Positions 1 through 64,000 of a stretch of 64,000 bases of DNA are shown piece by piece. The notes beneath the pieces are model-generated. The model was not told where the DNA came from. It made no database searches and saw nothing but the letters and a program-made list of their open reading frames with translations. Each line of letters opens with the position of its first letter. Position 1 is the stretch's first letter. The position numbers and the translations under genes were made by a program. The stretch covers positions 3,424,001 through 3,488,000 of the forward strand of contig OY969696.1 of the NCBI GenBank assembly GCA_963702005.1, read 5' to 3'. This stretch comes from Candidatus Aminicenantes bacterium (GTDB taxonomy: Bacteria > Acidobacteriota > Aminicenantia > Aminicenantales > JAFGBC01).

Positions 1-1249
1 CGCAGCAGCCGATGTCCTTCAATTACTTTTAGAAATAAGGGTTGATCAGCAAGGAATTGACATTTCTGTTTATAGAAGTGAATTACTTAAAATACTTGCT
101 TATTTACTACATTATCCTGATCCAGAGCCAGAAACAGAATTGAAAAAGATAGACGAAATCGAGAGAGACCCGCAAACTGGAGCTGAACGCCATACAGGAT
201 GCGATCCGTATACTGCCGCTATTAACTCAGTTAGGGGATGCTCGTTCCAAGCGTTTGTTAGTTTTGTTGAAAAGGAAGAAGCATTAAAGCCCGAAAATAA
301 GGCCCCAATATTGCCACCCGATGTGAAAGAACTTTATAAGAAATGCTTAGATGCTGAAAAAACGCAAGCCGTAAGATTCCTTTTTGGCTATTATTTAGCA
401 TTTTTTTATTTTCGAGATCGAAACTGGATTCGTGAGCTTTTTCCCCGGATATTTCTAGTTGACGAAGAGAAGAGTGATCTTTACTTATCAGCATGGGAAG
501 GATATCTTTCGTGGAGTACTCTTTATAGTGAGCTATTTGATGTGCTTATGGATTATTACAAGCGGGCAATAACATGGGACCCAGATCGATATTCTCAAAG
601 AAGATATTCCAAAGATCTTGATATTGGCCTCGCCGAACACTTTGCCTTAGCTTTCGTTTATTATGCCGATTTTAGCTTTAGCTCTAATTTATTTAAACTA
701 TTTTGGGAGACAAAGAATATAAAACGACATAAGGAATTTATTTCATTTATCGGCCGTTCTTGTATTTCCCGGGATAAAGCAAAAGAATGGATTGAAATCA
801 ACAGCATAGATATTGATAAATTGAGAGCGTTCTGGGATTGGGCGCTGGAAAATTGCAGCGATTCCGAAGTGCTCAGAGGATTTTCTTTCTGGATAGAGGC
901 GGAACAAAATATTTTTGATCATAGATGGCTTGCCGAACGTGCTAGACTTACCCTAGAAAAAACGGGCGGCGAGGTGGAATGGGATCATGGTATTATTCAA
1001 TCTTTGCCTATTTTAGCGGATAGCGCTCCTGAAGATACCATCCAAATTTCAAGGCTTTATCTGGCTGGAGCTAAAGGATTAATCTGTCGCCGCCCATGGC
1101 TTCCAGTAGGGGAAGAGCTAATGGGAGTTTTTAAAAAGCTTTATGATAATCCAACTACTAGAGAAGAAACCATTAAGCTAATTGAGGAATTGCTTCCGCT
1201 TGGCAATGGGCAATTTTGGGTACTTAAAGAAATAGTCCAAAAACATTGA
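1..1249 (+). CDS. C-terminal part of a large low-GC hypothetical protein (5'-partial), possibly a defence-type NTPase-associated protein
   Basis: Frame is open from base 2 (AAADVLQLLLEIR...) into the 140..1249 ORF. AT-rich, unlike the rest of the window. Helical, Trp-rich sequence with a TAAINSVRG motif. Confidence 0.75.
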   Translation, partial: AAADVLQLLLEIRVDQQGIDISVYRSELLKILAYLLHYPDPEPETELKKIDEIERDPQTGAERHTGCDPYTAAINSVRGCSFQAFVSFVEKEEALKPENKAPILPPDVKELYKKCLDAEKTQAVRFLFGYYLAFFYFRDRNWIRELFPRIFLVDEEKSDLYLSAWEGYLSWSTLYSELFDVLMDYYKRAITWDPDRYSQRRYSKDLDIGLAEHFALAFVYYADFSFSSNLFKLFWETKNIKRHKEFISFIGRSCISRDKAKEWIEINSIDIDKLRAFWDWALENCSDSEVLRGFSFWIEAEQNIFDHRWLAERARLTLEKTGGEVEWDHGIIQSLPILADSAPEDTIQISRLYLAGAKGLICRRPWLPVGEELMGVFKKLYDNPTTREETIKLIEELLPLGNGQFWVLKEIVQKH

Positions 1250-1342
1250 TCCGAAACGGAATTGCGGTTAAAGGCAATTGACAATATCTTATTTAGATAA
1301 TTGCTTTTAGAAATAAGGCCTAGTAAGCACCGTTTCAACTCC

Positions 1343-1371
1343 TTGAAAAAGATCGGCCTTTACTTCATAAT
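1343..1371 (+). promoter_or_regulatory. sigma70-type promoter of the pot operon
   Basis: TTGAAA (1343-1348), 17 nt spacer, CATAAT (1366-1371), upstream of GGAGG at 1387-1391. Confidence 0.55.
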
Positions 1372-1399
1372 AAATAGCTTTAAAACGGAGGACACAGAG

Positions 1400-2617
<1,218 letters not shown>

Positions 2618-2629
2618 AGACGGGAACCG

Positions 2630-3496
2630 ATGAGAATGGAGATCCGCCGCAAGCTCCGCGAAGTCCTGATCACCTCGCCGTCTTTTATGTGGTTGACCGT
2701 CCTGTTCGCCCTGCCGACCTTGTTCGTCATCGTAATCGCCTTCCGCCCCGCTAATCCCTACGGAGGCGCCGGCCGCGGATGGACACTCGAAAACCTGAAC
2801 CGCCTGGCCGACCCCAACTACCTGGAAATCATCTGGCGGACGCTCTGGATCAGCGCCCTGACGACGGTGCTTTGCCTGGCTCTGGCGGTGCCGATCGGCT
2901 ACGTCCTGGCGCGGGTATCGCCGAAGTGGCGCAACTTCTGCCTGATGCTCGTGGTCATCCCCTTCTGGACCAATTTCCTGATCCGGATCTTCGCCTGGAA
3001 GGCCCTCCTCCACCCCGAGGGGCCGGCCAAACGGCTCCTGGTCCTTCTCGGACTGGCCGGGCCTCAAACGTCTCTTCTCTACAACTCCGTCGCCGTCATC
3101 CTCGTCTCGGTCTATACCTTCCTCCCCTTCACCATCCTCCCCGTCTACGCCGCGGCCGACAAATTCGATTTTCAACTCCTGGAAGCCGCCCGCGACCTCG
3201 GGGCTAAGCCTTGGCGGGCCTTCCGGACCGTCTTCCTGCCCGGGATACGGCGCGGCCTGCTCACGGCGCTCCTATTTGTCCTGATCCCGTCGCTGGGTTC
3301 CTATATCATCCCGGATATCGTGGGCGGGCCGACCAGCGAGATGCTCGGCAACAAGATCGCCCAAAGGGTCTTCAACGACCGGAACCTGCCCCAGGCCGGC
3401 GCCCTTTCCGTCGTCCTGATCCTGTCGGTGGTGGCCCCGCTGGCGGTGGCCCTATTCCTGGAGCGGAAAAAAGAGAGACCGGAGTCCATCCTCTAA
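2630..3496 (+). CDS. potB: Spermidine/putrescine ABC transporter permease
   Basis: IPFWTNFLIRIFAW motif, EAARDLGA (EAA loop), multiple TM helices. Confidence 0.92.
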   Translation: MRMEIRRKLREVLITSPSFMWLTVLFALPTLFVIVIAFRPANPYGGAGRGWTLENLNRLADPNYLEIIWRTLWISALTTVLCLALAVPIGYVLARVSPKWRNFCLMLVVIPFWTNFLIRIFAWKALLHPEGPAKRLLVLLGLAGPQTSLLYNSVAVILVSVYTFLPFTILPVYAAADKFDFQLLEAARDLGAKPWRAFRTVFLPGIRRGLLTALLFVLIPSLGSYIIPDIVGGPTSEMLGNKIAQRVFNDRNLPQAGALSVVLILSVVAPLAVALFLERKKERPESIL

Positions 3497-4281
3497 TGAA
3501 ACGCAGCCGGATGCCCTTGGCGATCGCGATCGCCGCCATCCTCTTCCTCTATCTTCCGATTGTGGTCCTGGTCGTCAACTCGTTCAACGCCTCGCGCTTC
3601 GGCGGCGGCTGGCGGGGGTTTTCCCTCGTCTGGTACGGCCGCCTGTTCCACGAGCCGGAGATCTGGCAGGCCGCCCGGACCACCCTCATCATCGCCCTGG
3701 GCGCCACGGCGCTTTCGGTCCTCCTGGGGACGACGGCCGCCCTGGCTCTTCATCGCTACGCCAAGAGCCGCCTCCAGCGCGCCCATTTCGCCCTGATCTA
3801 CATGCCGCTGGTCATGCCGGAAATCCTGATGGGGATCAGCCTGTTGATGCTCTTCGTGTCGGCCGGCCTCCCGCTCGGGCTGGGGACCATTTTTCTGGCT
3901 CATGTCACCTTCTGCCTCAGCTTTGTCGCCATGGTCGTCCTGGCCCGGCTCCAGGATTTCGACGAGTCGGTCATCGAGGCCAGCCGCGACCTCGGCGCCG
4001 GCGGCTGGACGACTTTCCGCAAAATCCGCCTGCCCCTGCTCGGGCCGGGGATCCTGGCCGGAGGCCTGCTCGCCTTCACCCTGTCCGTCGACGATTTTGT
4101 CATCACCTTCTTCGTCGCCGGCCCCGGCTCTACGACCCTGCCCATTCGCATTTACAGCATGATCAAGCACGGTTCGCCCCCCCTCATCAACGCGCTGTCC
4201 ACGATCCTGCTGGTCGTGACCTTCGTCGCCGTGGCCCTGAGTCAGCGCCTCTCCCGCCCCAAGGCCAAGGAAGCCGCATGA
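3496..4281 (+). CDS. potC: Spermidine/putrescine ABC transporter permease
   Basis: ATG at 3496 overlaps the potB stop (TAATG). FLYLPIVVLVVNSFN, EASRDLGA and FTLSVDDFVITFF motifs. Confidence 0.92.
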   Translation: MKRSRMPLAIAIAAILFLYLPIVVLVVNSFNASRFGGGWRGFSLVWYGRLFHEPEIWQAARTTLIIALGATALSVLLGTTAALALHRYAKSRLQRAHFALIYMPLVMPEILMGISLLMLFVSAGLPLGLGTIFLAHVTFCLSFVAMVVLARLQDFDESVIEASRDLGAGGWTTFRKIRLPLLGPGILAGGLLAFTLSVDDFVITFFVAGPGSTTLPIRIYSMIKHGSPPLINALSTILLVVTFVAVALSQRLSRPKAKEAA

Positions 4282-5318
4282 AGATGAAGAGAGGCGGGTC
4301 GATGGCTCTCGTCTTAGCCGGGCTCATGGCGGCCGCCGGCTGCGGGAAGAGCCGGCCCGCGCTGAATATCTATACTTGGGCCGATTATATCAACCCCGAC
4401 ATCGTGGCCCGCTTTGAGAGAGAGCACGGCTGCCGGGTCGTCATCGACACCTTCGACTCCAACGAGTCGATGTACGCTAAGCTCAAGGCGGGCGCGACCG
4501 GGTACGACCTGCTGACGCCCTCGAGCTACATGGTCAGCCTGATGCACGCCCAAGGGATGCTCCTGAAGCTCGATCACGCGCTGCTCCCCAACCTGGCCCA
4601 GGTCGATCCGGACTATCTGGCCAAGGCCATCGACAAGACCATGGACCATTCCGTGCCCTACATGGTCGTCAACACGGTCATCGCCTACCTCCAGAGCCGC
4701 GTCCCGGATTTTGTCCCATCAACCTCGATGTTTGGGCGCGCCGACCTCAAGGGCCGGATGACCCTTCTCAACGACATGCGGGAGACGATCGGGGCCGGGC
4801 TGAAAAGCCTTGGCTACAGCATCAACACGAGCGATGAGCGGGAACTGGGCGAAGCCCGGGACGTCGTCCTCCGCTGGAAGAAGAATATCGCCAAGTTCGA
4901 GAACGAGCAGTACAAGACAGGATTAGCCTCGGGCGAATTCCTTCTCGTCCAGGGCTACAGCGGAGACATCATCCAGATCCAGAAGGAGAACCCGGACGTC
5001 AGGCTGGCCGTCCCGCGCGAGGGGACGGTCATCTCGGTCGATGACCTCGTCATCCCCAAGACGGCCAGTCAAACGGCCTTGGCCCACGCCTTCATCAACT
5101 TTCTCCACGAACCGGCCGTCGCCGCGGCGAACTCGAACTTCATCAAATACCTCTGCCCCAACACGGGCAGCTACCCCCTGCTCGGCCCGGACCTCAAGGG
5201 CAACCCGGCCGTCTTCCTGAGCGCGGAGCTTCGGGCTAAAAGCGAGATCCTGGCCGACCTGGGCGCGGCCAACGCCCTGTACATCAAGATCTGGGACGAG
5301 ATCAAAGCCGCCAAATAA
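4278..5318 (+). CDS. potD: Polyamine ABC transporter substrate-binding lipoprotein
   Basis: Lipobox AAGC; LNIYTWADYI, FDSNESMYAKL and GYDLLTPSSYMV motifs of the PotD/PotF family. Confidence 0.9.
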   Translation: MKMKRGGSMALVLAGLMAAAGCGKSRPALNIYTWADYINPDIVARFEREHGCRVVIDTFDSNESMYAKLKAGATGYDLLTPSSYMVSLMHAQGMLLKLDHALLPNLAQVDPDYLAKAIDKTMDHSVPYMVVNTVIAYLQSRVPDFVPSTSMFGRADLKGRMTLLNDMRETIGAGLKSLGYSINTSDERELGEARDVVLRWKKNIAKFENEQYKTGLASGEFLLVQGYSGDIIQIQKENPDVRLAVPREGTVISVDDLVIPKTASQTALAHAFINFLHEPAVAAANSNFIKYLCPNTGSYPLLGPDLKGNPAVFLSAELRAKSEILADLGAANALYIKIWDEIKAAK

Positions 5319-5334
5319 GCCGCCCCCTCCCCTA

Positions 5335-6252
5335 TTATCCTGGATCGAGAACGGCAGGGGGAGGACAAACGACCTCCATGCTTTCGCCTTTTACCGCATG
5401 GGGAAACCGGATTTTCCACGAATGCAGGAAATATCCTGTTTCGCCGGGAAGCGCGGCGTGCTCATCATCTTCACTGTCTGCACGAGGTATTCCCCCCGCT
5501 TGATAGAGCGGATCACCCACCAGGGGGAATCCCGCGTGGCTGAGATGGATCCGGATCTGATGGGGACGTCCCGTGGGAATCGTCACTTCGAGGAGTGTCG
5601 CATTCTCGTCGGGGAGTCGGCGGATCACCCGGACATGGCTTATAGACGGCCGGCCGCCGGGACGATAGGCGTGGAGGGTTGTCGGACGCCGATACGGGAC
5701 AGGCCCGATCGGCGCGTCGACCGTGAACGTGTCCGGCATGGCCGTTCCGGAGGCCAAGGCCAAATACACCTTACGGATCCGCCTTTCAGACATGGCGGCC
5801 GCCAATAATCGCGCGGTTCGGGCGTTGCGGGTGAAGAGAATCGCCCCGGAAGTGCCGCGTCCAAGCCGATGAAGCGGCGAACACGCGGCGCCATAACGAC
5901 GCCGCGCCAGGTGAAGCAGGGTGTTTTCCAGAAACATACCGCCGGGAAGAACGGGCAGCCCGGAGGGTTTCGCCAGAACCAGGACATCCCCGTCTTCGAA
6001 GAGTGTCTCAAAATTCCGGGGAGCTTCGGGTTCCTCCCAAGGAAGACGATGGTAGCTCAGGCGGTCGCCCCGAGTCAGGGGACGGTCCGGCAAGGGCGGC
6101 CGTCCATTGAGCAAAACCTGCCCGGCCCGGATCCGCTGCCGCCATGTCTCCTCGGTCGAGTGGGGATAATGACGGGCATAGAAAGCCGCGACCGAGACGC
6201 CTTCGTCCGGCTCGAGCACGCGATCCGGATAGAGATAGCCGTTATTTTTCAT
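5335..6252 (-). CDS. RluA-family RNA pseudouridine synthase with S4-like N-terminus
   Basis: KPSGLPV, HRLGRGTSG (canonical is HRLD; catalytic Asp position reads Gly here), TGRPHQIRIH, GDPLY. Confidence 0.85.
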   Translation of the reverse strand: MKNNGYLYPDRVLEPDEGVSVAAFYARHYPHSTEETWRQRIRAGQVLLNGRPPLPDRPLTRGDRLSYHRLPWEEPEAPRNFETLFEDGDVLVLAKPSGLPVLPGGMFLENTLLHLARRRYGAACSPLHRLGRGTSGAILFTRNARTARLLAAAMSERRIRKVYLALASGTAMPDTFTVDAPIGPVPYRRPTTLHAYRPGGRPSISHVRVIRRLPDENATLLEVTIPTGRPHQIRIHLSHAGFPLVGDPLYQAGGIPRADSEDDEHAALPGETGYFLHSWKIRFPHAVKGESMEVVCPPPAVLDPG

Positions 6253-6288
6253 GATATCCGGCGGAGCAAGTCCTAGCCCGCTTTCCGC

Positions 6289-6855
6289 TCAAGCCTTGGA
6301 CGCATATTCGCCCGTACGGGTGTCGACGCAGATGACCTCTCCGGTCGACATGTATTCGGGGACCTGAACGACCAGCCCGGTGGACAGGGTGGCCGGCTTC
6401 GTTCGCGCCGTGACCGACGCCCCCTTCACGGACGGCCGCGTGTCCATGATCTCAAGGTTGATGAAGGTCGGTATCTCCAGCCCGAGGACGCGGCCCTCAG
6501 ACGATATTGATACCAGCCCTTCGAGGCCCTCGGTGAGATAGGGCCACTCCTCCTCGATCTCGTCCTTCGTCAGCGTGAACTGGCTATAATCCTTCAGGTC
6601 CATGAAGGTGATGCTCGACGCATCGCCGAACAGGTACTGGACCGGCCGCTTCTCGAAATCGGCCTCGGCCAGGATGTCGTCGCCGCGCAGGGCCTGGTCG
6701 ACCTTGCGCTTCGACTTCAAGTTGCGGAAACGGATCTTGTACAGCGTTACCGCCCCGCGGGCCGAGGGCGACTGGACCTTGATCGTTTCGACGACGTGGG
6801 GGTCGCCTTCGATCCTGACGACGTCGCCTTTCTTCAAGTCGGATGCTCTGATCAT
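6289..6855 (-). CDS. efpL: Elongation factor P-like protein (EfpL/YeiP type)
   Basis: EF-P fold motifs (KPATLSTGLVVQVPEY, VDTRTGEY). Loop SPSARGAVTLYK is the YeiP-type signature rather than KPGKG. Confidence 0.82.
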   Translation of the reverse strand: MIRASDLKKGDVVRIEGDPHVVETIKVQSPSARGAVTLYKIRFRNLKSKRKVDQALRGDDILAEADFEKRPVQYLFGDASSITFMDLKDYSQFTLTKDEIEEEWPYLTEGLEGLVSISSEGRVLGLEIPTFINLEIMDTRPSVKGASVTARTKPATLSTGLVVQVPEYMSTGEVICVDTRTGEYASKA

Positions 6856-6937
6856 GGGACCGCCTCGATGGTCTTCCTCTAAGTCAGGCTTCCATTATTC
6901 TATTTCCAAATCATTTTATAGACAATGAGCTCTTTAT

Positions 6938-7040
6938 ACGTTGCGGGTCTTCTTCAAGTCCAAGCGCCGGCTCCTCGGAGATTGCGGATTAGCTTTCACC
7001 CCCATTTGCTTTTTCTGGTAAGAGAGGGCGGGACGGACGA
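6938..7040 (+). mobile_element. Degenerate IS91-family (HUH/Y2) transposase remnant, copy 1
   Basis: Fragments translate as TLRVFFK / KRRLLGD / ISFHPHLLFLVREGG, resembling the IS91 HPHLHxLVxxGG motif. Matches 10449-10488 at 36/40 nt. Confidence 0.6.
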
Positions 7041-7172
7041 TCGGGTCGAAAAGAACCTTGTCAAGGATGATCATTTTCCTTATAATTCACTCAATGTTTC
7101 CGTAGGAGACGGATCCCGGAGACTCATCGGATTGTCATCCGAGGAGACCGTCCTTACGACCGGATCGATCCC

Positions 7173-7883
7173 ATGAAGTACAGGCCGGAAGGCAACGCGA
7201 CCCTCGAGGCCCTGGCCAATGCGGACTCGTTTACGGAGTGGATGTTCGAGCAGGTTCGTCCCAATCTCGGGGGAACCATCCTGGAAATCGGGAGCGGCCG
7301 GGGGACGTACAGCCGAAGAATCCTCAGAGATTTCCCGGGCAGCCATATCATCCTCAGCGACATCGATAGCCAATACGTGGAGCTGCTGAGGGGCGATCTC
7401 ACCGATCCACGGCTGACGATCCTCCGGATCGATATGGAGAATCCCGAGGACTTCCGGCAGATCAAACGCCCCGTCGACAGCGCCTTCGCTTTGAACGTCC
7501 TCGAACATACCCGGGACGACCGGCGCTCCCTCCAGAATGTCTACGACATCCTGCGCCCGGGCGGCCGGTTCGTCGTTCTCGTCCCGGCCCACCCTTTCCT
7601 GTTCGGGGTCATCGACCGGAGCATCGGGCACACGCGCCGTTATTCGAAGACAGAGCTGCTGAATTCGGTCCGGGGGACGGCCTTTAGGGTCAGGTATCTC
7701 TTCTTTTTTAACGCCCTCTCCGTCCTCGGCTGGTTCATTGCCGGCCGCGTCCTGAAAATGACCACCGTCAGCCCCTGGGCCGTAGACATCTATACCCGGA
7801 TGATCCCCATCATGCGGGTCATCGAAAAACAAATTCTGCGTCGTCGTGTCGGGCTATCGCTTGTCGCCGCGCTCGAGAAATAG
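7173..7883 (+). CDS. Class I SAM-dependent methyltransferase
   Basis: ILEIGSGRG motif I, NVLEH, LRPGGRFVVLVPA, GHTRRYS; type usually linked to glycosylation loci. Confidence 0.88.
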   Translation: MKYRPEGNATLEALANADSFTEWMFEQVRPNLGGTILEIGSGRGTYSRRILRDFPGSHIILSDIDSQYVELLRGDLTDPRLTILRIDMENPEDFRQIKRPVDSAFALNVLEHTRDDRRSLQNVYDILRPGGRFVVLVPAHPFLFGVIDRSIGHTRRYSKTELLNSVRGTAFRVRYLFFFNALSVLGWFIAGRVLKMTTVSPWAVDIYTRMIPIMRVIEKQILRRRVGLSLVAALEK

Positions 7884-7989
7884 ATCCAAAACCAAACGGA
7901 TCGGCCGCCTGGAAAAGGACGGCCGTTGGTATAACACTCCTCTTTTTGCTAAAATACGGCACGAAGATGAAGAGGATTCGGCTGAGTTC

Positions 7990-10377
7990 ATGGGATTCAT
8001 GAAGAAATATCTGTCTCCAACTCTGAGCGTTTTGAGCTGGATCCTGTTCGTCCTGCTCATGTTCTATTGGTTCAAGGATAACATCCCGCCCCTGAAACCC
8101 ATCCCGGGGAGCCCCCTCCTTCCGTTTCTGCTCCTCGGGGCCGTCGGGCTGGCCCGGATCGTCCTGTCCTTTCGAAACGGAACGCTCTCGATCCGGTTCA
8201 GACCGGAACGGACGGCCTGGATCCTCGCCGCGATACTTCTTCTCGCCGTGCTCGTCCGTTTCCCCTTTCTCATCCACGGCTCCGGGATCCTCACCAGTGA
8301 CGATGCCATCCCGGCCCTGATGGGGAAGCATATCGCCGAAGGGAAAGTCCCTCCGATTTCTTACTACGGACAGCTCTACCTGGGCTCGACGACGAGCCAT
8401 GTCTTCGGCCTGGCCTTCAAATGCTTTGGGTATTCCATTTTCGTCCTCCTCTCGACGACCCTGCTCTTTTATCTGGGATTCATAGCGGTTCAGTTCGTCT
8501 TCCTCAAGGAGATTTTTTCTCTTGAGTTCGCCGTCGTCGCCGGACTTTTCTATTCCCTTCCCATCGGGGATTTTGACCGAGTCAGCATCGGCGATACGGC
8601 CGCCTACCCCCTCGTGCTTCTGCTCGGGGCCACCCTCCTGTTCCTGTCCTATCGGATCGCCTGGAAGAAGGAGGAACGCTGGCTGGGCCTTTTCGGATTT
8701 CTATCCGGCATCGCCTTTTGGACTCACCAGGCTGCGTTCGGCTGCATCCTAACGGCCTGGCTGGCCGTCCTCCTTTGGCGGAAGCCGAGCCTGAAAAGAA
8801 TGGCCGTTCTCATTTGTTCCGCCCTGGTGGGTCTGTTCCCGCTCCTGATGCAGGAAGTCTATGATCGCTTTCATATGGCCCGGTTCCTGACCGCAGGTAA
8901 GATGGAGCCGCCCAACCTGGACAAGCTTGCTCACATGGTCGATTATTTAAGGAAACTCCTGTCATCCTCGAGACATCCTTTGGCCTTCTTTTTTGTTCTT
9001 CTCCTCTTCGCCGGGTTTGGGATTCTGGTCGTCCAGGCTCTCCGCAAACGAGAAGACCAGCCCCGGGCTCTGTTCGCCCTTTTTTTTGCGCTGTTTTTCG
9101 GGTTGTATCTGTTCTCAGGATTCAGCAATAGAGATGCCATTCGCTATCTCTATCCTTCGTACATCTGCCTGCCGATCCTCCTCTTCGGCGGGCTTTGGCT
9201 CTTCCGGTCGCGCTGGAAGGTCTATGCTTCCGCCGCAATCCTCTTGCTCCTCATTGTCAGCAATGGACAGAGAGCCCACTCTCGCTACATGACGATAAAG
9301 AGCGACAGCCTTCACCGTCGTCAGGTTGTTGCGGCCATGGAGGCTACCGGCGTCAAGTACTGGCAGGCGAACTATTGGGCGGCCTACGCGCTCACGGCAA
9401 TTGCCGGGGAGAAGGTCGTCGTCGATGCCTATACCGTGACCCGCTATTATCCTTACCACCTGGACTATTTCAACCAGGGCCGGCGCGGAGCCTTCGTCTT
9501 TCTGAAAGATGGGCCAGAAACATCCAGAGCTTCGGCCTTGGTCGAACTCCTCAGGAGCCTGGGCGTCCCATTCCATGAAAAGGATATCGACGGGACCCGG
9601 CTCATATACGGCCTGGAAAGTCAGGTTTTCAACCCTCCTTTATTAGATGGCTTCATCAAGGAAATTCCTCCGCGCCTGCCGACGGTCAGGCTCGAAGAGA
9701 CGAAAATGGCCGAGGGATATCTCCGTCTCTCGTTCAGGACGGATCCCGGCGACGAGCCCGCGCCCGGTTTTCAAGTCCGGACCGGGATCCCCCCTTTCAG
9801 TTCCCAAACGAGGAACCTGAGCCCTAAACCCGAGGACAACCGGTTCAAGCTCGCTCTTCCCCAGAAAGAGGCCTTTACGGCCGTCTATGATCTCGAGTAC
9901 TACGGGCTCAAGATTCCCGCCTCGGTCCGCACGATTTCCTTGGGCCTTCCCACAAAGAGCGCGGTCCTGAGGAATGATCGGATCGTCTTTCTGACCGGCA
10001 TCGGCCCGAGAACGACTTTCTTCGGTCCTGAGATGAAGGTTCTTGAGAAGGAGGTCCGGATCGAGCTCAACCGGCTTAGGAAAAAGAGGATGAAAGTGAG
10101 GCTTGCGCTCTTTTCTCCCCTGGAATTCGAACACACCTTCTGGTACGGCCATTATGCTCAACGACTAAAAATCTTCATTAATGGAAATCTCTGCGCCGAA
10201 AAAACGCTTCATGACAAAGATAATCTCATCGAGATCGATATCGACCCCGGCCGGATTCTGCCGAACCAGAACCTCATGACCCTGGTGTTCGACTATCATC
10301 TCCCGCTGATATTCGCCCCTCTGTCGATGACGGCCTGCCTTCTCGAATCGATCGCCGTCGAAGAGGACCGTTCGTAG
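7990..10377 (+). CDS. Polytopic membrane glycosyltransferase (GT-C/ArnT-PMT-like) with large C-terminal extracytoplasmic domain
   Basis: About 11-13 hydrophobic segments, acidic loop SDDAIPALMGKHI, YYGQLYLG and RYLYP motifs. Start placed at ATG 7990. Confidence 0.65.
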   Translation: MGFMKKYLSPTLSVLSWILFVLLMFYWFKDNIPPLKPIPGSPLLPFLLLGAVGLARIVLSFRNGTLSIRFRPERTAWILAAILLLAVLVRFPFLIHGSGILTSDDAIPALMGKHIAEGKVPPISYYGQLYLGSTTSHVFGLAFKCFGYSIFVLLSTTLLFYLGFIAVQFVFLKEIFSLEFAVVAGLFYSLPIGDFDRVSIGDTAAYPLVLLLGATLLFLSYRIAWKKEERWLGLFGFLSGIAFWTHQAAFGCILTAWLAVLLWRKPSLKRMAVLICSALVGLFPLLMQEVYDRFHMARFLTAGKMEPPNLDKLAHMVDYLRKLLSSSRHPLAFFFVLLLFAGFGILVVQALRKREDQPRALFALFFALFFGLYLFSGFSNRDAIRYLYPSYICLPILLFGGLWLFRSRWKVYASAAILLLLIVSNGQRAHSRYMTIKSDSLHRRQVVAAMEATGVKYWQANYWAAYALTAIAGEKVVVDAYTVTRYYPYHLDYFNQGRRGAFVFLKDGPETSRASALVELLRSLGVPFHEKDIDGTRLIYGLESQVFNPPLLDGFIKEIPPRLPTVRLEETKMAEGYLRLSFRTDPGDEPAPGFQVRTGIPPFSSQTRNLSPKPEDNRFKLALPQKEAFTAVYDLEYYGLKIPASVRTISLGLPTKSAVLRNDRIVFLTGIGPRTTFFGPEMKVLEKEVRIELNRLRKKRMKVRLALFSPLEFEHTFWYGHYAQRLKIFINGNLCAEKTLHDKDNLIEIDIDPGRILPNQNLMTLVFDYHLPLIFAPLSMTACLLESIAVEEDRS

Positions 10378-10445
10378 GGCCGAGGACGGTTCGGACTCCA
10401 ATTCGAGACCGAGCTCTTTTCCTCGTGCGTCTCAGGCTCATGGAA

Positions 10446-10592
10446 CGACTTTCACCCCCAATTGCATTTTCTGGTGAGCGAGGGCGGGGATGACTCCTCC
10501 TCAAACTCACTTTTGTCGCGGACAAGCCCCCGCCCTCCAGCGCAGCTTTCCAGGAATATTTGATGGCCGTATTATCCATGACGATGGAATGA
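10446..10592 (+). mobile_element. Degenerate IS91-family transposase remnant, copy 2
   Basis: FHPQLHFLVSEGG followed directly by LLKLTFVADKPPPSSAAFQEYLMA, which looks like a transposase C-terminus; internally deleted. Confidence 0.6.
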
Positions 10593-10630
10593 GGAAAAAA
10601 AGCGCAGGGACGCTCAAACCCGAATTCGCG

Positions 10631-11413
10631 TTAGCGCCGGTCCATGGCCAGGTGGCATAGGTAAATCAACTTGCAGGTGATCTCAAGCGCCTCCCGGGGT
10701 GAAGCGGCGGGCAGATCGGTCTTAAAGGGCTTGGTCAGCCGCTCATCGAAGATGGCCTGCGGGAACCACTCCCGGAGTTTTGCGCTGACGATATGGAAGT
10801 TGGCCGGGACGGAGGAGGTCAGCCGGGGGCCTAGGAAAGCGTAGTCGATGTGGTTCGGGGACATCTCGATGCGGGGATGGGGGGATCTCCTGTCATAAAC
10901 CTTTACGAAGTCATCCACTTGGAACGCTTCTCTGCTGGACTTTTTCGTGACCCGGCGCATGATGGGGAATCCTCCCATCAGCACAGTCGCCGGCACGTTG
11001 ATCTTGATCTTCGTGGTTGAAATCTCTGCTCGCGTATGACTCCGCATCCTTCCCTTCAAAATCAAGAATATGTCGCCGGTCTCGACTTTCGATTCTCGGC
11101 CAATCTTGTCACGGAATAGGACTTCTCCCTCTCCGGGTTTCAAGGTATGCGCCACGAAGCCGGCTGAGTGGCTCCGAAGCTCCGAATCCCTGCACACGAA
11201 TGCGACAAGACCCGCATCCCTGATGTTTCGAGCGATCGAATTCGCCCGGTCGATATCGGTGTCGTGAGCGATGATTCGAGGAATGTCCCCGGCCAGGAGA
11301 AGTCGCGTGTCAAAGATCTCCTTGCCCACGAGCGAAGCCACCATCTTCGCGACGTCGGCATCGAGGGATTTCGGGGGAACGACGGCGACATGAACTATCT
11401 CCGATTGACTCAT
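10631..11413 (-). CDS. Hypothetical protein
   Basis: 260-aa ORF with ATG and upstream GAGAGGGG; no recognised motif. Confidence 0.7.
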   Translation of the reverse strand: MSQSEIVHVAVVPPKSLDADVAKMVASLVGKEIFDTRLLLAGDIPRIIAHDTDIDRANSIARNIRDAGLVAFVCRDSELRSHSAGFVAHTLKPGEGEVLFRDKIGRESKVETGDIFLILKGRMRSHTRAEISTTKIKINVPATVLMGGFPIMRRVTKKSSREAFQVDDFVKVYDRRSPHPRIEMSPNHIDYAFLGPRLTSSVPANFHIVSAKLREWFPQAIFDERLTKPFKTDLPAASPREALEITCKLIYLCHLAMDRR

Positions 11414-11620
11414 TGGTGCATTTTTCCCCTCTCAATGTACCATCTGTAAAGTTAAATTTTCAATCTTTCGGAGTGAACTCCGTTTCCGGTCCATTTTCCT
11501 GGCAAGTTTAAAATTATAAAGTTGCCCAGTGAGTCTGAGCCTACTTGTAAAAAAGCCTGTTTTTGCGCCAAAAAAAGTTGAAAAGGACCCAAAAACGCTC
11601 TTAAATTGTCGCCATTTCTA

Positions 11621-11652
11621 TTGATATTAATTAGATAGTTCGGTCCGACCCC
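11621..11652. repeat. AT-rich element end TTGATATTAA...GGTCCGACCCC (inverted partner at 14835-14866)
   Basis: GGTCCGACCCC at 11642-11652 is the exact reverse complement of GGGGTCGGACC at 14835-14845; the adjacent 21 nt match 13/21. Confidence 0.5.
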
Positions 11653-11741
11653 AAATAATTTTTCAAGATTCCCATTTGCCGCGAATCGGACTAAAATGAG
11701 AACAATGCTTTGATTGAAACGGGTTTCCCTCCGGAGGCATC

Positions 11742-12515
11742 ATGACACTCAAGAAAAAACTGACCTTGGGCTTGGGGTTCTTGTTCCTCATTATCTTTGT
11801 CCTGGTGATTTTCTATTCGTATTATATCGGCAAGCTCTCGCAAGACGCCGAGAACATCCTGAAAGATAACTATAAATCCCTGGTCTACTCCAAAAACATG
11901 ATCTCGGCCCTCGAGGACATGCGGACGGCCATCGGCAGCATCGTCTTCAACCCGACCGACGATAAAAAGACCTCCGACTACTACCTGAAGCTCTTTGAAG
12001 CCGGCAGGACCGAATTCGAGAACAACCTCAAGTCCGAAAACAGCAACATCACCGAGATCCATGAAAGGGAATATGCGGCCACGATCAACCAGGGTTATGC
12101 TTTGTACGCGAACCTCTGCCATCGGATCGTCAAGGGGGAGGGAGGCCGCGCCCTGTATTTCAACGAAAACCAGCCGGCCTTTGAAACGCTCAGGCATGCC
12201 ATCAACTCCATCAACGATATCAACATGCAGGCGGTCGAGCGCAAGAGCCAGATGACGAAACGCGATTCGGCCAGGATCATCGACCTCATGGCTGTCATAG
12301 GGATCTTCTGCCTCATCCTGGCGTTCGTCTATTTTTGGTACTTCCCGTTCTACATATCCAATTCGATCGCCTATCTCTCCGGCAGGATGAAGGAGCTCCT
12401 GAAGAAGTCCGATATCATCCTCGACATCAAGACGAACGACGAGACCTACATCATTCTGCAGGCCATCAACTTGCTGGAAAACGAGCTGGACGGAAAGGAC
12501 AAAAAGAAGCATTAG
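11742..12515 (+). CDS. Membrane protein with periplasmic four-helix-bundle sensor domain (KinB/MCP-like), no kinase domain
   Basis: GGAGG RBS; TM - NILKDNYKSLVYSKNM...NITEIHE...INMQAVERK - TM, then a short cytoplasmic tail. Confidence 0.75.
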   Translation: MTLKKKLTLGLGFLFLIIFVLVIFYSYYIGKLSQDAENILKDNYKSLVYSKNMISALEDMRTAIGSIVFNPTDDKKTSDYYLKLFEAGRTEFENNLKSENSNITEIHEREYAATINQGYALYANLCHRIVKGEGGRALYFNENQPAFETLRHAINSINDINMQAVERKSQMTKRDSARIIDLMAVIGIFCLILAFVYFWYFPFYISNSIAYLSGRMKELLKKSDIILDIKTNDETYIILQAINLLENELDGKDKKKH

Positions 12516-12701
12516 AAATCGAGAGCTGGGATTTTTGGGCCGGGCCGCCCCCACGTTAGGAATTAGACTGACTCTCCAATATTAAAATCCCGTTCGGACG
12601 AACAAAAATCCCGGATGTGACTTTCGCATGGCAAAGCGAAGAGAGGTATGGGATGGTAACGCCGATGATATGATGTGGAATACGAGTCAGGGAGGTCAAT
12701 C

Positions 12702-14687
12702 ATGAGGAATTTGAAAATCGAATCAGCGGGCGGGCAATTCAAGGGTATCGGGCTGACGCTCGCACTTGTCTTTATAGGAAGTTTCATCGAGGGGCAGGCG
12801 TGGGCTGGAAAGACGGCCAAGCGTCAAGACCCGGCGGCGCGAGCGATCATCGCCGGGAAAGCCGTGCCGCAGACGAAAAGCGCGGAATCAGGGGCCGACT
12901 CGACAGGTGTCATCGACCTTCCCAAGGCCGCGTCGGCACCCGCCATCGACGGCAAGCTCGATGATCCTGCCTGGGCTTCCGCCAGGAAATTCACGGATTT
13001 CGTGACGCTTCATCCGATTGCCGGCCTCGCGCCATCGGAGAAAACCAAGGTCTTCCTCACCTATGATGCGCAAGCGATCTATGTCGGTTTCGAATGCTCC
13101 GACTCGGAGCCCTCCAAGATCAAAACCGGCGCGGGCGAAGTCGACAACCCCCGGTCCGACGACTGGGCCGCATTCTGTCTTGACCCCTACGGCGATGCCC
13201 TGGGCGCGTTCTTTTTCATGCTGACTCCCGCCGGCATCCCGACCGATGGAACCCTGGCCACGACCGGGTCCCCATCTCCGACGTTCAACACCAAATGGAC
13301 GAGCGCGGTCCGTCTCAGCGACCGCGGCTACACGGCGGAAATGGCCATACCCTGGGACAGCATTCCCCACGGCGGACGCACCGACGCGGTGATGAGCTTC
13401 AAGGCCGCGCGCTTCATCAGCCGGAAAGAGGAGGAGGACGACTGGCCGCGAATCGACCCCGAGCTCCAGCCTCACCTGTCTCAATTACGGAAGATATCGG
13501 TGGCGGGCATCGCGGCCGGCCGGCCCGCGACGGCGCCCATCATGGACGTCATGGATCGCTATCGCGGCAAGGTTGAAGCAAGCCGGCGGCACGACACGAG
13601 CACCATGAACGGCAGGGCCGCGGCCTGGGGGGACGCCTCGGTCATCGATTATCTCATGTTTCCGTCGCACGCTCTCAAGGCGTCGCCTGAGCCCTACCGC
13701 TTCAAATCGCGGCTGGAAACGGCCCGGGTCAAGTCCGCGTTCGAGGGGCTGACCTATCTCGACGGCCGGCGGGTCGGCGACCTGGAGGACCTGCTCAGGC
13801 GAACGCTCTCGGCTTCGTTCATCGTGATCCGGGACGGAGCCGTCGTCTATGAAAACTATTTCAACGGATACGGCCGCGATTCGATGTGCACCTCGTTCTC
13901 CGTGGCCAAGTCCTTCGCCTCGACCCTGGTCGGGATCGCCGTCGCTGAGGGCAAGATCGGGAGCGTCGAAGATCCGATAACGAAGTACCTCCCGGAGCTC
14001 AAGGCGCGCGACCCCCGCTTCAAGCCGATCACGATCAAGGACCTCGTCTCGATGCGCTCCGGGCTCCGCTATAGCGAGGACGACCGCTACCGCGATAACG
14101 AGATCACTTACATAGCGCCCGACCTGAGACAAGCCGCGCTCCGGCAGACCGAAGTCGTCGAGGCGCCGGGCGGCCGCTTCCTCTACAACAACTACAACCC
14201 GCTGCTTGTGGGGATGATCCTCGAGCGGGCCACGGGCCGGAGCGTCGCCGCCTATCTCCAGGACAAGCTCTGGACGCCGCTCGGCATGGAGTTCGACGGC
14301 TCGTGGAGCACGGACAGCGAGGCGAGCGGCTTCGAGAAGATGGAGAGCGGGATTAACGCCCGCTCGATCGACTTCGCCAAGCTCGGTCAGCTCTTTCTTG
14401 ACGAGGGTCGGCGGGGAGGCACGCCGATCGTCTCGGCGCGCTGGGTCGCCGAGGCGACCCAGCCCGAGGGCAAGCGTGTTTCGCCCGAGGGCGCTTACTA
14501 CGGCTATTTCTGGTGGGGGCTCAAGAGGGACGGCGGCAAGAGCGATTTCTTCGGGTTGGGAAACAAGGGCCAGCTCCTTTATGTCTGCCCGCAGAAGAAG
14601 CTCGTCATCCTCCGCAACGGGATCGAATACGGGATGCCCTCCGAAGTCTGGGAGCGCCTGTTCTACGATTTCGCCTCGAAATATTGA
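12702..14687 (+). CDS. Secreted CBM9-like sugar-binding domain fused to a class C beta-lactamase-like serine hydrolase
   Basis: GGAGG RBS, signal peptide. APAIDGKLDDPAW...YTAEMAIPW (CBM9-like); SFSVAKS (SxxK), FLYNNYN, GLGNKGQ. Confidence 0.8.
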   Translation: MRNLKIESAGGQFKGIGLTLALVFIGSFIEGQAWAGKTAKRQDPAARAIIAGKAVPQTKSAESGADSTGVIDLPKAASAPAIDGKLDDPAWASARKFTDFVTLHPIAGLAPSEKTKVFLTYDAQAIYVGFECSDSEPSKIKTGAGEVDNPRSDDWAAFCLDPYGDALGAFFFMLTPAGIPTDGTLATTGSPSPTFNTKWTSAVRLSDRGYTAEMAIPWDSIPHGGRTDAVMSFKAARFISRKEEEDDWPRIDPELQPHLSQLRKISVAGIAAGRPATAPIMDVMDRYRGKVEASRRHDTSTMNGRAAAWGDASVIDYLMFPSHALKASPEPYRFKSRLETARVKSAFEGLTYLDGRRVGDLEDLLRRTLSASFIVIRDGAVVYENYFNGYGRDSMCTSFSVAKSFASTLVGIAVAEGKIGSVEDPITKYLPELKARDPRFKPITIKDLVSMRSGLRYSEDDRYRDNEITYIAPDLRQAALRQTEVVEAPGGRFLYNNYNPLLVGMILERATGRSVAAYLQDKLWTPLGMEFDGSWSTDSEASGFEKMESGINARSIDFAKLGQLFLDEGRRGGTPIVSARWVAEATQPEGKRVSPEGAYYGYFWWGLKRDGGKSDFFGLGNKGQLLYVCPQKKLVILRNGIEYGMPSEVWERLFYDFASKY

Positions 14688-14737
14688 TGGAGGACGCTAT
14701 CGGCCCTCACGACTTCAGAGGCCTTGGGAGAAACGAG

Positions 14738-14860
14738 ATGAAAGCTGCGACGATCGCCTTGCACGCCGTGCTCACTCTAATCCTATCGGCCTGGCCCGCG
14801 TTCGCCCAGGACCCCCAGGACCCATCAGACCTAGGGGGTCGGACCAAGTTAACATATTGA
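14738..14860 (+). pseudogene. Truncated secreted-protein gene (signal peptide only)
   Basis: GGAG RBS, MKAATIALHAVLTLILSAWPAFA-QDPQDP; runs into the GGGGTCGGACC element and stops. Confidence 0.55.
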
Positions 14861-14866
14861 TATTAA
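14835..14866. repeat. AT-rich element end GGGGTCGGACC...TTGATATTAA
   Basis: Inverted partner of 11621-11652; marks an abrupt switch to AT-rich DNA. Confidence 0.5.
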
Positions 14867-15037
14867 ATAAGCTAAATGCGTTTTAATGCCGTATTTCTTG
14901 CTTGAATTGATATTTCGGGGTCCAGAAAAGGAGAAATAAAGAGGTTCTTACCGCCTTGAAATCTCCCAATTTCTCTGATACGATTAAATTCACAATCTTC
15001 GATCGCCGCCTCAATTCCATATCTGTGTCGAGCCGAG

Positions 15038-16411
15038 ATGACAAAAAAAAATATCCTCGCGCCTCTTAAGAAGATCCGGGTCAAGGCCTCCCTGTTTGTC
15101 CTCCTGCTCCTCGTCTCGACCTCCCTCGCCTTCTCCCTCATCACCCTCCGGATCATGAACCGACGCGTCCTTGACGAGGTCAGCAAGCGGGCCGAAACCC
15201 TCTGCCGGGGCACTGCTTCTACGGCCGGCTATACTCTCATCTCCCAGGACCTCCTGGGGCTCGACAACATCGTTTACAGGATCAAGACGTCCAGCCCCGA
15301 TATTGTGTACGTGGCCATCGTCGACCTGGACGGAAAAATCCTGGTGCACAGCGACACAAAAAGGACGGGCGAACCGTTCCGGCCGGCCGCCGGCAGACTC
15401 TTGCGCAAGGCCGCGGACGGGACCACGATCGTCGAGATCACCGGTTCAATACGGGGGCTGCTCGAGGTCCGGACGCCAGTCGTTTTCCTAGAGAAGCCCC
15501 TCGGCTCGGTCGTCCTGGCCGTCAACAAGGCCGTCCTAATCGAGGCCCAGCGGGAGGCCAGGAACAGAATTCTCTTGGTCTTCGGCCTTCTCCTCCTCGT
15601 TGGTGTGGCCAGTAGCGTCCTGTTGACGTCGGTCCTGACCAAGCCCGTCCGGGAACTTTCGGCCGGAGTGGCCGAACTCAAGGAGGGCAAGCGAAGACGG
15701 CCTCTGCGGGTTTATTCCCAGGATGAGCTCGGCCGGCTGACCGAGAGCTTTAACGACATGACGGCGCTGATCACGGCCCAAAAAGACACTCTGAGCCGAA
15801 ATGCCCAGGACTTGGAAGAGGCCTACGTCTCGACGGTACGGGTGTTGGCCGCAGCTATCGACGCCCGGGATACTTATACCCTCGGCCACTCGACTCGGGT
15901 CGCCCAGCTCTCGCTGGACCTCGGCCGGGGCCTTGACCTCAACCCCGCCCAGCTTGAGGAGCTTGAGATCGCCTGCCTTTTCCATGACGTCGGAAAGATC
16001 AAGATCCCCGATTCGATACTCCTCAAAAAGGGCAAACTCGACACCAGCGAGCAGCGGGAGATGATGAGACACCCCGAATACGGCGCCGAGATTCTGTCCA
16101 AGGCCCGGTCGCTGCTGAAATACATTCCGGCCGTACGGCACCACCATGAATGGTATAACGGCACCGGCTATCCGGACGGGTTGAGCGGCCCAAAGATACC
16201 GTTGGCCGCGGCCATCATCTCCCTGGCCGATATCTATGACGCTATGACCTCGGACCGGCCGTATCGTCGCGCTCTCAGCGATGAGGAAGCTCAGGCCGAG
16301 ATCGCTGGATTGGCCGGAAAGCAGTTCGACCCGGAGCTGGCGGCCCGGTTCGTTGACCTATTGAAAAGAAGACGCCCGATGCCGTCCGCGGGCCTGGTGA
16401 ATAGCGGATGA
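15038..16411 (+). CDS. Membrane-bound HAMP + HD-GYP cyclic di-GMP phosphodiesterase
   Basis: Two TM helices with periplasmic domain, HAMP (DELGRLTESFNDM), GHSTRV, FHDVGKI, HHEWYNGTGYPDGL, DAMTSDRPYR. Confidence 0.9.
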   Translation: MTKKNILAPLKKIRVKASLFVLLLLVSTSLAFSLITLRIMNRRVLDEVSKRAETLCRGTASTAGYTLISQDLLGLDNIVYRIKTSSPDIVYVAIVDLDGKILVHSDTKRTGEPFRPAAGRLLRKAADGTTIVEITGSIRGLLEVRTPVVFLEKPLGSVVLAVNKAVLIEAQREARNRILLVFGLLLLVGVASSVLLTSVLTKPVRELSAGVAELKEGKRRRPLRVYSQDELGRLTESFNDMTALITAQKDTLSRNAQDLEEAYVSTVRVLAAAIDARDTYTLGHSTRVAQLSLDLGRGLDLNPAQLEELEIACLFHDVGKIKIPDSILLKKGKLDTSEQREMMRHPEYGAEILSKARSLLKYIPAVRHHHEWYNGTGYPDGLSGPKIPLAAAIISLADIYDAMTSDRPYRRALSDEEAQAEIAGLAGKQFDPELAARFVDLLKRRRPMPSAGLVNSG

Positions 16412-17253
16412 GTGCCAGACTCGTTAGATTGCTCCTGGTCGCCGCCGTGATCGGGCTTTTCCTCTTTTCCTGCGCTCCCCCCCAAAAGCCCAGCCTCAAA
16501 GACACGGCGCGGGCTCAGAGGCGCCTCGCCAGGGACGATATTAAAGGGGCGCTGGATTCCTTCGCTGCGATCGCCAAGCGCTATCCAGACGACAAGGTCG
16601 TCCTCAAAAAATATGCCGCAGCTGTCGAAAAGATGAAGGCCCGGGCCGACAAGTGGTTCACAGAGAAAGATTTCGATGCCGCCGAAAAGACCTACTCCCT
16701 CCTCCTCGCGAATTTCCACCTCTTTATAGGGTTTGAAAAATCGCTGCCGTTCGGGCCGGGGTTCCTGAGCCAGCGTGTCCTTCAATGCCAAGAATATTCG
16801 AGCGAGCGGCGGGCCCGCCAGGCGCTTGCCGAGGGCGACTACCTGAAGGCGCTGGACGGTTTCAAGGTCCTGCCGCCGGAAGTCCTCCGAGATCCGGCTT
16901 TATCCCCCGGTCTGCGGCGAATCATGGAAGAGATCAAGGGTTTGGCCGATAAGGCCCTCGCCAGGAAAGACTTCGTGGCCGCCGGCAAAGGCTACGCCGT
17001 GCTCTGGCGAGAGTCCCCGATGGCCCAGCAGGCCGGTCTTTCTCTCTCGTTCTCCAGGGATGACCTGGACGAGGGGGTGAAGGAGTGCCGCACTCAGCTC
17101 ACCCGGGAGGGCCTGGACCAATACAGAAAGGGGAACCTAAAAAAAGCCATCGTCATCTGGCAGGGCCTGCTTCAGTTCGACCCCGATAACGCCGAGATCC
17201 GGAAAGCCGTCGATACGGCCACCGAGCAGCTCAAGAAATTAGGGGACAGCTGA
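16408..17253 (+). CDS. Helical-repeat (TPR-like) lipoprotein
   Basis: Lipobox LFSC, ATGA overlap with the HD-GYP gene, TPR-like end KAIVIWQGLLQFDPDNAE. Confidence 0.7.
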   Translation: MSARLVRLLLVAAVIGLFLFSCAPPQKPSLKDTARAQRRLARDDIKGALDSFAAIAKRYPDDKVVLKKYAAAVEKMKARADKWFTEKDFDAAEKTYSLLLANFHLFIGFEKSLPFGPGFLSQRVLQCQEYSSERRARQALAEGDYLKALDGFKVLPPEVLRDPALSPGLRRIMEEIKGLADKALARKDFVAAGKGYAVLWRESPMAQQAGLSLSFSRDDLDEGVKECRTQLTREGLDQYRKGNLKKAIVIWQGLLQFDPDNAEIRKAVDTATEQLKKLGDS

Positions 17254-17297
17254 AAACAGTTCGTCAACCTTCATCCCGCCCCCGTTATCCCCAATCC

Positions 17298-18926
17298 TTA
17301 TTTCTGCATTTCGACCGGAATGGCCAGGGGCTTGCGCGGCAGCATCTCCTCCCGCATCGCGGTCTGATAGACGAACGCGGCCATGACGATGGCTGATTGG
17401 ACAAGGTCTTCCGGAACGCAGTGGTCGTAGACGTCCTGGTTGGTGTGATGGAGCGCCGGGAAGTAGTCGATCGGATCCTGGATGAACTGGAATCCCGGGA
17501 TGCCGACATAGTCAAAAGGCAGGTGGTCGGTCCCCTCGGTCGGCTGAAGCGCGATCGTCGTGACCCCCAGGTCCCGCAGCGGCTTCATCCACTCCTCGAA
17601 GATCGGCCGCACCTGGAAATTTTCCTGGATGTAGATTCCCCTGATCCTGCCCGAGCCGTTGTCGTAGTTGAAATATCCCGAAATCTTGTTGTAGTCGGGT
17701 TTGGCGATGATTTTCTTGGAATCGCCGAGCGGGCTCCTCCAATTTTTCTCGTAGGCCTCCCAGTCCGGCTTTTCAAGGGTTTTTTTGTCCGTGTCCGCAA
17801 AGTGCTTGACAACATAACCGCGCGAGCCGTAATAGCCCATTTCTTCACCCGTCCAGAACGCGGCTCGAACGGTCCGCCTCGGTTTTATGCCCAGGGTCTT
17901 GAGGATGCGCATGGCCTCCATGGTCACCATGCAGCCGGATGCATTGTCGACGGCGCCCGTGCCTCCGGCCCAGGAATCGAGGTGCCCTCCGAGCATGACC
18001 AGCTCGCCCTTTTTATCCGTGCCGGGAATCTCCGCGACAACGTTGTAGCCCTCCCGATCCTGATCATAGATCGTGCTTCTGATTTCAATCTCAAGAGTCA
18101 CGGGGACTTTGAGGTCAAGGACGCGGCAAATCCGGGCGTAATGTTCAGCCGACATAACGATCTTCGGGCTTTGACCCGGCGTTTGATTGTCCTTGCCGTC
18201 GCCCCGGTAGGCATCGACATGGACGGTGCCGTAATCGCTCCGGCCCGGAGGGCTGGATTCGACCAGCACGCCCACTCCCTCGGTCCTGTAGAATTCGACG
18301 AGCTCCTCCCATTTGACTTCCGGCTTCGGCTGTTCTTCCCCCGGTTTTATGGGGATGGGAGTGTCGGCGAGTTCCTTGAGGTCCTGTTCGTCGAGGCGAT
18401 GGGCGATCGGCTTGAAGACGGGAGGGGTCGGCCGCGGCTGCTGGGTGAAGACAATAGCCCCCTTGAGCTTGCCCCTGTATTTTTCTAAATCCGCCTTGGT
18501 CTTAATAATAGCGAGCATGGGCTGCCCGGTGATCTTGCCTTTTGTGCCCATGGTCCAGGGGACCGGATAGGCAACGATCGGAAAATACGAGGGCTCGGTC
18601 ATGTGGACGGAAACATACTCATTAGACCAGCCCAGGCCGAACTCGCCGCACGGTTCGACGGCGACATTCTCCATTCCGTACTCTTTGAATTTCGCGACGG
18701 CCCAGTCATAGGCTTTTTTCATAGCCGGCGAGCCGGGAACGCGCGGGCCGATCACGTCGGTCAGGTAGCTGAGATTTTTCATGATCTGGGAACGATTGAC
18801 TCCTTCTTCCCAGATGCGGTTGACCATTTTTGTGTCGGCCCTATCCTGCGGCGCTTGAGAATAAGAGAACGAAAATACAAAAAGTGCCAGAAGGACTCCC
18901 GCGGCTAATAGACGATGCGCTTTCAT
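17298..18926 (-). CDS. Secreted M28-family metallopeptidase (carboxypeptidase Q-like)
   Basis: Signal peptide; GGHLDSW, GAVDNASG, WTGEEMG, GTDHLPF, HHTNQD. Confidence 0.9.
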   Translation of the reverse strand: MKAHRLLAAGVLLALFVFSFSYSQAPQDRADTKMVNRIWEEGVNRSQIMKNLSYLTDVIGPRVPGSPAMKKAYDWAVAKFKEYGMENVAVEPCGEFGLGWSNEYVSVHMTEPSYFPIVAYPVPWTMGTKGKITGQPMLAIIKTKADLEKYRGKLKGAIVFTQQPRPTPPVFKPIAHRLDEQDLKELADTPIPIKPGEEQPKPEVKWEELVEFYRTEGVGVLVESSPPGRSDYGTVHVDAYRGDGKDNQTPGQSPKIVMSAEHYARICRVLDLKVPVTLEIEIRSTIYDQDREGYNVVAEIPGTDKKGELVMLGGHLDSWAGGTGAVDNASGCMVTMEAMRILKTLGIKPRRTVRAAFWTGEEMGYYGSRGYVVKHFADTDKKTLEKPDWEAYEKNWRSPLGDSKKIIAKPDYNKISGYFNYDNGSGRIRGIYIQENFQVRPIFEEWMKPLRDLGVTTIALQPTEGTDHLPFDYVGIPGFQFIQDPIDYFPALHHTNQDVYDHCVPEDLVQSAIVMAAFVYQTAMREEMLPRKPLAIPVEMQK

Positions 18927-19059
18927 CCGAGTTCCCTCCTACCTAAATATTAGGCTTCTATTATAATTTTCTTTTAGGATAGGGGGAAAGGTTTTTTTTG
19001 CAGGCGCGCTTCCAGGAGGGCGATGATCCGTTCGGAAAGGTTGCGGCCGATCTCCATGA

Positions 19060-20787
19060 TCAGGAGAAGCGGGACGGCTCGGTCCCGCCACCCGTCGTCT
19101 CACGTCTCCTCATGGCATCGAGGATGATCAGGGCGTTATCCCCGTAGACGTTGTTTTTATTATTGGTGACGCCGTGCTCTAGGGTGAAGACGCCATCCTG
19201 CCAACGGAACAGCTCCGCCAGCGCCTCCTCACCGGACAACACCCCTTGGATGACGTACTTGATCTTCCCCGCCTCGACATAGATCCTCCCCTCCTGGTCG
19301 CTGCTCCTCACCATGACCAGGACGGTCTTGACCCCATAGTCGAGGACCTGCAGCAGATCGGGAAGAAGGAACTCCTTCAGGTTGCCCACCACCCCGCCCC
19401 GCTTCGGCACCGGAGAACGATCCTTGTATTTCTTTGTCCTCTTGAAGAGATTCTCGATCTTGACAACGAACTCGCCGAGCTCGTAGGGCTTGGGTATGAA
19501 GTCGTCCGCGCCTATCCGGTAGGCCTTGATTCGGTCGGCGGCGTTGTTGCCGGTGGAGAGGAAGATGAACAGAGTCTCCTCCAGATCGGGATTGTTCCGC
19601 ACATACTCCAGCAGCTTGTGGCTTTCGCGATCCTTAAGGACCAGTTCCGAGACGATGAGGTCGGGATCCTGTGTCCCCGCCAGGCTGATGCCGTCCTCGA
19701 CGTTCCGGGCGGTGATGACTTCATAGCCTTCCAGGTCGAGGACTATCTTGAGCCGGGCCAGGTTCTTGATGTCGTCGTCCACCAGGAGGATTTTGAGCGA
19801 GCCTTTCTGCAGCCGGTCCGAGAAGTGCTTGCGCGCCACCTCCAGGAAGACCTCGACTACCTCCGGATCGAACTGTATCCCGGCGTTGGCGTTGATCTCG
19901 CGCAGGGCCTCCTCCATGTGGAACACTTGCCGATAGGGGCGGCGGGAAATCATGGCGTGAAAGGCGTCGACCACGGCGATGACCCTTGAACCGATGGGGA
20001 TTTCCCGCCCCTTGAGGCCATCGGGGTAGCCGTTGCCGTCAAAGCGCTCATGATGGTGCTTGATGATGGGGAGGATATTCCAGGGGAAGGGGATATCCTT
20101 CAGCAACTCGCAGGCCACCAGGGGGTGATTCTTCATGGCATCCTGCTGCTTGTCGTCGAGGCCGCTCTTCTTCCAGAGAATGTCCTTCTGGATGCCGAGC
20201 TTACCGATGTCATAGAGGGAGGCGGCAACCTCGGTGGCGCTGACGATCTCCGGAGGGAGTTTCATAATCTCGGCTATCTTGGCGCTGCAGGTGACAATAG
20301 ACTCGATGTTCCCTTTCTGGAAGGGATCTTCCATGTCCAGCAGCGACTGGAAGATGTTGGCCACCTGGACGAGGCTTTTCTTCAGCTTCTCCTTCTCGGC
20401 GACCTCCTTGCGGCTGGCAACCGTGGCCTGGGCTTTTCCGGTTAGGATAGTGCGCAGCAGCGCCCCAGAGACGACGAAGTCGGAGATCCCGAAGGCAGAT
20501 ACATCAGCCTGAGTACGGATGCTCTTGAAGTTGGTGACGAAGAGCAAGGTATCGGGAGGAATCTTCTTGACCAGCTCCTCCAGGTATTGATCAGGGCTCA
20601 TCCCCCCCAGGAAATCACCGGTGGGCGAACCCTGAATAATGACGATGTCGTAACCGCCCCCGGTAGCCAGAGCTATTCCCTGCGGGACTTTATCGGCGTA
20701 TTCCACCGTGCCCACCTCCGGCGCCATGTTGGAGAAGAGGAACCGGAGTATCCCGTTTTCGTCATTGACGATGAGAAAACGAGCCAT
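19060..20787 (-). CDS. Degenerate HD-GYP + receiver + DUF4388 signalling protein
   Basis: ATG 20787 with GGAGG. YDIGK, HHERFDGNGYPDGL; REC domain ILLVDDD...GADDFIPKPY; C-terminal GNLKEFLLPDLLQ. Confidence 0.85.
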   Translation of the reverse strand: MARFLIVNDENGILRFLFSNMAPEVGTVEYADKVPQGIALATGGGYDIVIIQGSPTGDFLGGMSPDQYLEELVKKIPPDTLLFVTNFKSIRTQADVSAFGISDFVVSGALLRTILTGKAQATVASRKEVAEKEKLKKSLVQVANIFQSLLDMEDPFQKGNIESIVTCSAKIAEIMKLPPEIVSATEVAASLYDIGKLGIQKDILWKKSGLDDKQQDAMKNHPLVACELLKDIPFPWNILPIIKHHHERFDGNGYPDGLKGREIPIGSRVIAVVDAFHAMISRRPYRQVFHMEEALREINANAGIQFDPEVVEVFLEVARKHFSDRLQKGSLKILLVDDDIKNLARLKIVLDLEGYEVITARNVEDGISLAGTQDPDLIVSELVLKDRESHKLLEYVRNNPDLEETLFIFLSTGNNAADRIKAYRIGADDFIPKPYELGEFVVKIENLFKRTKKYKDRSPVPKRGGVVGNLKEFLLPDLLQVLDYGVKTVLVMVRSSDQEGRIYVEAGKIKYVIQGVLSGEEALAELFRWQDGVFTLEHGVTNNKNNVYGDNALIILDAMRRRETTGGGTEPSRFS

Positions 20788-20987
20788 AGTGCCTCCCTGG
20801 TTTACAGGATTTTCCTTTTTCCGCAGCGTGGAGGATGCCCCTCCTTTACGAGGAATCCCCGCTCTCAACCACGCCTTAAATATAATACGGGCCGGGGCCG
20901 GCGTCAAGGACCCCTCGGGGCAGCCAAGAAAAGGTTCTTTGGTAAAGGATCGCCGAATCGGGGCGGGTGCGCGCTAGAAGCCCCGGC

Positions 20988-22454
20988 TCAGCTCCGGCGG
21001 CGCCTCGAATCGGGCGGGCGGCGCGAGCGCCCGTCGCGGCGCTGCATGTGCGGGCGATCCGAGCCGCCGCGCGTCGCAGGGGGATTTTCTTCGAGGTCCG
21101 GCGGGACGAGCGGGGCGTGGAATGTCTCCTGGTAGAAATCATCCAGCAGCATGGCCAACAGAGCGGTCTCTTCGCTCTCCTCTTCCAGGCTGCGCGCCAG
21201 CGGCAGGAAACGCTGCATGCGCTCGGCCTTCAGACTATCGCGGCTGCGCAGGCGCGCTTCCAGCAGGGCGATGATCCGTTCGGAGACGATCCGCTCGACG
21301 TCTTCGTCGCTGGGCAAGGCGCGTTCCTGGATGTTGATGCTGAAGCGTTTGGCGATGCTCAGCAAACCGGCCCGCTCCATCCCGCTGACCAGCGTGATCG
21401 CAGTGCCGCTGCCGCCAGCCCGCCCGGTGCGCCCGGCCCGGTGAATGTAGCCTTCGGGGTCTTCGGGCGGCTCGTATTGGATGACGTGCGACAGCTCGGG
21501 CAGGTCTATTCCCCGCGCGGCCACATCCGTCGCCACCGGAAAGCGCAGCGTCCCCCGGCGCACCCGATCCATCACCTTTCCGCGGTCCGCCTGGGACAGA
21601 TCGGAGCTCAAGCCGTCGGCATCATAGCCGAACCGCTGCAGCACAACCGTCACGTATTCCACCTGCGCCTTGGTGTTGCAGAAGATCAAGGCGGAAGGCG
21701 GATTCTCGGCTTCGATGATGCGCACCAAACTGCGGTCTTTATCCATGCGGGGCACCGCGTAAAAGACATGCTCGACCTCGGTCACGTGGATATGGTCGCT
21801 GCTCAGGTTCAGAAAACCCTGCTCATGTAGGAATTGGCCGGCCAGTCGGATGACCTGGGGCGGGAAGGTGGCCGAGAACATAAAGGTGCTGACCCGCCGC
21901 TGGGGAAGGTAGGACTGCACGCGTCGCATGTCGGGGTAGAAGCCCATCGAAAGCATGCGGTCGGCTTCATCGAAAATCAAGAAGGTCAGCTGATCGAGCG
22001 TCAGGGACCGCCGCAGCAGGTGATCGAGGATGCGCCCCGGAGTGCCGATCACCAGGTGCGCGCCGGCCTTGAAAGCCGCCAACTGTTGGCCGTAACCGAC
22101 GCCGCCGTAAACGGCTATGTTGCGAACACCGGTGGTACGGCCCAGGATTTCGGCTTCGGAAGCTACCTGCAGGGCAAGCTCACGGGTCGGCACCAGCACC
22201 AGAGCCTGGGTGGCCCGTTTTTCCGTGTTGACGAGCTCCAGGATCGGCATTAGAAAGGCGCCGGTCTTGCCGCTGCCCGTGCGCGATTGGATCATCATGT
22301 CGCGCCGGGCGAAAAGATAGGGAATGGCCTGGGCTTGGACCGGCATCAATTCCGACCAGCCCGCCCGGGCCGCTGCTTGGCGCAGCTTTTCGGGCAGGCC
22401 GGCCAGGGTAGCCGGCGGAAGCACGTCCGCGTGTTTTTCAGGTTCCTTAACCAT
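20988..22454 (-). CDS. DEAD-box ATP-dependent RNA helicase
   Basis: RTGSGKT, PTRELA, TPGR, DEAD, SAT, TDVAARG, HRAGRTGR; Arg-rich tail. Confidence 0.95.
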   Translation of the reverse strand: MVKEPEKHADVLPPATLAGLPEKLRQAAARAGWSELMPVQAQAIPYLFARRDMMIQSRTGSGKTGAFLMPILELVNTEKRATQALVLVPTRELALQVASEAEILGRTTGVRNIAVYGGVGYGQQLAAFKAGAHLVIGTPGRILDHLLRRSLTLDQLTFLIFDEADRMLSMGFYPDMRRVQSYLPQRRVSTFMFSATFPPQVIRLAGQFLHEQGFLNLSSDHIHVTEVEHVFYAVPRMDKDRSLVRIIEAENPPSALIFCNTKAQVEYVTVVLQRFGYDADGLSSDLSQADRGKVMDRVRRGTLRFPVATDVAARGIDLPELSHVIQYEPPEDPEGYIHRAGRTGRAGGSGTAITLVSGMERAGLLSIAKRFSINIQERALPSDEDVERIVSERIIALLEARLRSRDSLKAERMQRFLPLARSLEEESEETALLAMLLDDFYQETFHAPLVPPDLEENPPATRGGSDRPHMQRRDGRSRRPPDSRRRRS

Positions 22455-22602
22455 TCGGGTTTCCGCTTTCCTTCCAAGAGTTAGTTTTCATTATCGCTCA
22501 TTTGAGCACTGAAGCGCAAACCCGCGCGCAACCGCTCCTGCACGCCAACCTCGTCTGGCTTTCCGATTTGAAGTGTATGAGGAACTTAAGCCTGAGGCCC
22601 GC

Positions 22603-22797
22603 TTAAGGTCTACCAGTAAGGAAACCGCCCATGAAAAAGCCGAATCCCAGGACGGATTCACAATGGGGACACGAGTACATGATTTCTTTTTTGACTACGC
22701 CGGATACCTCTTTGTGCACTTCTTCGGTAAATTCAGCAGATTCTCTTTTGGTTTTTTCCAAAGTGATCGCTTGTTTGCAATACGGACATTTTGCCAT
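22603..22797 (-). CDS. Small zinc-ribbon protein
   Basis: AAGGAG RBS; CPYC...CPHC pairs in 64 aa. Confidence 0.7.
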   Translation of the reverse strand: MAKCPYCKQAITLEKTKRESAEFTEEVHKEVSGVVKKEIMYSCPHCESVLGFGFFMGGFLTGRP

Positions 22798-22833
22798 TTC
22801 TCTCTCCTTATCTGTAATGCTCGGACGAACGGG

Positions 22834-23478
22834 TCATAATTGCCGGGCGAGCGCCATGAGGGCTAAAGACAAAGCAACGGCCAAGGAGGGTTCGAGGAAC
22901 TTGATCCTGAGTCTGAGGCCCGCCGCTTTTTCACCCGCCCAGATCCCGAGCGGCACCGAAATAAGCGAGAGCCCGACCGCAAGCGGCGCGTAATACCAGG
23001 CGAGGGGGATGCTCGTCCCGGGCGCCAGACAGGCCGCGATTCCCGTCACGGACTTGACTAACGGAAAAGAGCCGGCCGCAGCCAGGGCCGCCGAGCCTCC
23101 CCAAACCGCCCGGCCGGCCGTCCTCTTTCCGAGCTTCCCCGCCACGACCGCGGCGACCACAACAAACGCCGCTCCCTCCAGGACGAAGGCGAAAATGGGG
23201 TTGGCGATCGCCCCATCCCGGAGGGGCAAGGACAGAAGGAGGGCGTCAAACATCTTGAAAAGAGCGGCGACGGCGACGAGCAAGGCGACGCTCCAGGCAT
23301 TTTCCGTGGCCGCCCAGGCCGCGGCGATGAAGAACAGCGCGACGCCCGTCATCAACGAGCCCGACATCTTCGAGGCGCAGGCGTGAAGGGCGGCTCCCAG
23401 CACGCACTCCGAAAGCCCCCAGGCGGAGCCGAGGATGACGACGGTTCCCAGCGCGTTCACGGCGTTTCTTTTTTCCAT
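22834..23478 (-). CDS. Hypothetical polytopic membrane protein
   Basis: AAGGAG RBS, about 6-7 TM helices; follows the Mo-hydroxylase large subunit. Confidence 0.75.
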   Translation of the reverse strand: MEKRNAVNALGTVVILGSAWGLSECVLGAALHACASKMSGSLMTGVALFFIAAAWAATENAWSVALLVAVAALFKMFDALLLSLPLRDGAIANPIFAFVLEGAAFVVVAAVVAGKLGKRTAGRAVWGGSAALAAAGSFPLVKSVTGIAACLAPGTSIPLAWYYAPLAVGLSLISVPLGIWAGEKAAGLRLRIKFLEPSLAVALSLALMALARQL

Positions 23479-23498
23479 TTTTCGCTCCTTGGTCCCGC

Positions 23499-25667
23499 CT
23501 ACTTCGCCGCGCCCTTGGCCATGGCGGCTTTGACCCGCTCCGGAGTCATGGGCAGTTGGTACAGCCTGGCCCCCGTCGCGTCAAAGACGGCGTTGGCCAG
23601 GACGGCGCCCATGTTGATAATGGCCGGCTCCCCGCCTCCCGACGGCGCGAGGTCGTTATTCTCGACGAGCACGGCCTCGATCTTAGGCAGCCAGGAAAAG
23701 CGCGGGATCTCGTAGGTGTCGAAGTTGAGGTCGCTGATCTCTCCGCCCTTGAAATGAACCTCTTCGCTCAGGGCGTAACCCAGCCCCATGGTGCAGCAGC
23801 CTTCGATCTGGATGATCGCGCCTTCGGGGTTTATGACCTGGCCCATGTCCTGGGCGCAGACGATCCTTTTGACTTGGACGCTTCCCTCCGTCTTGTCCAC
23901 TTCGACTTCGGCGATAGTGGCGATGTAGGTATCCAGATAATTCGAGCAGACGATCCCGAGGCCCCTCCCGCCCGGCAACGCGGCCGGCATCCAGCCGAAC
24001 TTTTCCGCCGCGGTCCTTGAGGACACGCTTCATCCTCTCGTCGGCCAGGTTCCTCATCCGGAACTCGAGGGGGTCGGCGCCCGCCTTCGCGGCCATGATG
24101 TCGATCTGGCTCTCGCGGGCGAAGACGTTGGTGTTGGAGCCCGGCGCCCTCCAGGCTCCGACCGCGAAGGGATGGCCGCCGGCCGCGGCCGCGCCCCCGC
24201 CCCACTCCCCTCGCGAGGCCGTGCGGTGGTGGGGGATATTGTAGAACTGGTCCGCGCTCCTGGAGCCGGCGAAATAAACCGAATAGTCCCAGAGGACGAT
24301 CTTCCCCGCGCCGTCCATTCCGGACCTGATCTTGACCACGGCCGCCGGCCGGAAGGTGTCGTTGAAGAACTCGTCTTCCCGGCTCCAGGCGACCTGGACG
24401 GGCTTCCCCGTGAGCTTCGCCAGCATCGCTGCCTGGACGGCCTGCGTGTTCAAATTCTTGCCGCCGAACCCTCCCCCGACGAAGGGCGCGATAACCCGAA
24501 CATTCCCGGGCGGAAAGCCCAACGCCTGGGCGATCTCGTCCTTGGCCCGGAAGGGCGATTGCGTCGAGGGCCAGACCGTGGCCTTGTCCCCCTCGATCTT
24601 GGCCGTCGCCGTGTGGGTCTCGATTGCGGCGTGGGCCACGTAGCTGTTGAGATAGGTCTCGTTGAAGAGCGCGGCCGCGAGCGCCTCGCCCTGTTTGAGG
24701 TCGCCGCCCTCGGCGATAACCCGGGCCTCGGGCGCGATCGCAAGCAGGTGCTCGAAGATCGTCTTGTCATCGAGGTCGGATTTCGGGACGTCGTATTCGG
24801 CCTTGACTAGGGCGAGCGCCTCTATCGGCGGCGTCCGGATGTTCGTGGAGGACGGCGACGAGGTCGCCGTCGCGGACGACCTTGACCCCGGGGATCTTTT
24901 CGGCCGGAGACGTGTCGAGCGTCGTGAGCTTCGCCCCGTGGACGGGCGGCCTGAGGATTTTTGCGTAGAGCAGGCCGGGCAGGCGGATGTCGCCAGCGTA
25001 GAGGGCCTTTCCTGTGACTTTTTGGAGGGCGTCCCTGCGAAGGACGGGCTTGCCCATGACGGCCCACTCCGCGACCGGTTTGGGGGACGGCTTTTGGGCG
25101 AGCTGACGTACGATCCTTTTCCCGGCCGCAAGCTCCGCGTAGCTGACCTTGTTCGCGGGGCGGCCCTTCTCCGAAACGACACCGTCCTTGACGGCGAGCT
25201 TGTTCGCGGGAACCTTGAGCCTTTCCGCGGCCAGCTCGAAGAGGATGCCCCTGGCCTCGGCCCCGGCCGCCCTCAGGGCGGGGCCGAAATAGCGAGTAGT
25301 CCTGGAGCCGAACGTTCCCATGTCATAGGGACAGAGGTCCGTGTCGCCCAGGACCATATCCACGGAATCCAGCGGGATGTCCAGCTCGTCGGCTATCATC
25401 TGGGCCAAAGACGTGATCACGCCCTGGCCCATCTCGATCTTGCCGGCGAAGCAGGACACCCGGCCGTCCTCCCCGACCCTGAGATAGGCGTTGAGGTCCG
25501 TCGGGATATTCGGGTCCGCCCTCCCTCCGCCGCCCTTCCTGAAGAAGGGCTGCTTCGCCCCAAGAGACGGCGACGACGATCCCGCCGCCCATGAGCTTCA
25601 TGAAGTCCCGGCGCCGGATCGAGCTATCCTTTATATATATATATTCGTCGAGCTCATCATTTTTCAT
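23499..25667 (-). CDS. Xanthine dehydrogenase family molybdopterin-binding subunit (isoquinoline 1-oxidoreductase beta-like), split by three +1 frameshifts
   Basis: Tat-like RRDFMK; KIEMGQG, GGGFGGK, GAWRAPG, ESQID, GGGEPA in successive frames. Shifts near 25510, 24830 and 24020. Confidence 0.85.
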
Positions 25668-26146
25668 GGCGGGCTCCTTCCGTTAACGTCCCGGCCGCAT
25701 CCTGGACCGCTTGGACGATGCGGGTGTGGGCCCCGCAGCGGCACAGGTTCCAATTCAGGGCGTCCGCGATATCGCTCGGAGCAGGCTTCGGGATTTTTAA
25801 GGAGCAGACTATAGGCCGTGAGGATCATGCCCGGCGTGCAATAACCGCACTGCAGGGCGTCGTGCTTCATGAACGCTTCCTGCAGGGGATGAAGACGGCC
25901 GTCCCGGGCCAGGCCCTCGATCGTCAGGACCTTCTTACCCGCGACGTCCTTCACCGGAACGACGCAGGAGCGGACGGCCTCGTCGTCGACGATGACGGTG
26001 CAGGCCCCGCACAGGCTTTTACCGCAGCCGAACTTCGTCCCGGTCAGCCCGAGGTCTGTCCGCAGGACCCAGAGGAGCATGCGCTCCCCGTCCACGGACA
26101 GGCTCACGGGCTTGCCGTTCAAGATGAAACGGATGGTTTGATCCAT
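25657..26146 (-). CDS. (2Fe-2S)-binding small subunit of the Mo-hydroxylase, one +1 frameshift
   Basis: GGAGG RBS; [26 protein letters not shown] is restored by removing one base near 25790. Confidence 0.88.
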
Positions 26147-26272
26147 GACGGCCTCCCATTCTCTTGATGGAAAGTTAGCACTTTCGATCGAGGATGTCAA
26201 AAGCGAGATAGCGGGCGGAGCTTTTCATCGGCGCCGGATTGTGTTAACTACTTATGGTAAGAGGATGAGGGA

Positions 26273-27340
26273 ATGAAAGACATCTACTTGAGCGTCGCCG
26301 CCAGGCTGGCCAAGAAACAGCGCTTCGCCCTAGCCGTCATCCTCGGCGCCGAAGGCTCGGCCCCACAGGGGGCGGGCGCGGCGGCGATCTTCTCCTCGAA
26401 GGGGCTCAGCGAAGGCACGGTCGGCGGAGGCGCGCTCGAAGCCGGCATCCGGAAGAAGGCCGTCGCGGCCCTCGGGAAGGGCCGTCCCCTCGTCGTGAAT
26501 TACGTCCTCAAAGGGGAAAGTACGGCCGCGGACACTCCCATCTGCGGCGGAAGGGTCCGGGTCCTCATCGACCCTCGCCCCGGGAAGGATAAGGATGTCT
26601 TTAGCCGCCTCAGTCGGTCGCTCGCGGTGAATGAGCGGGGCGTCCTGATCACGTCGGTGCGCAGCCTCTCCCCAGAGAGGGTCGTCCTACGGCGGGACTG
26701 GATCGAGGCCGGGTCGAGATCCCCTTTTGACCGAGACATCGTGAAAGCCTTGTCCGGCGGAGAGCCCCGGCTGGCCGTGTTCAGGACCGAGTCCCGTTCG
26801 AGCCGACTCACAGAGGAGTATCTTTTTCTGGAACCCGTCCTTCCCCCGGCGCGCCTGGTGATCGCGGGCGCGGGCCATATCGGACGGGCCGTTTCGCATC
26901 TGGGCCGGCTCCTGGATTTCGACGTCACGGTCATCGACGACCGGCGCGAGTTCGCGAACAGGAAGAACCTCCCCGACGCCGACCATGTCGTCCGGGCCGA
27001 TATCGGGAAAGCTTTGCGGGCGTTCCCTTTCTCGCGGGACACTTATGTCGTCATCGTCACGCGGGGTCATGCGCGCGATGCCGACGCCCTCCGGGCCTGC
27101 TTCCGTTCGAAAGCCGGCTACGTCGGGATGGTGGGCAGCAGGATCAAGGTCGCGCTGATGCGGAAGGAATTCATCGCCCGGGGTTGGGCGACGGCGCGCC
27201 AGTTCGACCGCGTCCACTCACCGATCGGCCTTCCCATCCGCTCCAAGACCGTCCAGGAGATCGCCGTCAGCATCGCCGCCGAGCTCGTCCTGGCCCGCCG
27301 CGAGATCCGGGAAAGGAAAGGGAAGGGCGCCGGCAAATGA
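26273..27340 (+). CDS. xdhC: XdhC/CoxI-family molybdenum cofactor maturation factor
   Basis: GTVGGGALE, ICGG, GAGHIG, VTRGH, YVGMVGS, SPIGL, EIAVSIAAEL. Confidence 0.9.
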   Translation: MKDIYLSVAARLAKKQRFALAVILGAEGSAPQGAGAAAIFSSKGLSEGTVGGGALEAGIRKKAVAALGKGRPLVVNYVLKGESTAADTPICGGRVRVLIDPRPGKDKDVFSRLSRSLAVNERGVLITSVRSLSPERVVLRRDWIEAGSRSPFDRDIVKALSGGEPRLAVFRTESRSSRLTEEYLFLEPVLPPARLVIAGAGHIGRAVSHLGRLLDFDVTVIDDRREFANRKNLPDADHVVRADIGKALRAFPFSRDTYVVIVTRGHARDADALRACFRSKAGYVGMVGSRIKVALMRKEFIARGWATARQFDRVHSPIGLPIRSKTVQEIAVSIAAELVLARREIRERKGKGAGK

Positions 27341-27918
27341 TCTGGGCCGTCGTTTTGGCCGCGGGGAAGTCGGAGAGGATGGGGAGCGCCAAGCTCCTCC
27401 TCCCGATGGGGAGAAGCACGCTCATCGAAACCGTCATCGGCGGCATCCTGCGCTCCCGTCCGGACGGCGTTCTCGTCGTTTTGGGGGCTGACCGGGAAAA
27501 GCTCGAGCCGGTCATCGGGAAATACCCGGTGCGGACCGTCTTCAATCCGGATTTCGAACAGGGCATGTTGTCATCTGTGAAGCGCGGATTCGAAGCCGTC
27601 CCGCCCGACGCCCGGGCCGTCCTCGTCTTCCTGGGCGACCAGCCGGCTCCCCCGGCTTCGGTCACCGGCCGCATCATCGACGCTTACCGGAAGACGGGAA
27701 AGGGAATCGTCCTTCCGGCGTATCGGGGCCGGCGCGGCCACCCCGTTCTCATCGACGTGAAATACCGCGGCGAGGTCGCGGCCCTCGATCCGTGGATCGG
27801 ATTGAGGCAGCTTCCACACGCCCATCCGGACGATGTCCTCGAGGTCAAGGTGAGGACGGAGGCTGTTCTTAGGGACATCGACACGCCGGAGGATTATCGG
27901 GCGCTCTTGAAGTCATAA
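27337..27918 (+). CDS. mocA: Molybdenum cofactor cytidylyltransferase-like NTP transferase
   Basis: LAAGKSERMG, GMLSS, LGDQP, GHPV, DIDTPEDY; ATGA overlap with xdhC. Confidence 0.85.
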   Translation: MIWAVVLAAGKSERMGSAKLLLPMGRSTLIETVIGGILRSRPDGVLVVLGADREKLEPVIGKYPVRTVFNPDFEQGMLSSVKRGFEAVPPDARAVLVFLGDQPAPPASVTGRIIDAYRKTGKGIVLPAYRGRRGHPVLIDVKYRGEVAALDPWIGLRQLPHAHPDDVLEVKVRTEAVLRDIDTPEDYRALLKS

Positions 27919-27950
27919 GCCCGCCCCCTCCGGGCTCATTAAGGACATTT

Positions 27951-30026
27951 CTAAAATACCCGCTTCCAAATGCCGCCGAACCGGGTCCCGGCATAGAGGG
28001 TCCGGCTCGCCGCGTCGATTTCCAGCCACTGGGTGTTATAGACGGTCAGGCCACCGCTGAACCACGACCAGGTCAGGCCGCGGTCTTGGCTGTATTGGAT
28101 CCCCGAAGGGTCCCCTACAAAGACTTCTTTGGGGTTATTTTTATTAATAGCGATGGCCTCCGCATCCCAGAAGTCTCCGGTCTTCGCCCAGCTCGCTCCG
28201 CCGTTCCCGCTCCGAAATACGCCGTCCCAGGTCCCGACGTAGACGATGTTCGTGTTCACGGGGTCGATAACGATAGTCAAGGGGTGAGCCTGAGTCGGCA
28301 CGGCGAGCGCTGCCCAGCTCGCGCCGCCGTTCGTGCTCTTGTAACAGACGGGGATATCAGCCGCGGTTTGGCCCGTGACATAGAGAATATTTCCGTTCTT
28401 GGGGTCGACGGCCGCCGCCGTGGCGACGCTGTCGTCATCGTTCCGGATCTTGATGCTCGTCCAGCTCGCGCCGCCGTTTTTGCTGACATGGAGCCCCATG
28501 TACTTCGGGCCGGCGTCGACGCCGCCCACCTGTCCGGCGGCTACGACGGTGTTAGGGTCGGCGGGGCTCAGCGCGAGATTTTCGCAGTTGTGGTGAAGAA
28601 TGTTCTTGAAGGATACGCCGCGGTCCGCCGACTTGTAGACCTCGTCGGGGCCGCTGCTCCCGGCCAGGACGTAGACCGTCTTGGGATTCGTGGGATGGAC
28701 GGCGAAGCGGATGACCTCGTCCGAGAGGTAGAAATCCGGGCCCTTCGTCCAGTTCGCGCCGCCGTCACCGGACTTGAAGATTCCGTAGGCGTTCGCCGCC
28801 GCGTATATATTCAGCGGCGCCGAGGGCGCGAGCCCGAAGGCAGGAACATCCGTCGCCCGGATCCCGGCATGGCTCGACTTCCAGGAGACGCCCGCGTTCG
28901 TGCTTTGAAAAATCCCAGCCGAGGTGGCGGCATGGACCCGCGGCCCCCGGGCCAGGATCCTGAGGCCCTTCCCGTAATATCCGCTGCCGTAAAGCTTCCA
29001 GGTCTTTCCCCCGTCCGCGCTCTTGTAACAGCCCTTGTCAGTCGCCGTGGAGTTCAGGTTCCCGGCGTAAATGATGTTGGAGTTGGAGGCGTCGATGGCC
29101 ACGGTGTTGGCAGAGAAGTCGCTGGACGGCGAAACCTGCGCGCTCCAGGACGATCCGGCGTCGCTCGTCCGAGCTACGCCGTACTGATGGGCGACATAGG
29201 CCTTGTTCGCGTCCTTGGAGTCGAGCGCCAGTCCGAAGAGTTGACCGCCGCCGTTCTCGGGGTTGAAGACCGCGGCGGAGGTAACGTCCTTCCAGTCCCG
29301 GCCGCCGTTGGTCGAGACGAAGACGCGGGGAATCCAGACGTACGAGCCGGTCTTGCTGAAATAGCCGCAGAGAAAGACAACGTCCGGATTCTGCGGGGAG
29401 AAGGCGACGTCGCAGACGATACCTCTATATGAGGAGGCTTCGAACTTCTGGACAGCCCATGTTTTGCCGCCGTCGGCGGATTTGATGAGGGCCATACAGG
29501 TGCTATAGGAACCGGAGCTTTTGGCATACGTTCCTGAGGCGATCAGGATTTTCGAGTTCGTGAGCTTCACGGCAAGCCGGCCCTGGTTCACATTAAATCC
29601 TTTGGGGAAATCTATTTCGCTGAATGTCGCGCCCCGGTCCGTGGATTTGAAGAAATGCCAGGCCCCTATGACGTAGACCGTATTCGAGTCCAGAGGGTCC
29701 AGGACGATGTCATAGAGGTAGTCTGTCAGGAGAGCGGTTCGAGTCCAGGACTGGCCGTTGTTTGTGGAGCGAAAAACCTGGCCCGGGTAGCCCATGGCCA
29801 CGGCATAGAGCTCTTTGGCCGACTTGGAATTCCGCGTTAGGCCCTTGATCTCGCCGCCGTAGGGACCGATTGCGGTCCAGGTGCCGGCGTCTTCACGCAC
29901 CGCGACGGCCGGGGCCGTTACCTGTGCGCTCCATGCCTGAGCCGGACCGGGCCAGGGGCCGATAAACGCGGCTGCCAAAACCAGAGCCGGCACCAAGGCT
30001 AAAAGCGAAACGATGTTTTTTTTCAC
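27951..30026 (-). CDS. Secreted BNR/Asp-box beta-propeller protein (Ser-type paralog of 30954-32934)
   Basis: GTG start with GAGGAGG, signal peptide, IGPYGG, many SxDGGxxW repeats. Confidence 0.85.
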   Translation of the reverse strand: MKKNIVSLLALVPALVLAAAFIGPWPGPAQAWSAQVTAPAVAVREDAGTWTAIGPYGGEIKGLTRNSKSAKELYAVAMGYPGQVFRSTNNGQSWTRTALLTDYLYDIVLDPLDSNTVYVIGAWHFFKSTDRGATFSEIDFPKGFNVNQGRLAVKLTNSKILIASGTYAKSSGSYSTCMALIKSADGGKTWAVQKFEASSYRGIVCDVAFSPQNPDVVFLCGYFSKTGSYVWIPRVFVSTNGGRDWKDVTSAAVFNPENGGGQLFGLALDSKDANKAYVAHQYGVARTSDAGSSWSAQVSPSSDFSANTVAIDASNSNIIYAGNLNSTATDKGCYKSADGGKTWKLYGSGYYGKGLRILARGPRVHAATSAGIFQSTNAGVSWKSSHAGIRATDVPAFGLAPSAPLNIYAAANAYGIFKSGDGGANWTKGPDFYLSDEVIRFAVHPTNPKTVYVLAGSSGPDEVYKSADRGVSFKNILHHNCENLALSPADPNTVVAAGQVGGVDAGPKYMGLHVSKNGGASWTSIKIRNDDDSVATAAAVDPKNGNILYVTGQTAADIPVCYKSTNGGASWAALAVPTQAHPLTIVIDPVNTNIVYVGTWDGVFRSGNGGASWAKTGDFWDAEAIAINKNNPKEVFVGDPSGIQYSQDRGLTWSWFSGGLTVYNTQWLEIDAASRTLYAGTRFGGIWKRVF

Positions 30027-30250
30027 GATGCCCTCCTCAAATGACGAGAGTCCCCTCGTCCAATCAGTCGAATAGTTCTTGGACTGTGTTGAATAATAAA
30101 GGGCAGGGCCGCCCGCTGTCAATCTATCCATGAACTTAGTCGGTCAATTTGTTTTGGGCTTGCGCTATGATAGAATGGATAAGGTTGACGGCAAGGGTGG
30201 AATTGAGATACGTTCGTGACAAAGGAAGGACTGAGGGCTGAGGCAGACCG

Positions 30251-30913
30251 ATGACAAAGACGATCGCCGAAAACGTCCGCGCCCTTCTGGCCGACCTCCC
30301 TCCCGGCGTCGAGCTGGTGGCCGCCGCTAAAACCCGGACTCCCGAGGAGATCCTGGAAGCGGTCGGAGCCGGGATCAAGGCCGTCGGGGAAAACTACGTC
30401 CAGGAGGCGGCCGCCGCGATCGCCGTCGTCGGCCGGGGCGTCCGTTGGCATTTCATCGGCCATCTCCAGACGAACAAGGTCAAAAAAGCGGTCGAGATCT
30501 TCGACCTCATCGAGACCGTGGACTCGGTCGAGCTCGCCGGCGAGATCGACAAGCGCGCCGCGGAGGCGGGCAAAGTCATGCCCGTCCTCGTCGAAATCAA
30601 CAGCGGCCGCGAACGCCAGAAAGCGGGCGTCATGCCCGAGGAGGCGGAAGCCTTGGTCCGCGAGATCGCTCCCTTCAAGAACATCCGGCTCGAAGGCCTG
30701 ATGACGATGGGCCCCTTCGAGGGGAATCCCGAGGACGCCCGCCCCTACTTCCGGGAGACCAAGCGGACTCTCGAGAACCTCAAAGCCCTGTCCATCCCCG
30801 GCATCGAAATGCATCGCCTCTCGATGGGGATGACCAATTCCTTCAAGGTCGCCGTCGAAGAGGGCGCGACCATGGTCCGGATCGGAACTCTCATCTTCGG
30901 CCCGCGGCCGTAG
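30251..30913 (+). CDS. yggS: PLP homeostasis protein YggS
   Basis: LVAAAKT, GENYVQE, WHFIGHLQTNK, GLMTM, LSMGMT, VRIGTLIFG. Confidence 0.95.
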   Translation: MTKTIAENVRALLADLPPGVELVAAAKTRTPEEILEAVGAGIKAVGENYVQEAAAAIAVVGRGVRWHFIGHLQTNKVKKAVEIFDLIETVDSVELAGEIDKRAAEAGKVMPVLVEINSGRERQKAGVMPEEAEALVREIAPFKNIRLEGLMTMGPFEGNPEDARPYFRETKRTLENLKALSIPGIEMHRLSMGMTNSFKVAVEEGATMVRIGTLIFGPRP

Positions 30914-30953
30914 GCCGGCCCGGCCGGAAAAAAACGAAGGCCAAGGAGGGCCG

Positions 30954-32934
30954 ATGAAAAGGCTGTCGACGTCGGCGCTGATCGCGCTGTGCGCGATCGT
31001 CGGAACGCTTGCGGCCGGACCGCTCCGGATGACTCTGCCGAAAGCCCCGCTTGCTTGGAGCGAGCTGGGACCTTCGGGCGGCGATATCCGGGGGATCGCT
31101 TTCAACCCCCTCAATCCAAAGGAACTCTGGGCCGTCTCGAAAAGCGGCCAGGTCTTTAAAACCGCCGATTCTGGAAAGACCTGGATGCGGACGGCATTCC
31201 TGGCGGACGAGCTTTTCGATATCGCCGTCGCGCCGAGCCGCCCTTCCGTCCTTTTCGCGCTCGGCACGGCCGCCCTGTTTCGGTCGGCGGACGGAGGGCG
31301 GACTTGGACGAAGCGCCCCCTTCCGTCCGGTGGTCACGGCGATGAGGGCCGTTCTGGCGGTCAATCCCAAGGCGCCTGACACCGTCTTCGCCGCGGGCAA
31401 CATCCGTTCCGGAAGCTCGAAATGGATGGCCGTCTTCAAGACGACGAACGGCGGTCAATCCTGGACGGCGACGAAGCTGGCCGCGACCTCCCATGATGGA
31501 ACCGCCCGCAGCGTGGCGGTCGATCCCATCAACACATCCACCGTCTTTGTCTGCGGCGGCTATGAGGACACCAAAAAGTATTACATTTTCAAGAGCGTGG
31601 ACTCCGGAAAGACCTGGCGTGACTTTACGGGCACGGTCCAGGGAGCCCCTTACGAGCTCATCGTCGACCCGGCCGACTCGGCTAAAGTCTATGTCACGAC
31701 GACCAGTCGCTTTTTCCAAAGCCATGACGGAGGCAAGACCTGGCAGGACAGCGGCGGGGACGGCTTCGGCAGCACAATGGGATTGAGCGCGACCAGCCCC
31801 CGCGTCCTGTTTACCTGCTTTGACACCGGCTGGGTCTACAAGAGTCTTGACGGCTATAACTGGACCCACCTCAAGACCGGATTCTATGGGGAAGCGCGGC
31901 GGTTTGCGATCGTTCCGGGCGAAATTCACCTCGCCTCGATTTCGGGCCTCATCAGGAGCGTCAACGGCGGCGTGACCTGGACGTTGAACCAGGAAGGGAT
32001 CACAGCGACGCGGATCGCGGCGGTCGCCCCGGCGCCGTCATCTCCGAGCCTTCTCTATGCCGTCGCCTATGACCAGGGCGTCGCCAAAAGCGCGGATGCC
32101 GGCCGGACCTGGAAAATCGTCTGGCCTATTTACGGCTGCGAATCCATCCCCAGCTTATCCGTCCATCCTAAAAATTCGAACCGCCTGCTGGTCCTCCTCG
32201 AATCGGGCTGAACGAAATTCTTTTACGTCTTCAGGTCTGAAGACGGCGGGAAAAAATGGGCGAGAGTCCTGGACGAGCTCAGAATCCGGGATCTGGCCAG
32301 GGCGGCGAACGATCCCGAGCACATCGTCTGCTGCGGCGAAACTCTCGACGACCCAAAATATCCAATGGCCTTATTCGCCTCACGGGACGGAGGAAAGACC
32401 TGGACGAAGATCCGCATCACCTCCGTGAGCGGCTGCGGTTACGCCGTCGCCCTGGACCCCAAGGACAGCCGCCTCATCTTTGTCGGCGGCACGAAACAAA
32501 GCAAGGCCGCCCTGTTCAAGACGGACGACGGCGGGTCAAGCTGGCGCGAGATCACGGGGCCGATCAAAGGGACCGTTGCCGAACTGGCTCTCGATCCGCG
32601 GACTTCCCAAACGATCTACGCCGGAACCGCCAACGGCCTGTACCGAAGCCAAAACGGCGGCCAGGCCTGGGAGCGGACGGCCAAGTTCGACGTCCGCGCG
32701 ATCAGGGTCGACCCGAACTCGCCCGACCGGATGTGGGCCGGCGGCGAAGACGGCCTCTTCGTAAGTTCCAACGGAGGGACGACCTGGACGTCGGTCCCCG
32801 GCCTCACGATCAATAAAATCATCTGCCTCGAGTTCGATCCCAAAAAAGGCGTCCTCTACGTTGGGACGGACGGGGGCGGCCTGTCCATGGCGGCCGTTCC
32901 ATCCGCGGCCGACCCGGCCGCACGAGGGCGATGA
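30954..32934 (+). CDS. Secreted BNR/Asp-box beta-propeller protein, putative selenoprotein (about 659 aa; Sec at 32209-32211; one +1 frameshift near 31352)
   Basis: AAGGAGG RBS, signal peptide, Asp-box repeats. The three track ORFs join into one protein collinear with the 27951-30026 paralog. In-frame TGA is followed by a SECIS-like hairpin. Confidence 0.75.
32218..32252 (+). promoter_or_regulatory. Putative bacterial SECIS element
   Basis: CGTCTTCAG-GT-CTGAAGACG perfect inverted repeat (32226-32245) starting 14 nt after the UGA. Apex CAGGTCTG as in the E. coli fdhF SECIS. Wobble-rich lower stem TTCTT/GGGAA. Confidence 0.75.
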
Positions 32935-32959
32935 ACTTATTTCAGCGTAAAGGTGCCCG

Positions 32960-34732
32960 ATGAAGAAGTTTTTTAAGAATCGTTCGCTTCTCGTCGTCGG
33001 GGCTCTTATCCTGGGACTATTCCTCGGCCTCGGAAACTGCAAAATCTCGCTCGGCCCCGCACCGGCCCTTCCCCACCCCAGCCCCCATCAGGCCTATTTG
33101 AAAGCGCTGACGTCCATCCCGCCCCGAAACTCCGGCGGCCTATGGCCTTTTTACAAGGACGAATTCGGGCCCGCCCTCCCCGACCGGACCGAGTCGGAGA
33201 TCGACCAGATGGCGGACAGGGCCAAGCGGCTCAAGGAGGCCGGGTCCCAGTACATCGGGCTCTGGATTCCCTGGGGCGAGGTCGAGCCGGAGCCGGGCCG
33301 GTTCGAGTTCGGGAAATTCGAGCGGCTCTTTGCCGCGGCGGTCGCGACGGGCCAGAAGCTCGAGATCAACCTGGCCAGCTCGATGTACCCAGCCTGGTTC
33401 TACGAATCGGCCCTCCGGCCCGATTCCGGCGCGAATATGCTCTGGTTCTGGAACGATGCCGGTCCCGTTCCCGGCGCGGCCCCGGAGATAGCCCTCGGGA
33501 CGCATCATCAATACCAGCCGAGACGCGTCCAGTCCCCGCCCCTAAGTCTCTGGGCGCCGCCGGAGGTCAAGGCTTACCTTAAAAGGTTCGTCGACCGGGC
33601 CTTCGATGACCTGCTCGATAAATGGGCGCCGGCGATCCTCTACGTTCAGTTCAGCCTGGGACGCCTCAACGAGCCGACCTACCCGGACCGTGAGCACTTC
33701 TGGTGCTACGACCGCAGCGCCGTCGCGGATTTCAGGGCCCGGATGGAGGCGAAGTACGGGACGATCGAGCATCTGAACGAAGCCTGGAGGACGAATCATC
33801 CCGATTTCTCCACGATCGGACCGCCCGTCCCTCCCTTCAAAGGCGTCAACCCCATCCACCGCATGGAATTCTTCAACTGGTACCGGGACTCGAAACGGCG
33901 CTGGGTCCTCGAGGCAACCGGCTGGATCCAGTCCCGGCTGAAGCCGTGGCAGCGGAACCTTGTCTATGTGGCGGGCGGTTCGGGCGACGTCGACCTCGCC
34001 GAACAAGGACAAACCTATCTCGAGCAAGGCCCCGGCCTGGATTGGACCGATTGGACCCTCGCCCCCGCCGTCAAGGACACGATCCGGGCCATGGAGGATA
34101 ATTTCTGGATCGTAAGGAAGGCCAAGGAATTCGGCTGGGCCCTGCAGTACGCGGGTGTGGCGGGGTTGAGCGAAGCGGAGGAGTTGGCCCTCTGCAAACA
34201 TAATCCGGTCTGCCGCGAGGTCCCCCGCTACGCCGAGTCGATCGGCTTCACGGGCCCCATCTACGCCCAGATCCCATTCCTGAGGAAGGACTTCCGGCAG
34301 CCCGAGTTCGTCGCCGAGCAGATCTATACCTACGACGCGGGCTACCACGGCCTCCACTGGACGAACGACGAGAACTTGTTCGGTCCCCAGGACGGGGCCC
34401 GCCTGCAGTCTCTCGAGCGGGCCTGGCGCAACATCCAGCTCTATTTCGGGACGGACGCCCAACCTCCGGCCATCCTCGCGGTCCAGGAGCAGGTCTCGGG
34501 CCGGACGGCCGAGGTCAGGTGGACGACGGACGAGCCGAGCGAAGGATTCGTCCTCTACGGCCTGTCGCCGAGCCGGCTCAACCGGCTGTCGTCCCTCGAC
34601 GCCCTCGCCGCCGATCACTCCATTTCGCTCGAGGGGCTGGCCGAGAACGCGACCTACTATTACTCGGTCTTTGCAACGGACGCCTTCGGAAACTCCTCGG
34701 TGACCCCCGTCAAGTCCTTCGCCGTCCGTTGA
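32960..34732 (+). CDS. Secreted glycoside hydrolase-like TIM-barrel protein (GH42/GH14-like) with C-terminal FN3-like domain
   Basis: IPWGEVEPEPGRFEF, YPAW, KYGTIEHLNEAW; C-terminal WTTDEPS...YG...HSISLEGL...TYYY. Confidence 0.65.
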   Translation: MKKFFKNRSLLVVGALILGLFLGLGNCKISLGPAPALPHPSPHQAYLKALTSIPPRNSGGLWPFYKDEFGPALPDRTESEIDQMADRAKRLKEAGSQYIGLWIPWGEVEPEPGRFEFGKFERLFAAAVATGQKLEINLASSMYPAWFYESALRPDSGANMLWFWNDAGPVPGAAPEIALGTHHQYQPRRVQSPPLSLWAPPEVKAYLKRFVDRAFDDLLDKWAPAILYVQFSLGRLNEPTYPDREHFWCYDRSAVADFRARMEAKYGTIEHLNEAWRTNHPDFSTIGPPVPPFKGVNPIHRMEFFNWYRDSKRRWVLEATGWIQSRLKPWQRNLVYVAGGSGDVDLAEQGQTYLEQGPGLDWTDWTLAPAVKDTIRAMEDNFWIVRKAKEFGWALQYAGVAGLSEAEELALCKHNPVCREVPRYAESIGFTGPIYAQIPFLRKDFRQPEFVAEQIYTYDAGYHGLHWTNDENLFGPQDGARLQSLERAWRNIQLYFGTDAQPPAILAVQEQVSGRTAEVRWTTDEPSEGFVLYGLSPSRLNRLSSLDALAADHSISLEGLAENATYYYSVFATDAFGNSSVTPVKSFAVR

Positions 34733-34793
34733 CGTCTTTACGCCGGCCGCTGTCGCGCCTATAATCGGACGGGATCGAAAGGAGAAAATCATT

Positions 34794-35390
34794 ATGAAGA
34801 AAACCCTTTGGATCACGCTTTTAATTACGGCGGTCTTGACCCTCGGGATCGCGACGGCCCAGGACAAGCCCATGACCGCGGACCAGCAGAAGGCCGTCGA
34901 AGCCTACCTGAAAATGGGAGCCGTCGGCCCCAACCACGAATTCTTGAAGACCTACGCCGGGGAATGGGCGATGACGACGAAGGCCTGGATGACGCCCGGC
35001 CAGCCCCCGTCCTTGAGCCGGAGCACGATCACGGCCGAGCTCATTCACGGCGGGCGCTTCCTGCTCATGCGCTACAAAGGCACCATGTTCGGCCAACCCT
35101 TCGAGGGGCTCCAAATCATCGGCTACGACAACCTCCACCAGAAATACGTCACCTTCTGGATCGACAATACGAGCACGCTTTATTATCTGACCTCGGGGAC
35201 GCGCGACGCTTCCGGCAAAGTCCTCAACGAGACCGGCCTCTGGCCTGATCCCGTGACCGGCAAGGACGTCAAGATCCGGGCCCGGACCATCTTCATCGGC
35301 CCCGACGAATTCAGCTACGAGCAGTTCATGCCCCTCCCGGACGGCAAGGAATTCAAGAGCATGGATAATCATTGCACGCGCAAGAAGTGA
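34794..35390 (+). CDS. DUF1579-family secreted protein
   Basis: AGGAG RBS, signal peptide; PNHEFL..YAGEW, GGRFL, FEGLQIIGYDN, WIDN. Confidence 0.8.
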   Translation: MKKTLWITLLITAVLTLGIATAQDKPMTADQQKAVEAYLKMGAVGPNHEFLKTYAGEWAMTTKAWMTPGQPPSLSRSTITAELIHGGRFLLMRYKGTMFGQPFEGLQIIGYDNLHQKYVTFWIDNTSTLYYLTSGTRDASGKVLNETGLWPDPVTGKDVKIRARTIFIGPDEFSYEQFMPLPDGKEFKSMDNHCTRKK

Positions 35391-37414
35391 AGCGCGCGGC
35401 CTTCGCCGCGCTCGCCCTGGCGGTTGTCCTGGGACTTTTCGCCGGAAGCGGTGAAGCCCCGGGCCGGGTCAATTTTCCCAACGCTTCGGATATCATTCCC
35501 GACCTGGGAGGGACGCCGCTCCGCTTCATCCCCAATCCCGACCCTGCGCCGGGCAGCGCTCTTTTCCTGGCCAAAACTCCTCGCTATGCGCTCAGCGTCT
35601 GGAGGAACGGGTTGGCCTTTGACGGAACGCGCATGGTTTTCCGGGGAGCGAATCCGCGGGTCGACGTCGTTCCGCTCAATCCGCTGGAGTCCCGCATGAA
35701 CATATTTCTGGGCGACGACCCGGCGCGCTGGAAGACGGATATCCCCTGCTTCGGGGCCGTTCTCTTCAAGCGGGTCTATCCCGGGATCGACCTTAAGGTC
35801 TACGGCGTCGCAAATAGGATCGAATACGACTGGATTCTGGAACCGGGCGCCGACCCGGGCAGGATCCAATTCGCCTATGAGGACATCCGGGATGCCGCCG
35901 TCGACGCCGAAGGAAACCTCGTAGTCCGAACAGAGACCGAAGAGATGGTTCAGGGGAAACCTCGGGTCTATCAAGAATCTTGCGACGATCGGGATGCGGT
36001 CGAAGCGTCGTTCCAAAACCTCGGTGGCGCGGCGTTCGGGTTTAAGCTCGGCCCCTACGATCGCGGCCGCCCCCTTGTCATCGACCCGGCCGTCCTGGCC
36101 TTTTCGACCTATCTCGGCGGCGACCTCAACGATTACGCTTCCGCGGTCGCTGTGGACGCGGCCGGATACATCTACGTCACGGGCAAAACCCGGAGCCCCA
36201 ATTTCCCGGTCAAGACGCCGTTCCAGACCGACCGCAATATCGAGGACGCCTTCATCGCGAAATTCACTCCATCGGGACGCTCCCTCGTCTACTCCACATA
36301 CATCGGAGGAAGCGATTACGACTTCGCCCTGGCCATCGCCGTGGACGCGGACGGCTGCCCGACGATCTCCGGCGGGACGCTGAGCTCGGACCTGCCGCTC
36401 AAGAATCCCATCCAGCGGCACTATCCGGGCCGTGACGCATTCGTCACCAAGCTCTCCGCGGCGGGAAACAGCCTCGTCTATTCGACCTACTTGGGCGGGA
36501 GCGATCTCGATGAGTCCTACGACCTGGCCCTCGACGCGGCCGGGAACGCGGTCGTCGTCGGCCGCACCGAAAGCGCGGATTTCCCGACCCTAACCCCGCT
36601 CCAGCGCGACCGGCCTCGCGCCGACGGCTTTGTCGCCAAGTTCGCCGGCGCGACCGGCGCGCTCGTTTTTTCGACCTACCTCGGCGGGAACGGCGTCGAC
36701 ACCATCAACGGCGTCGCCCTGGACGGACAGGGAGCCGTCTACCTGACCGGCAACACCGAGAGCACGGACCTGCGGCTCAAGAATCCTTTCCAAACCGACC
36801 AACCCGGAACGGATGCTTTCGTCATGAAGCTCGCGCCGAACGGGCGGTCTCTTATCTTCGCGACCTACCTGGGCGGCAGCGCCTACGACTACGCGACCTC
36901 GATCGCGGCGGACGCGGACGGCGCCGTCTATGTCGCGGGCGGGACCGACAGCGCGAACTTTCCCCTCAGCAAGCCGTTCCAAAAAAAGCGGCCCGGCCGG
37001 GACGCCTTTCTGGCCAAGTTCGATCCCTCCGGGAAGAGCCTCGTCTACTCGACCTGTCTCGGCGGAAGCGACTACGACCTCGCCTGGGCCGTCGCCCTCG
37101 GAAGCGACGGCAGCGCCTCAATAGCCGGCGAGACGATGAGCCCGGACTTCCCGCGCAAGGGCTCTTTTCAGGGCGATAAGCCCGACTCGGACGCTTTTAT
37201 CGCCAAGTTCAAGCCGGACGGGAGCGGACTCGTTTACTCGAGCTACTTGGGAGGGAACGGCGCCGACTACGCCTACGGCGGCGCCCTGGACGCGGCCGGA
37301 AACTTTTATGTCGTGGGCTGGACGGCGAGCACGGACTTTCCCACCGTTAAGGCCTTCCAAACCGACCGGGGCGACCGCGACGCTTTCTTGGCTAAGGTCG
37401 TGTTCGGCCGCTGA
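35387..37414 (+). CDS. SBBP (seven-bladed beta-propeller) repeat protein
   Basis: GTGA overlap; N-domain VYPGIDLKVY...EYDWIL...LVIDP followed by repeated YSTYLGG...G.T.S.DFP...DAF. Confidence 0.88.
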   Translation: MKRAAFAALALAVVLGLFAGSGEAPGRVNFPNASDIIPDLGGTPLRFIPNPDPAPGSALFLAKTPRYALSVWRNGLAFDGTRMVFRGANPRVDVVPLNPLESRMNIFLGDDPARWKTDIPCFGAVLFKRVYPGIDLKVYGVANRIEYDWILEPGADPGRIQFAYEDIRDAAVDAEGNLVVRTETEEMVQGKPRVYQESCDDRDAVEASFQNLGGAAFGFKLGPYDRGRPLVIDPAVLAFSTYLGGDLNDYASAVAVDAAGYIYVTGKTRSPNFPVKTPFQTDRNIEDAFIAKFTPSGRSLVYSTYIGGSDYDFALAIAVDADGCPTISGGTLSSDLPLKNPIQRHYPGRDAFVTKLSAAGNSLVYSTYLGGSDLDESYDLALDAAGNAVVVGRTESADFPTLTPLQRDRPRADGFVAKFAGATGALVFSTYLGGNGVDTINGVALDGQGAVYLTGNTESTDLRLKNPFQTDQPGTDAFVMKLAPNGRSLIFATYLGGSAYDYATSIAADADGAVYVAGGTDSANFPLSKPFQKKRPGRDAFLAKFDPSGKSLVYSTCLGGSDYDLAWAVALGSDGSASIAGETMSPDFPRKGSFQGDKPDSDAFIAKFKPDGSGLVYSSYLGGNGADYAYGGALDAAGNFYVVGWTASTDFPTVKAFQTDRGDRDAFLAKVVFGR

Positions 37415-37419
37415 TCCGC

Positions 37420-38661
37420 TCAGGTCTCGGCGTCATCATCTCCGCCCGCGACGGCTTCGGGCTCGAGGAGCGGCGGCTCGGGCTCGATCCCCTTTTCGAG
37501 TCTCAGGTCCTCGATCCGGCGGAGCTGGCGCTCGAGTTGGTTGCGCCGCGTCGTCGTCAGCCGGTCGTATTCCTCCTGGGCCTGATGGATCTTGGCGCCC
37601 ATTTTATCCAAGGAGTCCACGAAAGCCGCCCACTGTTTGTTGAACCCGCCCAGAAGGGCCATGATCCGGCCCGCGGTCTTTTCCAGGTTGAAGTTCTCCA
37701 TGGCCTGGCGGATGACGGCCAGGATGGCGTAGAGGGTGATCGGCGAGCAGAGAATGACCTTTTTCTTGAGCGCTTCGTCGAGGAGAGTCGAGTCATTCTC
37801 GTTGATGAAGGCGTAGACCTGTTCGTTGGGGATAAAGACCAGGACGTAGTCGAGCGTGTTCTCCTCGGGGTTGATGTACTCGCGGGTCGTGACTTCCTTG
37901 ATCCGATTTTTCACGTCGCGCAAGAACTGGCCCTTGTAGGATTCCTTGTCCGACTCGCCCGGCGCCTCGAGAAAGCGGAGGTAGTTGTCGAGCGGGAATT
38001 TGACGTCCATGTTGACCTTGCGGCCCTGGGGGAGGTTGAAGGTATAGTCGGGCCGGGCCGGGCCGGTGTCGAGGACCTGCTGCTTGAGGTAGTTGATTCC
38101 CTCGATGAATCCGGCCAGGCGGAGGACATCCTCGGCCATCCGCTCGCCCCATTGACCCCGGACCTTGGTCGAGGCCAGGGCCTCCCGAAGATGATGGGCC
38201 GTCTCCTGGAGTTTCGATGTCTGTTCGGCCGCGCTCTTGAGCTGGGTTTCGAGCTGGCCGAACTTCTGCTCCCGGTCCTTCTCCAGGGTTTTCATCAAAT
38301 CCTGGACCTTGCCCAGATCGTCCTTCATGGCCAGGAGAGTCTGATCGATCAGCTGTTTTTTCCCCTCCAATTCCATGCCGCCCGCCTGGGTCTGTTTGGA
38401 CAACGTTTCGTTGGCGAGCTTGAGGAGCTCCTGGGTGCTCTTGTTGAGCACATCGTGGGATAGGGCGCCGAAGGAATCCTTGACCCGGCTCAGAAGAATC
38501 TCCAGGTCCTGGACCCTCTGGGTCTGGACCTGGGCGATGAGCTCGCGCGCCATGGACCGGGCGCTCTTTTTCCTGATAGCTTGTACGATGATAAAGAGCA
38601 CGATGCCGATGATAAATCCGAGCGCTATCCCGAAAACGAAATAGCCGGTATTCTCACTCAT
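37420..38661 (-). CDS. rmuC: DNA recombination protein RmuC
   Basis: N-terminal TM, coiled coil, RGQWGE, RPD, MDVKFP, FIPNE, SPITL. Confidence 0.92.
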   Translation of the reverse strand: MSENTGYFVFGIALGFIIGIVLFIIVQAIRKKSARSMARELIAQVQTQRVQDLEILLSRVKDSFGALSHDVLNKSTQELLKLANETLSKQTQAGGMELEGKKQLIDQTLLAMKDDLGKVQDLMKTLEKDREQKFGQLETQLKSAAEQTSKLQETAHHLREALASTKVRGQWGERMAEDVLRLAGFIEGINYLKQQVLDTGPARPDYTFNLPQGRKVNMDVKFPLDNYLRFLEAPGESDKESYKGQFLRDVKNRIKEVTTREYINPEENTLDYVLVFIPNEQVYAFINENDSTLLDEALKKKVILCSPITLYAILAVIRQAMENFNLEKTAGRIMALLGGFNKQWAAFVDSLDKMGAKIHQAQEEYDRLTTTRRNQLERQLRRIEDLRLEKGIEPEPPLLEPEAVAGGDDDAET

Positions 38662-38682
38662 TGCACGCTCTCCTTATTTCAT

Positions 38683-39057
38683 TCATCCGTTGTCCTCTTG
38701 ACCGCCGCCGCCCGGGCCGTCCTCGTCCAAGCCCTCATCTACGGCCTTGTCGATTTCATCGTCGAAGTCTTCGCCGATATTCTCGCCCATTTCATCGCCC
38801 ATCTCGCGGCCCATCGTCTTCATCCAGCGGGCCATGCTCTTGGGATCGTTCTCGTCGAGCCCGCCCAGCTTGGAGGGATCGGCCAGGCTCTCGGCCCGGC
38901 TTTCGCCGGAGCGGCGGACGGCGACCCGCGAGACGAGCTTCTCCAAGTTTGCGCTCCCGCATTTTTTGCACTTGGGGTCGAGGGCCGCCTTGACCGAGAG
39001 GGTGATGAAAGTGGACTTCCCTCCGCAGTCCCGGCAACGGTACTCGTAGATGGGCAT
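38683..39057 (-). CDS. FmdB-family zinc-ribbon protein with acidic tail
   Basis: MPIYEYRCRDCG...CKKCGS..LEKLVS. Confidence 0.88.
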   Translation of the reverse strand: MPIYEYRCRDCGGKSTFITLSVKAALDPKCKKCGSANLEKLVSRVAVRRSGESRAESLADPSKLGGLDENDPKSMARWMKTMGREMGDEMGENIGEDFDDEIDKAVDEGLDEDGPGGGGQEDNG

Positions 39058-39075
39058 TCGTGCTCCCGGGCCGGA

Positions 39076-39969
39076 TCAGATCAGGATTCCATCCTCCCAG
39101 CCGAGCCTGACGAGGTCGATCCGGGCCGGGTCGGCGATCCCTAAATGATGCCGCGTCTCGGCGTACATGATATGGTGGGGCAGCGGCTGCATGGGCCGTT
39201 CGTCGCCGAAGAAGGCCTTGCGCTTGGCCTGGATGACGCGGAGGCCGGTCGAGTCGGCCGCGACCGGATCCCGGCTGACGATGAGACCCTTATACTCCCA
39301 GACGAATTCCTTGCTGTAATTATGGGGGCCGATCGCGTGGAAGAGGGGCGTCAGCATGACCAGGACGTTGAGCCGGGTCTTCCCCTTGACCTGGGGCAGT
39401 TCCCAGATCTTGGCCAGATCGGCGCAACCGTCGTCGTGCCAGTCGGAAGGCTGGGGCGTGAACATGATGTAGTTCTTGAGGAGGCTCCCCATCCCCGCCC
39501 AATGATGAGCCCGGGCCGGCCGGGCGTTGACAAGGGCGGTCGCCGCCTTGAAGACAGGGTTGTCGCGGACACCGCGGTCGTCGATCGCGATCCGGTCCTC
39601 GGCGACGCCGGCATCCCTGACCCGCCGCTTGAGGGCTTGCTCAACCTGCGGCGTCGTCGGGATGTATTGCCAGACGTTGGTCTTGATGCCGACCGTATCC
39701 TCGGGCTTAATGATCTTCCTCCAGGCCGCGACCGGGTCCTTGTCTCCGAGCAGGGCGCAGACGGCCTCGTCGAGCATCTTCTGGATGACGGCGGGATCGG
39801 GATTGCCCGCGGCGTCGAGCGCGGCCGCGTCCCGAACAAGGATGACCTTGGCCCTGTCCGTGGACTGGGCAAGAGGCCGCGCGGCCAGCCTGGACACAAA
39901 GGCTCCGGCCAGGGGGGCGGCCGAGGCGACCTTCAGGAAATCCCGCCTTGAGAGGGCCTTAGGACTCAT
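39076..39969 (-). CDS. Tat-exported DUF362-family protein
   Basis: SRRDFLK Tat motif; VGIKTN, LKNY, SRDPVAADS. Confidence 0.8.
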   Translation of the reverse strand: MSPKALSRRDFLKVASAAPLAGAFVSRLAARPLAQSTDRAKVILVRDAAALDAAGNPDPAVIQKMLDEAVCALLGDKDPVAAWRKIIKPEDTVGIKTNVWQYIPTTPQVEQALKRRVRDAGVAEDRIAIDDRGVRDNPVFKAATALVNARPARAHHWAGMGSLLKNYIMFTPQPSDWHDDGCADLAKIWELPQVKGKTRLNVLVMLTPLFHAIGPHNYSKEFVWEYKGLIVSRDPVAADSTGLRVIQAKRKAFFGDERPMQPLPHHIMYAETRHHLGIADPARIDLVRLGWEDGILI

Positions 39970-39996
39970 GTTCGATTCCTCCTTTTAGGCTTCACT

Positions 39997-40989
39997 TCAA
40001 ATGCCGTTATCCCGGTTTTTCGCGTCCTGGGACGGACCGGTCCGCGCCAGGAGATTCCCGGCGGCAGCCTCGGAGGGCGCGTCGAAAACGATCGCGACCC
40101 TGTTCCATAAAAGGCGGGCCGCCGTCCACTTCCCGTTTTCGGTCCGGGCGGCGCGCGATTCGGCTCCTTCGGGCAGATAAGCGCGGAGGAAGCTCGATAA
40201 GGCTTCCCTGGCCAGGTCCGCGTCCGGATAGCGGACGATGAGGAGTCGGCCTAGAGCGCCTTTCTCTCCGTAAAGCCCCAGAACCGCCTCGGTTTTCTGG
40301 TCGAGGCGCAGGATATTTTCCTGAGAGACGAAATAGTGGATGTTGAGGACAAGATGGTTGTGGAAATAGCGCACCGACCGAGGATCGAGCCCTTGTTCGG
40401 GGAGGGCCGCGACGAGGTCGGGCAACGTTCCCTCGCCGGGGATGGCGGCCGCGACCTTCCCGGCCAGCCCAAACACGGCCGCCCGGGTCTCCGAGGTTTC
40501 GTCCTCGGCGTAAATCGAAACGAAGTAGCGATCCTTCCAGAACGAGAGCAGCCCGCCCTGGTAGGTCGAGCCCTGCCCGACCCGGGCGTCCTCGCCTTCG
40601 AGATCATGACTGAAGACGCCGAAGGCGTCCGCCGATATCCCCATATCGAAGAGGTCCACGATCAGGGCCGGACGGCCCGCGCGGCTCATGCGCCGGGCGA
40701 ACAGCCGGCGAAAGTTATAAGACCGATAGACCTCGCCCGCGCCGTCGATATATTTGAAGATCGTCTCGGAATCGAAGGACTGGTCCTCCTCCACCGTCCA
40801 GCCCTGGAATTCGGCGGGAACGAACACGGCCAAATCTTCGGTGTTCTGGGTATTCCGGGCCATGAGCCCCCCTCCTCCGACGGCGACGATTGCGAACAGG
40901 CAAAAACCGGCAACCCTCTTCACGATCCGGATTGTATCAGATTCGATGAACGATTTCGAGCCGTCGATGCGGAGGGCGGGTCGGGACAA
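39997..40989 (-). CDS. Secreted hypothetical protein (DUF6599-like); start uncertain
   Basis: IFKYIDGAGEVYRSY, DLFDM...AFGVFS, FWKDRYFV. Confidence 0.65.
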   Translation of the reverse strand: MSRPALRIDGSKSFIESDTIRIVKRVAGFCLFAIVAVGGGGLMARNTQNTEDLAVFVPAEFQGWTVEEDQSFDSETIFKYIDGAGEVYRSYNFRRLFARRMSRAGRPALIVDLFDMGISADAFGVFSHDLEGEDARVGQGSTYQGGLLSFWKDRYFVSIYAEDETSETRAAVFGLAGKVAAAIPGEGTLPDLVAALPEQGLDPRSVRYFHNHLVLNIHYFVSQENILRLDQKTEAVLGLYGEKGALGRLLIVRYPDADLAREALSSFLRAYLPEGAESRAARTENGKWTAARLLWNRVAIVFDAPSEAAAGNLLARTGPSQDAKNRDNGI

Positions 40990-41107
40990 CCGAACCAGCG
41001 CCGGATGCCGGCCCAGCTAAGAGCGGCCTAACGAAGCCGGTTGACATATCCGGAACAAGAGTATATTTTAAAAAAAGTAGAGTTTTAAGAGCCTGGGGAG
41101 GGTATCC

Positions 41108-43180
41108 ATGAAAAAAAGCGCGGTTGTCTTTGGATTTCTGCTGTCAGCGGTCTTCATCGTTTCCATCAACGCCGGGACGAATCGACCAGCTCAGCTGACG
41201 CCCGATCCGGGTTTCGGATCGACGCCGCTCTACTTCGTCGCCAACCAAGGCCAGACGGATCGGGGGGTTCTTTATTATGCGACAACCCCCGGCCAGACGC
41301 TCTGGCTGACTCAGGGCGGCCTTGTCTTCAATCAAGGGATGGCTTGGCAGGGCGAGGGCGCGGCGCGCGCCGCCGTGACATTTCTGTTCAAGAACGCTTC
41401 CCCGAACGTCCAACTCTCGGCTGCGGACGAGGCGGACTATCGGGTCAGCTACTTTTACGGCCGGGATGAGTCCGAATGGAAGACGGATATCCCGACCTCC
41501 CGGGCCGTTCTCTATAAGAACCTCTACGACGGCGTCGACCTCAAGGTCTACGGCGTCGGAGGGGACCTCGAATATGATTGGGTCATCCGGCCCGGCGCCA
41601 ATCCCGGAGCCGTCCGTTTCGGCTATACGGGCGTGTCCGGAGCGCACATCGACAAACATGGAGACTTGATCGTCACCACCGCCCGGGGCGACTTGCGGCA
41701 CCGCAAGCCCGATGCCTACCAGATCCTCGATGGAAAAAAAGTCGACGTGGCCGCGTCGTTCAGGAGCCTCGGTGACGAGGAATACGGATTCGCGGTCAGC
41801 GCCTACGATCCCCGCCGCGAACTCGTCATCGATCCCTTGATCATCGTCTCTTCGACCTACCTGGGCGGGCATGCCGACGACTTCCTTCCCTCCATCGCCT
41901 ATGATGCGTCCGGCGCGGTTTATATCGCCGGCTTTACTGAAAGCACGGATTTTCCTCCCGTCAAGGTCAGCATGCCCCGGAATGATGCGTTCGTAACAAA
42001 ACTTTCCTCAGATGGACAAAGCCTGGTTTATTCTGCCTTCTTCCCGGCGTTTCTTTCCCAGTTTGGAGGCCTTGTTGGAGTCGCGGTAGACGGGAAGGGG
42101 TCCGCATATCTTGTCGGCCACACGAACAGCCGCAATTTCCCAGTCAAGAATGCTTTCCAGGAGACGAGGAAGGGACCCCGCGACGCCTTTTTCCTGAAGT
42201 TGACGCCCAACGGTAAGGGGCTGGTCTTTTCCTCTTATCTCGGAGGCTCAGAATCCGACTACTGTCCCCATGTTGCCGTGGACTCGACGGGTTCCTTCTA
42301 TCTGTCGGGCTATACCTACAGCTCCGACTTTCCGACCCGGAAGGCGTTGCAGAAGACCTTGAGTGGGACTGAGGATGTCTTCATCTCCAAGTTCGCGTCC
42401 GATGGGAAGAGCCTGATCTATTCCACCTTCCTGGGAGGCCACCAGACCGAATACAGTTCAGGGTTGGCCGTTGACGGCGAGGGAGCCGCTTATATCTGCG
42501 GCAACACGGAGAGCCCACAATTCCCCCTTAAAGACGCATTCCAAAAGAAGTACGGAGGAGGAGGAGAGGACGGTTTTATCACGAAGCTCTCCCCGAGCGG
42601 CGACTGGCTGATCTATTCAAGCTTCATCGGAGGATCCTCATACGATCTATGCTATGGGTTGGCCGTCGACAAGACGGGAGCCGTTTATCTCACGGGTGAT
42701 ACCTGGGGCTCCTTCCCGCTTAAGAACGCCCTCCAAAATACGCGGAAAGGAGGAATTGAAGGATGGATCGCAAAGGTCGCATTGGACGGCGAGAGCCTAA
42801 ATTATTCGACATACCTGGGAGGGACGAATACAGATATAGGCCGCAAGATAGCCGTGGACGATAATGGAGTTGCCTATGTGGTCGGGGAGACGGAAAGCCG
42901 GGGTTTTCCTGTTAAGGATGCCTTCCAAAAGACCCTCAAAGGAAGTAAGGACGGCTTTCTTGCCGTGGTGGCGCCGGATGGGAAGAGCCTTCGGCTTTCG
43001 ACCTTTCTGGGAGGTTCCTATCGAGAACGATGTGCCGATATCGCTCTAAGCGCGGACGGCGGAATCCTCATCACCGGAGACACGAACAGCCCTGACTTTC
43101 CGCTCACCAAACCCTATCAGAATAAGCTGGCGGGAGGCGATGACATCTTCGTCATGAAGCTCAAGCTGGGATCTGATTGA
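41108..43180 (+). CDS. SBBP repeat protein
   Basis: GGAGG RBS, signal peptide, PLYFVANQGQ N-domain, STYLGG repeats. Confidence 0.9.
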   Translation: MKKSAVVFGFLLSAVFIVSINAGTNRPAQLTPDPGFGSTPLYFVANQGQTDRGVLYYATTPGQTLWLTQGGLVFNQGMAWQGEGAARAAVTFLFKNASPNVQLSAADEADYRVSYFYGRDESEWKTDIPTSRAVLYKNLYDGVDLKVYGVGGDLEYDWVIRPGANPGAVRFGYTGVSGAHIDKHGDLIVTTARGDLRHRKPDAYQILDGKKVDVAASFRSLGDEEYGFAVSAYDPRRELVIDPLIIVSSTYLGGHADDFLPSIAYDASGAVYIAGFTESTDFPPVKVSMPRNDAFVTKLSSDGQSLVYSAFFPAFLSQFGGLVGVAVDGKGSAYLVGHTNSRNFPVKNAFQETRKGPRDAFFLKLTPNGKGLVFSSYLGGSESDYCPHVAVDSTGSFYLSGYTYSSDFPTRKALQKTLSGTEDVFISKFASDGKSLIYSTFLGGHQTEYSSGLAVDGEGAAYICGNTESPQFPLKDAFQKKYGGGGEDGFITKLSPSGDWLIYSSFIGGSSYDLCYGLAVDKTGAVYLTGDTWGSFPLKNALQNTRKGGIEGWIAKVALDGESLNYSTYLGGTNTDIGRKIAVDDNGVAYVVGETESRGFPVKDAFQKTLKGSKDGFLAVVAPDGKSLRLSTFLGGSYRERCADIALSADGGILITGDTNSPDFPLTKPYQNKLAGGDDIFVMKLKLGSD

Positions 43181-43215
43181 CGATTTTTCCTGGCAATCGA
43201 GGGAGGAGGTATTCT

Positions 43216-45285
43216 ATGAAAAGGGTATTTGTTTTTTCCGCACTGGCAATCATTCTCGGGCTTTCCTGCCGGCCCACGGCAGGAACCAGTTCCGGATCTC
43301 GTTTCCAGATCGCGGCCAATTTCGGCGCAACGCCGCTCTATTTTATCGCCAACCGTGGGCAAGCGGCGCCCGAGGCGCGATTCTACGCGAGAACGGGAGA
43401 ATATACGATCTGGCTGACCCAGGGCGGACTTGTCTTCGATCAAGGGGTAGCTGGAGCGGGCGCGGCGTGCGCCGCCGTGACATTCCTGTTCAAAAACGCT
43501 TCCCCGAACGTTCGCCTCTCGGCCGCCGACCCGTCGGACTACCGGGTCAGCTACTTTTACGGACGGGATGAGTCCGAATGGAAGACCGATATCCCAACCT
43601 CGCGGGCCGTTCTCTACAAGAACCTCTATGACGGCATCGACCTAAAGGTCTACGGTACGGACAAAAAGATCGAATACGATTGGATTGTCCGGCCCGGCGC
43701 CGATTCGAATCGCATCCGGTTCGCGTACGAAGGAGCGCAAAAAACGGATATCGACCGCGCGGGTGACCTCGTCGTGAAATCCGCTTCAGGGGAACTGCGG
43801 AACCGCATGCCGTCGGCCTACCAAGTCATCGACGGCAAGAGAGTGAATGTACGGGCGGCGTTCAAGAAAATCGGCCAGGATGAGTTCGGCTTCGCGGTCG
43901 GCGAATATAAGCCCCGATTCGACCTCGTCATCGATCCCATCATCTTCGTCTACTCGACCTACCTGGGCGGGCATGGGAACGACTTTTCATGCACTTTAGC
44001 CTTGGACACGACCGGGGCGGTTTATATCGCCGGCTATACCCAGAGCCAGGATTTCCCTCCCGTCGAGGTTAACAAGCCCAGAAGCGACGCCTACGTCACG
44101 AAGCTCGCGTCCGACGGCAAGAGCCTGATCTACTCCGCCTTCTTCCCCATGGTTCCCTTAGAGGAAGATGATTTGGTCGGACTGGCCGTGGACGCAAAGG
44201 GCTCGGCCTACCTGGTCGGCGGCACCAACAGCCGCAATTTCCCCGTCAAAAACGCCTTCCAGAAAACGATCGGGGGCGGGGGTTACGACGGATTTTTCCT
44301 GAAGCTGACTCCCAACGGCAAGGGCCTCGTCTTCTCCTCTTATCTCGGCGGCTCGGGAAACGAAAGCTGTACCGAGGCGGCCGTGGACGCATCCGGTTCC
44401 CTCTTCATCGGAGGCTGGACGACCAGCCGGAACTTTCCGATACGCAAGGCTTTCCAGCAGACATTGAAGGGCATTGCCGACCTATTCGTCGCCAAATTCG
44501 ATCCCGACGGAAAAAGCCTCGCCTATTCCACCTACTTGGGCGGAGACAAATACGAAGACCTGGCGGGCTTTTCCTTAGACGACAGCGGATCTGTCTATCT
44601 TACGGGCATGACGACGAGCACGGCGTTCCCGAACAAGAACGCGTTCCAGAAAAAGTTCGGAGGGGGCCCAACCGACGCCTTCATCCTGAAGCTCGCTTCG
44701 GAAGGAGATAAGCTCATCTATTCCAGCTACCTCGGCGGCTCCTCCAAGGACTACGCTCTTGGGCTGACCATAGATGGCAGCGGGGCCGCCTACGTCTCGG
44801 GCTACACGGAAGGCTCTTTTCCTCTCAAGAACGCTCTCCAGAAGACCCGGAAAGGCGGCGTCGATGGATTCGTGACCAAGGTTTCTCCGGACGGCAAGAG
44901 CCTGGCCTATTCGACCTACTTGGGAGGAGCCAGCTGGGATTTCGGCCGTGCCATCGCGGTCGACTCCGCCGGAAGAACCTATATCGCGGGAACAACAGCA
45001 AGCTACAACTTTCCCGTCAAGGATCCTTTCCAGAGCGTCCTCAAGGGAGGCCAAGACGGATTTCTATCCATCATCTCGCCGAGCGGAAAAAGCTTCGTCC
45101 TTTCGACATACCTGGGCGGATCATACTGGGATGATATTCATGGGATGGTGCTAAACGCGGACGGCGATATCATCATGACGGGAAACACGAACAGCCTCGA
45201 CTTTCCCCTCAGCAAGCCTTTTCAGAAGACTCTCGCCGGCAAAGACGACATCTTCGTCTCCAAACTCCGGTTGTCGGGAGATTAA
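43216..45285 (+). CDS. SBBP repeat protein (tandem paralog)
   Basis: GGAGG RBS, same architecture as the preceding gene with long near-identical peptide stretches. Confidence 0.9.
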   Translation: MKRVFVFSALAIILGLSCRPTAGTSSGSRFQIAANFGATPLYFIANRGQAAPEARFYARTGEYTIWLTQGGLVFDQGVAGAGAACAAVTFLFKNASPNVRLSAADPSDYRVSYFYGRDESEWKTDIPTSRAVLYKNLYDGIDLKVYGTDKKIEYDWIVRPGADSNRIRFAYEGAQKTDIDRAGDLVVKSASGELRNRMPSAYQVIDGKRVNVRAAFKKIGQDEFGFAVGEYKPRFDLVIDPIIFVYSTYLGGHGNDFSCTLALDTTGAVYIAGYTQSQDFPPVEVNKPRSDAYVTKLASDGKSLIYSAFFPMVPLEEDDLVGLAVDAKGSAYLVGGTNSRNFPVKNAFQKTIGGGGYDGFFLKLTPNGKGLVFSSYLGGSGNESCTEAAVDASGSLFIGGWTTSRNFPIRKAFQQTLKGIADLFVAKFDPDGKSLAYSTYLGGDKYEDLAGFSLDDSGSVYLTGMTTSTAFPNKNAFQKKFGGGPTDAFILKLASEGDKLIYSSYLGGSSKDYALGLTIDGSGAAYVSGYTEGSFPLKNALQKTRKGGVDGFVTKVSPDGKSLAYSTYLGGASWDFGRAIAVDSAGRTYIAGTTASYNFPVKDPFQSVLKGGQDGFLSIISPSGKSFVLSTYLGGSYWDDIHGMVLNADGDIIMTGNTNSLDFPLSKPFQKTLAGKDDIFVSKLRLSGD

Positions 45286-45289
45286 TGAA

Positions 45290-46777
45290 ATGAAAAAGCC
45301 GTTCAATCATGATCTCGCCATTCTTGCCGTCCTTGGCATTCTCATCTCTGCCGTCTCCGGACGTTGCGATGAGGGCTCTCGGATTGCGCCTGGTGTCGGC
45401 CCGACGCCGCTCTCCTTCGGCTCCGGCCGCGGCCAGAGCGGTCCCGGAATCGTCTTCTCAACCTACCTGGGAGGGCGCAGCGAGGATCGGGGATACCGGG
45501 TCGCGGTCGATCCAACCGGCGCCGTCTACGTCGCTGGCTTCACCCAGAGCCGGAACTTCCCGCCCCGGGAAGTCTATCTCCCCCGTCAGGATATCTTCGT
45601 CGCCAAGTTCTCGCCGGACGGCAAGACCTTGATTTACGCCGCCTTCTTCCCCGTCGAAACCTGGGAGAAGGATATGACCCTGGGCTTGGCCGTGGACGCC
45701 AAGGGCGCCGTTTATCTCGCGGGAACAACCTTCACCCGCTTTTTCCCGGTCAAAAACGCCGTTCAGGAGAAATTCGGCGGCCGCGGAGACGGCTTCGTCT
45801 TGAAACTGGCTCCCTCCGGAAAAGCCCTGGAGTATTCGACCTATCTGGGAGGAACGGGAGAGGATCGCTGTCTCGCCCTGGCCGTCGACGCCTGCGGAGC
45901 CGCCTATGTCGCGGGCCGGACGGAAAGCCGCGACTTCCCGACGAAGAGCGCGTTTCAGAAAACTCCGGGCGGGATGTCGGACGGCTTCGTCGCTAAAATC
46001 TCGTCCGATGGAAAAAGTCTCATCTATTCGACCTACCTCGGACATAATAAGGACGACCGCTGTGCCGGGTTAGCCGTCGACGCCTCCGGCGCCGCCGTCG
46101 TCGCCGGCTGGACGGACAGCCGCGGCTTCCCGCTCAAGCACGCGCTACAGGGCTATGGCGGCGGTCTGTCGGACGCCTTTGTGTCCAAGCTCGCGCCGAA
46201 CGGGAAAAGTCTCGTCTTTTCCTCCTTCCTGGGCGGGGGGGCCGAGGACAGGGCGACGGCCCTGGCCCTCGATCGGCAAGGATGCGCTTATATCGCCGGG
46301 ACGACCCGAGGCGACTTCCCCATCAAGGGCGGCGTCCAGGCGAATAAGAACAGCTGGGCCGACGGATTCGTCACCAAGCTTGCCGTCGACGGCCGGAGCA
46401 TCCTCTACTCCACTTACCTGGGCGGCGCCGGAGAGGAGGAAGTCGGCGATATCGCCGTGGATAGCGCCGGCGCGGCCTATGTCGTCGGCCGGACGGACGG
46501 CCCGGGATTCCCGGTCAAGGATGCTTTGAGCTCCAACCTCAAGGGCAATTTCGACGGTTACCTGGCCGTCCTCGGGCCGGGCGGCAAAGGCCTTCAATTC
46601 TCGACTTACCTGGGCGGGTTTCTGGAGGACGCCTGCTGGGGCGTCGCCCTCGGCAAGAACCGCGCCGTTTATCTGACCGGCCAGACGAACAGCCTCGACT
46701 TCCCCGTTAAATCCCCCTATCAGGAGAAGTACCGGAACGAACGGGACGGTTTCGTCATGAAGCTCGCTCAAAAATAG
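45290..46777 (+). CDS. SBBP repeat protein lacking most of the N-terminal domain
   Basis: Signal peptide; TPLSFGSGRGQ joined almost directly to IVFSTYLGG repeats. Confidence 0.88.
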   Translation: MKKPFNHDLAILAVLGILISAVSGRCDEGSRIAPGVGPTPLSFGSGRGQSGPGIVFSTYLGGRSEDRGYRVAVDPTGAVYVAGFTQSRNFPPREVYLPRQDIFVAKFSPDGKTLIYAAFFPVETWEKDMTLGLAVDAKGAVYLAGTTFTRFFPVKNAVQEKFGGRGDGFVLKLAPSGKALEYSTYLGGTGEDRCLALAVDACGAAYVAGRTESRDFPTKSAFQKTPGGMSDGFVAKISSDGKSLIYSTYLGHNKDDRCAGLAVDASGAAVVAGWTDSRGFPLKHALQGYGGGLSDAFVSKLAPNGKSLVFSSFLGGGAEDRATALALDRQGCAYIAGTTRGDFPIKGGVQANKNSWADGFVTKLAVDGRSILYSTYLGGAGEEEVGDIAVDSAGAAYVVGRTDGPGFPVKDALSSNLKGNFDGYLAVLGPGGKGLQFSTYLGGFLEDACWGVALGKNRAVYLTGQTNSLDFPVKSPYQEKYRNERDGFVMKLAQK

Positions 46778-47358
46778 AATATAAGCCCGACCCCGGAATT
46801 GGCCAACCCCCAGCTTTTAGACGTTCCGTCTGTCTTGGCCTTAGCCTCACGTTCGATGGTCTGATAAGTGTAGCCGAATCCGACTTCGCCGAATAAGGAG
46901 AAATGCTCATTGAGCGGGGTTTGGACGCCGAGGACGGCGCTTCCCTGCCAGATATTCCCCGAGCCGTTTCTCTCGATGTCCTTTTTCTTATCGACGGAGA
47001 GGTCCGACGTGTTCCGCGCATAATTGACGTTCAACCCCGAATAAGCCGAGAAATTCTCGGCCTTGAGGACGTAATAGTGAAGCCCCAGGCCGAAGCTCAG
47101 GTGCGTCGCGTTCTTCTCGGTCTTGACCTTGCGCGGCTCCCCGGGCAGTCGGGCCTCGGCTTCGCTATCGGTCTTGACGCTCGTCTGGACGAAGCCGATC
47201 GACGGACGCAGCGCCAATCGGCCCGAGATGTGATAGGTCAGGCCGATCCGGGGGGCCGGGTCGACCCGCAGGTTGAGGCCGAGCTTCCCGGCCTCCTGGG
47301 CGGCCGCCAAAGCGGCGATGAAAACGATCCCCGCCGTCATAGTCACGAGCTTTTTCAT
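46768..47358 (-). CDS. Outer-membrane beta-barrel protein
   Basis: AGGAGG RBS, signal peptide, alternating beta strands, C-terminal GLIFYF. Confidence 0.78.
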   Translation of the reverse strand: MKKLVTMTAGIVFIAALAAAQEAGKLGLNLRVDPAPRIGLTYHISGRLALRPSIGFVQTSVKTDSEAEARLPGEPRKVKTEKNATHLSFGLGLHYYVLKAENFSAYSGLNVNYARNTSDLSVDKKKDIERNGSGNIWQGSAVLGVQTPLNEHFSLFGEVGFGYTYQTIEREAKAKTDGTSKSWGLANSGVGLIFYF

Positions 47359-47546
47359 GGTTAGCCTCCTTATGCCTATTGGACAACCGGGCCGGCCGAT
47401 CCTTTGAGAATGCTTTTAAGGTCGCGGTTTCCCGCGACCGCGCGGCTCGATATTTTTCTGGGGCAGCCTTGACTTGGACGGCCGCTAATCCTATCGTTAT
47501 AACAGACCCAAGGGAAAAAACGCTTCCATAGGCATTCTAGGGAGGG

Positions 47547-48911
47547 ATGACAATGAAGAAGGGGTGGCCGGTTTTTCTGTTTCTGGCGATTCTCATCTGT
47601 CCGGGCCTGCTCAACGCTCAATGGGCCAGGGCTTATGGAGGGAAAGGAAACGAGGGGGCGGCCTGCGTCCAGCAGACGCCCGAGGGCGGGTTCATCGTCG
47701 TAGGCTGGATTGAGCGTCCGCTCCAAACCGAGTCCGTCCTCGCCGTCAAGCTCAGCTTCTCCGGGACCGTCCTATGGCAGAAATGCCTCGATATGTTGCC
47801 TAATTTGAGCTCCAGGGGTCATTTCGTCCAGACGACCCGCGACAACGGGTTTATTCTGACGGGAGAATCTTCATTGATGTGGAGGGATTTACTTGCCTGG
47901 AAGCTGGACACAAACGGCGGGACCCGATGGCAGACGCACATTATCGATCCCGACATGCATTATTATACTCATCAGTCCGGCCAAGCCGTCCAACAGACGA
48001 TCGACGGCGGATACATATTCACCGGATATCAAGAATACTTGGATTCTCAACATCAATCCCGAACCTATGATGACCTCCTCGTCTGTAAATCGGATTGTCT
48101 GGGCAAGAGAATTTGGGGCACCGTGTATGGAGGAGAGGGAATCGACCATGGTCATTCGATTCAGGTGACTCGCGACGGCGGATTCATCGTCGCCGGATGC
48201 ACGAGTTCCTTCGGCGCCGGCGATTATGACTTTTGGGTCTTGAAGCTCACGTCCGGAGGGCAACTGGAGTGGAGCTCAACCTTCGGAGGCCAGGACCTGG
48301 ACGAGGCTCATGAGATCCGGCAGACTTCGGACGGAGGCTATATCGTCATCGGAAACACCCTGTCTTTCGGCGCCGGATACTACGATATTTGGCTCTTGAA
48401 ACTCAACGGCTGGGGCCGGGTTCAATGGCAAAAAACCTACGGCGGCCCCAAGGCGGATTACGGGCATTCGATTTGTCAGACGGCGGACGGAGGTTTTATC
48501 GTCGCCGGGGAGACGGCATCGTTCGGATCGGGAGGAATCGACGCCTGGATACTCAAGCTGGATTCCCAGGGTTCGATCCAATGGGAAAAAACCTACGGCG
48601 GCGCCAAAGATGACAGCGTCTTCTCGGTAAGGCCGCTCCGAGGGAGCGGCTACGTCGCGGTCGGACAAACCAATTCCTTCGGGGCGGGCGGATTCGATAT
48701 CCTGGTCCTGAAACTGGGCCAAAACGGCAATATCGACGCCTCCTGCGGTTCATTCATCCGAAAGTCAAAAGCCACGGTCCTTCAAGGCAAGGGATCCGCC
48801 CAATGGGAAACCGGGGGGAACGCCCTGGGATCAGCGTCCGGCCTTTGGGCGTCTCCGACCATTCCCTCGACAGTAACCAAGGGAGGCAATACCGTCATCT
48901 GCAAGAAATAG
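47547..48911 (+). CDS. Secreted beta-propeller repeat protein (QTxDGGxIVxG repeats)
   Basis: Signal peptide; repeated W.KTYGG...QT.DGG.IVAG.T.SFG.G..D.W.LKL. Confidence 0.8.
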   Translation: MTMKKGWPVFLFLAILICPGLLNAQWARAYGGKGNEGAACVQQTPEGGFIVVGWIERPLQTESVLAVKLSFSGTVLWQKCLDMLPNLSSRGHFVQTTRDNGFILTGESSLMWRDLLAWKLDTNGGTRWQTHIIDPDMHYYTHQSGQAVQQTIDGGYIFTGYQEYLDSQHQSRTYDDLLVCKSDCLGKRIWGTVYGGEGIDHGHSIQVTRDGGFIVAGCTSSFGAGDYDFWVLKLTSGGQLEWSSTFGGQDLDEAHEIRQTSDGGYIVIGNTLSFGAGYYDIWLLKLNGWGRVQWQKTYGGPKADYGHSICQTADGGFIVAGETASFGSGGIDAWILKLDSQGSIQWEKTYGGAKDDSVFSVRPLRGSGYVAVGQTNSFGAGGFDILVLKLGQNGNIDASCGSFIRKSKATVLQGKGSAQWETGGNALGSASGLWASPTIPSTVTKGGNTVICKK

Positions 48912-48998
48912 CGGCCGGGGAAAATATCCCCGACAGGAACCAATCCAAGGGGGCGTCGTATAATATTTTAGGCTTTTTGGAATGGAGAGGAGTCGCCC

Positions 48999-50975
48999 AT
49001 GACCGTCAAGAGAGGCCTGATCTTAAGCGCCGGGTTACTGCTTCTCGTTTTCGCGCGAGGGGCCGCCGCGGCCGCCCAAGACAATGACATCAAGCCGCTG
49101 CTCGCCCAACTCGAGAAAGCGGGCGGGCTCAAGGAGCATCCCGACGCCAATGCCCTGGTCGTCTTCGAAGATTATCGTTCGGACTATGAAGAGGACGGCC
49201 GGTTCACGTCGCGGGAACACAGCCTGGTCAAAATTCTGACCGATAAAGGCCGCCAGGAATTTGCCACCCGGAAGGTCCCCTACCATAAGCGCTACAACAC
49301 GGTCAGTGTCCCCTTGGCCCGCGTCATCAAGAAGGACGGCCGGGTCGTCCCGGTCCCGCCCGAGTCGATCAAGGACGGCACGATGGCCGAGACCCAGCAG
49401 ATGAACATCCTCGAGGAGAACTTCCGGCGGTTGAACATCACGGTGCCCCAACTGGAGACGGGCGACGCGGTCGAGCTGATCATCGAGACCGTCTCCCAGC
49501 CCCTCATCAAGAACCATTACAACGACATCCTTGTCTTCCAGGGACTAGAGCCCATCCTGAGGAAGGAGGCCGTCATCAGCGGGCCCGCCTCGCGCCCCCT
49601 CCGCTTCGTCGTCAAGAACGGCCGACTGGACTTTACCAAGGCCGAAAAGAACGGACGCTCGATCTACGCTTGGAAGGCCGCCAACCTGCCCAAGATCGAC
49701 CTCGAGCCGGCCATGGTCCCGGTGACCGACGTTGCCCTCAAGGTCGTCGCCAGCACCTTCAAGGACTGGGAGGAGCTCTCCCGCTACGGCGCCGGCCTCA
49801 ACGTCGGGAAGACCGAGCCGAGCGAAGCCCTCCAAGCCAAGGTTCGGGAACTCACCCAAGGCTTGACTACGGACGAGGAGCGGATCATAGCCGTCTTCCG
49901 CTATGTCTCGCAGAAAATCCGCTACATGGGCTCGTCGATGGACCTGGGGGCCTTTATCGAACCCCACCCGGCCGCCTACACGTTCGAGAAGCAATACGGC
50001 GTCTGCCGGGACAAGTCCCTCCTGATGATGACCATGCTCAAAGAGATCGGCGTCAAGTCCTACGACACGATCATCAACGTCTCGGCCCGGACCGAGCCCG
50101 AGATCCCGGTCATCTTCTTCGAGCACGCCATCTGCGCCGTCGTCCTTAAGGACGGCCGGACCGTCTACATGGACCCGACCCTCGAGCTCAGCTCCGATTT
50201 CGGAGAGAGCTACGTGGGCGGCCGCTATCTCCTGAGCCTGGACGAGAAAGGCCGCGGCCTCGTCCGGGTGCCTCCGACGCCGGCCGAGCGAAGCCTGGGG
50301 CTCATCCACTCCGAGACGAAAGTTCTCGACGACGGCGGGATCGAGGGCCATGTCCGGATCACGGGGCGGGGATTCTACGACCTCGCCCTGCGCAGCGTTT
50401 CCAAACAGGTCCCGGCTTACCAGTTCCCGATGATCTGGCAGCAACTCGGCCAGCTCCTGACGCCCGGCCTCAAGGTCGAGAACGTCAAGCCGACCGATTT
50501 CGCCGACCTGGCCAAACCCTACGAGATCGGGTTCGACTTCAAGGCGGCTAGCTATGCCATCGACGCCGGCCGGCTTCGGATGCTCAAGGTTCCCTTCGCC
50601 TCGTTCGCCTTCGACATTATTTCGATCGGGATCTTCCAAGCCCTGACCGACCGCCCCGAACGAAAATATTCGATCTTCCTGTTTACGCCGCGCGGGTCGG
50701 TCCAGGAGGAGCGGATCGCGCTTCCCGCCGGCTGGTCGGTCAAAGCCGTCCCGGATCCGATCGAAGCACGCGAGGGGCCGGTCCGGCTCTCCCTGTCGGC
50801 GCGGGCCGAGGCCGGGGCGGTCGTTTTCCGGAGCGACTTCCGGATCGAAAAGTCGAGCCTCGACCCGGCCGATTACCAATCTCTGCGCAAAGTCGTCCGC
50901 AAGCTCAAGAGGTTCCAGAAAGGGCTCATCATCCTCGAAAGGGTTGAACCGGGCCCGTCGGGAGGTCTCCGATGA
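48999..50975 (+). CDS. DUF3857 + transglutaminase-like domain protein (intact Cys-His-Asp)
   Basis: Signal peptide; YGVCRDKS, FEHAI, YMDPT. Confidence 0.85.
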   Translation: MTVKRGLILSAGLLLLVFARGAAAAAQDNDIKPLLAQLEKAGGLKEHPDANALVVFEDYRSDYEEDGRFTSREHSLVKILTDKGRQEFATRKVPYHKRYNTVSVPLARVIKKDGRVVPVPPESIKDGTMAETQQMNILEENFRRLNITVPQLETGDAVELIIETVSQPLIKNHYNDILVFQGLEPILRKEAVISGPASRPLRFVVKNGRLDFTKAEKNGRSIYAWKAANLPKIDLEPAMVPVTDVALKVVASTFKDWEELSRYGAGLNVGKTEPSEALQAKVRELTQGLTTDEERIIAVFRYVSQKIRYMGSSMDLGAFIEPHPAAYTFEKQYGVCRDKSLLMMTMLKEIGVKSYDTIINVSARTEPEIPVIFFEHAICAVVLKDGRTVYMDPTLELSSDFGESYVGGRYLLSLDEKGRGLVRVPPTPAERSLGLIHSETKVLDDGGIEGHVRITGRGFYDLALRSVSKQVPAYQFPMIWQQLGQLLTPGLKVENVKPTDFADLAKPYEIGFDFKAASYAIDAGRLRMLKVPFASFAFDIISIGIFQALTDRPERKYSIFLFTPRGSVQEERIALPAGWSVKAVPDPIEAREGPVRLSLSARAEAGAVVFRSDFRIEKSSLDPADYQSLRKVVRKLKRFQKGLIILERVEPGPSGGLR

Positions 50976-52885
50976 AAAAGTACGGCCGAATTCTGGCCTT
51001 GGCATTTGCGATCGTCCTGGGCGCCTGGTCATCCCTGCTCGCCCAGGACAACGTCGATGAACTCGTCAAGAGCGCGCCGCCCCGGGGCAAGTTCCCCGAG
51101 GCGAGCGCGGTCGTCGTGGACGCGGTCCAGACGCTGGTCTTGAACCGGGACGGGTCCAAGACGGAGGATTTCTTCCGGCTCGTCGAGATCTTCAACGTCC
51201 AAGGCCGGGAGAAATTCAGCGACTTCCGCATCCCCTTCGACAAGAATACGGATACGGTCGAGATCCTTACGGCCCGGACCTATAAAGGCGACCGGACCTC
51301 CCTCGAGGTCGAACGGGGCGCCATCAACGACCTGACCCCGCCCCATCTCGCCGACGCCGACATCTATTCCAACATCATCCACCGCGTCCTTTCGTTCCCG
51401 GCCGTGGACCCCGGCGTCTGTTTGGCCGTCCGCTACCGGAAGACCAGCCGCGAGCTGCCCGGGAACCTGGACCAGATCGTCTTCTTCCAGACGGACGAGC
51501 CGCTGCTCCGGAAAAAGCTCAAGGTCATCCTCCCGGCCGGGAAGAGCCTTCGCTACGCCCTGGTCGGGCTCCCATCGGCCGTCAGTGAGGAGACGGCCGG
51601 TGAAGAGAAGACCTACACCATCGTCGTTGCCGACTCCCCTCAGGTCAAACCCGAGGAGTACATGCCCCCTCGGGCCGAGCTCTTCGCCAGGGCCGTGCTT
51701 AGCACCTACGGCAGCTGGGACGAAGCGACGGACGCCTTCCGTTCTTCGTTTTTCGAGGCCGCGCAGCCCGATGAGTCCGTACGGGCGGCAGCCCGGGACA
51801 TCCTCAAGGGAGAGACTTCGCGGGACGAGATGATCAAAAAATTGTTCCTGTTCACGGCCCGCGACATCCGGAGCGTCCGGCTTGACCTCGGAGAGGGCGG
51901 CTACAAGGTTTTAGCCGCCTCGACCGTTCTCAAAAATCGTTACGGCGACGGCAAGGACAAGAGCGCTCTCCTGGCGGCCCTGCTCGGCGCAGCCGGCATC
52001 GAGGCCTACCCGGTCCTGGTCCACTCGGAAGCCGTGCCCCTTGTCGAGGACGTACCGACCCTCCGCCAGTTCGACCGAGTCCTGGTCGCCGTGCCCGAGG
52101 GCGACGATTATCTCTACCTTAATCCTTTCGCCGATGATTCGCTCTATGGATTCTTTGAAGAGGGACGCGGGGCGAAAGGCCTCGTCCTCAAGCCCCGGGC
52201 CGTCGAGTTCCGGATCGTTAGGGGGCGGGCCGGGACCGACAGCGTCTCGCGGGGCCGGTTCGAGGCCGAGATCGGGACGAACGGCTCCATCCGCGGGAGC
52301 CTGAGCCTGGAGCTCTCGGGGCTATTCGACGCCCGGGCCCGCCAAGAGCTCAAGGATCAAACGGCGCCTGAGCTGGAACGCTTTTTCGCCGAGGCCGTCA
52401 ACAAGGTCCTGGGCGAGGGCCGGGTTCTCAAGACGACTCTCAGCGACACCGGGGACCTCGGCCGGCCCGTCTCCATCCGCCAGGAATTTCGCGGCGATGA
52501 ATTCGCCGTTTTTCAGGGGAAGGTCATGCTCATCAACCTCCCCCAGTCCCTGTACGGCTTCGCCGAACTCCCTTCCTATCCGAGCCTGGCCAAACGGCTC
52601 TATCCGTTCCGGGTCAGCGACCTAGCGGAGACCGAGATCGTCGTCGCCCTTAAGATCCCGGCCGGGTATAAGCCTCTCTACCTTCCCGAGGGATTTTCCC
52701 AAAAGACCGATTACGGCGAGTTCGTTTTTCGGGCGGCCTTCGACCCGGCGGCCCGGACGGTCCGGATCGAACGGGTCATGCGCTTCGCCAAGAAAGAGAT
52801 CCCGGTCGAAGCCTATCCCGAGTTCAAGAAGGTCTGGGACGCCTTCGGCGGCGTCAAGAACAACCTCATCCTCCTGGAAAAATAG
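50972..52885 (+). CDS. DUF3857 + transglutaminase-like paralog with degenerate active site
   Basis: ATGA overlap; YGDGKDKS, FDRVL and YLNPF at the triad positions. Confidence 0.82.
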   Translation: MKKYGRILALAFAIVLGAWSSLLAQDNVDELVKSAPPRGKFPEASAVVVDAVQTLVLNRDGSKTEDFFRLVEIFNVQGREKFSDFRIPFDKNTDTVEILTARTYKGDRTSLEVERGAINDLTPPHLADADIYSNIIHRVLSFPAVDPGVCLAVRYRKTSRELPGNLDQIVFFQTDEPLLRKKLKVILPAGKSLRYALVGLPSAVSEETAGEEKTYTIVVADSPQVKPEEYMPPRAELFARAVLSTYGSWDEATDAFRSSFFEAAQPDESVRAAARDILKGETSRDEMIKKLFLFTARDIRSVRLDLGEGGYKVLAASTVLKNRYGDGKDKSALLAALLGAAGIEAYPVLVHSEAVPLVEDVPTLRQFDRVLVAVPEGDDYLYLNPFADDSLYGFFEEGRGAKGLVLKPRAVEFRIVRGRAGTDSVSRGRFEAEIGTNGSIRGSLSLELSGLFDARARQELKDQTAPELERFFAEAVNKVLGEGRVLKTTLSDTGDLGRPVSIRQEFRGDEFAVFQGKVMLINLPQSLYGFAELPSYPSLAKRLYPFRVSDLAETEIVVALKIPAGYKPLYLPEGFSQKTDYGEFVFRAAFDPAARTVRIERVMRFAKKEIPVEAYPEFKKVWDAFGGVKNNLILLEK

Positions 52886-53031
52886 CGGACCCGGAGCGTC
52901 CGCCGGCGCTGCGATGAAATGTCCCGGCGCCGTCATTCGCCCTGGGCCGTCACGACCTTTATTTCTTCAGCCATATTCAGCTGAAGTGATATAATAATTT
53001 CGGAATAGGCGTCATTTATTAAGGAGAGCCG

Positions 53032-53235
53032 ATGAAACTGAAGGTCATAGTCCATCAGGCTGAAGAGGGGGGGCTTTGGGCGGAAGTTCCCGCCATTCCG
53101 GGCTGCGTAAGCCAGGCGGAAACGCTCGAAGAATTGAAAAAGAATATCCAAGAGGCCGTGGAAGGATGTCTTTCAGTTGACCTCAAATCAATCCGCTTAA
53201 AGAAAAATGACAAGATAATGGAAATCGCCGTATGA
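53032..53235 (+). CDS. hicB: HicB-family antitoxin (short form)
   Basis: AAGGAG RBS; EEGGLWAEVPAIPGCVSQAETLEEL..NIQEA. Confidence 0.9.
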   Translation: MKLKVIVHQAEEGGLWAEVPAIPGCVSQAETLEELKKNIQEAVEGCLSVDLKSIRLKKNDKIMEIAV

Positions 53236-53441
53236 AGCCTCTGACGGGGCATGTTTTTTCAAAGATACCCGAAAAGAACGGGTGGATACTAGCGAGGATT
53301 CAAGGCAGTCATTTCATATATACGAAGGAAGGGCATAAAGCCCGTATCTCCGTTCCGGTCCATGGAAAACGGATGCTGAAAATAGGATTGCTGATGCATC
53401 TTATAAAGGTTGCGGAACTCAAGGATGAGGACTTACGCTGA
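53232..53441 (+). CDS. hicA: HicA-family mRNA interferase toxin
   Basis: NGW...RIQGSH...SVPVHG...LKIG; ATGA overlap with hicB. Confidence 0.88.
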   Translation: MKPLTGHVFSKIPEKNGWILARIQGSHFIYTKEGHKARISVPVHGKRMLKIGLLMHLIKVAELKDEDLR

Positions 53442-53612
53442 AAACTGGATATCAAGAGGACGATCATACTGATAAGAATCCCCGGAACCTTCATTGATTT
53501 CTACTATTCTAAGAATGCGGCTCTGCCAAAAAATACAGAAAGAGAGTCTCATCATACTAGACTGATAACTTCAATTGTCGACCTCCTGCCGAGTTCTCTC
53601 CGATCCGCTAAA

Positions 53613-54278
53613 ATGTTGCTTGTATTCGGACGTCAGGAAGAAAAAGATTTCGGGGATTGGGCTAAATTCCTCCCTAATCATGATATTAAAGAAATAATAG
53701 AATCCTACCATGACTGGTTTGATGAATTGATAAATATCAATCTCATTGATTATTCTATTTTCATTTTAGTTACCAAGGACGTTTGGATATCAGATAATCC
53801 GATTTTTATGACATTTTCTCTGGCTCACGAATTGGAGCATGCCGTTCAATATCTGGAAGAACGGATTCTCTCCCTTCAGGCACACTTAATAATATCTTAT
53901 CTCAAATTATCAAACCAATGGAACAACAGTACATATAATGATTTTCCGCCTGAAATGGATGCATCTAGAACAGCCAAGAAAATTAATTTTCTATTACACG
54001 GTGAAAATGAAACTCTAGCTTTTATTGATAAGAGAATTAGTGAATCGGCAGTTCAATCGCCTGATTCGTACGGTAAGTCCTATTGGCGGCATATAAGATC
54101 TCTTGAACTGGAAGTTGACTATGACTGGAAATCTCTAATCCGAGAGCGTTGGACAGAATACGAAGATATGATCTCTAGGATGAAGTGCGCTTCCGAAGAT
54201 TTCTTGAAAGAGTACGAATACTACGAAACCATTGTTAATATGCTTTCTAGCACAACATCCACATTACATCCAAAATAA
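53613..54278 (+). CDS. Low-GC hypothetical protein with HExxH motif (true start may be about 53469)
   Basis: LAHELEHAVQ plus downstream E(M)DA; frame is open upstream to 53442. Confidence 0.65.
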   Translation: MLLVFGRQEEKDFGDWAKFLPNHDIKEIIESYHDWFDELININLIDYSIFILVTKDVWISDNPIFMTFSLAHELEHAVQYLEERILSLQAHLIISYLKLSNQWNNSTYNDFPPEMDASRTAKKINFLLHGENETLAFIDKRISESAVQSPDSYGKSYWRHIRSLELEVDYDWKSLIRERWTEYEDMISRMKCASEDFLKEYEYYETIVNMLSSTTSTLHPK

Positions 54279-54306
54279 ATATAGCACCCTCTGCCATTCC
54301 TTCCTC

Positions 54307-54335
54307 TTGACAATGGTAACTAACTTAGTTACTAT
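54307..54335 (+). promoter_or_regulatory. sigma70 promoter (probably leaderless) with overlapping palindromic operator
   Basis: TTGACA 54307-54312, 17 nt spacer, TACTAT 54330-54335, ATG 7 nt later. GTAACTAA-C-TTAGTTAC at 54316-54332. Confidence 0.75.
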
Positions 54336-54342
54336 TTAGCCC

Positions 54343-55575
54343 ATGAGTTTCTCCGTCGACGGTCTGCGGGCGGCCTTTCCGGCCCTGCGGGTATCCGTCC
54401 GCAAGAAGCCGATTGTCTACTTCGACAACGCCTGCATGACCCTCAAGCCCGAGCCAGTTCTCCTGGCCATGGACGACTATTACCGGAACTTCCCCGGCTG
54501 CCACGCCCGGGCCGATCACTACTTCGGGACCGAGACCTCCCGCCGTTACAATGAGGCTCGTCGCAAGATCGCCGCGTTCTTTAACGCGGCCGACCCCCGG
54601 GAGATCGTCTTCACCCGGAACGCGACCGAGGGCCTGAACCTGCTGGCCCACACGCTGGACCTCAAAGCCGGCGATGTCGTCGTCTCCTCCGACATCGAGC
54701 ACAATTCGAACCTTCTCCCCTGGCAAGCCCTGGAAAAGAGAACGGGCGTGCGGCGCCTCGTCGTCGCGACCCGGCCCGACACGACCTTCGACCTGACCCG
54801 GTTCCGGGAGCAGATGACGCCGGCCGTCCGCCTGGTGACGGTCCTCCACACCTCGAACCTGACCGGCGTCAGCTTTCCGATCGCGGACATCGTCCGGATC
54901 GCCCACGGCAACGGCGCCCTCGTTTGCGTCGACGCCGCCCAGGCCGCCCTCACTAAGAAGATCGACGTCCGCGCCCTTGACGTCGATTTCTTGGTCGCCT
55001 CGGTCCATAAGATGTGGGGGCCGACCGGAATGGGAATTCTCTACGGGAAACGGGCGCTCCTCGAGGCCATGCCCCAGTTCCTGACCGGCGGCGGGACCGT
55101 CGAGGACGCCGGCTACAATTCGGTCACCGTCCAGGGGCTTCCCGATAAGTTCGAGGCCGGCCTCCAGAACTATGCGGGCGCGGCGGGCGCCGGGGCGGCC
55201 GTCGATTTCATCCGCGAGGTCGGGCAGGAGGAGATCGCCGGCCAGGTCGGGAACCTCAATGCCCAGGCCACGGAGCTATTGGCCGGAATGAAAGGCGTAA
55301 CCATCCTCGGCCCCCGCGAGTCCGCTTTGCGGTCGGGCATCCTGAATATCGTCATCGACGGCCTGGACGCCGCCGACGCCGCTCGGATCCTCCACCAGTC
55401 GGAAAACATCATGGTCCGCTTCGGCAAGCACTGCGTCCATCCCTGGTACGCGAGCCGCCGCGTCCCCGATTCGCTCCGGATCTCGTTCGGCGCCTATAAT
55501 ACGACGGCCGAGGTTGAGATCTTGGCCGCGGGGCTGCGGAGCGTGCTCAAGTTCTTCCGGCAGAAGGCGTCCTGA
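54343..55575 (+). CDS. SufS/CsdA-like cysteine desulfurase / selenocysteine lyase (class V PLP enzyme)
   Basis: YFDNAC, NATEGLN, EHNSN, DAAQ, SVHKMWGPTG, KFEAG, RFGKHC (group II catalytic Cys motif). Confidence 0.9.
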   Translation: MSFSVDGLRAAFPALRVSVRKKPIVYFDNACMTLKPEPVLLAMDDYYRNFPGCHARADHYFGTETSRRYNEARRKIAAFFNAADPREIVFTRNATEGLNLLAHTLDLKAGDVVVSSDIEHNSNLLPWQALEKRTGVRRLVVATRPDTTFDLTRFREQMTPAVRLVTVLHTSNLTGVSFPIADIVRIAHGNGALVCVDAAQAALTKKIDVRALDVDFLVASVHKMWGPTGMGILYGKRALLEAMPQFLTGGGTVEDAGYNSVTVQGLPDKFEAGLQNYAGAAGAGAAVDFIREVGQEEIAGQVGNLNAQATELLAGMKGVTILGPRESALRSGILNIVIDGLDAADAARILHQSENIMVRFGKHCVHPWYASRRVPDSLRISFGAYNTTAEVEILAAGLRSVLKFFRQKAS

Positions 55576-55639
55576 CCCGGAAGGGCGAGGAAGGAGAAAC
55601 CATGGCTTGCTGCGCGCTGAGAAAGAAGAAAAACAGCTT

Positions 55640-55978
55640 ATGATCGTGCCGGTGACCTTGCTCCTCATCGTAGGCCTGTTCGGGGGAATCGCGGTCGGGT
55701 TCTACTCGCTGGGCGGGCTTGTTTCCAAGGGTTTCGCCCGGAGGCGGGACAGGGCGCGAAAAACGATGAAGCAGCTCACGGACGGCCTGAAGGACAGGAT
55801 TCTCAACGAACCTTTCCTGTTCGACTCGACGGTCCGCTGCAAGGTCAGCGGCCGGCTGATGGGCTACTCGACCCCCCTGGCCGGCCTCGTCTTCAAGTAC
55901 TTCAACCTCATCGTCTTCGGCACCGTTGTCGGGTCGGCGGCGCTCTTCGTCGGCAGCTTGGTCTTGGTCATAAGCTGA
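55640..55978 (+). CDS. Small two-TM membrane protein (may start at 55602 if an A is missing at 55629-55633)
   Basis: Hydrophobic N- and C-terminal helices; sits between the desulfurase and PP-loop genes. Confidence 0.65.
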   Translation: MIVPVTLLLIVGLFGGIAVGFYSLGGLVSKGFARRRDRARKTMKQLTDGLKDRILNEPFLFDSTVRCKVSGRLMGYSTPLAGLVFKYFNLIVFGTVVGSAALFVGSLVLVIS

Positions 55979-55989
55979 GGCGGCGCGTC

Positions 55990-56799
55990 ATGAAGAACGA
56001 AATCATCGTCCAGTTCTCGGGCGGAATCGACTCGCTCTACGCCGCCCATTATCTCGCCCCCCGCTACGACCGCGTTCACCTTTTAACTTTCGACAAGGGC
56101 TATCTCCATCTCTTCCTCAAGGCCAACCGCCCCAACGTCGACCTCCTCAAAAAGCTCCATGGCGAGGACAAGATCGTCCACACCCTCCTCGACATCAAGC
56201 CCCTCTTCAAGGAACTGGGCGTCAAGAGCTACGGAGAGACGCGGGACGCTTTCGGAAACGAGATCGCCTGGTGCGTCCCCTGCCGGGCGACGATGGCCTT
56301 GGGGAGCATCCTTTATGCCCTCGAGCACGACATCCCCGCCTTCACCGACGGGGCCAACTGGGAGCAGGCGCCCGACGGCGAGAAGGTCCTGGTCACGGCC
56401 GACAACTACCCCGAATTTCTGGAAGTCATCAAGGCCTTCGCCGCGGCCTACAAGGTCGGCTACCTCCCCCTCATCTACGAGCTCAACACCCGGAAAGAGC
56501 GCCGGGACGAGCTCCTGGCCCTGGGCGCCAAGATCGATTTCAACAGCCTCGACCGCCCCAAGAAAAGCGTCTTCGACGTCTTCCGCAAGGCCTTCTTCAA
56601 GCGGTCCCAGCCGATGTGCCTGTCCGGCTACCTCATTCATTGGAAGCGGAACCTGTTCAACGTCAAGGAAGAGCTGACGCCGGAGATGACGGTGCGCGGC
56701 ATCCAACCCAAGCTCGAATCGGTCGGAAAGCGGCTTGTCGAAGACTATTTCGCGGCCAAAGGCCTGAATATCGCCGACCTCGTCCGCGTCCGCGGATAG
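55990..56799 (+). CDS. PP-loop (adenine nucleotide alpha-hydrolase) ATPase with CxxC, QueC/sulfurtransferase-like
   Basis: QFSGGIDS PP-loop, WCVPCR, SQPMC. Confidence 0.75.
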   Translation: MKNEIIVQFSGGIDSLYAAHYLAPRYDRVHLLTFDKGYLHLFLKANRPNVDLLKKLHGEDKIVHTLLDIKPLFKELGVKSYGETRDAFGNEIAWCVPCRATMALGSILYALEHDIPAFTDGANWEQAPDGEKVLVTADNYPEFLEVIKAFAAAYKVGYLPLIYELNTRKERRDELLALGAKIDFNSLDRPKKSVFDVFRKAFFKRSQPMCLSGYLIHWKRNLFNVKEELTPEMTVRGIQPKLESVGKRLVEDYFAAKGLNIADLVRVRG

Positions 56800-57251
56800 C
56801 TCAGCCGGAGGGATCCGACTCGATTTTTCCGCCCTAGCGCGATTTCGGCGTTGATCATATCCCGGATGGTCGTCTTGGCCAGGAAGGCATCGACTATCTT
56901 TTGAAGCTCCATCCATTTGAGCTTGGCCCCGCAGTTTTTTTCGCGGCGGCAGATCCCCTTGCGGACCAGGCAGGGCGCGATCCTGTCGCCGGGGTCCGAA
57001 AGAACGTTGACGACGTCGATGATCCGGATCCGGGCCGGGTCCTTGAGAAGACGGTAGCCGCCTTTTAATCCCCGCGCGCTCTCGACGAGCTTGGCCCGCA
57101 TCAGGGGCTGGAGGAGCTGCTTGGCGAACTTGGCCGAGATCAGCTGCCGCTTCTCGACTTCGGCCAGCGGCAGGGCGCCCTCGGGGTGGCGTCCGATCTC
57201 GACCAGGATGCGGATGCCGTAGCGGATCTTGGCGGGCATTTTCATGGCCAT
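56745..57251 (-). CDS. Rrf2-family transcriptional regulator with three Cys
   Basis: RYGIRIL, LVESARGLKGGYRL, PCLVRKGICRREKNC..W. Confidence 0.88.
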   Translation of the reverse strand: MAMKMPAKIRYGIRILVEIGRHPEGALPLAEVEKRQLISAKFAKQLLQPLMRAKLVESARGLKGGYRLLKDPARIRIIDVVNVLSDPGDRIAPCLVRKGICRREKNCGAKLKWMELQKIVDAFLAKTTIRDMINAEIALGRKNRVGSLRLSYPRTRTRSAIFRPLAAK

Positions 57252-57272
57252 AGGGAACCGATCTGATTACCA

Positions 57273-57330
57273 ATTCTACCGTTGAGATCGGCATGAGTCA
57301 ACCCCTCGATACTCATGGAAGCCATGAGTA
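57273..57330 (-). promoter_or_regulatory. rrf2 promoter plus adjacent palindrome
   Basis: Minus strand TTGACT (57301-57296), 17 nt spacer, TAGAAT (57278-57273). TACTCATGG-AAG-CCATGAGTA at 57310-57330. Confidence 0.6.
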
Positions 57331-57438
57331 CTGCAAGGCTGGACATAGCGTCGGCGAACGGGCCAACCGGTTTGACTTCTTTTTGCATCTTGCCTTATTC
57401 TTAACAATGACGGGATTGGGTCAGAGGGAGATGTGAGG

Positions 57439-59547
57439 ATGCCCGCTTTTTTCAGCGTTTTTCAAAAAAGAATAATCTACCTTTTTTTCTTAATGTGTTT
57501 AGCCCTCCTGCTGCCCGGCCTGACCGAACCGCCGGCGCATCCCGCTCAATCCAAAGCCAGGGCCGCTCAAGAACCTCTTCAGCATGAAGTGATCGTAACT
57601 CATAAACTCATCCAAGTCTATGTCGTCGATCCCAAGGGGAACCCGGCCCGCGACCTGGAGAAGTCCGATTTTGTCCTCACCGACAACGACAAGCTTCAGG
57701 TCATCCTGGATTTCGAGAAACATTTTTTATCCGCTTCGGGATCGAAGCTCCAGGACGCCAAGCTCCCCCCGGCCCGGGACACGGCTTCACTCATGAACCG
57801 CAAGTTCCTCTTCGTCCTCGACTACGAGAGCAACGACCTCTGGGGGATCGGAAAATCGAGAAAGGCCGTCTTGCAATTCCTGGATACCCAGATTCAGCCG
57901 GACGACGAGATCGCGCTTTTCTCCTATTCTCGAGGGAGAGGATTGGTCCTTCACGAGTATTTGACATCCGACCATCAAAAGGTCCGGACGGCAATAAAGA
58001 AAGTCTTGGATATCCCCTCCCAACGCGCGGGGTGGGATCCATGGGCTGACGAAGGGCATAGCATCCTGGGTCCTGAAATCTCGGGACCCCTGTCCCCTCC
58101 CAAGGGCGATCCCGGGCTGGTGACCATCGCCACGACGGATGGATCGACAGGGCAACGAGTAATAGTATCCAGTCATTCGGGCCAGGTCGGTGAACCGCGC
58201 TTGCGTTCTATCGCCGACTGCCTCAATGACCTTTCTAAAGCTCTTCGCCATATCCCCGGTCAAAAAAACATCATCTTGTTTTCAAGGGGATTCGTTGGCC
58301 CGGTCTTGAAACCAAAAACTCTGGAAAACCGGGCTTTCACGGCGATGGGCAAGGCGTTGGCGTCGGCCAACAGCCCGGTTTTTTCCGTAGATACGACCGC
58401 GGGAACCCGGGTCCTCGGCGACAACTCTTTGGAGTATCTTTCCAAATTGACGGGGGGGAAATATTACCCAGATGTCAATTATGACTCCAAGATCGCCGAG
58501 GACATCCAAAGCGCCACGAGCAATTATTACGTCCTGGGCTACTCGATCGCCTCCAATTGGGACGGAAAATTCCATGACATCCGGGTTGAGGTCAAAAAAC
58601 CCGGTTATAAGGTCTTCGCTCAAAAGGGCTATTTCAACCCCCTGCCCTTCAATCAACTTTCTCCGATCGAAAAACATCTTCACCTTCTAGACCTCGCCCT
58701 GGGCGAGAAAGCCTACTTCGAGCAACACCTGAATTTCCCCCTGATCGCGCTTCCCTTTTCCGACAGTCAACAGTCCAACACCGTCCTCATCTCCGAGATT
58801 CCGGTGCAGACGATCCGAGATGTTGTCGGGGACCATACCGAATTCATCATCCTCGTCTTCGATCCCGCCCGAACGATCGTCGATAGTTTGAGGACCGAGA
58901 TCGATTGGAGTACGATCGGGCCAGAAACGATCCTCCACTATTCGACCCTCGCTCTTGCGCCCGGCCGGAATGATTGTCGGATCGTCATCCGGAATCTGGA
59001 CAGCGGAAAGGCGGCGGTCGGGGCTTGCTCCATCGAACTGCCTGGGAAGTCAACGGCCGCTCTGAAGATCTATCCGCCTCTGCTCCTCAGCGCCGGACCG
59101 GCGGCTCCATATCTTCATATTGACGGACAAGACAAGGACGCGGCCGCAAAGAGCGTCTCACTATCCCAGCTTTATCCCTTTCCCGCCAGACAATATGTTC
59201 CGCTTATGGGCGGGTTGGAACCAGGGGCTTCGTCTCTTTATGCCGAGTTGAGATGCGCCGGGGCGGGCAGCCCGGGGGGGAAGATTCGAATATCAGCCTG
59301 GTTGGCGGCCGAAGAGAACGGTCTTAAGACATCCGTACCATTCCATGTCCTCGACCTAGTCAAAGGAGATGAAGTCGATATCTTCTTCTTGGAATTCGAA
59401 ATCCCAGACCTCAAGCCCGGCCGGTATTCTCTCCAAATTCTTGCCGAAGATGACGCGACGAATTCGAGCGCCCGGACGGAATCCTGGTTTTCTGTCGGAT
59501 CGGAGTCGTCCTCGTCTAAATCTCTCAATAAATCGCTCTCGAGGTAA
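57439..59547 (+). CDS. Secreted VWA domain protein (Acidobacteria-type VWFA-related)
   Basis: Signal peptide; VYVVDPKG...DLEKSDF, GQKNIILFSRG, LSKLTGG, YYVLGY, DGKFHDIRVEV. Confidence 0.82.
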   Translation: MPAFFSVFQKRIIYLFFLMCLALLLPGLTEPPAHPAQSKARAAQEPLQHEVIVTHKLIQVYVVDPKGNPARDLEKSDFVLTDNDKLQVILDFEKHFLSASGSKLQDAKLPPARDTASLMNRKFLFVLDYESNDLWGIGKSRKAVLQFLDTQIQPDDEIALFSYSRGRGLVLHEYLTSDHQKVRTAIKKVLDIPSQRAGWDPWADEGHSILGPEISGPLSPPKGDPGLVTIATTDGSTGQRVIVSSHSGQVGEPRLRSIADCLNDLSKALRHIPGQKNIILFSRGFVGPVLKPKTLENRAFTAMGKALASANSPVFSVDTTAGTRVLGDNSLEYLSKLTGGKYYPDVNYDSKIAEDIQSATSNYYVLGYSIASNWDGKFHDIRVEVKKPGYKVFAQKGYFNPLPFNQLSPIEKHLHLLDLALGEKAYFEQHLNFPLIALPFSDSQQSNTVLISEIPVQTIRDVVGDHTEFIILVFDPARTIVDSLRTEIDWSTIGPETILHYSTLALAPGRNDCRIVIRNLDSGKAAVGACSIELPGKSTAALKIYPPLLLSAGPAAPYLHIDGQDKDAAAKSVSLSQLYPFPARQYVPLMGGLEPGASSLYAELRCAGAGSPGGKIRISAWLAAEENGLKTSVPFHVLDLVKGDEVDIFFLEFEIPDLKPGRYSLQILAEDDATNSSARTESWFSVGSESSSSKSLNKSLSR

Positions 59548-59610
59548 ACTTCGAGGTATCGGCATCCCTGGAAATTGGAAAAAGTAACAAAGTGTAGGTT
59601 TGACCCTGGA

Positions 59611-61959
59611 TTATTTATAGAGGCGCTGGAGGCGGAGGCGCAGGGCGATGTAGCGGCGCAGGAAGCGGACGGCCTCGTCGCAGCGCCTGAAGACGGGGAC
59701 ATCGGCCGCCTCGAACATCCCGGCCAGCGGATCGTAAACCTCCCCCGCGTCGATATTGACGACGAAGGGTTTGTCCGTCCTGTGGAAGAGGTCGATCGTC
59801 CTCATGGCGGCGGTCCCGGCCCGCTTGAAGTCCTCCGCGTGCCCCTCCCCGGCCGGAAGCGTCTGCATGGCCGGCGTCATCGGAACGTCGGAGATGACGG
59901 CGCAGTCGACCCCGTCGTCGCCGAGGACGGCCTCGGCGCAGGCGGCGAAGGCGGCGTCGTCGGCGACCGGCGTCACGTCGAGCGGGTTGTGGACGTCCTG
60001 GATCTTGTCGATCCCGAGCGGCACCAGGGCCTCGTTGATCCGCGCCCGGGCGGCCGCCCCGAAGCCGGCCAGCTCGAGCCTTTCGCCGTTGGCGATCGTG
60101 TCCGACATGATGACGCACTCGAACCCGGCGTTCGACAGGAGCCCGGCCCGGTTTCCGCGGACCCTCTTTCCGGCCAGCAACGGCGCGTTCCGGAGCCAGG
60201 TCTCGAACTCCCGGATATCATCCGCGACGAAGACGCCGGCCTCCTCGAGCACCGCCTTGCTGATATTGTAATCGCCGGCGACCGAAGCCGTGTGGCTCGA
60301 CGTTGCGACCCGGCCCTCGGCGGTTCGGCCGGCCTTGTAGAGGACGATCATCCGATCGCCCTTGGCCAGAATGTCCTTGGCCGCCCGGGCCGTGCTCAGG
60401 CCGTCGCCGGGCTGGAAGCCCTCGACATAGACGGCGAACAGCTTGGCCTCGGCGTCGTCCTTGAGGTAATTTAAATAATCCGAGACGCGCAGGTCGAGCT
60501 GGTTCCCGAGCGAAATTCCGTAGCGGGGCCCCAGCTCCATCAAGGCGTTCATCCGGGCGATCATGAAGGCCCCGCTCTGGGAGAGATAGACGAGTCCGGC
60601 CCGGCCCTCTTTGGGCCGCGGCAGCTTGCGGTCCGGGATAAAGGTTGTATCGTACTTTCCGGGGACCGAGCTGATTCCCAGACAGTTCCCGCCGTTGACG
60701 ACCGGGGTCAGCTTTCCCTCCCGGCGGCCCCGCCCCAGGAGGTCCTTGATCCGGGTCTCGATCGTCTGGCTTCCCTCTTTCTCGCCCATCCCGCCGGCGA
60801 TGATGATGACCGAGCGGGCCTTCTCCTTCTCGGCGAGCTCCTTCATGACATCGTAGCACTGGTCCGCGGCCAGGGTCAGGACGAACAGGTCGACGGCCCG
60901 GGGGAGGTCGGCGACCGCCGGAACGCAGCGGCAGCCCTCGATCTCGACCAGCCCGGGCTTGACGACGAAAACGCCCTCTTTGGGAAAGCCGTTCTTGAGG
61001 ATGTTGTCGAGGATGATATGGCCGACGTTCATCTTCTCCGAAACGCCGATGATCCCGATCGACTCCGGCTCGAGGAGGTGCCGGATGTGCCCGATCGGCG
61101 GACCGGAAGTGACCTTCCCCCGCCGCGAGAAGCGGCAGACGCCGTCGAGCGGGATCGGAACGCCGTCCTTGATCACCAGGGGGTTGATCTCGGCCTCCTC
61201 GACGACGAAGGGGGCGTCCCCGAACGGGGAATAATGGGCGGCCAGCCCGGCGAAGCGGGCGACCGTTTCGGCCAGAGTTTCTTCCTTGAGGAGAGGCGGC
61301 CGGCCCCGGAACTCGCGGATGAGCTTGTCGGTGACGGCCCCCCCCGCCAGGACGGCCCCGATGTCCTTCCGCTCGACGAGATGGGGCGAGAACATCGCCA
61401 TGGCCCGGCCCGGTTTGAGCCGCTCGCTGAGGTACTCGACGTCGAGCCCGCCGGCCCCGAAGGTCAGGACCGGCCCGAATTCCCGGGAGTTGCGGACGCC
61501 GAGCAGGAGCTCGGTCCCGAACCCGGCATTGGCGAAAGCGACCATCTCGCAAACAAGGACGCCGCGGATCCCGGCCGCGACATCGGCCTGCTCGGGGATA
61601 TCGGCTTCTCCGTGCCGATGGGATTTCCGGGCCCAGGCCGCGAACTTGGCCGGAACGGACTCGACCATCTTCCGGACCTCGCGGTTGACCTCCTCGGGAT
61701 CATTGAGGACGAACTTGACGCCGCCGGCGTCGGTCTTGTGGACGATATGGGGAGAGACGATCTTGAGGACGAGGGATTCGCTCCTGAAGGAATCGAGGTC
61801 GGCCCGGGAGACCGGACGTCCCTCGACGAGGAGGACGCGCGGCGTTTCCATCCCCGCCTCGCGGAGCAGGGCGTAGACCTCGTGCTCGAACAGGAAGGAA
61901 CGTCCCTCCCGCTCGGCTCCGTTGAACAAAGCGTCCATCTTCGAAAAGTTGACCGCCAT
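59611..61959 (-). CDS. ADP-forming acyl-CoA synthetase (acetate-CoA ligase family; ATP-grasp + CoA-binding fusion)
   Basis: LKIVSPHIVHKTDAGGV, EINPL, GGNCLG, SQSG, SHTASVAG, NPLDVT. Confidence 0.9.
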   Translation of the reverse strand: MAVNFSKMDALFNGAEREGRSFLFEHEVYALLREAGMETPRVLLVEGRPVSRADLDSFRSESLVLKIVSPHIVHKTDAGGVKFVLNDPEEVNREVRKMVESVPAKFAAWARKSHRHGEADIPEQADVAAGIRGVLVCEMVAFANAGFGTELLLGVRNSREFGPVLTFGAGGLDVEYLSERLKPGRAMAMFSPHLVERKDIGAVLAGGAVTDKLIREFRGRPPLLKEETLAETVARFAGLAAHYSPFGDAPFVVEEAEINPLVIKDGVPIPLDGVCRFSRRGKVTSGPPIGHIRHLLEPESIGIIGVSEKMNVGHIILDNILKNGFPKEGVFVVKPGLVEIEGCRCVPAVADLPRAVDLFVLTLAADQCYDVMKELAEKEKARSVIIIAGGMGEKEGSQTIETRIKDLLGRGRREGKLTPVVNGGNCLGISSVPGKYDTTFIPDRKLPRPKEGRAGLVYLSQSGAFMIARMNALMELGPRYGISLGNQLDLRVSDYLNYLKDDAEAKLFAVYVEGFQPGDGLSTARAAKDILAKGDRMIVLYKAGRTAEGRVATSSHTASVAGDYNISKAVLEEAGVFVADDIREFETWLRNAPLLAGKRVRGNRAGLLSNAGFECVIMSDTIANGERLELAGFGAAARARINEALVPLGIDKIQDVHNPLDVTPVADDAAFAACAEAVLGDDGVDCAVISDVPMTPAMQTLPAGEGHAEDFKRAGTAAMRTIDLFHRTDKPFVVNIDAGEVYDPLAGMFEAADVPVFRRCDEAVRFLRRYIALRLRLQRLYK

Positions 61960-61984
61960 GACCTCCCCTCCTCCCCCGGCTGCC

Positions 61985-62567
61985 TCAGGCGGCCGCCCGT
62001 CCCGCTTCGCGTCCGAGCGCGAAGGCCTTTAGGTTCAGCGTGACCAGGGCCTCGCCGCGCGGCTCGAACAGCTTCCGGATGACCTCCTCGAGGTTCTCGG
62101 TCTTGAGCATGAGACGATTCGAGGCCGCGCCGAGCATGACCATGTTCTGGGCTTTGGAGGAGCCCGCCTCCTTGGCCAGCTTGTCCGAATCGACGACGAC
62201 CGCGGCCCCGGCCCGCCGGACCTCGGCCAGAAGTTCATCGAGCGGAGGATAGTCGGGGATGTTGACGAAAGGCGTCGCGCTTGTGATCAGGATCCCGCCC
62301 GGAGCGAGGAAATCCAGGTAGCGGAGGCTCTTCGAGCGGCTCGACGCTCAGGATGAGGTCGGCCCTCCCTTTGGGGATGAGATCGCTCCAGATCGGCTCC
62401 CGGGACAAGCGCAGGTGGGATTGGACGGCTCCCCCGCGCTGGGACATGCCGTGGACTTCGGCCTGCTTGATCTGAAGCCCTTCCTTGAGGGCCGCCGAAT
62501 CGATGACGAACGCGATGGACAGGATCCCCTGTCCGCCGACGCCGGCAAGAATGATATCCTGCTTCAT
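61985..62567 (-). CDS. iorB: Indolepyruvate:ferredoxin oxidoreductase beta subunit, one +1 frameshift near 62330
   Basis: GVGGQG, EVHGMSQRGGAV; removing one base restores EPLESLRY...NMVMLGA...NLKAF to the TGA at 61985. Confidence 0.88.
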
Positions 62568-62588
62568 GGACTCGGCTCCTTTACCCCG

Positions 62589-64000
62589 TCACTTTTTTTT
62601 CCGCGTTTCCTGGATGCAGTCGCGGGCGGCGATGATGACCGAAAGTCCGGGATGGTCGAGTTCTTCCTTGATGATCCGGGCATTCGTTTCCAGGTTTTTG
62701 GGGAGGGGCGTGATGACCCGGATGTGGTCCTTGGGAACGCCCAGCCCCTCGACGATCTTGAGGAGCCCCGCCCCGGTCGCATAGCTCGGCTGCCCTCCCG
62801 TCATGGCCACAATCGCGTTGTCGAGGATGAAGACGGTCATGGGGGTATCGGCCAGGGCGGCGTCGAGTAGGCCGGTCATACCCGAGTGGCCGAAGGTCGA
62901 ATCGCCGATGACGGCCACGGCGGGACGGATCCCGGCCTCGGCCCCGCCCTTGGCCATGCCGACCGAAGCTCCCATGCAGACGCAGGTCTGAATCGCGTTG
63001 TAGGGCGGGTAGGCGCCGAGCGTGTAGCAGCCGATGTCGCTGAAAACGTTGGCTTTGGGATAGGATTCGAGGACCTTTTTGAGGGCATTGAGCGTATCGG
63101 CGTGGGGACAGCCCTGGCAGAGCTGGGGCGGCCGGCTCGAAAGCTTAAGGCCGGCCGGCGCCCTGGCCGGGAGCGGAGCGAGCCCCAGGGCCCTGCGGAC
63201 GGATTCGGGAGTCAGCTCGCCCGTCAAGGGAAGATGGCCGCTGAGCTTGCCGACGACCGTCTTGCCCGGGACCCCGAACAGCCCTTTGAGCGAGCGCTCG
63301 ATGAGCGGGTAGCCGTCCTCGAGAACAAGGACGGTCTCGACGTGTTCGACGAGCTTCCGGATCAGGGCTTCGGGAAGAGGGTAAACCGAAAGCTTGAGCC
63401 AGGACGGCCGGAGCGGCGCGCCGGCCAGATTCTCCTGGAGATAATTATTGGCGATTCCGGCCGCGATGACGCCCAAGGATCGATCCCCGCGATTGAGCTC
63501 GAGCCGATTCCAGGGCGAGTTTTCCGCGTATTGGATGAGGCCGGGCTGGAGGTCCATGAGGAGGTTGAAACGGCGACGGGCGTTGACCGGGAGCAGCGTC
63601 CAGTCGGTCCAGACCCCGTAGCGGATCTCGTTCGGACTGCGGGGCGCCCGCGGCTGAACCGGGCCCCGGCTGTGGGCGAGGCGGGTCACGATCCGGATCA
63701 TGACCGGAAGCCCGACCTTCTCCGAAAGGTCGAAAGCCTCGCGGGCCATATCGTAGGCCTCCTGATGGTCGGAGGGTTCGAGGCAGGGGATCTGGGCGAA
63801 TTGAGCGTAGAAGCGGCTGTCCTGTTCGTTTTGGGAACTGTGCATGCCGGGATCGTCGGCCGAGACGACGACGAGCCCTCCGTTGGCGCCGGTCATGGCC
63901 GAATTGACGAACGGGTCGGCGGCCACGTTAAGCCCGACGTGCTTGAAGGAAACCAAGGCCCGTTTTCCGGCGAAACTCGCGCCCAGCGCCTCTTCGTAAG
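62589..64000 (-). CDS. iorA: Indolepyruvate:ferredoxin oxidoreductase alpha subunit (5'-partial)
   Basis: KHVGLNVAAD, DDPGMHSSQNEQD, LCQGCPH, DIGCY, IGDSTF, AMTGGQ; frame open to the window edge. Confidence 0.93.
   Translation of the reverse strand, partial: YEEALGASFAGKRALVSFKHVGLNVAADPFVNSAMTGANGGLVVVSADDPGMHSSQNEQDSRFYAQFAQIPCLEPSDHQEAYDMAREAFDLSEKVGLPVMIRIVTRLAHSRGPVQPRAPRSPNEIRYGVWTDWTLLPVNARRRFNLLMDLQPGLIQYAENSPWNRLELNRGDRSLGVIAAGIANNYLQENLAGAPLRPSWLKLSVYPLPEALIRKLVEHVETVLVLEDGYPLIERSLKGLFGVPGKTVVGKLSGHLPLTGELTPESVRRALGLAPLPARAPAGLKLSSRPPQLCQGCPHADTLNALKKVLESYPKANVFSDIGCYTLGAYPPYNAIQTCVCMGASVGMAKGGAEAGIRPAVAVIGDSTFGHSGMTGLLDAALADTPMTVFILDNAIVAMTGGQPSYATGAGLLKIVEGLGVPKDHIRVITPLPKNLETNARIIKEELDHPGLSVIIAARDCIQETRKKK

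Follow-up and report, generated by a model that had tools for sequence, protein, structure and literature searches.

Does the in-frame TGA at positions 32209-32211 of the window (the whole 64,000-nucleotide stretch of DNA analysed here) end a protein, or does it encode selenocysteine in an exported beta-propeller? A preliminary description had favoured the second option and proposed that the codon is read as Sec with the help of a downstream SECIS element. All sequence statements of that description which we checked proved correct. The conserved TGA column, the hairpin, the presence of a Sec machinery and the existence of Cys-containing homologs all support this proposal, and none of the refuting outcomes examined was observed (a genome devoid of Sec machinery, homologs devoid of TGA or Cys at the column, or homologs devoid of the hairpin). 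Based on these comparisons, we estimate a probability of about 85% that the target gene belongs to an uncatalogued family of bacterial selenoproteins in which UGA is decoded as selenocysteine, the hairpin mechanism included. The source organism belongs to an uncultured lineage of wetland bacteria (Aminicenantes). The features of the locus are the following:

30954..31352, plus strand: 5' part of the gene in frame 1, with start codon, signal-peptide-like N-terminus (MKRLSTSALIALCAIVGTLAAGP...) and the first two Asp-box blades
31351..31353, plus strand: frameshift site, one extra T (GTT compared with GT or G-G in relatives)
31354..32208, plus strand: middle part in frame 2, blades ~3-8, ending one codon before the TGA (from the translation and ORF 31051-32211)
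32137..32139, plus strand: Cys codon TGC, 24 codons 5' of the TGA (C-x23-U)
32209..32211, plus strand: in-frame TGA, proposed selenocysteine codon, at about residue 419 after allowing for the frameshift
32226..32245, plus strand: SECIS-like hairpin, stem 32226-32233 / 32238-32245, loop GGUC 32234-32237, overlapping the Asp-box codons V-F-R-S-E-D-G (32227-32247)
32212..32934, plus strand: 3' part, blades ~9-14, stop codon TGA 32932-32934 (from the translation and Pfam BNR/BNR_2 matches)
27951..30131, minus strand: neighbouring paralog without Sec, with Ser at the TGA column and no hairpin

The target is split into three ORFs (30954-31379, 31051-32211 and 32365-32934). We found the TGA to be in frame with the last of these, as originally noted, and the 51 intervening codons are open and encode the Asp-box VFRSEDGGKKW. 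The 5' part has Pfam Sortilin-Vps10/BNR matches and can be aligned base for base with an intact ortholog (L024). The single base that had to be removed near 31352 is a real difference: the extra T is missing from a same-genus ortholog in genome G001 (CCGTTCTGG in the target, CCG-GCTGG in the ortholog) and from two metagenome contigs, one of which lacks a base at 31352 relative to the target, while the loose end of the other reads ...GGGCCG before 31353, corresponding to a single T. Both contigs come from relatives at ~93-97% identity, and their differences were read outside 31455-32493. Programmed frameshifting at 31352 was considered and rejected, because the orthologs show no shift there. 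The neighbouring uninterrupted paralog also exists as claimed, on the minus strand, and its equivalent Asp-box pairs at 5/7 positions only. The gene located 3' of the target is glycoside-hydrolase-like, with GH42/GH14 matches. A run search returned no RNA sequencing runs carrying the target, and seven wetland or peat DNA runs each contained <=0.28 of its sampled words.

We compared the target to related genes in its own and in other genomes. The family has expanded to 14 loci in the 4.3-Mb source genome, the target copy included, all of them secreted BNR/Asp-box tandem-propeller genes with a TGA at the same alignment column (GG-U-G). Each of the 13 full-length paralogs contains exactly one in-frame TGA, and the fragmentary 14th follows the same pattern. 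Twelve further distinct sequences have a TGA at this column; they come from six related genomes (G001, G040, G076, G087, G111, G162) and from a Zixibacteria genome (G339). In total, 26 distinct sequences from 8 genomes share the TGA, and the hairpin is present in every one of them. The tabulation of homologs suggested in the preliminary description thus returned TGA in these sequences and Cys in others. It is unlikely that the TGAs are assembly artefacts, because they recur in 8 independent assemblies.

These comparisons bear on the possibility that the target copy is simply a dead gene, in which the frameshift and the in-frame TGA both represent decay and no recoding takes place. Given the +1 frameshift in the assembly, located ~285 codons 5' of the UGA, the target copy itself is either a recent pseudogene or mis-assembled. 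The split into three ORFs and the extra T that is missing from the ortholog and from both related contigs are what a dead gene would look like; two other paralogs of the source genome are frame-broken, so some copies may be decaying, and with 13 other copies present one loss would cost little. Decay does not account for the TGA, however, which recurs at the same column together with the hairpin in all 26 sequences. In addition, the intact same-genus ortholog keeps the TGA and is identical over 24 bases spanning the hairpin at 76.7% overall identity, the reading frame of the target is open throughout apart from the one extra base, and the frameshift could be an error of a single-contig assembly. 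We therefore regard decay without recoding as improbable, and selenocysteine decoding remains the preferred reading of this TGA.

Decoding of UGA as selenocysteine requires a dedicated machinery, for which we searched the genome. As previously noted, there are no sel genes within the 64,000-nt window; a complete set of selA, selB, selD and tRNA-Sec is located elsewhere in the genome:

C1:765451-766824: selA, 561.7 bits (cut-off 267.9)
C1:767020-767940: selD, above cut-off
C1:768099-769995: selB, 288.1 bits with in-frame neighbours (cut-off 242.25)
C1 ~770011-770106: tRNA-SeC, anticodon TCA

The 26 kb around this operon contain five intact propeller copies and a broken one, and further neighbours encode a DsbD_N-like protein, three AhpC-TSA/redoxin proteins and a Fer4_5 protein. 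Redoxin genes were also sought beside the dispersed paralogs and none were found there; they are confined to the surroundings of the sel operon. The distance between selA and a Sec copy is ~5 kb in G162 and ~10 kb in G076. We detected selA in every TGA-bearing genome tested (G001, G040 and 5 others), and within the class it is present in 7/7 genomes with a TGA member compared with 106/339 overall. A global reassignment of TGA was rejected, as TGA terminates 1884 of 3917 long ORFs in the source genome. The genome yielded no Sec-type FdhA. A de novo selenoprotein scan, which evaluated coding potential on either side of each TGA, produced 522 noisy candidates, and after applying a hairpin filter this limited, non-exhaustive scan retained only the 14 propeller genes and two secreted Thioredoxin_7/_2 genes with TPR repeats, all of them with signal peptides. 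The latter two contain UGSC at the position of a CxxC motif, followed by hairpins whose apex contains GGUC at 21-22 nt from the UGA, and they serve as an internal positive control for our reading of the hairpin.

A perfect hairpin had been described to start 14 nt past the target TGA (CGTCTTCAG-GT-CTGAAGACG), and we could confirm it at 32226-32245. RNAfold predicts an 8-bp stem with a GGUC loop and -11 kcal/mol for a 42-nt piece, and the spacing from TGA to loop is 22 nt in the target and 19, 22 or 28 nt across the family. The target hairpin thereby satisfies the bSECIS model as given in PMC13188914 (loop of 3-9 nt, stem of 4-16 bp, a G in the first two loop positions, spacing of 16-37 nt and MFE <= -7.5 kcal/mol). 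Its folding energy is unremarkable when compared with shuffled sequences (z -1.68 for 42 nt, z -1.56 for 71 nt), and its significance thus derives from the comparison across sequences rather than from folding energy. A search of Rfam yielded nothing relevant at this position.

We investigated which residues occupy the TGA column in homologs outside the Sec forms. Cys is found in 7 of 39 full-length database homologs; among 40 single-stretch database representatives, Cys occupies the column in 7, and one (P0149) ends just before it. The seven Cys forms are known as protein only. One of them (P0013) was not found in four related genomes, the best match being 60% identical, and the own locus of another (P0018) was not found in a metagenome scan. 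A paralog in the source genome (2127220) contains a true Cys codon at the TGA column. Sec and Cys forms group as sisters in three places with support of 100, in a quick tree that comes from an unfinished search and has many open forks. Of the non-Sec homologs, 31/39 have neither Cys nor any conserved residue at this column, so that the basic function of the fold does not depend on this residue.

These homologs also speak to the reading of the UGA as a true stop, in which a truncated 9-blade protein and a separately initiated C-terminal piece would be made and the hairpin would serve in pausing or mRNA stability. Gene callers yield exactly such pieces, the database protein P0149 stops at ...LAGG immediately before the TGA column, and the target has an ATG at 32365. 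Yet the open codons between the TGA and this ATG encode a conserved Asp-box blade, and the Cys-bearing full-length homologs span the site. Closure of a beta-propeller requires the C-terminal blades, which again argues against termination. Besides conforming to the bSECIS model, the hairpin looks like the SECIS elements of the two thioredoxin-fold UxxC genes in the same genome, and TGA members were seen only in genomes having selA. A true stop is hence very unlikely, considerably more so than decay of the target copy.

The hairpin consensus RUC UWC AGG UCU GWA GAY G encodes (V/I)-(Y/F)-R-S-(V/E)-D-G of one Asp-box. Full pairing (7/7) is seen in 12 of the 13 Sec-adjacent Asp-boxes in the source genome and 6/7 pairing in the remaining one; in the other 120 Asp-boxes of the same 19 genes, none pairs at 7/7 and one at 6/7. 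The Arg-Ser pair is spelled AGG-TCT in 11/11 Sec-adjacent boxes and never in other boxes, which mostly use CGG/CGC with AGC or TCC. These codons are indeed unusual here, as had been pointed out: in the long ORFs of the source genome, 8.2% of Arg residues are encoded by AGG and 7.2% of Ser residues by TCT. In non-Sec paralogs the equivalent box pairs at 2-5 of 7 positions. There are 26 perfect 7-bp hairpins with a GGTC, GTTC or GGTT loop genome-wide; 12 of these are of the RTCTWCA type, and all 12 are located 15-18 nt after the TGA of propeller genes. The hairpin was found in 0/80 distant BNR loci from metagenomes, which are generic BNR genes at 22-29% identity retrieved with the Cys form P0018 as query.

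Conservation of the hairpin is accompanied by compensatory changes. An alignment of 26 sequences, which are related and hence non-independent, has 98.1% of its cells paired compared with 15-52% in slid registers, and its covariation score was reached by 0/500 shuffles. The hairpin varies little, so the covariation comes from two pairs: one is G-C but A-U in 7 sequences, and the other is A-U except in 2 sequences, those of the target and its ortholog, where it is U-A. These changes switch two amino acids together, Y to F with V to E. The G076 gene keeps the hairpin though its Asp-box has degenerated to VDNAKNW, and the Zixibacteria gene contains an identical hairpin at ~30% protein identity. 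The Tyr and Val residues of this Asp-box are 95% conserved in Sec forms compared with 50% and 22%, respectively, in forms having neither Sec nor Cys, and this conservation is probably driven by the RNA. One may alternatively suppose that the hairpin carries no signal and simply results from encoding an Asp-box, or from paralogs having recently converted one another: the peptide Y-R-S-V-D-G is able to spell a palindrome, and TGA-less Bacteroidota-type Asp-box genes in a 596-Gb genome collection contain one (full in L095, near in L081). This view has next to no chance of being correct in the light of the 120 other boxes lacking both hairpin and AGG-TCT, the Zixibacteria and G076 genes and the paired amino acid changes, and gene conversion is excluded because the paralogs share only 29-36% protein identity.

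A Cys codon had been noted 24 codons upstream of the TGA, and it is present at 32137, giving C-x23-U. The corresponding column contains Cys in 80% of 20 Sec forms, compared with 16% of 32 forms that lack both Sec and Cys, and Cys is missing in 4/13 Sec copies of the source genome. Across the family, the spacing between Cys and Sec is 21-23 residues, and the two would lie in different loops of one propeller blade. This co-occurrence suggests that the two residues may form a pair.

The target matches the Pfam families PF15902 (Sortilin-Vps10; 112.1 bits, cut-off 33), PF13088 (50.6 bits, cut-off 31.4), PF02012 (38.8 bits, cut-off 27) and PSII_BNR (47.2 bits, cut-off 27). The NCBIfam model NF045728 (F510_1955 family glycosylhydrolase) scores 174.7 bits over 5 repeat stretches, below its curated cut-off of 175, and no selenoprotein model was matched in the NCBIfam scan. 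In sequence, the best match of the family to solved structures is with GH74 xyloglucanases (PDB 2CN2, 6P2N, 4LGN; E 1.6e-41), which are likewise secreted, with ~700 residues forming tandem Asp-box propellers. GH74 glycoside hydrolases use two catalytic Asp residues in the cleft between the propellers. A Gln in paralog 782771 lies opposite D in 2CN2 and A in 2CN3, a position we take to be the GH74 catalytic Asp, in a local alignment whose repeat register is ambiguous; with the same ambiguity, the family consensus has no conserved acid at the 2CN2 position. We know of no GH74 member with Sec or a catalytic Cys. Sortilin/Vps10 and Ycf48/HCF136 propellers are matched in the PDB at E 1e-15 and 1e-12, respectively. 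Such propellers have 10 or 7 blades and act in ligand binding or assembly; to our knowledge none of them contains Sec.

As in canonical bSECIS genes such as E. coli fdhF, the in-frame UGA of the propeller genes is directly followed by a stem-loop, and as in canonical selenoprotein systems selA, selB, selD and tRNA-Sec are found in the genome. The apex GGUC(UG) is presumably the same as that of fdhF. The fdhF SECIS has an important bulged U in its upper stem, whereas the propeller stem has 8 uninterrupted pairs and no bulge. The propeller family further differs from fdhF in its fold and in having no molybdopterin, and its SECIS at the same time encodes the Asp-box, a structural repeat motif. 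The hairpin follows the general bSECIS rule stated in PMC4605307, with a G opening a small apical loop ~20 nt past the UGA. Exported or outer-membrane selenoproteins catalogued in PMC13188914 include a thiol:disulfide interchange protein (UxxC), a TonB-dependent receptor of the FCYXU type and DsbA/DsbG-like proteins. Like these, the propeller family is extracytoplasmic and its Sec is accompanied by a Cys; in the catalogued proteins, which are of thioredoxin type or barrels, the two residues are 1-2 positions apart compared with 21-23 in the propellers. The two thioredoxin-fold members in the source genome represent exported UxxC selenoproteins, and their SECIS apex is similar to the propeller hairpin. 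Table 1 of PMC13188914 (2026) contains 119 prokaryotic selenoprotein families and no BNR, propeller, sortilin or GH74 entry, in agreement with the preliminary description, which knew of no selenoprotein with this fold. Our literature search returned no paper linking selenocysteine or selenoproteins to BNR, Asp-box or bacterial beta-propellers, and nothing relevant on selenocysteine in Aminicenantes.

From the sequence comparisons we propose the following mechanism. The family comprises secreted proteins of ~660-830 residues with ~14 Asp-box blades arranged as a tandem propeller, and their single UGA, in the loop directly before the ninth Asp-box, would be decoded as selenocysteine. SelB together with Sec-tRNA(Sec) would bind the 8-bp GGUC-loop hairpin 19-28 nt past the UGA, a hairpin that coincides with the codons of this Asp-box. 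The selenol would be located in a variable surface loop; most members also have a Cys 22-23 residues upstream, in what would be the loop before it on the same blade. Outside the cytoplasm, Sec and Cys may act together, either as a selenenylsulfide with redox activity or as a pair of chalcogen ligands. This pair may be serviced by the exported proteins, TlpA/redoxin-like and DsbD_N-like, whose genes surround the sel operon. Incorporation of selenium, contact between Cys and Sec and the biochemical role of the family are all inferred here. More speculatively, and with doubts outweighing our confidence, the lineage might devote most of its selenoproteome to the cell exterior. The sel operon would then lie in a 'selenium island' together with five or six of the propellers and with exported reductases dedicated to them, namely the DsbD_N-like protein, three redoxins of TlpA-like type and a polyferredoxin in the membrane. 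In this speculative view the Sec-Cys pair would represent a new kind of device outside the cytoplasm, catalytic or cross-linking, built on a scaffold like that of GH74; it might be a selenenylsulfide that remains formed, or cycles, in the strongly reducing milieu of anoxic wetlands. Sec would be the ancestral state and would have given way repeatedly to Cys, to Ser or to a deletion of the loop.

If our reading is correct, a tandem propeller that is secreted, resembles glycosidases and carries one Sec would add both a new fold and a new location to the 119 families in Table 1 of PMC13188914. Genes of this family are now annotated as fragments or pseudogenes, because standard gene callers split every member. 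With an expansion to 14 copies around a sel operon, the selenoproteome estimated for a lineage that is widespread in sediments and wetlands would have to be revised. The hairpin would be a clean natural example of dual coding, since its signal is written into a protein repeat, and the repeated exchanges between Sec and Cys would provide a system for asking what benefit selenium brings to an extracellular protein.

The sequence of the BNR/Asp-box propeller gene at window 30954-32934 (+) bears out the features from which a preliminary description had proposed a secreted selenoprotein. The TGA at 32209-32211 shares its frame with the ORF at 32365-32934, the 51 codons between them are free of stops and encode VFRSEDGGKKW, a Cys codon lies 24 codons before the TGA (at 32137), and the palindrome CGTCTTCAG-GT-CTGAAGACG begins 14 nt past it. 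The frame is, as also described, broken near 31352, and callers split the gene, which appears as three ORFs in the ORF list. Here, the target carries one T more than its ortholog in a genome of the same genus (G001) and than two metagenome contigs, one from run X1 (2957 nt; '31352 left out 1' relative to the target) and one from run X2, which has a single T at this site. Both contigs come from one study and represent relatives ~93-97% identical to the target, of a different strain. The odds between a real pseudogene and an assembly error are near even. Two genes flank the target, whose product falls in the Sortilin-Vps10/BNR Asp-box group of Pfam:

Window 27951-30131, - strand: neighbouring divergent paralog with Ser at the Sec column (the alignment column of the in-frame TGA), without Sec and without the hairpin, transcribed away from the target
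Window 32960-34732, + strand: secreted 590-residue glycoside-hydrolase-like protein, 25 nt downstream of the target, with Glyco_hydro_42 and Glyco_hydro_14 matches and a C-terminal fibronectin-like domain

We followed the codon at the Sec column through the family. When the read-through product of the target was compared with all six frames of 61 related genomes, many paralogs with '1 TGA' inside appeared in the source genome (G000). By local tblastn and alignment, 13 full-length G000 paralogs contain one in-frame TGA each, in a single column and within the motif GG-U-G, and a 14th, fragmentary copy likewise has TGA there. Every intact copy starts with a signal-peptide-like N terminus. The G001 ortholog is intact (662 residues, U422 and C398) and shares 71% protein and 76.7% DNA identity with the target. 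TGA-bearing members also occur in G040, G076, G087 (two copies), G111 and G162, which represent four families of the class, and one is present in a Zixibacteria metagenome-assembled genome (G339). A profile of the Sec region found a TGA-bearing gene as the best match in all five genomes searched (G040, G076, G087, G162 and G339). Judged by this recurrence in sequence, the TGA is a family character rather than an accident, which supports the target family as candidate selenoproteins with Sec predicted at the TGA. With 14 Sec copies in G000 and at least five in G001 versus one or two each in G339, G162, G040, G076 and G087, the family has expanded in this genus. Two further G000 members have broken frames, which point to either ongoing pseudogenisation or assembly indel errors:

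C1:756150-758184, - strand: disrupted family member, TGA and hairpin retained
C1:1977010-1978567, + strand: disrupted family member, broken frame

Some members (C1:772368-774833, C1:780279-782771, and the database proteins P0009, P0041, P0042, P0052 and P0142) are extended at the C terminus by ~150-170 residues, a stretch that contains an SA(T/S)xGGTTxPxPG-like motif and another conserved module.

Genome-wide reassignment of TGA is ruled out, since TGA is the commonest stop in G000, ending 1884 of 3917 ORFs of at least 300 codons. The genome can make selenoproteins: selA, selD, selB and a tRNA-Sec gene with a TCA anticodon (ARAGORN) are all present, in one block on one strand. They lie ~2.66 Mb from the window (C1:3424001-3488000) on the same, single 4.31-Mb contig, and propeller genes surround them:

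G000 C1:756150-782771, outside the window: selenium island (L118/L119), selA-selD-selB-tRNA-Sec with propeller genes around

Around the sel operon (756-783 kb) we found six Sec copies, five of them intact and one broken. The same stretch encodes a DsbD_N-like secreted protein immediately upstream of selA, three exported proteins of AhpC-TSA/redoxin type, a Fer4_5 membrane ferredoxin, an OmpW-like outer-membrane beta-barrel protein and an amine-oxidase-like flavoprotein. No island-type redoxins were found beside the dispersed G000 Sec copies. A Sec copy lies ~5 kb from selA in G162 and ~10 kb in G076. Among the 339 genomes of the class, 106 have selA, including 7/7 with a TGA-bearing member; in the same-genus genome G002 (83% complete) selA was not found, and the one homolog examined has no TGA. 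The selD gene (C1:766858-768063, +) has no in-frame TGA and encodes a ~45-residue Cys-rich N-terminal extension (…HCICNPKDPCPCDLFKRKNVCLCAG…) before the AIRS domains. Directly after tRNA-Sec, C1:770135-770841 (-) holds two small overlapping ORFs, toxin-antitoxin-like by eye.

The SECIS element of E. coli fdhF has a known apex and a bulged U, and the target hairpin had been called fdhF-like. RNAfold gives it 8 bp, a GGUC loop and -11 kcal/mol; this energy is ordinary against shuffles (z -1.68 and -1.56 in two tests) and therefore by itself no proof. The sequence (R)UCU(W)CAGGUCUG(W)AGA(Y) comes after each TGA and codes (V/I)(Y/F)RS(V/E)D of one Asp-box. Among 133 Asp-box-like motifs from 19 paralogous genes, the 13 TGA-adjacent boxes are paired at 7/7 positions in 12 cases and at 6/7 in one, whereas the remaining 120 reach 7/7 in none and 6/7 in one; the equivalent box of non-Sec paralogs has just 2-5 of the 7 positions paired. 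The Arg-Ser codons are AGG-TCT in 11/11 Sec-adjacent boxes and never in other boxes, and genome-wide AGG makes up 8.2% of Arg and TCT 7.2% of Ser codons. An alignment of 26 hairpins has 98.1% paired cells (15-52% in slid registers) and two compensatory pairs. One changes from G-C to A-U in seven sequences; the other goes from A-U to U-A in two, the target and its ortholog, at the cost of two amino-acid changes (Y to F, V to E). The covariation score was reached by 0/500 shuffles, although the sequences are related, hence not independent, and the counts overstate their statistical weight. In G076 the hairpin is kept though its Asp-box has degenerated to VDNAKNW. The spacing from UGA to loop is 19, 22 or 28 nt, the 22 nt of the target being common to several other copies. 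Searched with a degenerate hairpin pattern, 596 Gb of genomes gave 29 loci. Nine of these, all from Aminicenantes or Zixibacteria, have an in-frame TGA 4-7 codons before the hairpin; none of the other matches has one at that distance. L072, a doubtful match, has a TGA directly against the hairpin. No such TGA is present at L095 (fully palindromic) or L081 (near-palindromic), which lie in Asp-box genes of Bacteroidota type. By its pattern of conservation and covariation, the hairpin behaves as a SECIS element. It falls within the bSECIS constraints listed in the Fig. 2 legend of PMC13188914 and fits, in stem, loop G and spacing, the general bacterial rule of PMC4605307 (stem of 6-8 bp, conserved G in the loop ~20 nt past the UGA).

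A limited scan of G000 for TGAs that have a hairpin and are flanked by coding potential on either side recovered the propeller family and two further genes:

C1:1013349-1015056, + strand: secreted Thioredoxin_7/Thioredoxin_2 and TPR protein (L120), U-G-S-C at the CxxC position
C1:2162572-2164131, - strand: secreted Thioredoxin_7/Thioredoxin_2 and TPR protein (L121), U-G-S-C at the CxxC position

Both likely belong to the known UxxC thiol:disulfide selenoprotein type, and they provide an internal positive control for the hairpin type, their own hairpins having GGUC within the apex, 21-22 nt from the UGA. Of the 16 candidate selenoprotein genes from this limited scan, 14 are propellers. No Sec-type formate dehydrogenase was found in G000: TIGR01553 and TIGR01591 (formate dehydrogenase alpha) matched nothing above cut-off in the whole genome, the strong partial matches lack an in-frame TGA, and a weak partial match at C1:2764584-2764823 (23.8 bits) contains a TGA.

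Searching 1.84 billion representatives with a profile yielded 220,035 matches. Of the 40 single-stretch matches among the best 150, all of which were taken, 39 have at the Sec column Cys (7), Ser (6), Gly (3), Asn (3), Thr (3), another residue (10) or a shorter loop (7); the remaining one, P0149, ends immediately before the column, where a gene caller would cut a TGA gene. The seven Cys forms were read from protein sequences; in G000, one paralog carries a genuine Cys codon at the column. A quick maximum-likelihood tree intersperses the Sec forms among Cys and other forms, with three Sec/Cys sister groupings at support 100. Because the hairpin sequence is the same throughout, we infer that Sec may be ancestral and was then repeatedly lost. 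The only columns separating Sec forms from the rest are the Sec/Cys column, the preceding Gly, the upstream Cys (80% of Sec forms versus 16% of forms with neither Sec nor Cys), and the Tyr and Val of the hairpin-coded box.

That no selenoprotein of propeller fold had been described agrees with the literature searched, where we found none, and with Table 1 of the 2026 review PMC13188914 (119 families), where nothing is listed under BNR, propeller, sortilin or GH74. The words 'BNR', 'propeller' and 'sialidase' do not occur in the main texts of deep-Sep (PMC12013277) and BSepDB (PMC13326102), whose supplements may list more. No selenoprotein model of NCBIfam release 20 matched.

Among solved structures, GH74 xyloglucanases (2CN2, E 1.6e-41) are closest in sequence, followed by Sortilin and Ycf48. 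The G001 ortholog has 13-14 blades by Asp-box count, which implies two seven-bladed propellers, and its Sec loop precedes the ninth box. In local alignments of ambiguous repeat register, the Sec loop lies opposite the GH74 loop AGMYTNDW, and a Gln of the family lies opposite the position that is D versus A in 2CN2/2CN3, which we take to be the GH74 catalytic Asp. The family consensus has no acid there, and we therefore do not file these proteins as GH74 hydrolases, with the same caution on register. Propeller topology puts the loop that leads into strand 1 on the face that also carries the strand 2-3 loop, which would make a Cys-Sec contact plausible. Tentatively, and at somewhat below even odds, the family may carry, on a glycan-binding scaffold, a Sec-Cys pair that is redox-active or binds a ligand and would be serviced by the exported reductases of the island. 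The Sec machinery of this bacterium is apparently kept for exported proteins.
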